DNA from: an uncultured archaeon
GTDB taxonomy: Archaea; Asgardarchaeota; Thorarchaeia; Thorarchaeales; Thorarchaeaceae
Assembly (NCBI GenBank): GCA_964648855.1
Contig: CAZYLT010000006.1
Location: 90,001 to 122,000 of the forward strand
DNA length: 32,000 nt
Reading direction: 5' to 3'
Shown: piece after piece, positions 1 through 32,000 of the stretch
Numbering within the stretch: the stretch's first letter is position 1
Layout of the letters: each line of letters opens with the position of its first letter
Program-made: the position numbers and the translations under genes
The notes under the pieces: model-generated
The model's database searches: none
Told to the model about the DNA's origin: nothing
What the model saw: the letters and a program-made list of their open reading frames with translations, nothing else

Positions 1-375
1 CAGTTATTTCTGGCAGTGCCAAATATTCTATTTGGAATCATGGTCAGTTTGCTTATTGGCATCAATCTTGCTATATCCTACTACACATACAAGTATCGGA
101 CTCTCTGTAGAATTAATCCGTCACAGAGTATGGCGTTGTCGGTTCCATCACTTCTCACAGGTATTGCTTGTTGCGGTCCCAGTATTCTCTTATCTTTGGG
201 AATAGCTTCTGTTGCTGGTACAGTTGCTCTGGTTTCCCTCTTGCCCTTTCTCCTCCCCCTTGCTCTCACAGGATTGGTGTTGAGTATTGCCTGGAGTGGA
301 TATCGGCTAGAAAAAGCTGAATCAAGCAATGAATCAGAGAAGGGAATCGATGTGACCAAGGTCACAATTGAATAG
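1..375 (+). CDS. C-terminal part of an integral membrane protein with an ACCGP motif (5' end lies outside the window)
   Basis: The frame is open from base 1 (QLFLAVPNILFG...). It has three hydrophobic segments and a vicinal-Cys motif, GIACCGP. The 3' end overlaps the convergent gene by 42 bp. Confidence 0.75.
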   Translation, partial: QLFLAVPNILFGIMVSLLIGINLAISYYTYKYRTLCRINPSQSMALSVPSLLTGIACCGPSILLSLGIASVAGTVALVSLLPFLLPLALTGLVLSIAWSGYRLEKAESSNESEKGIDVTKVTIE

Positions 376-1032
376 AAATACGTCAGTGGCACGAATTCCT
401 TCGCGAATCACATCATGTCGGCTTATGCAGTGTTTTGAATGCAATCTATGGTGGTTTTCCTGAAAGAGGTTAGAGTGCCCGCACCGGTTGGGATTGCCGA
501 TCCAAATCATTGGAACGCCGGTATCTGCAATTTCAATCCCCTTCTCGGAATAGCGGGGTTCCCATGACATAACCACGATGGCTGGATTGAATTTCTGAAT
601 TGCCTCCTCTGCATCCAGCTTATGAACCCATTTTGGATACGCTATATTGTATCTCTCGGACTTGGCATCAGTGGCAACGTATTCCCTGTCAATTAGATCT
701 CCTAGAAACTCAGCGAGTCTACCATCACCAGCCATTACTTCAAGGATGGGTCCATTTCTAACGATTTGCGAGAGGATATCTTCTATTACGAATGCCAGCT
801 CTTGAATGAATTCAATAGAATAGATCTGGAATAACCATCGTGCTCCTGCATTATTGCCGTTACAGTATTCTCTGATCGAATATGCCCTCTCAATATGCTG
901 CAAGAAATCGATTACGTCACTGTAGGAGTGGAGTTTGGCGTGTAAATCTATGAATTCGCCGTGTTCGTCTATCATCCAGTCATTAACCGAGCTATCTTTC
1001 TGCTTGCTCAATCCATCCTCGCTTTCGGGCAT
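334..1032 (-). CDS. Hypothetical protein with a class I SAM-dependent methyltransferase-like fold
   Basis: Motif I-like ILEVMAGDGRLA, followed by VATD and VVMSWEP. The likely start is the ATG at 1032 (MPESEDG); the ORF track extends it to 1101. Confidence 0.7.
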   Translation of the reverse strand: MPESEDGLSKQKDSSVNDWMIDEHGEFIDLHAKLHSYSDVIDFLQHIERAYSIREYCNGNNAGARWLFQIYSIEFIQELAFVIEDILSQIVRNGPILEVMAGDGRLAEFLGDLIDREYVATDAKSERYNIAYPKWVHKLDAEEAIQKFNPAIVVMSWEPRYSEKGIEIADTGVPMIWIGNPNRCGHSNLFQENHHRLHSKHCISRHDVIREGIRATDVFLFNCDLGHIDSLL

Positions 1033-1209
1033 GCGATGTTGCCCTAGAATGTGTACTATAAACAATAGCATCCGGCTATATGGAAGTTGAAGCAGAAGCA
1101 ATGAACATTGAAAACTGTTAATAGGCTATTTGTCCATGTGCACGTGGGAATGGAGTTCAGTAACTGACGGGCATCAGTACCCATCTGAGCTTCAGGCTAT
1201 GTGGTAGAA

Positions 1210-2016
1210 ATGATAGATGCACATTGTCACTTGACTGTGTATGGGGATGAAACTGAACAGGCGATAAGAGACATCGAAGGAAACAATATGATTGTGGTTG
1301 CGGTGTCCTCCGATTTTTCGACATTTCAGGAAACCAAATCTCGTATCCAAAAATCTGACTGCATTATTCCTAGTTTTGGCATACATCCAAAGGTTGCTCA
1401 ACACCATAGGAACCGGTTGGAAGAAATTCCCCAAATGGTGGGTTCGGCCGGAGTCATTGGAGAGATCGGTTTAGATAAGAAATCGGCATTTGATGAATCA
1501 CGCCTAAATAGTCAGAAAAAAGTCTTTGAAGCTATTCTTGAGGCTGCGTGTGAATGCAATAAAGCGGTCAATGTTCATTGTAATGGCGCAGAACAAGAGG
1601 TCCTCTCTATTCTAGAAAAATACAACCCTCCTGGAGTGATTCTTCATGGCTATGAGGGAACAATCGAGTCATTGTCGCGGGTTATCGATAACAATTTCAT
1701 GATATCAATTGGTCGAGGGATACTTGGGGAGTTTAAGGATCGCAACCCGTTATGGAATCGAACGAGAGAGATTGCAAAAAACACTCCTTATGATTTGCTC
1801 TTGGTAGAGAGTGATGTCCCGGTTGTCAATCCCCTTATGATGCCGTCAGAGTTGATTTCTGAGCTGATTGAGGAACTCTCGCTTATCAGGAATGAAACTG
1901 CTATTGAAATTGCTGCTCAGACCAGACGCAATCTTAGGGAAGTCCTAATATCCACTCCTGGCCTGGAGAAATATTGTAACAAGCTACACATGGTCCATTC
2001 AAAAGAAATGGAATAG
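1210..2016 (+). CDS. tatD: TatD family metal-dependent DNase/hydrolase
   Basis: Motifs MIDAHCHL, FGIHP, IGEIGLD, VNVH, VILHGY and LLVESD. Start placed at the ATG at 1210. Confidence 0.9.
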   Translation: MIDAHCHLTVYGDETEQAIRDIEGNNMIVVAVSSDFSTFQETKSRIQKSDCIIPSFGIHPKVAQHHRNRLEEIPQMVGSAGVIGEIGLDKKSAFDESRLNSQKKVFEAILEAACECNKAVNVHCNGAEQEVLSILEKYNPPGVILHGYEGTIESLSRVIDNNFMISIGRGILGEFKDRNPLWNRTREIAKNTPYDLLLVESDVPVVNPLMMPSELISELIEELSLIRNETAIEIAAQTRRNLREVLISTPGLEKYCNKLHMVHSKEME

Positions 2017-2195
2017 ACCTCACAAAACACGAAATCGCAGTATCTTCTGAATGAAAAGAACTCGACGTCGGCAAAGCCAAATCTCCACATTGTTGACCAG
2101 ATTGGAAATGACAGAATACGGCAGCAGGAAGTAACTCTTTAATACGCACAAAAGACTATTCGTGATATAGATAGAATTTTGGAGGGGAAATTCAG

Positions 2196-2417
2196 ATGGG
2201 TCCAGAAGCAAAAGACAAGCTTACGTTAAGATGTTTCCATTGTGGCGCATCATATCTCTATTCGAAACAACAGATTGGGGATGAAGGCATTGTACATTGC
2301 CAGAATTGTGGTACAAGATTCAACTTCCCTGAGGACCCTGTTCTGTCAGGTGTAGGGGCTGAATTAAAACAAGAAATGAAGATAGCGGCATTACTTATGA
2401 AGTTAGAAACGCAATAA
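2196..2417 (+). CDS. Small Zn-ribbon protein (CxxC...CxxC)
   Basis: CFHC...CQNC zinc knuckle pairs. GGAGG lies just upstream and TTTAATA (TATA-like) sits near 2138. Confidence 0.7.
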   Translation: MGPEAKDKLTLRCFHCGASYLYSKQQIGDEGIVHCQNCGTRFNFPEDPVLSGVGAELKQEMKIAALLMKLETQ

Positions 2418-2446
2418 TACCTCCTAATCGTCAGGAATAAGTTTCT

Positions 2447-2668
2447 CTAAGTAAGGTGAATTATCGCCACAGGACAGGCATCGGCCGCAGATTGTGCACA
2501 CTCTTCATGGTCCTCGGGAATTTCGCCATGTGCTCCATCCTCGGCTTGGTATTCTTCAACAACCTGAGCTATATCATCATCTCCAAGTACAAATACTTCG
2601 GGGCATACATCTTCACAGGTTCCACACATTATGCATTCTTCTTGATCTATTATTACGTTGATAGGCAA
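2447..2668 (-). CDS. Acidic ferredoxin (4Fe-4S, single-cluster type)
   Basis: CIMCGTCEDVCP...ADACPV motif and a very acidic composition. Start is probably TTG at 2668 or GTG at 2671 rather than 2725. Confidence 0.9.
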   Translation of the reverse strand: MPINVIIDQEECIMCGTCEDVCPEVFVLGDDDIAQVVEEYQAEDGAHGEIPEDHEECAQSAADACPVAIIHLT

Positions 2669-2860
2669 CACATACCACCGTAAAGAAGATGAAGGCTTTA
2701 TATTATAACTATAGTGAAACAACAACCGAAAAATCTAATGCCACAACTAGGTCAACAGGAGCTGACCATAGGTCTAAAAAGCGATTCCCATATCTGAAAA
2801 ATGGAAGTGAACTAAGGTTGGATTGCGTTCTTCTTGCGTAGAAGCTCTTTTTGCGAGTCC

Positions 2861-2867
2861 TTTATAG
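2861..2867 (+). promoter_or_regulatory. Putative TATA box of leuS
   Basis: TTTATAG about 52 nt upstream of the leuS ATG. Confidence 0.4.
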
Positions 2868-2918
2868 CGGGCTCTGTTCACAACCGACTTATCATCACCC
2901 TACAAGAGGTTTCCAAAG

Positions 2919-5840
2919 ATGAGTGAGTTTGCCGAGATAGAGAGAAAGTGGCAGAAGAGATGGAAGACGGAGAAGGTCTTCGAAGTTGACCCAGATGAGA
3001 AGAAAAAGAAATTCTTCTTGACGGTACCCTATCCCTATGTCAATGGGGCACTGCATATCGGTCACGGAAGAACCTATACTATAGGTGACTTGATTGCTCG
3101 TTGGAAGCGGATGCAGGGGTACAACGTACTGTTTCCGATGGCTTCTCACATGACAGGAACCCCCATACAGGGAATGGTTGACCGAATTAAGGAGGGTGAC
3201 CCTGATGCCATTGAGCAATATGAGAGGGACCTGCGTCTCTATTTTGATACTGAAGAAGAAGTACAAGAACAGCTGGCAGAATTCACTGATGCTTGGAAGA
3301 CTGCCGAGTTCTTTGCTGATGTCATTTCTAACGATTTTGACGCCCTGGGCTATAGCATAGACTGGCGGAGGAAATTCACAACAGGTGACCCCATCTACAA
3401 TAAGTTCATCGAATGGCAATATGAAAAATTCATGGATAAAGGCTACATAGGGCAGGGCAACTATCCTCTGCTCTATTGTCCTAGCTGCGGCAATCCTGTT
3501 GGTGAAGACGACTTGTTGGAGGGCGAAACCGCCAAGATAAAGGAATTTACCGCGATCAAGTTTCCTTTCAAGGATGGATATCTGGTTGCCGCGACTTTGC
3601 GACCCGAAACCATCTTTGGTATCACCAATATGTGGATCAACCCCTCTGCAACCTATGTTTGGGTGAGAGTCAATGATGAAGCGATGTTCAAGGAAGAAAA
3701 GTGGGTCGTATCCAAGGAAGCAGCCAAAAAACTTGAACTGCAAGCCAAGGAGGTTGAAATCATAGAAGAATTCCCTGGCGAACAAATCATCGGTGAACGG
3801 TTCAAGGCAGTACACGAAGATAAGGACCTCCTGATTCTTCCCGGTCCGTTTGTGAATCCTGAGAATGCAACGGGTGTTGTCTACTCCGTTCCTGGTCATG
3901 CACCCTTTGACTATGTGGCTTTGCGCGACCTATGGGATGATCCGTCACCCTTGGAGAAGTTTGGCATCTCTGGTGAAGAAGTAAGAAACATTGAGATTAT
4001 CAGCATGATAGACATCGAGGGTTATGGTGACTGTCCTGCAAAAGAAGCTGTAGAGTCACGGGAAATAGAATCACAAGACGAATCCGAGAAGTTGGAAGAA
4101 GCAACTCAAGAGATCTACAAAGCAGAATTCTACGATGGCGTCATGAAGGACAATTGCATGCAGTTCTCAGGACGTCAAATCAAGGACGTCAAAGAGGATG
4201 TCACTGAATGGATGCGAGAGAGCAATTCTAGCGATGTATTTTTCGAGCCGGACACTCGACCTGTTGTCTGCAAATGTGGGACTGATATTCAAGTTGGAGT
4301 CTTCTCCGGTCAATGGTTCTTGGACTATACTAGTGGTAACTGGAAAGAACAGGCTAGAGAGGCTTTAGACGAGATGTGTATAGTTCCAGAGATTTTCAGG
4401 AATCTGTTTGAAGCTACCTTTGACTGGCTGAAGCAGAGACCCTGCGCACGAAAGCGAGGTATTGGAACACGTCTGCCCTTTGACGATGAATGGATCATTG
4501 AGAGTCTGTCTGATTCGACCATCTACATGGCATTCTACACTGTTGCCCATCACATTAAGGACAACGACTTGAAACACAATCAATTAATCCCTGCGTTCTT
4601 TGACTTCGTATTTCTAGGTCAGGGCACGCCTGCTGAGGTATCAGACAAGACTGATATTGAGTCCTCATTATTGAAAACGATGCGCGAGGAGTTCCTCTAC
4701 TGGTATCCCAATGACCAGCGACATACCGCGCCCTCTCATATCTCAAACCATCTAAGCTTTGCCATTTTCCATCATGTTGCCATATTTCCCAAGAAACACT
4801 GGCTGCAGTGCATCAGTCTGAATGAGCATGTGAATATGGAGGGTGGAAGGATGTCAAAGAGTAAGGGCAATGTCATTCCACTGGTTGAGATTCCAAAGAA
4901 ATACGGCGCTGATGTCTTTAGAACCTATGTTATCTCTGCAGCAGAACCGGGTAGCCTGATGGATTGGCGTGAACGAGATGTTCCTGCAGTGAAAAACCGA
5001 TTGCAGCAGTTCATGAATATTGTCAAGCGATTCTCTGACAATGAGCCAAAAGTCCTCAGAGAGAAGGACAAGTCTTCAAAGATGACACGCTGGTTATTGT
5101 CGAAGGTCAACTCTATAGTGAGGGATTGCAGCGAATTTCTAGAGAACTTCCGATTAAGAGACTATGCCATCTATTCAACCTCAGAGATGACACGAGCTGT
5201 TAACCGGTATCTACAGCGCTCAGATATTCCTGACAAAGAGGTCAATGACACGATGGCTTATGTCTGTGATATTTGGGTGCGATTAGTTGCCCCTATGGCT
5301 CCACATGTTTCTGAAGAACTATGGGCAGTCCTAAATGGCGAGGGTTTCGTATCATTTGCGTCTTGGCCACAAGCGGATGAGTCATTGATTGACTTGTCAG
5401 TAGAAAAGGCACTGGAAGTGGTTCAGTCCACTATTGGCGATATTCGGGAGATAACAAAACTTCTGAGGGGAAATGAGCCCGAAATAGCTCATCTCTATGT
5501 TGCTCCACAATGGATGTTTGACGCCATGAACAGCATCCAAGAGAGTGATGTTTCTCTGGAGATCGGTGGTATCATGAGACACTTGATGTCCCAGGATAGG
5601 TTCCGAAAGCACGGAAAGCAAGTCAAATCCATAGTAGATCGGATTGCGAAGGAAAACGGTCTATGGGTTTACTCTGCTAATGCTAACTCTGAATTAGAAG
5701 TACTGAAGGACTCAAGGGACTATATGAGTTCAGAGCTAGGGCTCGATATTAAGGTGCACTCCGCAGAATCCCCTTCTCACGATCCAGAGAAAAAGGCAAG
5801 GTTTGCCTTGCCCGGGAGAGTTTCCATATTCTTGGAATAA
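2919..5840 (+). CDS. leuS: Leucine--tRNA ligase, archaeal/eukaryotic type
   Basis: PYPYVNGALHIGH, CP1 editing motifs (AATLRPET, TGVVYSVPGHAPFD), RMSKSKGN and an archaeal C-terminus (ARFALPGRVSIFLE). Confidence 0.97.
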   Translation: MSEFAEIERKWQKRWKTEKVFEVDPDEKKKKFFLTVPYPYVNGALHIGHGRTYTIGDLIARWKRMQGYNVLFPMASHMTGTPIQGMVDRIKEGDPDAIEQYERDLRLYFDTEEEVQEQLAEFTDAWKTAEFFADVISNDFDALGYSIDWRRKFTTGDPIYNKFIEWQYEKFMDKGYIGQGNYPLLYCPSCGNPVGEDDLLEGETAKIKEFTAIKFPFKDGYLVAATLRPETIFGITNMWINPSATYVWVRVNDEAMFKEEKWVVSKEAAKKLELQAKEVEIIEEFPGEQIIGERFKAVHEDKDLLILPGPFVNPENATGVVYSVPGHAPFDYVALRDLWDDPSPLEKFGISGEEVRNIEIISMIDIEGYGDCPAKEAVESREIESQDESEKLEEATQEIYKAEFYDGVMKDNCMQFSGRQIKDVKEDVTEWMRESNSSDVFFEPDTRPVVCKCGTDIQVGVFSGQWFLDYTSGNWKEQAREALDEMCIVPEIFRNLFEATFDWLKQRPCARKRGIGTRLPFDDEWIIESLSDSTIYMAFYTVAHHIKDNDLKHNQLIPAFFDFVFLGQGTPAEVSDKTDIESSLLKTMREEFLYWYPNDQRHTAPSHISNHLSFAIFHHVAIFPKKHWLQCISLNEHVNMEGGRMSKSKGNVIPLVEIPKKYGADVFRTYVISAAEPGSLMDWRERDVPAVKNRLQQFMNIVKRFSDNEPKVLREKDKSSKMTRWLLSKVNSIVRDCSEFLENFRLRDYAIYSTSEMTRAVNRYLQRSDIPDKEVNDTMAYVCDIWVRLVAPMAPHVSEELWAVLNGEGFVSFASWPQADESLIDLSVEKALEVVQSTIGDIREITKLLRGNEPEIAHLYVAPQWMFDAMNSIQESDVSLEIGGIMRHLMSQDRFRKHGKQVKSIVDRIAKENGLWVYSANANSELEVLKDSRDYMSSELGLDIKVHSAESPSHDPEKKARFALPGRVSIFLE

Positions 5841-5844
5841 TAAA

Positions 5845-6741
5845 CTAGCTCTTTGAAACTGCCTCAGCCAGTACTTCCTGAAAGTCTGCTCCAACGGTTA
5901 GAAGTTGTTTTGGTTCCTTCATAATTATCTCGAATCTGAAGATTATCCCAAGATGCGTGTTGCTCCAATAGAAGTATTCAGGTTTTTGAACAAACTTGAA
6001 TCGCCATTCTTTGCACAGATTGTCAAAGGTTTCCCGTATCTCCTCTATCGAATGGTCCCGATGCACATAGATATCGAAAGTGTAACGAAAAATCTCGTCT
6101 CCCTTTGTAAGATACCTCAGCTTCTCGATGGCCATCGAAACCTTGTTGTCATAGTCATGTTCACCGACCCATTCCCTTCCTCGGTCAGCCATGTAGTCAT
6201 CGATTCTTATCCTGAAGTTTGTTACCTCTGATTCTAGCACTTTGGTATTGGGAACATACTGCCTGCTATAGTCGGGCAGCAAGAGTCTAGTATAATTCAA
6301 GGTAATCTCAAGAATAATACCCTCCAAGACACCGATTTTCACATAGTCCCCCACTCGGAAGGGTCGAGCGGCAAGAACATATATCCCACTGACAAGATTA
6401 CTGAGGGACTTCGAAAATGCTAAACCGACAGCAGTTCCCACAAGGGCGCTTAGCGCAATCAGTTCTGAACCTAAGGCAAGATTTGTGACCGCAAGAACAG
6501 CAACAAATGCAATTCCGAAGAAAATCAGTCTGATAACAAATATTATTCCTGCCCCGGCTTCTTTGGGCATTCCCACCTTTCTGAATGAAATCTTGGTGGC
6601 TCTTACAGTAACCAAGTAAATGACATAGATAATCAACAAGAATGGGAGGATGGCTATGAACTCTGCTGATCCACCAAGCCCAATCGGAGTTAAGAGGGTC
6701 CTTAAGATTTCAACGAAGCTTTCCCACAGTCCCTGTTGCAC
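5845..6741 (-). CDS. mscS: Small-conductance mechanosensitive channel family protein (paralog B)
   Basis: Three TM helices, then GLAFSKSLSNLVSG...RPFRVGDYVKIG...G...EITLNYTRL...VPN. Likely start is GTG at 6741. Confidence 0.9.
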   Translation of the reverse strand: MQQGLWESFVEILRTLLTPIGLGGSAEFIAILPFLLIIYVIYLVTVRATKISFRKVGMPKEAGAGIIFVIRLIFFGIAFVAVLAVTNLALGSELIALSALVGTAVGLAFSKSLSNLVSGIYVLAARPFRVGDYVKIGVLEGIILEITLNYTRLLLPDYSRQYVPNTKVLESEVTNFRIRIDDYMADRGREWVGEHDYDNKVSMAIEKLRYLTKGDEIFRYTFDIYVHRDHSIEEIRETFDNLCKEWRFKFVQKPEYFYWSNTHLGIIFRFEIIMKEPKQLLTVGADFQEVLAEAVSKS

Positions 6742-6858
6742 ATCTGCTCTCTCCCAGACGAGAAAGCACATACACTACTTCAAGTTAAATTCTTCTCTAT
6801 TTTTAATCAGTGCGTTTCAGGGAGCACGGTGGATACAGAGGGAATAGATATTTCTCAT

Positions 6859-7740
6859 CTAACCATGAACTGTTCGAACGAGTTCTGCTTGGAAGTCTGC
6901 GCCCTTTTGCAGTAGCTTCTTGGGGTCGTCAACGATTATTGCAAACCCGAAAGCAACACCATTGTAGTCATTATTGCTATAATACATCTCTGGAGTGGTT
7001 AGGAATTCTTTATCCCATTTCTCTACAACTTCCTGTAGTCTTGGTCTAACAGTACTCACATCGTATAGCCTATGAACCATGACTTCAAACGTATACCTAT
7101 AGACCTCCTCACCCGTTGTCAAGGTCCTGAATTTCTGCATGGCTGTCCCAAGGTAGCCGCTTTTGGCCTCCTCCTCTTGAGTCATGTAATCTTCAGCTCT
7201 CACTCGGAAGTTGGTCAGCTTTGACTCCACAACATCAGAGTTGGGAATAAGCTCTGTTGTTAAATCCGGCTTTGTCACACGTGTATAATTCAGTGTGATG
7301 TCACGGACAATGCCCTCTAAGGACCCCAGTCGAATGTAGTCTCCGATCCTGAACGGCCGCGAGGCAAAGACATACAGGCCGCTCACGACATTACTCAGTG
7401 ACTTGGAAAAGGCAAGACCTACAGCGGTCCCGATAAGAGCACCAAATGCTATTACTCCCTCACCTGCGACCAGATTTGTCACAGCTAGCCCTGCAATCAC
7501 TGCGATGCCGAAGAAAATCAATCTGACAATGAATACGACTCCTGTTGTGGCTTCTTTGGGAAGGCCGGTTCTCTGAAATGAGACCCGAATTGACCGAGCA
7601 ACAATCAGATAGACAATATAGAGGATGATGAGGAATGGAACTATCGCAATATATTGTGCATACGCATCCAGCCCCAAAGGCTGAAGTAGTGTTGCCAAGA
7701 AGTTCACAAAGTCCTGATACGGATTGAAACCCTGCATCAT
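6859..7740 (-). CDS. mscS: Small-conductance mechanosensitive channel family protein (paralog A)
   Basis: GLAFSKSLSNVVSG...RPFRIGDYIRLG...DITLNYTRV...IPNS, colinear with the adjacent paralog. Likely start is ATG at 7740 or 7737. Confidence 0.9.
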   Translation of the reverse strand: MMQGFNPYQDFVNFLATLLQPLGLDAYAQYIAIVPFLIILYIVYLIVARSIRVSFQRTGLPKEATTGVVFIVRLIFFGIAVIAGLAVTNLVAGEGVIAFGALIGTAVGLAFSKSLSNVVSGLYVFASRPFRIGDYIRLGSLEGIVRDITLNYTRVTKPDLTTELIPNSDVVESKLTNFRVRAEDYMTQEEEAKSGYLGTAMQKFRTLTTGEEVYRYTFEVMVHRLYDVSTVRPRLQEVVEKWDKEFLTTPEMYYSNNDYNGVAFGFAIIVDDPKKLLQKGADFQAELVRTVHG

Positions 7741-7817
7741 CGCGAGTATCCTCAGTACCAATGGTGCATTAACGATAATTAAGACTTATGATAATCGAAT
7801 TGGATGGAAATGGGCAC

Positions 7818-8249
7818 CTAAAGATAGTAGAAGACATAGAATGCTATGCCTCCACCAAAGGAATACAGCCATAGAATCAAAGCTGCATACATCAGGCGTC
7901 GGGAGCCACAGAGTAACGGGTCCTTATTCCTGAGCTTAATCATGAATCTGCCTGCAAACAACAACCCGAGGCCAACAGCCACACTTCCGACAATACTATG
8001 AACGATTGTAATCGATTGCCCAATTCCTCCTGTGTATGGGATGAGCGCATCAATATTAAGAATGAGTGAAGGGGCCATTATAGTTAGTACTGTAACAAGG
8101 TTGATGATAGTCGCAATGCCCATTATCATTCCATGTATTTTGTATGGCTTCTTCTTTATCCATCCAGCCACTAACATGATGACCAATGCAGTTTGGATAA
8201 TCAGATTGATGTCGTAAATCAATGCTGCTTGCTGTGAAAATATTCCCAT
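7818..8249 (-). CDS. 4-TM membrane protein, DUF420-like
   Basis: Four hydrophobic helices with His in helices 2 and 3 (KIHGMIM, IVHSIVG) and a ...GIAFYVFYYL C-terminus. TTTAAGGG (TATA-like) at 8288-8281. Confidence 0.75.
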   Translation of the reverse strand: MGIFSQQAALIYDINLIIQTALVIMLVAGWIKKKPYKIHGMIMGIATIINLVTVLTIMAPSLILNIDALIPYTGGIGQSITIVHSIVGSVAVGLGLLFAGRFMIKLRNKDPLLCGSRRLMYAALILWLYSFGGGIAFYVFYYL

Positions 8250-8334
8250 TCCAATCAGTTGTGCATGATGTTGGTGGTTCCCCTTAAATCCTTCTCACAA
8301 CTGATATTGGGGACGAAAGAATGAAGAGAGATGC

Positions 8335-8402
8335 CCAGCACCCCGGGCAGGGGTGTCCGATTCGGCTCACAACTTTACGCCGAACCTTCATCCGCCGCTG
8401 GT
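8335..8402 (-). promoter_or_regulatory. Eukaryote-like SECIS element of vhuU
   Basis: The minus strand reads CCAGC-GGCGG-AUGAA-GGUUCGGC-GUAAAGUUGUGA-GCCGAAUC-GGAC-ACCCCUGCCCGGGGU-GCUGG. This gives an AUGA/GA core, an 8-bp upper helix and an apical AAA, about 80 nt downstream of an in-frame UGA. Confidence 0.85.
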
Positions 8403-8540
8403 TACAATCTCCTTCCGTGCTATCTCGCGACCCTCATCGTCCACGATGGTAAGATGAGCGCCGCAGGATAGTCAGCAGTCGTAGCAGCGAACCACCATTT
8501 CCAGGAGGTTCAGCAGTCCTTCAGGTATGTCGTCTGTCAT
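8388..8540 (-). CDS. vhuU: VhuU: selenocysteine-containing small subunit of a split [NiFeSe] F420-non-reducing hydrogenase (50 aa, Sec at codon 23, TGA 8474-8472)
   Basis: Hand translation gives MTDDIPEGLLNLLEMVVRCYDC-U-LSCGAHLTIVDDEGREIARKEIVTSGG*. The TGA falls at the first Ni-ligand position of the L2 motif (RxYDPCxxCxxH), which the upstream large subunit lacks. Absent from the ORF track. Confidence 0.93.
8420..8471 (-). promoter_or_regulatory. Stem-loop immediately 3' of the Sec UGA (candidate Sec redefinition element)
   Basis: CUAUC/GAUAG, GCGGC/GUCGC and CUCAUC/GAUGAG stack into one hairpin of about 16 bp, starting at the first base after the UGA. Confidence 0.6.
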
Positions 8541-8553
8541 TTTTGTTCACTTC

Positions 8554-9867
8554 TCATATCATGGGGTCTGGTAAGTCCAGACTCTCATGTTCCTTATTCT
8601 CGAATACTTGCTTGGCTGCCTTCAATAGGCTCTTCTCGAGCCCGGCGATGTTATTATTGGTGGCAACTACCATATTCACCTTTGTGATAACGCCATTCTC
8701 ATCAGTCCAGTAGTGGTGGATGAGAGTACCTCTCGGTGCCTCCACACAACCAACACCATTCCCCTTTCTGGGTTCAACATCAGCCAGTTTTACATCTGTA
8801 CTAACAATATCCGGGTCATTGAGGAGAGCTTCCATCTCTTCTACAGCTTGAACCAACTCAATAACTCGGGCCCAGTGGTAGGCAAAGGTAGCATGAATCG
8901 GCCGCCCTAAGGCGTCACGCATTTCCTCCAGGGCCTCTTGGGCAATGGGGGTGGCCATCTTGTCTGCCACGTTTATTCTGGCAAGACTATTAGCCCGCCA
9001 GATGCCCTCCGGATATCCCTTTTGCTTATAGTATACATGTGTGGCGTATGAGTGATTAGAAACGTATTCTCCGTAATATTTGCGGTAATGCTTTGGATTG
9101 AAGTCTTCTACTATCTTACCATCTGGATCCATCACTCTTAGTTTGCCATCATAGATCTCCAGGTTGCCTTTGTCATGCAACCCGAGGTAATAAGTTGGAA
9201 CCACTGCAAGTTTGGTTATGGGATCCCAATAATCCTGCACGACTTTTTTAGCTAGGTCAACAGTATCAAGAGTCTGTTGTTTGGTCTTCTCAATTCGTTT
9301 CAGGAATTCATCTCGCTTTTCCTCTGAAAATGGATTCAACATTCCGCCCGGTGTTGCAGTCACGGGATGGATTGCTTTACCACCTACAGCGGCACACAAT
9401 TCCTGCCCGAACTTCATTACTTCAAGTGCCATCTTGCCTACATCTGGAAGGCTCTTGATGATTTGCACAACGTTGCGCTTCTCAGGCTTAGCAAACGGTC
9501 CTGCAAGAAAGTCGGGCGCAGCAAGTGCAAAGAAATGCAATGCGTGGCTGCTGTACTGTTTCGCGTTTATCAGTAGTCTGCGCAATTTAATAGCAGCAGG
9601 TGGGGGAGTTACTTTCCATGCCGCTTCAACACTTTTCACTGCAGCAAGGTGATGGGGCTCTGGACATATCCCACAGATTCTTGGTGCGATACGTGGTGCT
9701 TCCTCAGCAAATCGTCCCTCCAAGAACTTCTCAAAGAAACGAGTACTACTCACGTTGAATTGAGCATCCTTGACTTTACCATCTTTTCCTAAGACTACGG
9801 TAATTTCACCATGTCCTTCTAGGCGGGTCACTGGTTCAATCCTGATTGTCTTATCGTCTTTGGTCAT
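8554..9867 (-). CDS. vhuA: [NiFe(Se)] hydrogenase large subunit, group 3c (VhuA/MvhA), lacking the C-terminal L2 motif
   Basis: EPVTRLEGHG, L1 motif RICGICPEPH and EAPRGTLIHHY. It ends ...DLPDPMI* without DPCxxCxxH. Confidence 0.95.
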   Translation of the reverse strand: MTKDDKTIRIEPVTRLEGHGEITVVLGKDGKVKDAQFNVSSTRFFEKFLEGRFAEEAPRIAPRICGICPEPHHLAAVKSVEAAWKVTPPPAAIKLRRLLINAKQYSSHALHFFALAAPDFLAGPFAKPEKRNVVQIIKSLPDVGKMALEVMKFGQELCAAVGGKAIHPVTATPGGMLNPFSEEKRDEFLKRIEKTKQQTLDTVDLAKKVVQDYWDPITKLAVVPTYYLGLHDKGNLEIYDGKLRVMDPDGKIVEDFNPKHYRKYYGEYVSNHSYATHVYYKQKGYPEGIWRANSLARINVADKMATPIAQEALEEMRDALGRPIHATFAYHWARVIELVQAVEEMEALLNDPDIVSTDVKLADVEPRKGNGVGCVEAPRGTLIHHYWTDENGVITKVNMVVATNNNIAGLEKSLLKAAKQVFENKEHESLDLPDPMI

Positions 9868-10775
9868 TTCTTCTCCTCCCTTTCTTTTCCTTTCATTTTC
9901 GAAAGATACGAATCTGCATAGTCAGTGAAATAGAATGACCCAATGGGATCTGGGAATGCCGCCTTCAACTCCTCCGGCTCCATCTCAGCAATAGCTCCTA
10001 ATGCCGAAATGATCTTTGCACCATGATCATTTACAGCTGGTGGTGGACCGAAACAACCCTTGCATGGTGTATTGACCGTTGGACACTGTGCTCCACACAT
10101 TCCAATCGTCGCAAATCCAAGGCAGAGATACCCCTGGTCTAATAGACATTTGTCAGGGTCGATATGGCCCTCATGTGCACGATGAAACTTGGTGATATGT
10201 TTGTCCTTCTTTTCCTTTGGACATTCATCGCATACCGTCTTAGTGGGCAGATCGAATGGTTGCCCCTTAATGAGTGCCGTTAATGCTTCCGCAGTGTTGT
10301 CACTTGTTGGTGGGCAACCGGGAAGTCGTACTTCAAAGGAAACAATATCTGGATTTGGGATAATGTGCTCTACAAATCCGGGCATGTTCTCAGTAGGAAT
10401 TCTACCATCCTCGACGGTGTCTGCCTCTAGGAATTTTCGTCGTAGGAGCTCATCTAACGCCCATTGATTTCCAAGACCCTGTACTCCTCCATATACTGAG
10501 CAGGAACCCCATGCCACCAAGACCTTGCTCTTTTTGCGCATGAGCTTTAGTAGATGCTCGTCTTCCTTGGTTCTGCAGCTTCCTTCTACCATACCTATGT
10601 GAATGGAACCATCCGGCATGTTTTCAAGGTCTTTCAACTTGAAGTCAACTACTGCTGGCCAATACACAATCTCTAGTTCAGGTAGAACGTCCAATAGACG
10701 AAGATGCAGGTCGACTAGTGCCTGATCGCATCCCCAGCATGAAGTCAATTGAGCAAGTGCTATTCTCTTTGCCAT
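9864..10775 (-). CDS. vhuG: Hydrogenase small Fe-S subunit (VhuG/MvhG)
   Basis: SCWGC, VEGS, GSCSVYGG, LPGCPP, VCDECP, CLLDQGYLCLG and CGAQCP...PCKGCFGP. Overlaps vhuA by 4 bp. Confidence 0.95.
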   Translation of the reverse strand: MAKRIALAQLTSCWGCDQALVDLHLRLLDVLPELEIVYWPAVVDFKLKDLENMPDGSIHIGMVEGSCRTKEDEHLLKLMRKKSKVLVAWGSCSVYGGVQGLGNQWALDELLRRKFLEADTVEDGRIPTENMPGFVEHIIPNPDIVSFEVRLPGCPPTSDNTAEALTALIKGQPFDLPTKTVCDECPKEKKDKHITKFHRAHEGHIDPDKCLLDQGYLCLGFATIGMCGAQCPTVNTPCKGCFGPPPAVNDHGAKIISALGAIAEMEPEELKAAFPDPIGSFYFTDYADSYLSKMKGKEREEKK

Positions 10776-10776
10776 T

Positions 10777-11241
10777 TTAGTTATCCTTCCCTGCTGGATT
10801 TGGTCCTAGCTTTTTGATTCTCTCTACCATTGCTGTTACGCCCTGAGTAAATACATCACCTTCAGCCGCGCTTGCCCATTGAAGATGGACACGTTGTGAG
10901 TCTATACCCGCCTCCTTCAACATAGTTTGGAGTAACACAAATCTGCCTCTCATCTTGAGGTTACCGCTTGTGTAGTGACAATCACCAGGATGACACCCAC
11001 TGATGAGAACACCGTCTGCGCCTTGATTTAGTGCATCAAGAATGAAAACAGGATCTATTCGCCCCGTGCAGTTGATTCTGATGACCCGCACATTTGAGGG
11101 CATCTGCATCCGGCTTGTTCCCGCAAGGTCTGCCCCGGCATAACTGCACCAGTTGCAGCAAAACGCCAAGATTCGGGGTTCAAAGCCTGACTGCCGCTTC
11201 TTTTTCTTTTTCATGGCTGTCGTCTGACTTACTGATGTCAC
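10777..11241 (-). CDS. vhuD: Hydrogenase [2Fe-2S] subunit D (VhuD/MvhD), all-Cys form
   Basis: ILAFCCNWCSYAGAD, NCTGRID, GADGVLISGCHPGDCHY and WASAAEG. Start is probably GTG at 11241 (GGAGGT upstream) or ATG at 11214. Confidence 0.93.
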   Translation of the reverse strand: MTSVSQTTAMKKKKKRQSGFEPRILAFCCNWCSYAGADLAGTSRMQMPSNVRVIRINCTGRIDPVFILDALNQGADGVLISGCHPGDCHYTSGNLKMRGRFVLLQTMLKEAGIDSQRVHLQWASAAEGDVFTQGVTAMVERIKKLGPNPAGKDN

Positions 11242-11501
11242 GCTGGAATGACCTCCTGCGGCTTGTTGCTCGCTATGATTATTGATTATTAAGATTCTGT
11301 TTAGTCGCACTTTTCTTTGGGCAGAAGCAATCATAATTCTTCTTAGAATTATGGTTTTCAAACACATTGAGATCTAGTGTTTCACGATAGTTTCTCATCC
11401 ACGCATTCATGTCTTTCATCTATCGAGTTTAGCAACAGTTTTTATGTCCCGCTCCTTATGGTACATGAGTTGCTGAGCTATAACTGGAACGGTGAAATGA
11501 T

Positions 11502-11738
11502 TTGATTCTGGCATTCATAATGGCCAAGCTCGAAAGCGCGAAGGCACGGAGAGTACTCGATGATGTTAGAGAACTAGAAGAAGTAATGGAGGCACACCTG
11601 ATATACGGAGCCTATGATCTCATCATCAAGGGGAACTTCAAGACTCCAGAATCATTGAGCTCCTTCGTTGTTGATACTTTGCGCAAGATTGATGGCGTGA
11701 AGGACACCGTAACGAATGTATGTGCTAGTCAGGAATAG
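11502..11738 (+). CDS. Stand-alone Lrp/AsnC ligand-binding (RAM) domain protein
   Basis: EAHLIYGAYDLIIK...IDGVKDTVT matches the RAM pattern. There is no HTH domain, and the gene is divergent from the vhu operon. Confidence 0.88.
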   Translation: MILAFIMAKLESAKARRVLDDVRELEEVMEAHLIYGAYDLIIKGNFKTPESLSSFVVDTLRKIDGVKDTVTNVCASQE

Positions 11739-11770
11739 AGTATCAGGTTCCTCAAAGGATTCTCGCTCTT

Positions 11771-13639
11771 CTAGTGATTTTCATCCAGGTCTAGTCGTTT
11801 CAGGGTTTCCTTCGTTGGCAGTCCTGTTTCTGGGTCCCATCCTCGGACCTCATAGTATTCATCTAGCATTTCATTCAATTCCACAACCTCTCCCTTCGAT
11901 GGCCCTTTCGGCGCAGGCACGTCAGTAAGCCTCTTTGGAAGCTGGTCATCTTTTCGAGTTACACCCCGTCTAGCGTTGAAAAGGCGGTTGAGATTAACTA
12001 TTCTCTCACCAATCTCTCTCAGTTCCTCTGTTGTGAACTCAAGTCCATTATGTATCTTTAGACCGACTGCGACATCATCATAGTAGAATTCAGGCGGTAT
12101 TTGTGTGCCATATTTGCACAATCCAACGCTTTCAACAACGACCATATAGTTCTCTGATTCTGCTACCATGATTCCTTTGTACTTCGGATTCAGTCGTTCA
12201 GCCATCTCGGGAAGATACTCCTCTCCAAAACGCTCCTTTATATCATCATCAAATCCAACTTCGTCCAAGACTGGAAAGGCGTAGAGATGGTCCGCGCCTC
12301 TTGCAGCAGTGACTGCAGCAAGTCCCATCGACTTCTGGGCTCGGGGCTCCTGCCCAGCTATCTCCTGTTTTTTAACAGTCATAACAAACTCTTCAGTTCC
12401 CCGACCAATCTGTTCCGCTGCACGTTGACTCCCTTCGGCGAGGATATCACCAAAACCCTTGCGATAGGCTATCATCCGGGTTAGTTCTACAATTGCTTCA
12501 TGATTGCCCCAACTGAGATCTACACCCCCTGTATCCTCCGCCGTAATAAGGCCCTCATCCCAGGCCTCCATCGCCCAAGATATAGTCCCACCAAGGGAGA
12601 TTGTATCCATTCCGAATTGGTTTGCCAAATGATGGCTATACAGGATTGATTCCACATTCTCATTACCGCATCGAGAACCTAGTGCGGCCTGTGACTCAAA
12701 CTCCGGCGACCCGCCCTCATAACAATAGGGCCCCTTGGGCACTCGTGTGTAACGACCGCATCGCTGCAGACACGCCCAGTCGGACCTTGGCTTCACCAAA
12801 TAGTTTTCATTAATGGCTTCCCCACCGATCTTTTCGTATCCATCGAAGACCCCTTGTTTCATATTATAGGAGGGCAGTCGGCCGATGTTGTGCATCAATT
12901 CGATTAAACTAGTTGTGCCATATTTCGCTCTGTCGGGGGTGAACGGATTATCAAGCATTCGCCGGTGGAACTCATCCATTCGTTTCAGATATACATCCGG
13001 TTCTGCAACCTCAATCTTACCTGTTCCACGAATAGAGATCGCTTTAAGCTTCTTTGACCCCATCACAGCGCCCAGGCCAGAACGAGCCGAGGCTCTATCA
13101 CGGTCATTCATGATCGCTGCAAAACGGACGAGATTCTCTCCAGCTTGACCAATGGCTAGTGTTCGACATCGTATGCCATGGCGCTCTCTCAAAATATCGT
13201 CTGTTTCGAAGACATCCTTTCCCCACAAATCACTCGCATCAAGGATTTCCACTGTTTCATTCCTGATGTTAAGATAGACCGGTTCTTTAGATGCCCCTGT
13301 AAAGAAGATTGCATCATACCCTGCAAGCTTTAATTCTGGCCCCCAAAAACCAGCAGCGTGACTCTCGCCCCATATATCCGTGAGTGGTGAAAGCGCCGCA
13401 ATAACGTGTCTTGATGCCTGTGGAAACATCGAACCAGTGAGTAGACCAGTTGCCATTCCCAGTACATTCTCGGGGGACAGTGGGTCTGTATCAGCAGTTG
13501 TTCTGTCATAGATGACCTTGGATAGAAGGCCTGCACCAAGGAGGTACTTTTGAATTAGTTCTTCATCAAGAGGTTTCTTCTCTATCTCCTTTGATGTGAG
13601 ATTTACCCAAAGGATTTGTCCTCCCACGCCCTTTACCAT
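11771..13639 (-). CDS. aor: Tungsten-containing aldehyde:ferredoxin oxidoreductase family protein (AOR-1)
   Basis: SPLT...ESHAAG..GPELKLAGYD, IGQAGENLVRFA, RSGLGAVMGSKKLKA, GMDTIS, RGADHL and YYEVRGWD. Likely start is ATG at 13639 (MVKGVGG). Confidence 0.93.
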   Translation of the reverse strand: MVKGVGGQILWVNLTSKEIEKKPLDEELIQKYLLGAGLLSKVIYDRTTADTDPLSPENVLGMATGLLTGSMFPQASRHVIAALSPLTDIWGESHAAGFWGPELKLAGYDAIFFTGASKEPVYLNIRNETVEILDASDLWGKDVFETDDILRERHGIRCRTLAIGQAGENLVRFAAIMNDRDRASARSGLGAVMGSKKLKAISIRGTGKIEVAEPDVYLKRMDEFHRRMLDNPFTPDRAKYGTTSLIELMHNIGRLPSYNMKQGVFDGYEKIGGEAINENYLVKPRSDWACLQRCGRYTRVPKGPYCYEGGSPEFESQAALGSRCGNENVESILYSHHLANQFGMDTISLGGTISWAMEAWDEGLITAEDTGGVDLSWGNHEAIVELTRMIAYRKGFGDILAEGSQRAAEQIGRGTEEFVMTVKKQEIAGQEPRAQKSMGLAAVTAARGADHLYAFPVLDEVGFDDDIKERFGEEYLPEMAERLNPKYKGIMVAESENYMVVVESVGLCKYGTQIPPEFYYDDVAVGLKIHNGLEFTTEELREIGERIVNLNRLFNARRGVTRKDDQLPKRLTDVPAPKGPSKGEVVELNEMLDEYYEVRGWDPETGLPTKETLKRLDLDENH

Positions 13640-13640
13640 C

Positions 13641-14126
13641 CTATTCAGCACCTCCATACAGCTTGTCTTCGTGTTCCTCGTACAGCCGTTTCAAACGCCC
13701 ATCTTCGTCCTTTTTCTCAAGGCCTTCGTCAGTTGTCATCCATATGGCAAAAACAGGACATCTCTTGATACACTGACCACATTGAATACATTTGATGGCT
13801 TTGCCCGTATCAGGATTGATTTTTATTGCATCATATGGGCACGCCTCTATGCAATCACCATGGCCTTTGCACTTATTCTTGTCAATAACAACAATCCCCT
13901 TTGATGTTCGCCTGATTGCCTCTTCTGGACATGCCTCAATACACGGTGCATCTTCGCAGTTACGGCAGAATAGTGGAAAATCAAGTCCGTTTTCTAAGCG
14001 TACAATTCTATTCCTTGCCTGTTGTGGACTGATGACTTTGTAAAAGTGCATGCTACATGTCATCGAACAAATCATGCATCCTGTACAGACCTCCGGGTCT
14101 CCAAATACGAATCTTCGAGTAGACAT
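13641..14126 (-). CDS. 4x[4Fe-4S] electron-transfer subunit of AOR-1
   Basis: CTGCMICSMTC, CRNCEDAPCIEACP, CKGHGDCIEACP and KCIQCGQCIKRCP. Confidence 0.92.
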   Translation of the reverse strand: MSTRRFVFGDPEVCTGCMICSMTCSMHFYKVISPQQARNRIVRLENGLDFPLFCRNCEDAPCIEACPEEAIRRTSKGIVVIDKNKCKGHGDCIEACPYDAIKINPDTGKAIKCIQCGQCIKRCPVFAIWMTTDEGLEKKDEDGRLKRLYEEHEDKLYGGAE

Positions 14127-14138
14127 TCTGGCATACCT

Positions 14139-15497
14139 CTATAGTTGGATTGCGTCACCCATTTTCTGGAACTGACCATGTCCTGGCTTTATGGTTGTCC
14201 TATCCTCTTCAAATACTTTGACACCCCGCACAAATGTCATAATGGGGGCTCCTGTCATTTCCATCCCTTCATACAATGTCCAGCCACATTTTGAAAAAAT
14301 CATATCTGCAGAGATTTTTTCCTTCTTGGTCAGGTCGATCAAGACCATATCGGCGTCGGATCCCACTGCAAGTACCCCCTTCTTTGGGTATAAACCAAAG
14401 AGCTTGGCTGGTTTGCTTGAAGTGACTTCAACCAAGTGATGAAAAGTCAATCGATTCTTGTTGATTCCTTCAGACAGCAATACTCTACTTATCATCTGTA
14501 CACCATCTACGCCTGCCCACGCGTTTCGAATATCATGCTCGCCCTCTTCCTTCTTCTCAATGGGAGCGGGTGCATGATCACTGACAACGATATCGATAGT
14601 CCCTCGAAGCAAGGCTGACCATAAAGCAGCTCTATCTTGTTTGCTCCGCAGCGGGGGATTCATCTTGCTTTTTGTGCCAAGGCGATTCATCTCATCTCTA
14701 TGAAATTGTAAATGGTGTGGACAGACCTCTGTTGTTACAAGATTGCCATTTAGCTTCGCTCGTTCAACCGAAACTAATGCCCCTCTCGTGGTGATATGTG
14801 CGATATGGAGGTGTCCTCCTGTCTTCTTCAATATGGCAATGTTACGCTCAACCGCTATTTCCTCTGCAATTTCTGGACGCGAGAGTGCATGACTTATCGG
14901 AGCATCCCATTCTCCATCCATTCTACCAGAGAATTCGTCTAGTATATCTCTATCCTCAGAGTGGATCGCTAGGTGTCCTCCGTGTTCAGAGGTCTCGCTT
15001 AGGGCTCTGAGAATAGCTCCACCTCTTGCGTAAAATGGCTCTGCTGTAAAGGCCTTGAAGGCAGCGACTCCTGCACTCAAGAGTTTTGGAATCATTCCAA
15101 CATTCTCTGATGTCAGCATTCCACCATAAAAGGAAAAATCCACGATAGACATATTCTCTCCCAATTCAACTTTGCGTTCAACTGCCTCAACAGTATCCAC
15201 TTGGGAAACCAGTGGCATGTCAACAACTGTTGTTACTCCTCCTGCAGCAGCAGCTCTGCTACCAGTTGTAAAATCCTCATGTTCCTCCATCTCTGGATCG
15301 TGAATATGCGCATGACCATCAATTAGCCCTGGGAGGAGATATTTCTTCTCGGCATCAATAGTCTCATCAGCTTCAGGTAAGTGTTCGTCAGAAGCGATTA
15401 AGGCGATTCTCCCATTTGACACTCCCACTCCGCCTCTTACTATTCCACTCTCAAGAACAAGCTTCGCATTTTTGATTACTAAATCCAATTTCTTCAC
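14139..15497 (-). CDS. Cyclic amidohydrolase (allantoinase/dihydropyrimidinase/dihydroorotase family)
   Basis: PGLIDGHAH, AAAAGGVTT, AFKAF (carboxy-Lys), IHSED, HIAHIT, EVCPHHL, KMNPPLR and SDHAP. Confidence 0.92.
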   Translation of the reverse strand: MKKLDLVIKNAKLVLESGIVRGGVGVSNGRIALIASDEHLPEADETIDAEKKYLLPGLIDGHAHIHDPEMEEHEDFTTGSRAAAAGGVTTVVDMPLVSQVDTVEAVERKVELGENMSIVDFSFYGGMLTSENVGMIPKLLSAGVAAFKAFTAEPFYARGGAILRALSETSEHGGHLAIHSEDRDILDEFSGRMDGEWDAPISHALSRPEIAEEIAVERNIAILKKTGGHLHIAHITTRGALVSVERAKLNGNLVTTEVCPHHLQFHRDEMNRLGTKSKMNPPLRSKQDRAALWSALLRGTIDIVVSDHAPAPIEKKEEGEHDIRNAWAGVDGVQMISRVLLSEGINKNRLTFHHLVEVTSSKPAKLFGLYPKKGVLAVGSDADMVLIDLTKKEKISADMIFSKCGWTLYEGMEMTGAPIMTFVRGVKVFEEDRTTIKPGHGQFQKMGDAIQL

Positions 15498-15500
15498 CTT

Positions 15501-15782
15501 TTATCCTCCCCCCACTGGTGGAAAGATTGCGATTGCATCCCCAGATTCAAGCTCAGTCCCATGGCCATCGAGGGTTTCTATTCTCTTCCCATTAACCATG
15601 ACCGAAAAGAATCTTCTGAGCTCTCCAGTTTCAGGATTGAATACGGTCTTCTCAAATTCTGGTCCAAGGTCATGCTTCAGCTTTTCAAGAAGCTCTCCAA
15701 TGTTTGTGGCACTCATCTCCAGTGATTTCCTTCCCGCCTTCTCTCTCACGGTTGCAAAGAACTTGACTATGACCTCTGGCAT
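15501..15782 (-). CDS. MoaD/ThiS/SAMP ubiquitin-like sulfur carrier protein
   Basis: VKFFATVRE...VMVNG...GDAIAIFPPVGGG, with a C-terminal Gly-Gly. Confidence 0.93.
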   Translation of the reverse strand: MPEVIVKFFATVREKAGRKSLEMSATNIGELLEKLKHDLGPEFEKTVFNPETGELRRFFSVMVNGKRIETLDGHGTELESGDAIAIFPPVGGG

Positions 15783-15928
15783 ATGGTTGCCTCGCCTATT
15801 TGCCTTGGTGAGATGAGATATTAATAATTCCTAATGGACAGCTGTGGATTTTCTTGATTATATCCATCTTTTTTCACTCTGGAGATATACAATTTCCCCC
15901 ATTTTCTAGGTAGAGTGTCCAACAAAAG

Positions 15929-15948
15929 TGTCAGATTTTTGTCAGATT
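15929..15948. repeat. Tandem direct repeat TGTCAGATT x2 (11-bp period), candidate operator
   Basis: TGTCAGATT occurs at 15929-15937 and 15940-15948. A third TGTCAGA at 16429-16435 abuts the pfkB TATA box. Confidence 0.45.
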
Positions 15949-15985
15949 CCTCCTTTGCCTAATCCGGAATCGGTCGTATGGGAGA

Positions 15986-15993
15986 TTAAATAG
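15986..15993 (+). promoter_or_regulatory. Putative TATA box for the structured RNA
   Basis: TTAAATAG, preceded by purine-rich GGGAGA, lies 20-28 nt before the GC-rich structured segment. Confidence 0.55.
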
Positions 15994-16013
15994 CCCTAAT
16001 CACATAGAATAGT

Positions 16014-16400
16014 GGACTAGGTGAGTGGGCCAGCAACATCGTGCGGAGCTCGCCGCCGAAAGCCCGAGGGAAGAAGTCTTCTTCTCGACGGAGGTCCGTA
16101 CTCTCCACCAATGGGAACCCATCATCTCCCGGAGAGTCCGCGGCTGTTCACCATGCTCAGATATGTCTTGCTGACTTCGGCGACGGAGCCAGTACGGGTG
16201 ATCATGAACCCGCCGTGATAAGAACTGTGGAAAGCCTCCCTGTGGCTGAGGGTGATGCCTCAGCAGTAACACAGGTGGAGGAAACCAGGACCGTGTGAGG
16301 AATACTATCCCGATGACCATGGACAAAGCCCCTGCTCACTCAGTGGCCTTCGGGTACACTGGGGACGGCGACACTGGCAGGGAACGGGTGGAACACAGAA
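16014..16400 (+). ncRNA. Unassigned large structured non-coding RNA (~390 nt)
   Basis: About 59% GC by hand count (16021-16380) between AT-rich flanks. It forms a near-continuous series of helices with cUUCGg and GCGA tetraloops and G-U pairs that favour the + strand. It has its own TATA box and no credible ORF. Confidence 0.72.
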
Positions 16401-16440
16401 GTTTCACACAATTTGAGTTCATTCAATCTGTCAGAAATAG

Positions 16441-16448
16441 TTTATATA
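16441..16448 (+). promoter_or_regulatory. Putative TATA box of the pfkB-family gene
   Basis: AGAAATAG-TTTATATA (BRE plus TATA) about 60 nt before the ATG at 16509. Confidence 0.55.
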
Positions 16449-16508
16449 GGCAAGGAATGGAATATATCTTCCTGAGCAGGTCTTTTACATAGTACTGAGG
16501 CCATCTAG

Positions 16509-17399
16509 ATGGAAATCATTGTCGTAGGACATCTGAGCAGAGATTTGATAATCACTCCTGACTATGAACGTGAGGCACTTGGTGGTGCAGCTGCCTATGC
16601 CATGATTGCTCCCCATCTTGGTGCTCTTGGTGCAGGGATAGTATCACGAGTGGGAGAAGATTTCGAACAGACATATGTTGACGATCTCCGTGAGGCGAAT
16701 TTAGATCTCTCCGGTCTACGAGTTGCTGGAGAAAAAACGACCCGGTTTGTCAACAAGTACGATAAGGACGGTAATCGGACGCAATACGTTGAGGCGGTAG
16801 CTCCCCAAATCTATCCAGCTGATTTCTCTCCAGAGCATCTTGAAGCCAATATCTTTCATTTCAGCCCCATTATCGGTGAAGTACACCCCAACTGTATTGA
16901 AACGACAAGGACCTACGGTGTACTGATTTCACTTGATGTTCAAGGCTATGTGCGGGAGAATGATGAAGGAAAAGTGATACCCAAGGAATGGACGGATGCG
17001 GAGCAAATTATTCGACATGTGGACATCGTAAAGTGTGACAAAGAAGAGATGCAGCTTTTTGCGGATGATTACTCCGAAAAGGATAGTGCTGAAAAGATTC
17101 TGAGGTGGGGCCCTCATGCTGTTATCGTTACCAAGAGCCAGGAGGGTTCATCCATTTATACTAGAAATGCTCAAGCTGATATTCCTTCAGTGGGTCCTGA
17201 AGATTATGTTGATTCAACTGGCTGTGGGGATACTTATGCAATTGCCTTTCTGCTTGAATATATGAGAACTGGCGATGTGAAAAGGGCGGGGCTTTTTGGG
17301 GCTTCAGCATCTTCATTTAACCTCGAACATGTTGGACCGTATTCTATGTCGTCGCGCTCAGAGATTGAAGATCGAATGAAGACATATATGGAAGCCTGA
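16509..17399 (+). CDS. PfkB/ribokinase family carbohydrate or nucleoside kinase
   Basis: VVGHLSRD, LGGAAAY, SLDVQG, VIVTKSQEGS and VDSTGCGDTY. Confidence 0.92.
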   Translation: MEIIVVGHLSRDLIITPDYEREALGGAAAYAMIAPHLGALGAGIVSRVGEDFEQTYVDDLREANLDLSGLRVAGEKTTRFVNKYDKDGNRTQYVEAVAPQIYPADFSPEHLEANIFHFSPIIGEVHPNCIETTRTYGVLISLDVQGYVRENDEGKVIPKEWTDAEQIIRHVDIVKCDKEEMQLFADDYSEKDSAEKILRWGPHAVIVTKSQEGSSIYTRNAQADIPSVGPEDYVDSTGCGDTYAIAFLLEYMRTGDVKRAGLFGASASSFNLEHVGPYSMSSRSEIEDRMKTYMEA

Positions 17400-17462
17400 G
17401 CACCTAATTCAAAACGCTTTTCTAGTCACTGATATTCTCTCAAAGAGTGCTGAGGTGACCCT

Positions 17463-18647
17463 TTGCTCGAAGACCTTGATGACTTGATGGAAATTCAAGA
17501 GATTGACTCTCTCATGGTTACGGGAAATGCATTCGATAATCCAGATGTCTACTGGCTCACCGGTTTTCGTTCTCCTGACAACGTTATATGCTTACACAAT
17601 CATGGAGAGGAAACCATAGTTGCCACTGCATTCAAAACCCTTGAGAGGCTGGAGAAGGAGAGTTTCATCGAAAAGACCTTTGACCTCACCGAGCTCTATC
17701 AATCCTTTATGGAACGTGGAGAACGTGCAACAGATAATCCTGAGAAAGTGATGGACGAGATTCTCAAGGAGAATTTTAATGGAAAAGTGATGGGGGTGCC
17801 CAAGCGATTCCCATCAGATATGCTAATTGCCATCCAAAAGTTGGGATGCGAGGTAAAGCCGGTTCCTGATTTACTCCTGCAAGCCAGAGCGACCAAATCT
17901 GAAGAGGAAATCAAGATGATTGAGAAGGCAGGAGAAGCTACTATCTCCGCCCTATCAAAAGTTGTTGAGATGATTAAGAATACTGGAGTTGGCGCTAATG
18001 ACATATTGATACGCGATGGTGAACCACTCACTGTACGTGATGTCAAGCAAGCATTGAATCACAACCTGCTCGATCTGTCGGCTGAGGCGGCTGAAGATTC
18101 GATTGTTGCCGTTGGTCAGATGGGGTTTGACTGGCACTATCTTGGAAATCCTGATGATGAGATAAAAGCCAATGTTCCAATTATTATAGATGTCTTTCCT
18201 CGACTTAAGATTGAACGATACGTGGCTGATGTCACCCGGACCGTCGTGAAGGGAACTCCCTGCGATAAGGTCAGGGAGATGTTTTACGCTGTCATGGAGG
18301 CTGGAGATGCAGTACTGGATGAGATGACCGCCGGTGCCAAAATCGATGACGTCAACATGGCATGCTACAACACCCTCAAGAAGCATGGCTTTGATTCTTC
18401 AAGGCTCAATCCTGGCGCAATGGAAGGAATGACGCATAGTCTTGGTCACGGCATTGGACTAGAGGTCCATGAGTATCCGAGCATGTATGTTCGCGATGGG
18501 AAATTCAAGGAGGGGCATGTGGTGGCTATTGAGCCGGCAGTATATTTGATGAACGAAGGGGGAGTTCGCATCGAGAATGACTTTGTAGTGACCAAAGATA
18601 AGCCTCGGAGAACTACCATGGGGCTGGAAGAGATATTGTATCTATAG
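17463..18647 (+). CDS. M24 family Xaa-Pro peptidase
   Basis: IIDVFP, YVADVTRT, HSLGHGIGLEVHEYP, AIEPAVY and GGVRIENDFVV. Confidence 0.93.
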   Translation: MLEDLDDLMEIQEIDSLMVTGNAFDNPDVYWLTGFRSPDNVICLHNHGEETIVATAFKTLERLEKESFIEKTFDLTELYQSFMERGERATDNPEKVMDEILKENFNGKVMGVPKRFPSDMLIAIQKLGCEVKPVPDLLLQARATKSEEEIKMIEKAGEATISALSKVVEMIKNTGVGANDILIRDGEPLTVRDVKQALNHNLLDLSAEAAEDSIVAVGQMGFDWHYLGNPDDEIKANVPIIIDVFPRLKIERYVADVTRTVVKGTPCDKVREMFYAVMEAGDAVLDEMTAGAKIDDVNMACYNTLKKHGFDSSRLNPGAMEGMTHSLGHGIGLEVHEYPSMYVRDGKFKEGHVVAIEPAVYLMNEGGVRIENDFVVTKDKPRRTTMGLEEILYL

Positions 18648-18652
18648 AGGAC

Positions 18653-19747
18653 CTAGTCTACACTTAGTGCATAGAACGGACAAACAGAGATGCACATCCC
18701 ACACCTCTGGCATTTCTCTTCATCGATTTCAAAGAGGTCTTCTTTCTTGTTCACTGTGATGGCACGATATACACATGACTTTTCACAGAGTCCACATCGA
18801 GTGCACTTCTCCAGATTGACTTGAGGCTTGTTTCTCAGAGCATGTTCCTCTTTCAAGTGAGGAAGTGCCAATCCAATCAACTGACTGACAGAATTATAAT
18901 CGTGTTCTTTGAGCCAATCAGAAATCTCACCTGCAATTCTACCATAGACTGTCTGTCCCTCAAGGATAGCGGCAGTACATACTTGAACGGCAGATGCGCC
19001 AGCCATCATAAACTCGATAGCATCTTCTCCAGAGGAAACTCCCCCGACCGCAATGACCGGAATATCAACAGAGCTGGCAATATCTGCAACGCATCGCATT
19101 GCAATGGGTTTCAGAGCTGCACCGCTCAGCCATCCCTCTCCTCCATCACTACCTAAAAATGGTTTTCCAGTTTCTATGTCAATGTGTAGGCAAGGACCGT
19201 ACGTGTTGATTGCGACAATCCCATCCACATGTTTCTCAACATCCTTAGCAACTGCCGCAACATCGACCTTCGGACTGAGTTTAGCAAAAATTGGGATTTC
19301 TACAGCATCTTTCAATGCTTTTGCAATCTCGACGTGTCCACCAACATAGTGTGTACTAAATTCGATGGCATGCATACCCGCATCTTCAATCTTCGGAGCA
19401 ATCTCAGCAACTTCTTCAGGTGTATATCCAACACTGGCTATGACGGGAAGTCCAGAACTCAAAGCAATAGGATACTCGCTTTCAAGCCATTGACACAACG
19501 AAATTTCACTCCAGAGTTCAGCGTTAAGCAACCCACGCCGTGATTTCACCCTTCCTCGCCCGAGTGCAGTTATGTTGGGATTAGGAACTTTTGCTGGCTT
19601 GATACTAACAGTCTTTGCCACTAATCCGCCGGCGCCCCCCGTAGCAGCATTAAGCAGGGTCATACCATCTCGCGCAGCCGGTCCTGCAGCTGTAAGCACG
19701 GGATTCCTGAGTTTAAGACCTGCTAAGTTGACTTTGAGATCTGGCAT
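18653..19747 (-). CDS. PreA/PydA-like FMN enzyme (dihydropyrimidine/dihydroorotate dehydrogenase family) with a C-terminal 2x[4Fe-4S] domain
   Basis: LRNPVLTAAGP, VAKTVS, LLNAELWSE, FAKLSP, AINT, GWLSGAALKPIA, AVGGV and AGASAVQVCTA, then CTRCGLCEKSC and CQRCGMCISVCP. Confidence 0.88.
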   Translation of the reverse strand: MPDLKVNLAGLKLRNPVLTAAGPAARDGMTLLNAATGGAGGLVAKTVSIKPAKVPNPNITALGRGRVKSRRGLLNAELWSEISLCQWLESEYPIALSSGLPVIASVGYTPEEVAEIAPKIEDAGMHAIEFSTHYVGGHVEIAKALKDAVEIPIFAKLSPKVDVAAVAKDVEKHVDGIVAINTYGPCLHIDIETGKPFLGSDGGEGWLSGAALKPIAMRCVADIASSVDIPVIAVGGVSSGEDAIEFMMAGASAVQVCTAAILEGQTVYGRIAGEISDWLKEHDYNSVSQLIGLALPHLKEEHALRNKPQVNLEKCTRCGLCEKSCVYRAITVNKKEDLFEIDEEKCQRCGMCISVCPFYALSVD

Positions 19748-19796
19748 AGCTCTTTTTCTTTATATCTCAGCATATGAATCCTACCCAAATTCGTGG

Positions 19797-21734
19797 TCAT
19801 TGCTGACTAGCAAGCATTTTTCTCTTTTTGAGGTCGTCAGCAACGTAATCCAACCGGAGTTCGTTCAATTTTGACTCTAGGGGAAATCCGGTTTCTAGAT
19901 CACATCCACGGTACTCATAATACTCATCAAGCATCTCGTCCAAGTCGGGAAGTCCGCCCTTGGCGGGGCCTGTGGGCATCGGTTCCTTCAAAAGACGTCT
20001 TGGAAGGGTTTCCTGTTCCCGTGTTATTCCTAAACGATGATTATAGGCCCGTCGAAGATGGCTGATTCGTTCTCCTGTTCTCTTGACGAAGGCTAGGTCT
20101 GTCCAGTCATTCATGCCCGTTAGAGGGGCGATTACGTTGGCAAATGTTTCGTAGTAATAGACTGGTGGCCACATGACACCATACTTGCAGATGACTGCTG
20201 AGTCTGTTAGTGCATACAGGTCCTCCATGTCTTTGATTAGTTCTCCCTTGTACTTTGGACTCATTATTTTCAAAATATCCTCAGCTTTTTCTTCACCAAA
20301 CCGATGTATCGCAATCTCAGGATATCCGAGTTCTTCAAGACTGGAGAGACTGCGGAGATGATCAGCGCCACGTACATTTGTAGCGTAGGTTAATCCTACT
20401 GATTGATGTGCTCTCGGATCCTGACCAGAAGCCTCGAGCCCCTTTGAATGGACCGCATACTTCCACGCCTCTCCTCCGATTATGTCCGCTGCTTCTCGAG
20501 TTCCTTTCGCGAGTATCTCGCCAATGCCCTCCTTTTTCGCAATCAGCTCGACAAGCTCTACCATGGAGTCGATATTACCCCAACTCAAGTCCAACCCATT
20601 CGTGTCCTTCTTGTCTATGATACCTTTCTCCCATAGTTCCATGGCAAACCCAATCGTCTTTCCGCAAGAGATTGTGTCCATCCCAAGAAGGTCGCAACGC
20701 TTGCCGAGATGGAAGACCGATTCAATATCATCATTCATGCAGTTGCTACCAAATGCCATGATGGTTTCGTATTCAGGACCACCCACGGGTGTTGTCTTGA
20801 ACTCCCCTTCATTGACCCTAATAATGTATTTACAGCCGACGACGCAACCATGGCAGGCCTCTTGGGCGATGCGATACTGGTTGGCAATTATCTCAGGGCC
20901 AATTTTGTCTGCGTTCTCAAAATATCCCGTCCAATGATTCTTTGTGGGAAGACGTCCTATTTCATTGATCATTGAAACCAAATCAGTGGTTCCGTACTTT
21001 CTCAAAGACTCAATAGAGCTGGCCCATAGGGGGTCTCTAACTCTTGCCATCTCTTCTTCGTTAGCCTTGAGATATGCGTCCATGTCATGGGCTTCAATGC
21101 CCATTGATCCACTGACAGCAATGCCTTTCACTTTCTTAGAGCCCAAAACTGTTCCAAGTCCCGCTCGACCAGCCGCCCTGTAGTAATCCACTATGATGGC
21201 ACCATAGAGCACCCCGTTTTCCCCAGCAGGTCCTATGACTGCGGTTTCTATTGAGGGGTCTTTGTGTTTTTCTCGAATCATATCCGTGGCGACATTCGTT
21301 TCTCTTCCCCAGAGGTCGGATGCCTCGAGGAGTTCTGCTGTCCCATCCTGAATGAAGAGATAGACTGGTTTTTCTGACCTTCCATTGAAGATAACAAAAT
21401 CATATCCGGCATACTTTAGCTCTGGTCCGAAGAATCCTCCAGAGTGGCTTTCCGCCCAGACTCCGGTGAGCGGTCCCTTTGTGGCAAACATGAATCTTCC
21501 AGAGGGTGAGAACATTGAACCTGTTAGAGGTCCCGTGCCAACAACTAGTACGTTCTCTGGCGATAGTGGGTCTGTTGACGGCCCCGTGCGGTCCCAGAGG
21601 ATTTTGGCAGCCACTCCAGTTCCGCCAAGATAAAGCCTTGCCCATTCTTTCTCCATCTCTTTCTTGTGGATCTTGCCCTTCTCCAAGTCAATGTCTAGGT
21701 ATTTTCCGGCATATCCTTTGTAGGGAAATGTCAT
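19797..21734 (-). CDS. aor: Tungsten-containing aldehyde:ferredoxin oxidoreductase family protein (AOR-2)
   Basis: ESHSGGFFGPELKYAGYD, IGPAGEN, GRAGLGTVLGSKKVK, CHGCVVGC, GPEYET, GMDTIS, DPR and RGADHL. Confidence 0.93.
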   Translation of the reverse strand: MTFPYKGYAGKYLDIDLEKGKIHKKEMEKEWARLYLGGTGVAAKILWDRTGPSTDPLSPENVLVVGTGPLTGSMFSPSGRFMFATKGPLTGVWAESHSGGFFGPELKYAGYDFVIFNGRSEKPVYLFIQDGTAELLEASDLWGRETNVATDMIREKHKDPSIETAVIGPAGENGVLYGAIIVDYYRAAGRAGLGTVLGSKKVKGIAVSGSMGIEAHDMDAYLKANEEEMARVRDPLWASSIESLRKYGTTDLVSMINEIGRLPTKNHWTGYFENADKIGPEIIANQYRIAQEACHGCVVGCKYIIRVNEGEFKTTPVGGPEYETIMAFGSNCMNDDIESVFHLGKRCDLLGMDTISCGKTIGFAMELWEKGIIDKKDTNGLDLSWGNIDSMVELVELIAKKEGIGEILAKGTREAADIIGGEAWKYAVHSKGLEASGQDPRAHQSVGLTYATNVRGADHLRSLSSLEELGYPEIAIHRFGEEKAEDILKIMSPKYKGELIKDMEDLYALTDSAVICKYGVMWPPVYYYETFANVIAPLTGMNDWTDLAFVKRTGERISHLRRAYNHRLGITREQETLPRRLLKEPMPTGPAKGGLPDLDEMLDEYYEYRGCDLETGFPLESKLNELRLDYVADDLKKRKMLASQQ

Positions 21735-21735
21735 C

Positions 21736-22227
21736 TTAGACCTCCTCCTGGACAGTTTGTATCTTCGCTACTGGTTTGATTCCACTCTTGCGACTAAGTA
21801 GTGCATTCTCAGAGAACTCGACGTATTCGATTGCACCATATTCGCATGCCTTTACACACGCTGGGTCCCCATCACACAGGTCACACTTTGCCGCTTTCTT
21901 CAATACTGGATCCATTGAGATTCCCCCATAGATACAAGCTGTCACACATCTCCCGCAACCTATACAGATGTCAGGTTCCACGTAGAGTGCCCCGCTGGAG
22001 TTTGGTCTAATGGCCCCCGTTGGGCATGCACCGTGGCAGAGGGGGTCCTCGCACTGGAGACACACCATGGGCAGAATGATGCCCTTTTTCTCATTCTTTA
22101 TGACCTTGATTCGAGACTGGCTCGGATTGAATGTTCTATAGTGCGCCACCGAACATGCGAGCTCGCAATTACGGCAGCCTGTGCATTTTTGGACATCAAT
22201 TGTTAGGATGTGTTTCATTTTTTCCAT
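21736..22227 (-). CDS. 4x[4Fe-4S] electron-transfer subunit of AOR-2
   Basis: CTGCRNCELAC, CLQCEDPLCHGACP, CIGCGRCVTAC and KCDLCDGDPACVKAC. Confidence 0.92.
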   Translation of the reverse strand: MEKMKHILTIDVQKCTGCRNCELACSVAHYRTFNPSQSRIKVIKNEKKGIILPMVCLQCEDPLCHGACPTGAIRPNSSGALYVEPDICIGCGRCVTACIYGGISMDPVLKKAAKCDLCDGDPACVKACEYGAIEYVEFSENALLSRKSGIKPVAKIQTVQEEV

Positions 22228-22431
22228 CCTCTGTTCGTGTTCTGGACGCAGTCTAGGTGTCTATAATGTTTGTACTTTAACTTGTTGTAATCCACGCTGA
22301 AATGAATTCATGTTTTCCAGACTTCCACCGAATCAGTATATATGGCATAAGTATTAGTAGATATTATACCGTGCTGCCATTGCTGAGTTAGAGAGGGTAC
22401 ATGGCGAAAAAGATCGTAGAGCAATCTAGGC

Positions 22432-24252
22432 GTGAATAAGCAGATGACAGACAACTCTGGAACAACCCCCTCAATAACATCAAGTCTTGAGCAAATCAGA
22501 ATGATACTAGAGGACATCGGGCTTGCGGTCATAGAATTGGACGAGCAGTTCCATTTGGTCTACGCGAATGCAAGTGCTCAGAAGCTATTGGGTATCGATG
22601 AGAATGATTTGAAATCCAAGATAATCGCAACAGATTTGGTTGTTGACGAACAGAAATCGCTCGTTGTTCGGGGTCTTGAGAGCCTTGCCGAGGGTGTTGA
22701 ACCAACCCCTATTACACTACGAATAAGACGGTCAGATGGCGTAGAAACCTTGGCTGAAGTATTCAGCGAGCTAATCATCGAAAATGATGAGGTCATCGGT
22801 TTTCGGGCATATGCCTTCGATTTGACTCGACGGCTAGCACTTGAAGAACGGTTCAAAGAAAAGGAAGATATCTTTCAACTCATTGTTGAAAATGCAAGCT
22901 TCACAGGTATCTTGGTTGTTAATGGCGACTATCGGTTTGAATATGTGAATGATAAATTATGCGACATGGTGGGATTGTCCCGACATGACCTCTTGGGCCT
23001 TGACTTCCGAGAAGTACTGCACCCTGAGAGTGTAGACCTAGTCGCGGAGCGATATATTAGGCGACAACGAGGTGAGAAGGTACCACGAGAATATGAGTTT
23101 CAAATAATCCGTGCTGATGGTGAAGTCAGAGATGTTATGATCAGCAGCAGTATAATCCGTAGTAATGATGAGCGAGTGAAAACAGTTGCTCAGCTCCTCG
23201 ACATAACCGAGGAGAAACAAAGCAAGCATAAACTCGAGGAGAGTGAGCGACGACATAGAACACTGATAGAAACTATGGACTCAGGTTTGGCTGTAGATGA
23301 CGAAGAAGGTATCACGGTTCTAGTAAACAAATCTCTTGCCGATATGCTTGGATATGATACGGTAGATGAGATGATCGGTAGACCTATCACTGACTGGATT
23401 CACGGATGGACAGAAAAGAATGTCAAGGAGAAGATGCAGCTCAGGAAGGCTGGTCAGAAAGAGAGCTATGAGCTGACTCTGCAAAGAAAAGACGGCAAAA
23501 TTGTGCCAACTATCGTACATGCCTCTCCAATTTTTGACCCATATTCAAATTACGTGGGCAGCTTCGCAGTATTCACAGATGTTGCTGAATTGAAAAAGGC
23601 TGAAGCAGAAGTAAGATTCTTTCTTGATCTGTTATTGCATGATATTGGAAATCAGCTGCAACTTATCTTGGCAGGAGCTGACATGCTCTCTAGAGACGCC
23701 GATGAAGATCAGATATCCCGATCGAAACAATATGTTCTGGACGGTGCTCATCGATGCCTTAGTGTTATCACCAATATTCGTCGCACTGAGCAATCTAAGA
23801 GTGAACCGCTGGCTCCGGTGAACCTGACGGAGGTACTTAAGACGCAGGTTCTCCTGTTTTCAGGGCAATATGGTGTTCACCCCACGCTGAAAGAGCTTCC
23901 CGATTCAATGTATGTTATCGCTGATAGCGCTCTAGGACATCTATTCTGGAATTTGATGGAAAACAGCGTAAAACACAATCCAAAAGATGAGAAGACTCTA
24001 GAAATCACTGGAGAACGAAATGGGGAAACCTTCATCGTGAGCTTTGTGGACAATGGTCCAGGTCTGGAAGATAATCAGAAGCAATCGCTTCTCGACCCAA
24101 CACGACGGTCTGGAGGCGTAGGTCTTCATCTTATCAGGAGAATGATGGACAAGTACGGTGGAACGATCCATGTTGATGACCGAGTTGAAGGCAGTCCAGA
24201 AGAGGGCCTGTGTATTAGAATAGAGCTTCAAATAGCTGAAGACAAATCATAG
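22432..24252 (+). CDS. Cytoplasmic sensor histidine kinase with three PAS/PAC domains
   Basis: Three PAS-PAC repeats (YANASA...RRSDG, YVNDKL...RADG, LVNKSL...RKDG). H-box LLHDIGNQL, N-box NLMENSVKH, G1 DNGPG and G2 GGVGL. The start may be the ATG at 22444. Confidence 0.92.
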   Translation: MNKQMTDNSGTTPSITSSLEQIRMILEDIGLAVIELDEQFHLVYANASAQKLLGIDENDLKSKIIATDLVVDEQKSLVVRGLESLAEGVEPTPITLRIRRSDGVETLAEVFSELIIENDEVIGFRAYAFDLTRRLALEERFKEKEDIFQLIVENASFTGILVVNGDYRFEYVNDKLCDMVGLSRHDLLGLDFREVLHPESVDLVAERYIRRQRGEKVPREYEFQIIRADGEVRDVMISSSIIRSNDERVKTVAQLLDITEEKQSKHKLEESERRHRTLIETMDSGLAVDDEEGITVLVNKSLADMLGYDTVDEMIGRPITDWIHGWTEKNVKEKMQLRKAGQKESYELTLQRKDGKIVPTIVHASPIFDPYSNYVGSFAVFTDVAELKKAEAEVRFFLDLLLHDIGNQLQLILAGADMLSRDADEDQISRSKQYVLDGAHRCLSVITNIRRTEQSKSEPLAPVNLTEVLKTQVLLFSGQYGVHPTLKELPDSMYVIADSALGHLFWNLMENSVKHNPKDEKTLEITGERNGETFIVSFVDNGPGLEDNQKQSLLDPTRRSGGVGLHLIRRMMDKYGGTIHVDDRVEGSPEEGLCIRIELQIAEDKS

Positions 24253-24309
24253 ACACCAAAATTGTTAATTCTAGTAGTCTTCATTGTCATCCATCGTGGA
24301 GAAGATATC

Positions 24310-25707
24310 ATGCCCAAGTCAGATTCCATTTTGATTGAGAACGGATATGTACTGACGCTTAATCCCGAACGAACGATTATCAAGAATGGCGCAGTGTATG
24401 TGGAAGATACGAAGATAGTAGATGTTGGCAAGAGTGAGGAGCTTTCCAAGTACCCTGCTGACAGAGTTCTTGATGCAGGCGGAGGCATCATAATGCCTGG
24501 GCTCATCGATACGCACACGCATCTTGCCCAAGCCCTCATCCGAGGATGTGCGGATGATGTCTCTCTGGTCGATTGGTTGAAGAAATACGTGTGGGTGCTA
24601 CAGGGTAACTTTACTGAATTGGATGGAAAGGTGTCTGCTGAGCTATGTATGGCCGAGATGATAAAGAGCGGGACCACATCTTTCATTGAATGCATGATTC
24701 ACGCAAGATACGGGTTCGATGGTATTGCTCGTGCCGTAGAACGTATCGGAATGCGGGCTGCCCTCTCAAAGATTATTATGAACTCTACTGGCTACGCGGA
24801 TAGCCCTGATATCATGTACCCCGGTATGGTTGAGGAAGAAGAGGCATGCCTCCGAGAAACTAAAGAGATGCTGGGTAAATGGCATGGCGAAGCGGATGGC
24901 CGTCTGCAGGTGTGGTATGGGCTACGGTCTCTTGGAGCTGTCACTGACGATTTATTCAAGAAGGTTGTTCATCTGGCTGACGAGCACGACACTCGCATGA
25001 CCATGCACTTGGGCGAAGTTGTGGACGACGTTCGTTATGTAAAGGAGAAGGGATACAAGAATCTGACCTCCTTTGCAGAGGATATGGGATTACTTGGCCC
25101 CAATATGGTCTTTGCACATGGCATCCATTTCGATGACTCCGAAATAGACCTCTTAGCAAAGACACAAAGCAATATCTCGCATTGCCCAGCAAGCAATATG
25201 AAACTCGCATCAGGATTTGCAAAAGTGCCCCTGATGCTGCAGAAGGGCGTTCCCGTATCATTGGGCTGCGATGGTGGGCCAAGCAACAATACCTATGACA
25301 TGGTCTCGGAGATGAGGCTTGCTGCACTCATTCACAAGGCGTATTGTGATGACCCTTTGGTAATACCCGCAGAAGACGCGATTGAGATGGCAACTTTGGG
25401 TGGGGCCAAAGCCATGGGGATCGATGAGCAAGTGGGTTCCCTAGAGATTGGGAAACTGGCCGACATAATCGTCGTCAACATGGATCATACGGGACTCACT
25501 CCGCATCCCAATCCCGTCTCGAATCTTGTGTATGCTGGGTCGGGACACTATGTTGACACCGTGATGTGTAATGGAACCCTGTTGATGCTTGACCGCGAAC
25601 TACTCACTCTTAATGAGGAACAAGTCAAGAAACAGGCAAACACGCAGATCCATTCTTTGCTAGAACGCGCGGAGATCACCATCGAACCGAAGTGGAATGC
25701 GCAGTAG
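24310..25707 (+). CDS. Amidohydrolase of the TRZ/ATZ-SsnA-MtaD (nucleobase/nucleoside deaminase) family
   Basis: MPGLIDTHTHLAQALIRG, EMIKSGTT, MHLGE, FAHGIH, SHCPASNMKLASG, LGCDG and GSLEIGKLADI. Start placed at the ATG at 24310. Confidence 0.92.
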   Translation: MPKSDSILIENGYVLTLNPERTIIKNGAVYVEDTKIVDVGKSEELSKYPADRVLDAGGGIIMPGLIDTHTHLAQALIRGCADDVSLVDWLKKYVWVLQGNFTELDGKVSAELCMAEMIKSGTTSFIECMIHARYGFDGIARAVERIGMRAALSKIIMNSTGYADSPDIMYPGMVEEEEACLRETKEMLGKWHGEADGRLQVWYGLRSLGAVTDDLFKKVVHLADEHDTRMTMHLGEVVDDVRYVKEKGYKNLTSFAEDMGLLGPNMVFAHGIHFDDSEIDLLAKTQSNISHCPASNMKLASGFAKVPLMLQKGVPVSLGCDGGPSNNTYDMVSEMRLAALIHKAYCDDPLVIPAEDAIEMATLGGAKAMGIDEQVGSLEIGKLADIIVVNMDHTGLTPHPNPVSNLVYAGSGHYVDTVMCNGTLLMLDRELLTLNEEQVKKQANTQIHSLLERAEITIEPKWNAQ

Positions 25708-25709
25708 GC

Positions 25710-27320
25710 TCAATTAGTCGTGTTTGCGATTTCCTGAACTGACATAAACCACCTACGAATGCCCTCTTCTGGGCACGACCAGGATTGGGTGTCCTCCTGC
25801 CAGAGCTCTTTTGGAAACTCGATGTGAGCGGTTATTGAATGCCCCAATATGCCAGTCATGACATTCTTGGATACCGTGTTAATCGCTCTAGTGAAGCCAT
25901 ACGCACCACCCTCCGGGAGATCTGCTGCCAATATCAATTTCCCCTCTGGAGTGAACTGGACTTGACAATATGGCAGTCTTTGTACCCAAGCAGTTATGGA
26001 CTGACTCAAATCCAAATCCTCACATGTTAGAAAGACACACTCGTTCAGACCAATATGCCGGAGCCCCCAACGCCGTTCAATCAAACCACTGTCCTTGAGT
26101 CTTTTCAGGCGCTCATGTGCTCTGTTCTGCCCAATTTTCAGTTCCTTCCGTATGGCTCTGACAGATGTGTTTCGTTTGAAGACCTGAGCAAGAATCTCCA
26201 TATCTAGTTGATCAAGAATTAGCTCGGTGCGTTTAATCGGTTTCTCGGTTCTTGGAATAACATTGGCAAGATCATCACTGTGTATCCTCACGAGCTCATG
26301 TTTTAGCAAGTCCCACGGAATTTCCCACCTTCCTCGCTGCACGGAATAAAAATCATAACATCGTGGGTAGCCTGCCACTGCTGTATCAAACAACTCTGCC
26401 CTTCTTCCTATCCGAGCAATTATCTTCTTGAATTCTTCTAGTGCTCTCATGCTCTTTGGGTTTTCAGGAACGGTAAGGAGGACTAGCAAGCTCCATGGTC
26501 CAGAGAGTATTCTTCTATAAGAAAGGAAGAACGGGGAGTCTACTACATAGTCCACTGGGTCTGACTTGTCTTCGCTCCTTCCTATTAAGACAAATACAAA
26601 ACGAATTCCTATCTTTGAATATGGAACAAAATCTTGCCTGTGCAATACATAATTGTTCAGCAGCTCGTTCTTCTTTCTTGAAACCCATTTGTATGAAACA
26701 TCTACAAGATCCGCCAACTCTCTCATCGTAATTTTTGGCTGTTCCATTAGATGTTCTACCATCTGAATCTCGGTTGCATCGAATTCACGACTCCATCTTC
26801 TGAAGTTTTCAGACACATGAGTAGCATAGCCCGCATTATCCAATCGAATGCCGGACTGCATCCATTTTAGAAACTGACGAGTCATGTCTTCAAGCCCTAG
26901 GTTTCCCTGCAGATATTGAAGCAGGCGAAACATCTCGGATGGATAGTAGTTCCTGATGTTTCCAATATCCTTTCTGCCTACATTCCTATGCCATAAGGCA
27001 AACCAATCGGACTGCTGGTTTCCGCCAAGATATTGGGCAGCAAATGCATTAGATAGGTCTTCGATGCATTGAGCGCATAACGTCTTCTTCTTGAGGACCG
27101 CAGCCATATGCGCTCTGGCAGCCACCCCCTCAAGAGGCACATCATGATCGTCTAGGACTAAAACTCCTTTCCTAATCCTACCTCCAAACCAGGCATTTTT
27201 CTTTTTTTCTTTGGTTGACCGGACTTTTTCGGGCGCTTTTGCTGGTTTTAGTCCGAATCGGTCCTCGAGTTCTCTTCCAATATCATTCCAAATAGCCATT
27301 ACAGTTTCGAGGTCAATCAA
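25710..27320 (-). CDS. Large Lrp/AsnC-like protein: unknown N-terminal domain plus two wHTH + ferredoxin-like modules
   Basis: wHTH-1 is PKITMRELADLVDVSYKWVSRKKNEL...YSKIGI. wHTH-2 is LDQLDMEIL...SVRAIRKELKIGQNRAHERLKRLKDSGLI...HIGL. TTG start. Confidence 0.75.
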   Translation of the reverse strand: MIDLETVMAIWNDIGRELEDRFGLKPAKAPEKVRSTKEKKKNAWFGGRIRKGVLVLDDHDVPLEGVAARAHMAAVLKKKTLCAQCIEDLSNAFAAQYLGGNQQSDWFALWHRNVGRKDIGNIRNYYPSEMFRLLQYLQGNLGLEDMTRQFLKWMQSGIRLDNAGYATHVSENFRRWSREFDATEIQMVEHLMEQPKITMRELADLVDVSYKWVSRKKNELLNNYVLHRQDFVPYSKIGIRFVFVLIGRSEDKSDPVDYVVDSPFFLSYRRILSGPWSLLVLLTVPENPKSMRALEEFKKIIARIGRRAELFDTAVAGYPRCYDFYSVQRGRWEIPWDLLKHELVRIHSDDLANVIPRTEKPIKRTELILDQLDMEILAQVFKRNTSVRAIRKELKIGQNRAHERLKRLKDSGLIERRWGLRHIGLNECVFLTCEDLDLSQSITAWVQRLPYCQVQFTPEGKLILAADLPEGGAYGFTRAINTVSKNVMTGILGHSITAHIEFPKELWQEDTQSWSCPEEGIRRWFMSVQEIANTTN

Positions 27321-27740
27321 AGGAACTTAGCACCCTATGTGAGAGACCATATACCAACCTGAAAAGAATTTCCTGAGGGATGAAATGGGGTCCCCCCTCC
27401 CCTACCGTTTTCGTCTTCTCACGGACAGCAAAGATACTGTAGCCAATGATGAAAGAGAAACTCGATGCAAACTCAAGAGGAGAAAGTGTTGAGTGGCTGA
27501 TTCAAGTTCTCGCCCCAGTAATTGGGCATCATTTTGAACTCTGTACGCCCTCGAGAAGTACAGCCACGCCAACCAGTGCATTCCAAGTATATATACTGAG
27601 GGACAATCCACTGTCGGCGTTACAAAACCCCTTCTAAAGCGATTCTGCCGGCCATCAGGCGAGTTGGGCCCCCCTTCACACCTGCTGCGAGAGTAACGAC
27701 TTCTATGTGTTGAATGAAAATAGGGTATTACCCGTTACTG

Positions 27741-28952
27741 CTAGGTTATAATCGCCTCGCGCTCGAAGAGTTTTGCTCCGATTATCAGAAACACCACTGT
27801 GAATGCTAGCAGATACAATACATTACCCAGCAGGGAGAGTGGCGTACCGACACCCGAAAGGACTCCGTTGAGGAATATGATTGCATGAGTGAAGGGTATT
27901 GCTAATACAAAGAACCCGAACAGCCCTCCATATTGTAGTATGCTTCCTGTAAAACCTAGGATGCCTATGACCATCGTGGGGACCAAGAGCACAAGGTTGT
28001 TGATTGACTCTGCAGTGGCTTGATCCTTTGCAAGACAAGAGATCACCACTCCTATCCCAATGGCACAGAGCAGTACCAAGAATTGACAGAAGAAAATCAA
28101 CGGAATTGTGGCAGTATTGACGGTGTAGAGACTGATGTAATATTCAGCTGCACTGGGCGGTAATGGTGCAGCCCGAAAGATGATCGAGAAGTTGTACATT
28201 AGTATTCCAACAACAGTGAAGGCAGAGTAGATCATCGTGAGAATGAGTCCTGCCACCAGCTTTGAGCCAAGAATCTTGATGCGGCTCATTGGTACCACTA
28301 AGAGCGCCTCCAGCGTATGCCTCTCTCTCTCACCCGCAAATGATTTGCTCACATAGGGGGCGGGCGCAAGCACAGATGTGATCATAACTAAGAATATCGC
28401 TAGCTGATGCCCGTAGGTGGCCTCTGGAGCAATGGTGTTCCAATTCACCTGTAAGTCACGAATCACGACTATCTCATTGATTCTTTGTTTAGCAAATATG
28501 TCAATCCGTTGCGCTGCAGCTGTAGCTCTGAAATTTCCAGTATTTACCCAAATCGCGAGGGTACTTCTATTATTAGCCTCGAGTTCTTCCGTGAAATTCT
28601 GTGGTATGAGGACCCAGACGGAGACCGAACGATTCTCCACTAAATCTTCTCCTTCTTGTCGAGTGACTTGTATCAGTGGGTTAATCAGCAATTCGTCTGT
28701 ATTACCCTCGATAGCCGCATAGAGTGTGTTTCCCCAATTATCATTGTCCGCATTGGTGATATAGACAGTCTCCGGTTCTTCAGTCGTCTGAGCAACGATG
28801 AATGATAGAAATGCACCTTGAAACAACCACGCAAAGAGTGGGCTAATGATGAATCCCAAGACAAGCCAGCGAGACCGCAAGACGCTCTTAATCTCCTTCT
28901 TGAGCATCCAGATGGTCTTCTTGCCAGTTCTTCGCTTATTGCTTCTTGCCAC
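27741..28952 (-). CDS. ABC-2 type exporter permease (NatB-like)
   Basis: N-terminal TM helix, an extracellular domain, SFAGERERHTLEALLVVPMSR..ILGSK, and five C-terminal TM helices. Confidence 0.92.
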   Translation of the reverse strand: MARSNKRRTGKKTIWMLKKEIKSVLRSRWLVLGFIISPLFAWLFQGAFLSFIVAQTTEEPETVYITNADNDNWGNTLYAAIEGNTDELLINPLIQVTRQEGEDLVENRSVSVWVLIPQNFTEELEANNRSTLAIWVNTGNFRATAAAQRIDIFAKQRINEIVVIRDLQVNWNTIAPEATYGHQLAIFLVMITSVLAPAPYVSKSFAGERERHTLEALLVVPMSRIKILGSKLVAGLILTMIYSAFTVVGILMYNFSIIFRAAPLPPSAAEYYISLYTVNTATIPLIFFCQFLVLLCAIGIGVVISCLAKDQATAESINNLVLLVPTMVIGILGFTGSILQYGGLFGFFVLAIPFTHAIIFLNGVLSGVGTPLSLLGNVLYLLAFTVVFLIIGAKLFEREAIIT

Positions 28953-29025
28953 TCTTGGTCACCAAGTTCTTACAACTCGAACTTCACAGAGTCCTATAAT
29001 GATTATGTATCATCCAACTATATGG

Positions 29026-30375
29026 TTAAGACAGCCAGGGGAGAATTCTGTCGGTTATGCTCTCAAACACACAAGCCAAACTATTTCCCAATGCTCCGTG
29101 CTGACGGAGATAATGCTGGATGGTTCCTTTGTACTGAGCAAACCGTAGCTTATGCTCTGAGAACACACCCTTGAAAAGGAGTTGATGACGGTGCGCTTTG
29201 CCTCTCTGTTTCCTCCACTCAGAATCAGTAATTCGTGCTCTGACTTTGGTGTAGAGTCCGGTACCTACAATTGGGTAGGGAAAAGAGTATGAGAGATAAT
29301 CAAGTGGCAGCCTGGATGAGAATCTCAAGGTATCAACCAGAGAGTCATCTGTCTCTCCTGGATAGCCGAGAATGAAAAAACCTCCTGTTTCAATGCCTGC
29401 TTGCTTTGCGGCATGAACTGCGCTCGTCACATTATCGAGGTCGATTTGTTTCTTCATTATTTTTAGCATTCGCTCATTCCCAGACTCGATTCCAAAGAAT
29501 ACTCTGACACATCCTGCTCTCGCCATCTTCTCTGCCATTCTTGGAGTCAACGTGTCTGCTCGGCTCAGGCACATCCAATTAAGGTTCACATCGGATGATA
29601 GCAACAAATTGCAAATTTCTTCTACTCGGTCCGGATTGAGCGTGAAACAATCATCTTGGAAGAATACCCTGTCATATCCTAGTTTTTCTATCTGCTTCAT
29701 CTCTTCAACGACTGTGCCTGCAGAGAACTCACGGTAACTTCTACCATATACGGGGTTGCTACAGAAATCACAAGCGTATGGGCATCCACGAGTTGACATC
29801 ATGCTTGTTGCTGTGTATCCATGGTACTTATTCCAGTACGCTTGGTAGGCGCCATTGGGGAATAGGTTTCTTGCTGGAGATGGTATCGATTCAAGATCTT
29901 CAATATATGGACGGGGATCATTAACAATAATGCTCCCGTTCTCATCTCTGTATGCAATACCCTTGATGTCATACCAGTTCTCGTTGCTTCGCATTCTCTC
30001 TACCAATTCAAGGAATGTTTCCTCTCCTTCATGTCGAACCACAACATCGAAGACATCTAGGAAACTCTCTGGTGTCAATGAAGGGAGCGGCCCGCCTGCA
30101 ACAATCAAAGGAACCTCATCTCTTATGCTTCGAGCAATCCGAATGGCATGATGGTTCATAGTGACCATCGAGTAAATTCCAACTATGTCGGGCTTGGCTC
30201 TCCTAATAGATTGCACAGCATCTCCAGGTTGGGAAAACGTGCAGTCAAGGAGCTGCGGGCGTATACCCGTAGTCCTGAGGACCGAAGCCAGGTATCCAAG
30301 ACCCAAGGGCGGATAGCGAAAAATCGAACGGTCTAATTCCTCGTTGAAATATGGATAGACTAACGCCACTCTCAT
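29026..30375 (-). CDS. Cobalamin-binding radical SAM protein (class B methyltransferase-like)
   Basis: PPLGLGYLAS, PDIVGI, VAGGP, HEGEETF, TRGCPYACDFC, DDCF, GIESG and FILGYPGET. Confidence 0.93.
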   Translation of the reverse strand: MRVALVYPYFNEELDRSIFRYPPLGLGYLASVLRTTGIRPQLLDCTFSQPGDAVQSIRRAKPDIVGIYSMVTMNHHAIRIARSIRDEVPLIVAGGPLPSLTPESFLDVFDVVVRHEGEETFLELVERMRSNENWYDIKGIAYRDENGSIIVNDPRPYIEDLESIPSPARNLFPNGAYQAYWNKYHGYTATSMMSTRGCPYACDFCSNPVYGRSYREFSAGTVVEEMKQIEKLGYDRVFFQDDCFTLNPDRVEEICNLLLSSDVNLNWMCLSRADTLTPRMAEKMARAGCVRVFFGIESGNERMLKIMKKQIDLDNVTSAVHAAKQAGIETGGFFILGYPGETDDSLVDTLRFSSRLPLDYLSYSFPYPIVGTGLYTKVRARITDSEWRKQRGKAHRHQLLFKGVFSEHKLRFAQYKGTIQHYLRQHGALGNSLACVFESITDRILPWLS

Positions 30376-31232
30376 TTCTTTATTCCCTTCATCTCAGATA
30401 GTGGACCAATCCTGACCAGATATTCTAGACTCTTGCTGTTGGGTGGAATCGAGAGAATGACTCCACTCCAGCTTATGATGTCATCAATTATCTCCCTACC
30501 TCTATATGCGTGTAGTTCTTCCGGTATGCTTACTTCCAAAAACAGATTTGCTACGGGCGAATAGAATGTTGCTTTCCTTCCCTCTATTCTATCCCAACCA
30601 GATATCTCATCTCGCTCCAGATGGATACCTGTATCATCTATATAGCGGTCAAAGAGGACGCCTCCGAGCTCGTTGGAGACAAAAATCTCTTGCAGTCCAT
30701 TTCTATCAACATCTTCAAAATTCATGGAAACTATGATTTCTCGCTTTTCATTTTTGAATTCATAGTAAACAGGTATGGTCCCTTTGGACTCAACTCTGTA
30801 AAATGCAGGGCTATGGTCCTTGAGATTCACACCCGTGTTTCCCGCGACTCTGCTACTCAACTCTATTAGCCTTCTACCCATTGTTGTCTTGTACACGCGG
30901 TTATACAGCCTCTGATAGACCCATGAGAAGGTTTCCGGCCCAGATGATGCTCTTTTCTGATGTCTGTCGATGAGATTCAAGTCGAATTTTTTCCATACTC
31001 TCTGTGATATGATTTCTCCTTCTTCAGAGGTTGTTGCTGTTCCAGGAAAATAGAAGTCTCGACGATACTTCAGCAGAGGGACACCGATACCTATTCCCTC
31101 CTCGCACAGGTCCGCACTGCCTTGCTCCCTGCTTAGAATAACTCCTTTCTGAATCGGTGATGCCTTTCCACATTTTGGTTCGGGAAGTCTGCTAAGGTAT
31201 AATCCTATGCGGCTGTTCTCTGAGGAATTCAT
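30372..31232 (-). CDS. Hypothetical protein, translationally coupled to the radical SAM gene
   Basis: Long ORF with a 4-bp overlap with the rSAM start. Contains QKG...EEGIGIGVP and NELGG segments. Start is probably ATG at 31232; the track gives 31307. Confidence 0.75.
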   Translation of the reverse strand: MNSSENSRIGLYLSRLPEPKCGKASPIQKGVILSREQGSADLCEEGIGIGVPLLKYRRDFYFPGTATTSEEGEIISQRVWKKFDLNLIDRHQKRASSGPETFSWVYQRLYNRVYKTTMGRRLIELSSRVAGNTGVNLKDHSPAFYRVESKGTIPVYYEFKNEKREIIVSMNFEDVDRNGLQEIFVSNELGGVLFDRYIDDTGIHLERDEISGWDRIEGRKATFYSPVANLFLEVSIPEELHAYRGREIIDDIISWSGVILSIPPNSKSLEYLVRIGPLSEMKGIKK

Positions 31233-31407
31233 TGACAATAAGCAGTGGGGACATGCATATTTTAGCATTCGCAATGGTCGGTTGGTTTTGAATAGAGGCG
31301 AGAGCACTTTGGAATTCCTGTAATCATCAGAGGAATTGCTTCACAGCAACTCAGTTGTCACTGAAGCAGATCGGAAGTGTATAACCTACTCGGGATTACG
31401 GGCTCTA

Positions 31408-32000
31408 TTACTTAGTGTACACCCCTTCTCCAGTCACCAGACCAGTAAACACCTCTTCCAGATTGGCAGCCTTGAATTTTTCTTCCAATTGGGACGGCTT
31501 GCCTGTTGCCACCAGCTCACCCTTGTTCAGAATTCCTACTCTGTCACAGAGCTCGGAGACCTCGTTCAAATCATGTGTAGTCAGAATGATTGTCCTGTTC
31601 TCTTCAGAACTCAGCCGCTTCAAGACATTTCGGACCACTCTGGCCCCGATTGTGTCCACACCAGTGGTAGGCTCATCGAGAAATACCACCTCCGGTTCAA
31701 TAATCAGGGCTCGCGCAACGAGAACTTTTCTCTTCATCCCACCGCTGAATCCCTTGACAAGATGGTCCTCTCTGTCCTTTAGGTCGACGATCTCTAGCAA
31801 TCGGTCAGCCCTCTCATTGAGCTCCTCCTCCTCAATACCGTAGAGCCCTCCATAGAAGGTCAAATTCTCACGAGCTGTCAATAGCTCATAAATACCCGCC
31901 TCTTGTGGTAGTAATGCTGCACGTTGACGGATATACTGTTTCTCCTTTTCAACATCTTTGCCGAGAACGTAGGCTTTGCCCGCGGTTGGAGTGAGAAGTC
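31408..32000 (-). CDS. ABC transporter ATP-binding protein (5' part outside the window)
   Basis: The frame stays open to the window edge (LLTPTAGKAYVLGKDV...LPQE...). Signature FSGGMKRK, Walker B VVFLDEPT and H-loop LTTHD. Confidence 0.93.
   Translation of the reverse strand, partial: LLTPTAGKAYVLGKDVEKEKQYIRQRAALLPQEAGIYELLTARENLTFYGGLYGIEEEELNERADRLLEIVDLKDREDHLVKGFSGGMKRKVLVARALIIEPEVVFLDEPTTGVDTIGARVVRNVLKRLSSEENRTIILTTHDLNEVSELCDRVGILNKGELVATGKPSQLEEKFKAANLEEVFTGLVTGEGVYTK

Follow-up and report, generated by a model that had tools for sequence, protein, structure and literature searches.

In [NiFeSe] hydrogenases, selenocysteine (Sec) occupies the position of the first cysteine of the C-terminal ligand motif (Mariotti et al. 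2016, PMC4989117). In the same work the VhuU.1 protein of Lokiarchaeum was described as a selenoprotein with a lokiSECIS, in which the AUGA of the core doubles as the UGA stop codon, and it was argued that the placement of the stop UGA inside the SECIS core prevents its recoding. A later survey of over 400 Asgard genomes covered Sec-VhuU and SECIS elements (Huang, Xiao and Zhang 2024, PMC11227280). It reported Sec use in 77.4% of Thorarchaeia, a selenoprotein form of the FrhA/MvhA/VhuU family in 68.3% of the Sec-using Asgard archaea, and a SECIS loop starting with G[U/G]AAA in most Thorarchaeial frhA/vhuU genes. A large subunit split into VhuA and VhuU is also known from the Methanococcales, where chains of 418 and 27 amino acids are found in the solved enzyme (PDB 9sfi/9t1s).

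The locus described here lies within a stretch of 32,000 nucleotides from an uncultured archaeon of the Thorarchaeaceae (the window), and its features, all on the minus strand, are as follows.

10777-11367 (longest ORF), minus strand: mvhD/vhuD, all-Cys form (Pfam FlpD PF02662, 177 bits)
9864-10775, minus strand: vhuG, hydrogenase small subunit (Pfam Oxidored_q6 PF01058, 71.8 bits)
8554-9867, minus strand: vhuA, C-terminally truncated [NiFe(Se)] hydrogenase large subunit (Pfam NiFeSe_Hases)
8388-8540, minus strand: vhuU, 50 codons and a stop, predicted to supply Sec23, Cys26 (CU-LSC-GAH), His30 and a 21-residue tail
8472-8474, minus strand: UGA, codon 23 of vhuU, predicted to be read as selenocysteine; aligns with the first Cys of DPCLSC in FrhA (3zfs_A, 7t2r_D and 9sw2_F)
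8316-8407, minus strand: SECIS of the type I eukaryote-like Asgard form, recognized by its fit to the published model, by covariation and by a covariance model

Like Lokiarchaeum VhuU.1, the gene has about 50 codons, one of them for Sec, is located beside vhuA and vhuG, and is followed directly by a kink-turn SECIS of the AUGA...GA/AA form with the stop inside the AUGA. The two elements differ in the 3' core, which is GA here and was reported to be AA in Loki, in the loop, which has 12 nt starting GUAAA here as against 11 A-rich nt, and in the first stem position, an A.G in the window. With the Thorarchaeial frhA/vhuU genes that carry type I eSECIS-like elements (PMC11227280) the locus shares clade, gene family and SECIS model, as well as the G[U/G]AAA loop start and the [U/C]GG_C[C/U][A/G] lower stem; there is no essential difference from those genes, and the extra hairpin described below does not appear in the main text of that study. 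The enzyme of the Methanococcales has its large subunit split at the same position, its small peptide likewise bears a Sec/Cys ligand pair (and is processed there after the His), and vhuD and vhuG belong to the operon in both cases. However, euryarchaeal vhuU genes have a GAA_A-bulge SECIS and not a kink-turn (PMC4989117, PMC11227280), MvhD is all-Cys here whereas the VhuD of Methanococcales has two Sec, and Asgard VhuU reads DCU where DPU is found elsewhere.

The vhuU gene and its recoding signal in the window are real, were correctly read in the preliminary description of this DNA, and have already been described for Loki- and Thorarchaeota (PMC4989117, PMC11227280). That description rightly took the Sec-containing VhuA and VhuU split to be established for Methanococcales and Lokiarchaeota, and it is documented for Thorarchaeia too (PMC11227280). 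The locus is one further Thorarchaeial case of a published trait, namely the use of Sec with a eukaryote-like SECIS in Asgard archaea, and raises no new question of its own.

A large subunit divided between VhuA and VhuU

VhuA has 437 amino acids and ends in ...LPDPMI-TGA. It has the N-terminal ligand motif RICGIC (Cys65 and Cys68) and has no C-terminal DPCxxCxxH, in agreement with the earlier remark that vhuA stops before the C-terminal Ni-Fe ligands. Its closest relative, with 97% identity, is found in the Thorarchaeota MAG TEKIR_14. Among solved structures, the best match is the split large subunit 9sfi_g of 418 amino acids (E 3e-128), followed by MvhA of the Mvh-Hdr complexes (5odc_F), of which residues 4-419 of 473 are covered. 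VhuA residues 8-423 align to these residues of 5odc_F and VhuU residues 4-34 to its residues 423-451, with CU-LSC-GAH placed on PC-LSC-ATH, so that between them the products tile one full-length large subunit. The 27-residue small chain 9sfi_M aligns to VhuU residues 5-30 with its last residue opposite His30, as would be expected if the tail is removed by proteolysis, and the genome encodes a HycI-family endopeptidase (58 bits).

Taken together, the sequence data make it very probable that vhuU belongs to a Thorarchaeial mvhD-vhuG-vhuA-vhuU operon for a cytoplasmic group-3c (Mvh/Vhu-type) [NiFeSe] hydrogenase with a split large subunit, and that its internal UGA is decoded as Sec. In such an enzyme VhuA would bring the two N-terminal metal ligands, Cys65 and Cys68, and VhuU the two C-terminal ones, Sec23 and Cys26. 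The precursor of VhuU would assemble with VhuA, the HycI-family endopeptidase would presumably cut after His30 once the metal has been inserted, so that the 21-residue tail is lost, and a peptide of about 30 residues would stay bound to VhuA after cleavage. A heterodisulfide-reductase-like partner may receive the electrons by way of VhuG and MvhD. Since gene callers leave the hydrogenase apparently without its ligands, metabolic reconstruction could wrongly score an Mvh/Vhu hydrogenase such as this one as broken.

The first gene of the operon, mvhD, probably starts at Met52, near 11214, rather than at the beginning of the longest ORF. MvhD was considered as a second selenoprotein, as it is in Methanococcales and Loki, and was rejected: no in-frame TGA was found inside its FlpD domain, all cysteines of the protein are encoded as Cys, and an in-frame stop was likewise absent from all eight FlpD-domain copies of the genome. 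Genes for tungsten-type aldehyde:ferredoxin oxidoreductases were also observed in the window as two pairs (11771-14126 and 19797-22227), each immediately preceded by a 4Fe-4S ferredoxin-like gene; one of the pairs adjoins the hydrogenase operon on its upstream side.

The in-frame UGA of vhuU

The vhuU frame starts with ATG after a spacing of 13 nt from vhuA (8553-8541). Read from 8540 to 8388 with TGA as U, its minus-strand translation is MTDDIPEGLLNLLEMVVRCYDC-U-LSCGAH-LTIVDDEGREIARKEIVTSGG-stop. Codon 23 is the TGA at 8474-8472 (TCA on the plus strand), 21 residues follow His30, and the frame terminates at a second TGA, its last bases being GGA-TGA. In the preliminary description a 50-codon frame with an internal TGA was placed after a 13-nt gap, and all of its coordinates proved to be correct. 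The UGA was there assigned to the first ligand position of DPCxxCxxH, and indeed YDC-U-LSC-GAH aligns to YDPCLSCATH in 3zfs_A, 7t2r_D and 9sw2_F; the 21-aa tail proposed to follow the His is present in the translated frame. It was also claimed that standard gene callers overlook the gene. No minus-strand ORF of at least 40 aa was listed at this position under table 11, so that an ordinary ORF track does miss vhuU.

All 20 other vhuU genes that were detected have a TGA at this codon. These comprise 14 Asgard loci in which vhuU lies beside vhuA (of Thor-, Atabey-, Borr- and other lineages), five further Thorarchaeial loci, and a second copy in the archaeon's own genome; TGA is the stop codon in all of them as well. 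None of the homologues examined has a Cys at the UGA position, and the TGC or TGT that an assembly error might have concealed at 8472-8474 is thus seen neither in the window nor in the other 20 genes. Compared to the closest orthologue (L021), the codons past the UGA show five synonymous changes and no non-synonymous ones, and LSC[GA]AH is invariant after the UGA among the homologues, which argues that the vhuU frame is translated beyond the UGA.

Another feature of the site is the residue in front of it. Cys22 (8475-8477) directly precedes Sec in all Asgard VhuU, including the 20 homologues (RCYDCU), while other hydrogenases have a Pro at this place (DPC/DPU).

The SECIS element

The region 3' of vhuU is accounted for by a kink-turn element, the parts of which are listed here.

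8398-8401 with 8335-8338, minus strand: helix I
8388-8391, minus strand: AUGA core, the UGA within it being the vhuU stop
8379-8386 with 8359-8366, minus strand: helix II, 8 contiguous pairs
8367-8378, minus strand: apical loop GUAAAGUUGUGA, 12 nt, starting GUAAA
8356-8357, minus strand: core GA
8350-8355 with 8339-8344, minus strand: extra hairpin

In the direction of transcription the AUGA is followed by an unpaired A, the 8-pair stem, the 12-nt loop, a G, and then the GA at 8357-8356, and the core lies 84 nt downstream of the Sec codon. In the published model of the type I Asgard SECIS a GA_[G/A]A core is combined with a loop of 8-20 nt and with an upper stem whose 7-15 bp may include up to two mismatches (PMC11227280). 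The vhuU element agrees with this model in its AUGA...[G/A]A core, in its stem, in its loop length and in the unpaired adenines near the 5' end of the loop. Its upper stem has 10-11 positions with two mismatches, the eight contiguous pairs being those listed above; position 1 is the A.G mismatch.

Comparative data support the pairing. Across 18 homologous elements helix II is 89.4% paired, with compensatory changes in seven of its nine pairs, and its covariation score of 0.578, as against 0.321 in shuffles, was reached in none of 500 column shuffles. When the register of the helix was slid, pairing amounted to at most 45%. A covariance model of the vhuU SECIS gave 80.2 bits at the element in the window, and in a scan of the whole genome it recovered only the two vhuU elements and one weak match of 20 bits on contig C20. 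The latter was rejected as a chance match, as it is located inside an ordinary ORF of 249 aa without TGA. A scan of 7500-12000 against Rfam with E values up to 10 returned no SECIS family, and none was expected, since the Asgard form is absent from Rfam. The single-sequence fold of the vhuU 3' region was not significantly more stable than its shuffles (z -1.4). With the fold energy being unexceptional, the support for a SECIS RNA is comparative and not energetic. A hairpin search that required perfect stems was unsuccessful in half of the sequences, and the mismatch-tolerant published model was used instead; within the limits applied, the type I model was not matched at two Atabeyarchaeia loci, L049 and L050.

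When the AUGA is constrained to be unpaired, almost every Thorarchaeial vhuU element folds at minimum energy into three helices. Besides a closing helix and the upper stem there is a small hairpin, which follows the core GA, precedes the closing helix's 3' strand and has a CGCAA loop in most relatives. Elements of this kind were seen in the window (8335-8407, minus strand) and at L021, L030, L033, L038-L044, L101-L104, L106 and L110. Compensatory changes occur in all three helices of a 21-element alignment, which, being fitted to the model, leans towards the fitted structure. The third hairpin is not mentioned in the main texts of PMC4989117 and PMC11227280. We tentatively raise, as an idea that is rather unlikely to hold in full, that the Thorarchaeial vhuU SECIS is a three-helix, k-junction-like element whose hairpin on the non-bulged strand could contact the archaeal SECIS-binding factor, and that the invariant Cys before Sec (DCU and not DPU) might form a protective selenenyl-sulfide with it.

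At two of the related loci (L033:4040-5070 and L106:160-1470) the last codons of vhuU (...LVLGGG-TGA) and the SECIS are repeated about 1 kb downstream of the real copy, and the duplicated elements are matched by the covariance model with 31 and 59 bits, respectively. Between the SECIS copies lie genes that, by eye, resemble a nucleotidyltransferase and a HEPN-type partner. It looks as if a toxin-antitoxin-like cassette, with these by-eye candidates as its genes, had entered the locus and the SECIS had been duplicated in the process.

Sec machinery and the probable decoding of the UGA

A full Sec machinery had been predicted to be encoded elsewhere in the genome, and we have found all of its parts, tRNA-Sec, PSTK, SepSecS, SelB and SelD, so that the genome is not one that lacks the means to insert Sec. 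The genes for PSTK, tRNA-Sec, SepSecS and SelB/EFSec are clustered on the window's own contig (G000:C6:54.4-58.6 kb), 31-36 kb upstream of the window. The tRNA-Sec scored 54.7 bits, above the Rfam cut-off, and was called SeC(tca) by ARAGORN; SepSecS scored 397 bits and SelB 281 bits, the latter above its cut-off. The PSTK match of 143 bits is below the curated NCBIfam cut-off of 290 bits, and is the sole match in the genome and adjoins tRNA-Sec. SelD (215 bits) is encoded on another contig (G000:C12:37315-38130, L005) with one in-frame TGA, which indicates that selD is itself a selenoprotein gene that is split by ORF callers. On this basis, the UGA at codon 23 would be decoded by Sec-tRNA(Sec) delivered by archaeal SelB/EFSec, the delivery being directed by the 3' kink-turn SECIS, while the UGA of the core would serve for termination, as the vhuU stop presumably cannot be recoded so near to, or within, the SECIS.

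Other readings of the UGA were also considered. A TGA is one base away from TGC and TGT, and with a contamination of 4.75% errors are possible in this MAG, so that faulty sequencing or assembly, or a nonsense mutation that arose recently in a Cys codon, could have turned a Cys-VhuU into its present form or left a pseudogene. We see hardly any chance of this. Twenty other vhuU genes of different assemblies, among them the paralogue on contig C23, share this TGA, no homologue has a Cys at the site, and selection acts on the codons downstream, which together exclude an assembly error or a pseudogene for practical purposes; the covarying SECIS and the complete Sec machinery speak against an error as well. 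It is also compatible with the sequence taken alone that the UGA is recoded to another residue, be it Cys or Trp by near-cognate read-through or as a result of a reassigned code. This is very improbable in view of the site, which is a metal-ligand Cys/Sec position, and of the dedicated tRNA-Sec (anticodon tca), SepSecS, PSTK, SelB and SelD; furthermore, vhuA and vhuU both stop at TGA, and UGA is therefore not reassigned genome-wide.

Whether the UGA might be a true stop, giving a peptide of 22 residues or nothing, with the truncated VhuA being inactive or taking its ligands from another protein, bears on the loci at which VhuA appears to be alone. Many Asgard loci (L022-L029, L032, L034-L037, L045, L046, L048 and L052) have a truncated vhuA ending LPDPMI/K and no vhuU within 2.5 kb, and among Thorarchaeial loci at which vhuA is truncated about half are of this kind, which means that a vhuA gene can stand without its partner next to it. 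However, in four of five such genomes that were checked a Sec-vhuU is encoded elsewhere, on another contig, suggesting that one VhuU may serve several VhuA paralogues. Moreover, the codons after the UGA, including those of the second ligand Cys and the His, are conserved at the protein level, and the small chain is present in the solved split enzyme 9sfi. A true stop is accordingly a very unlikely reading, and decoding of the UGA as Sec is much the better one.

A second vhuA-vhuU operon is found in the same genome (G000:C23:1260-2814, L110). The two VhuA proteins have 68% identity. The two vhuU copies are identical in 80 of 81 nt over codons 24-50 and in 58 of 66 over codons 1-22, and downstream of the SECIS the DNA of the two copies is unrelated. 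This pattern of sequence identity suggests that gene conversion has taken place between the window and C23 copies over the 3' half of vhuU and the SECIS. In the C23 vhuU an ATA stands in place of the ATG of the window, and its start is probably a TTG five codons upstream.

Follow-up and report, generated by a model that had tools for sequence, protein, structure and literature searches.

The element in the ThiS-PfkB spacer and its copies

Downstream of a ThiS-family gene, within the ThiS-PfkB spacer of a tungsten-enzyme (AOR) cluster, the window (the whole 32,000-nt stretch of Thorarchaeaceae DNA analyzed here) carries an inserted element of about 560 bp (15886-16445) on the plus strand, on which all features described below also lie. 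Its limits follow the repeat boundaries of six full copies, with an accuracy of about 2 nt at the left edge; no intact ORF of a known family lies in its 560 bp, and no tnpB gene stands in cis. The original prediction had reported a GC island of about 59% at this place, close to the 57-58% G+C that we obtained over 16000-16399 (38-47% in the flanks), and a TATA box at 15986-15993, where the TATA-like sequence TTAAATAG is indeed found, preceded by a purine-rich GGGAGA and 21 nt ahead of the GGACTAGG at 16014. The left-end region 5' of this putative promoter (15886-15985) is conserved within the subfamily in alignments and includes GTGTCAGA twice, at 15929-15936 and at 15939-15946, a repeat similar to the TGTCAGA of the 3' end; across subfamilies, which differ in having TGTCAGA or TGTAAGA, the left and right ends co-vary. 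An omegaRNA-type scaffold of 432 nt, from GGACUAGG to UUUAU, occupies 16014-16445, and the copy-specific right flank that follows (16446-16469) would be the guide segment if the transcript reads through.

The same spacer in G001, a genome of the same genus, lacks the element, so its placement in the AOR cluster is incidental. A single metagenome contig likewise joins 15860 to 16445, skipping the element, which is present in other metagenome DNA contigs with a high summed depth over the repeat. No public RNA run was seen to contain this stretch. Three empty sites could be read in G001: the window's spacer, an MBL-fold gene that is split by copy C34, and the site of copy C56; at the site of a further copy (C8), the G001 contig ends. 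Insertion of C56 duplicated TTGTAGA, insertion of C34 left no duplication, and matching 6-7-mers occur on both flanks of 9 of 14 copies. The three empty sites are dissimilar, and no TAM was derivable from them. A target-like motif, TCTGGAG (15878-15884), lies just outside the left end of the stand-alone copies; its consensus, T-C-W-R-G-A-R, is common to the left flanks of 15 copies, 1-3 nt ahead of the conserved element start, and it belongs to the flank rather than to the element, since at C34 the motif is part of the host gene, as a related genome with that gene intact shows.

A covariance model of the 118-nt core at 16284-16401 (R1) disposed of the claim that the RNA is an orphan. It identified 19 copies with unrelated flanks in this genome, and it matched 19 of the 26 same-family genomes in the sample, with one weak match among 124 other genomes of the phylum. 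By blastn, at least 11 copies were recognized in this genome (76-91% identity), and 24 of 36 same-family genomes contained copies. Conservation ends abruptly at ...TTTAT (16445) in all copies, and the end first proposed at 16400 is too early, as both conservation and a covarying terminal hairpin continue to 16445. Beyond that point, the 24-nt right flanks of 10 copies each match their own locus alone in this genome, and a search for secondary genomic targets of guides derived from these flanks returned chance-level matches only. The RNA is therefore one of many scattered, mobile copies of a family linked to a known RNA-guided nuclease, neither an orphan nor a new class, and this repeat family accounts for many contig breaks in these MAGs.

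Comparative structure of the RNA

Related copies support a structured plus-strand RNA. Among 32 homologs, the consensus comprises 132 pairs, with 91.9% of cells paired (41-46% when the partners were slid), and compensatory, two-sided changes occur in 68 of the 132 (27-36 when slid). The evidence for structure is comparative only, because single-sequence folding did no better than chance or shuffled sequence (z = -1.37 on the plus strand and +0.79 on the minus strand). Part of the covariation among copies may predate their separation from tnpB.

The scaffold is built of three domains and a terminal hairpin. Helices 16014-18/16093-97, 16020-36/16041-57, and 16068-74/16080-86 lie in the 5' domain (16014-16099), whose consensus helices 1-4 are 89-98% paired, with two-sided changes at 3, 7, 1, and 4 pairs, respectively. 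A hairpin (16100-06/16131-37) and a multibranch domain closed by 16138-44/16212-18 follow (16100-16218; consensus helices 5-11), the latter enclosing 16148-52/16197-201, 16155-58/16163-66, and a long GYGA-capped hairpin at 16167-79/16184-96. The large 3' domain (16225-16398; consensus helices 12-20) is closed by CUGUG/CACAG (16225-29/16394-98) and holds both 16235-50/16259-78 and the 118-nt core; GNRA loops are conserved in the RNA. Last comes consensus helix 21, the terminal hairpin at 16401-16440, in which GUUUC.ACA pairs with UGUCAGAAAU. Pairing in it reaches 94.7%, one pair covaries from G-C to U-A in 8 of 21 copies, and its loop carries the TCAYTCA motif (here TCATTCA, 16419-16425), with (G)TTCACTCA(C) nearly invariant there. 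The idea that the last 19 nt form a fixed guide was ruled out, since this segment is base-paired with covariation.

All helices that had been listed from the single sequence can be drawn as described, and comparison sorted them. The third (16100-06/16131-37) is paired in 97% of cells and the fourth (16139-44/16212-17) in 99%, and together they correspond to consensus helices 5-11; within the fourth, the UCACC/GGUGA stem is 97% paired and the GYGA (GNRA) hairpin 88%, with four of its five pairs covarying. The sixth also held (89% and 75% paired, 8/8 pairs covarying). In the fifth, the inner two thirds survived (96% and 75%), and the outer CCUCC/GGAGG register, at 62% paired, did not. Two of the six found no support. 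The second is only 48% paired. In the long-range closing stem proposed as the first, 79% of cells are paired but two-sided changes are nearly absent, and both of its strands are taken by better-covarying helices (16020-36/16041-57 and 16329-36/16376-83).

The link to tnpB genes and their neighbors

The probable identity of this RNA became apparent from its relatives, since the scaffold is homologous over its entire length to the 3' part of tnpB genes that follows the core. At 15 loci in other genomes, homology to the sequence from 16011 onward starts where the ORF of a TnpB core stops, or no more than a few dozen bases away, and at three loci (L007, L008, and L031) the two abut. In full-length relatives the sequence for the ~430-nt RNA comes immediately behind the RuvC-III motif, and the tnpB frame continues about 100 codons into it; the NCBIfam guided_TnpB match stops near residue 500 of 612, and the remainder is a read-through tail. 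The window copy retains a relic of this noncatalytic C-terminal tail at 16008-16313 (45% identity to residues 513-613 of the resident C19 protein by tblastn, E 1.7e-13), broken by a TAG at 16296-16298, and lacks everything from the tnpB start through the end of the catalytic core. A blastn-short comparison of the left end of the element with the sequence 5' of full-length tnpB genes detected no similarity. By eye only, short GTCAGA and TATA-like resemblances can be seen between these two regions.

We conclude, with a probability of about 80%, that the element is non-autonomous and derives from a TnpB element of the Thorarchaeota type, having lost tnpB and kept the guide-RNA module alone. Three identities had been offered for a large, independently transcribed noncoding RNA: a ribozyme, an RNP scaffold, or a stand-alone guide RNA. 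The last is the one supported, given the homology of this region to the part of TnpB genes, at their 3' end, that encodes the RNA; a structured RNA with a separate promoter fits the data.

Some other structured RNA that merely adjoins tnpB in some genomes, or a gene for an 85-aa protein at 16041-16298, is a highly improbable explanation. The RNA is unusually long and ornate, with its conserved GNRA loops, and cmscan returned no Rfam match, either in the window at the gathering score or in 15850-16550 at E<=10. HEARO, OLE, group I and II introns, and the other Rfam 15 families gave no covariance-model match; RNase P RNA and SRP RNA were ruled out, and their canonical copies lie elsewhere in the genome (C6:41563-41894 and C2:49700-50010). 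A different RNA would not explain why adjacency to tnpB is exact and recurrent, nor why the distribution of the RNA tracks that of TnpB (24/36 and 29/36 family genomes, respectively, with both rare outside the family). As for a protein, an open frame does exist where none was thought credible, and a stop-free run of about 100 codons is kept in many copies, but the frame has no Pfam match and no codon periodicity. Substitution rates are flat across codon positions, at 0.26/0.25/0.27 among stand-alone copies and 0.30/0.26/0.32 among those attached to tnpB, and 1- and 2-nt indels and stops occur among copies, with the frame shifted in C8 and C56. We attribute the stop-free run to descent from the tnpB tail together with constraint on the RNA, and the conserved product appears to be RNA rather than protein.

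Four intact tnpB genes reside in this genome (on C4, C19, C21, and C28), each with an R1 match at its 3' end; the RNAs of C19, C28, and C21 score 82-105 bits, that is, within the range of the stand-alone copies (87-133 bits). Their omegaRNA regions are only 66-70% identical to the stand-alone family. A TnpB closer to that family survives here only as a remnant (C1:207717-207878), which has 68.5% identity over 54 aa to the TnpB of locus L044, whose attached omegaRNA is the one most similar to the stand-alone family. We assume that the stand-alone RNA is compatible in trans with the resident TnpBs. TnpB genes of related genomes encode 545-625 aa, the TnpB proteins match Pfam Cas12f1-like_TNB, and public data include no fewer than 559 homologous proteins. 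In all 13 TnpBs examined, Gly replaces the RuvC-II glutamate; enzymes with a "rearranged" RuvC-II have been predicted in the literature to be active.

It is also conceivable, if unlikely, that the stand-alone copies are inert, MITE-like deletion derivatives that spread passively, their RNA functionless and its structure inherited from tnpB-attached ancestors and not yet decayed. The element is indeed a deletion derivative carrying a relic frame, partial or truncated copies do exist (C5, C1b, and pieces at contig ends), and the assembly has either no copy of the closest cognate TnpB or only a broken one. Passive decay is harder to reconcile with the fact that stand-alone copies diverge 10-25% from one another, yet 21 of them taken alone have 92.8% of cells paired and 47 covarying pairs (14-21 when slid) and keep a scaffold length of 429-442 nt; the copies thus appear to be old, with the structure maintained. 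The 5' side points the same way. Five distinct upstream sequence types are all joined to the scaffold at the same GGACTAGG, and an A/T box precedes it by 21-28 nt in each stand-alone copy, at a position where tnpB-attached copies have coding sequence. Such equal spacing to a common first base is hard to explain without selection on a transcript, and the convergent boundary provides a testable prediction of the mature 5' end of the RNA.

Each of the four resident tnpB genes is paired head-to-head with a gene for a protein of 1,540-1,830 aa; these partners are homologous to one another and carry a PD-(D/E)xK-like D...ExK motif, and the same ~1,700-aa partner occurs at six loci from other genomes. 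Searches of Pfam, PADLOC, NCBIfam, PDB sequences, and the ESM Atlas returned no match for it. This arrangement invites the proposal that the RNAs are a domesticated guide repertoire for a fixed host system, made up of the rearranged-RuvC TnpB and its large neighbor, for regulation or defense. The resident TnpBs are old paralogs (44-61% identical to one another), two of their genes adjoin tRNA genes, and RNA copies outnumber effector genes by about 3:1 to 4:1, all of which would suit such a role. We nonetheless consider it quite improbable, since each putative guide matches its own flank alone, copies are insertion-polymorphic between close relatives and one splits a gene, as a selfish element would, and the partner's lack of a known family provides no link to function.

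Comparison with known systems and proposed role

Much about the element recalls the omegaRNA (reRNA) of IS200/IS605 systems such as ISDra2 and the Geobacillus ISGst elements: the RNA is specified by sequence at the 3' end of tnpB, with which it overlaps; a covarying structured scaffold ends at the right boundary of the element and gives way to a copy-specific flank; and both the zinc ribbon and the RuvC motifs of TnpB are present in the cognate protein. In contrast to those systems, the scaffold here is ~430 nt, two to three times the usual ~100-250 nt, and has no sequence or Rfam similarity to described omegaRNAs, and the 545-625-aa TnpBs carry Gly at the position of the RuvC-II Glu. Direct repeats of 6-7 nt flank most copies, unlike IS200/IS605 elements, and no Y1 TnpA (PF01797) turned up in the assembly, which is 94.6% complete, in searches whose controls detected PF01797. 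Pairing of tnpB with a ~1,700-aa gene is a further difference.

Stand-alone omegaRNAs acting in trans have already been reported (PMC10691335), including those of Altae-Tran et al. 2021 as that article summarizes them, and PATEs are protein-less IS605 derivatives (bioRxiv 10.1101/2023.03.14.532601). Like these, the element described here is a multi-copy, insertion-polymorphic RNA module, mobilized without an effector or a transposase of its own in a genome that has effector loci. Unlike them, it has what appears to be its own archaeal TATA promoter set at the first base of the scaffold, with the five independent upstream types converging on that start; its copies exceed effectors at the ratio given above, and they are old, with structure maintained. 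The Cas1H-Asgard-1 and -2 TnpB groups also have Asgard hosts and a conserved GTTCACTCA motif downstream of tnpB (PMC10691335). That study, the one survey to touch on the present family, went no further than noting a conserved motif, preceded by a hypervariable stretch, and called for further work. The flanking repeats seen here would fit a staggered-cut integrase. However, the stretch upstream of GTTCACTCA is fairly conserved in our family, and Cas1 is absent beside tnpB or the RNA copies: the two Cas1 genes of this genome, on C32 and C42, are near neither, and the conserved neighbor has no Cas1 Pfam match in a search that a very divergent Cas1-like domain could escape.

A long RNA that overlaps the 3' end of a nuclease gene in a non-Y1 context also brings to mind the omegaRNAs of Fanzors, the eukaryotic relatives of TnpB, compared here by description only. 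Fanzor elements carry transposases other than Y1. PMC11423790 describes their omegaRNAs as long, variable in length, and overlapping the 3' end of the nuclease gene.

Returning to the reading of the element as a retained guide-RNA module, the most likely mechanism is that a plus-strand RNA starts at the element's own promoter, takes on the conserved scaffold structure with its several domains, and reads through the right end (16445) into the copy-specific flank, which would serve as the guide. Such an RNA could be bound and used in trans by one of the four TnpBs encoded elsewhere in the genome, which would then recognize or cut DNA matching the flank, that is, alleles that do not carry the element, in a homing role. 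Homing and retention by TnpB have been shown for bacterial IS605 elements. Because direct repeats of 6-7 nt flank most copies here and the search for a Y1 transposase turned up none, IS605 homing logic may not transfer unchanged. A bolder view, which we regard as doubtful, is that stand-alone RNA genes, the rearranged-RuvC TnpB, and the ~1,700-aa PD-(D/E)xK-like neighbor make up an undescribed Asgard two-protein RNA-guided system, in which guides would be mobilized with target-site duplication and without Y1, for guided transposition or for host regulation or defense rather than IS605-style homing.

The suggestion that this RNA might be undescribed is thus right in part: no Rfam family covers it and we found no paper that describes it, but it is not a new class. 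Stand-alone omegaRNAs are already known, and what is new is the length of the scaffold, the apparent archaeal promoter, the TSD-like flanking repeats with no Y1 transposase found, the rearranged RuvC-II motif, and the conserved ~1,700-aa neighbor of tnpB. A false lead has been removed, as the RNA is neither a new class of ribozyme nor related to tungsten enzymes. In its place, the guide-RNA module of a large Thorarchaeota-specific TnpB family now has defined boundaries, a consensus structure, and a covariance model that works. The departures of this family from the IS605 paradigm (a scaffold of ~430 nt, putatively self-promoted copies that outnumber nuclease genes, TSD-like repeats without Y1, and an obligate giant neighbor) bear on the diversification of TnpB in the archaeal lineage closest to eukaryotes, as well as on the mining of compact editors.

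A dispersed structured RNA in the ThiS-PfkB spacer

The structured RNA at window 16014-16445 has the neighbours named in the original prediction: it lies between minus-strand genes upstream for an aldehyde:ferredoxin oxidoreductase, a ferredoxin, an amidohydrolase, and a ThiS-family protein and a gene for a PfkB kinase downstream, and the GC island described there is real, with 57-58% G+C over window 16000-16399 versus 38-47% on both sides. The proposed comparison with Rfam 15 gave no match, either at the gathering score over the whole window or at E<=10 over 15850-16550, and a literature search found no paper on this RNA. Canonical RNase P RNA (C6:41563-41894, 155 bits) and SRP RNA (C2:49700-50010, 108 bits) are encoded elsewhere in the genome.

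The idea that the RNA is an orphan was not borne out. Blastn with window 15990-16420 located at least 11 places in its own genome at 76-88% identity and many places across 24 of the 36 same-family genomes, with none in 24 genomes from other families of the phylum. Similarity within the genome spans window 15878-16449, the flanks are unrelated between copies, and full copies occur on contigs C8, C34, C20, C56, and C45, many others being cut by contig ends. A covariance model built from the 118-nt core (window 16284-16401) found 19 places in the genome: four adjoin an intact tnpB, one lies at a contig end beside a fragment of the gene, another has a tnpB remnant upstream of it, and the remaining places are stand-alone. 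Across the phylum, the model matched 19 of 26 family genomes, where copy numbers reach 24 or more, and gave one weak match in 124 other genomes. These counts are lower bounds because many contigs have an end within the repeat and often retain just its last ~50 nt (C2:1-237, C11:1-237, C10:1-53, C25:1-52, C6:2-261, and the ends of C31, C43, C48, and C34); the repeat family is a main cause of breaks in this assembly. Over the repeat, metagenome contigs from the source habitat, a microbial mat, stack 10-45x deeper than in the flanking sequence, a depth that sums over all organisms in the sample and is not a copy number.

Folding of the single sequence was uninformative (plus strand, z = -1.37; minus strand, z = +0.79). 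An alignment of 15 tnpB-attached and 17 stand-alone copies, 32 in all, yielded an RNAalifold consensus of 132 pairs in 23 helices, in which 91.9% of cells form standard pairs versus 41-46% when partners are slid by 1-3 columns, and 68 pairs show two-sided changes versus 27-36 in the slid controls. None of 500 column shuffles reached any observed measure. With 21 stand-alone copies only, 92.8% of cells are paired in a consensus of 139 pairs, of which 47 covary versus 14-21 when slid. The plus-strand specificity of the fold follows from its many invariant G-U pairs. Along the plus strand, the comparative structure comprises a 5' domain (16014-16099) and a hairpin (16100-16137), next a multibranch domain (16138-16218) that includes a conserved GYGA tetraloop, then a large domain closed by helix 16225-29/16394-98, and last a terminal hairpin (16401-16440) with TCAYTCA in its loop, followed by RGTTTAT. 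Helices 3, 4, 4a, 4b, and 6 of the original prediction are confirmed by the 32-copy comparison, as are the inner parts of helix 5. Helix 2, at 48% paired, is unsupported, and so is the proposed long-range stem 1, at 79% paired: nearly all of its changes affect one side only, and each of its strands forms part of a helix that does covary.

Counted from GGACTAGG to TTAT, stand-alone copies are 429-442 nt long. At least five unrelated types of upstream sequence, in different subfamilies, all meet the scaffold at the same GGACTAGG, and every type carries an A/T-rich box 21-28 nt before it; in the window this TATA-like box, TTAAATAG (15986-15993, plus strand), stands 21 nt upstream of GGACTAGG at 16014. 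In attached copies, coding sequence lies upstream of the same GGACTAGG position. From these junctions, we infer that the full scaffold may have been retained convergently, with a promoter set at its first base. In another genome, two stand-alone copies lie head-to-head ~250 bp apart (L032:1460-1894, minus strand, and L032:2149-2579, plus strand), a divergent RNA-gene pair with a separate A/T box for each copy in the common spacer.

Relationship to the 3' end of tnpB

The region of tnpB that follows the core, at its 3' end, is where TnpB omegaRNAs are encoded. At 15 loci from other genomes, the end of the TnpB core open reading frame coincides with the start of homology to window 16011 onwards, or lies within a few dozen bases of it, and at L007, L008, and L031 the whole of window 16011-16445 is matched at 75-77%. 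The window RNA therefore corresponds to the stretch of tnpB 3' of the core. In the source genome, the Pfam TnpB zinc-ribbon model identified four intact genes of 558-624 amino acids (C19, C21, C28, and C4) and two remnants. The C19 protein matches Cas12f1-like_TNB, its NCBIfam guided_TnpB match stops at about residue 500 of 612, and its last 100 residues, after NADRNG (RuvC-III), are 45% identical to one frame of window 16008-16313 (E 1.7e-13). That frame is a relic, broken in the window by a stop at 16296 and shifted in the C8 and C56 copies, and substitution rates are flat over codon positions (0.26/0.25/0.27 in stand-alone and 0.30/0.26/0.32 in attached copies). The frame is not the conserved product; the tnpB reading frame reads on into the RNA gene.

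Of 36 family genomes, 29 encode this TnpB, each with 1-12 copies, and genomes outside the family rarely do; the closest public homologues are named Candidatus Thorarchaeota. Resident TnpBs are just 50-59% identical to the TnpB of L044, the carrier of the most similar attached RNA. Only one locus in the source genome, C1:207717-208149, retains a sign of a TnpB nearer the L044 type: a tnpB remnant (a 54-residue match with an in-frame TAG nearby) and, 3' of it, an omegaRNA 3' half 82-90% identical to the stand-alone family.

Each of the four intact genes is paired head-to-head with a homologous giant protein of 1,540-1,830 amino acids (C19:36416-41566 = L071:917-6067 and C28 = L072:1307-6379, minus strand; C21 = L079:47-4666 and C4 = L080:64-5553, plus strand), and the same partner lies upstream of tnpB in six loci from other genomes. 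The partners are 24-28% identical to one another and share an invariant D...E-x-K, PD-(D/E)xK-like in look; no match to them was found in Pfam, PADLOC, NCBIfam, PDB sequences, or the ESM Atlas. The spacer between the two genes (L044-L051, C4, C21, and C28) contains two copies of a CTTAATAA-GTTTAAA-type box along with a pair of conserved inverted repeats, CTGAC..GTCAG and GAGTTCA..TGAACTC, the latter resembling the GTTCACTCA region at the RNA 3' end. Full-length loci also adjoin tRNA genes (C21 ~12250-12330, C28 ~9925-9945, and L048:1-80): a tRNA 3' end, in reverse complement, directly follows the right end at C21 and C28, and at L048 a tRNA 3' end lies just upstream of tnpB.

Insertion sites and mobility

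Three orthologous sites are empty in G001, a genome of the same genus. In the ThiS-PfkB spacer, G001 has 35 other bases instead of window 15879-16458, so a little of the flank was lost or replaced when the element entered the window lineage; no duplication is visible between the window and the G001 locus. One metagenome contig likewise skips the element, passing directly from 15860 to 16445. The G001 allele (L063:2479-2513) includes GAACTTCGTAGCAGTT, a stretch absent from the window, and the same letters occur in the element-skipping contig. The 548-bp C34 copy interrupts an MBL-fold gene, intact in G001, at the junction of TCAGGAAT and GCC; apart from a 2-nt ambiguity, nothing is duplicated there. 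At the third site, G001 has a single TTGTAGA, and in C56 the element has one on either side. The left flank reads T-C-W-R-G-A-R across 14 copies, nine of which have an identical 6-7-mer directly after the right end; rare variants among these matched flanks include TCAAGA, TCTTGA, TGTAGA, TCAGGA, and TCTGGA.

A search of the genome, which is 94.6% complete, turned up no Y1 transposase, and neither of its two Cas1 genes is near any copy. Movement of the element does not look like classical IS605 peel-and-paste.

A putative omegaRNA scaffold and its possible role

By position, homology, and structure, the sequence evidence identifies the window RNA as a predicted omegaRNA-type scaffold. Stand-alone omegaRNAs working in trans (PMC10691335) and protein-less IS605 derivatives (bioRxiv 10.1101/2023.03.14.532601) have already been described. 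Asgard TnpBs linked to a Cas1 homologue have a conserved GTTCACTCA motif downstream of tnpB, for which further work was called for (PMC10691335), and the same motif is found here in the terminal hairpin loop. The RNA probably works like a TnpB omegaRNA, and it shares homology with the RNA module found in a TnpB family. The scaffold differs from known TnpB omegaRNAs in size and self-promotion, its copies exceed nuclease genes in number, and the flanking repeats and associated genes are different.

All 13 TnpBs examined keep the RuvC-I Asp (GIDLG) and RuvC-III NADxN, and the RuvC-II Glu is replaced by Gly, the 'rearranged' type discussed in PMC10691335; Altae-Tran et al. predicted that rearranged-RuvC enzymes would stay active. 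In the C19 protein, the Gly lies at about residues 400-410 (..VALGRLKG..). If the RNA behaves as in characterised TnpB systems, its transcript would run on into the copy-specific flank and use that flank as the guide, and a TnpB acting in trans would recognise element-free alleles. None of the 24-nt flanks has another match in the genome, and such unique flanks would fit homing or retention rather than trans targets.
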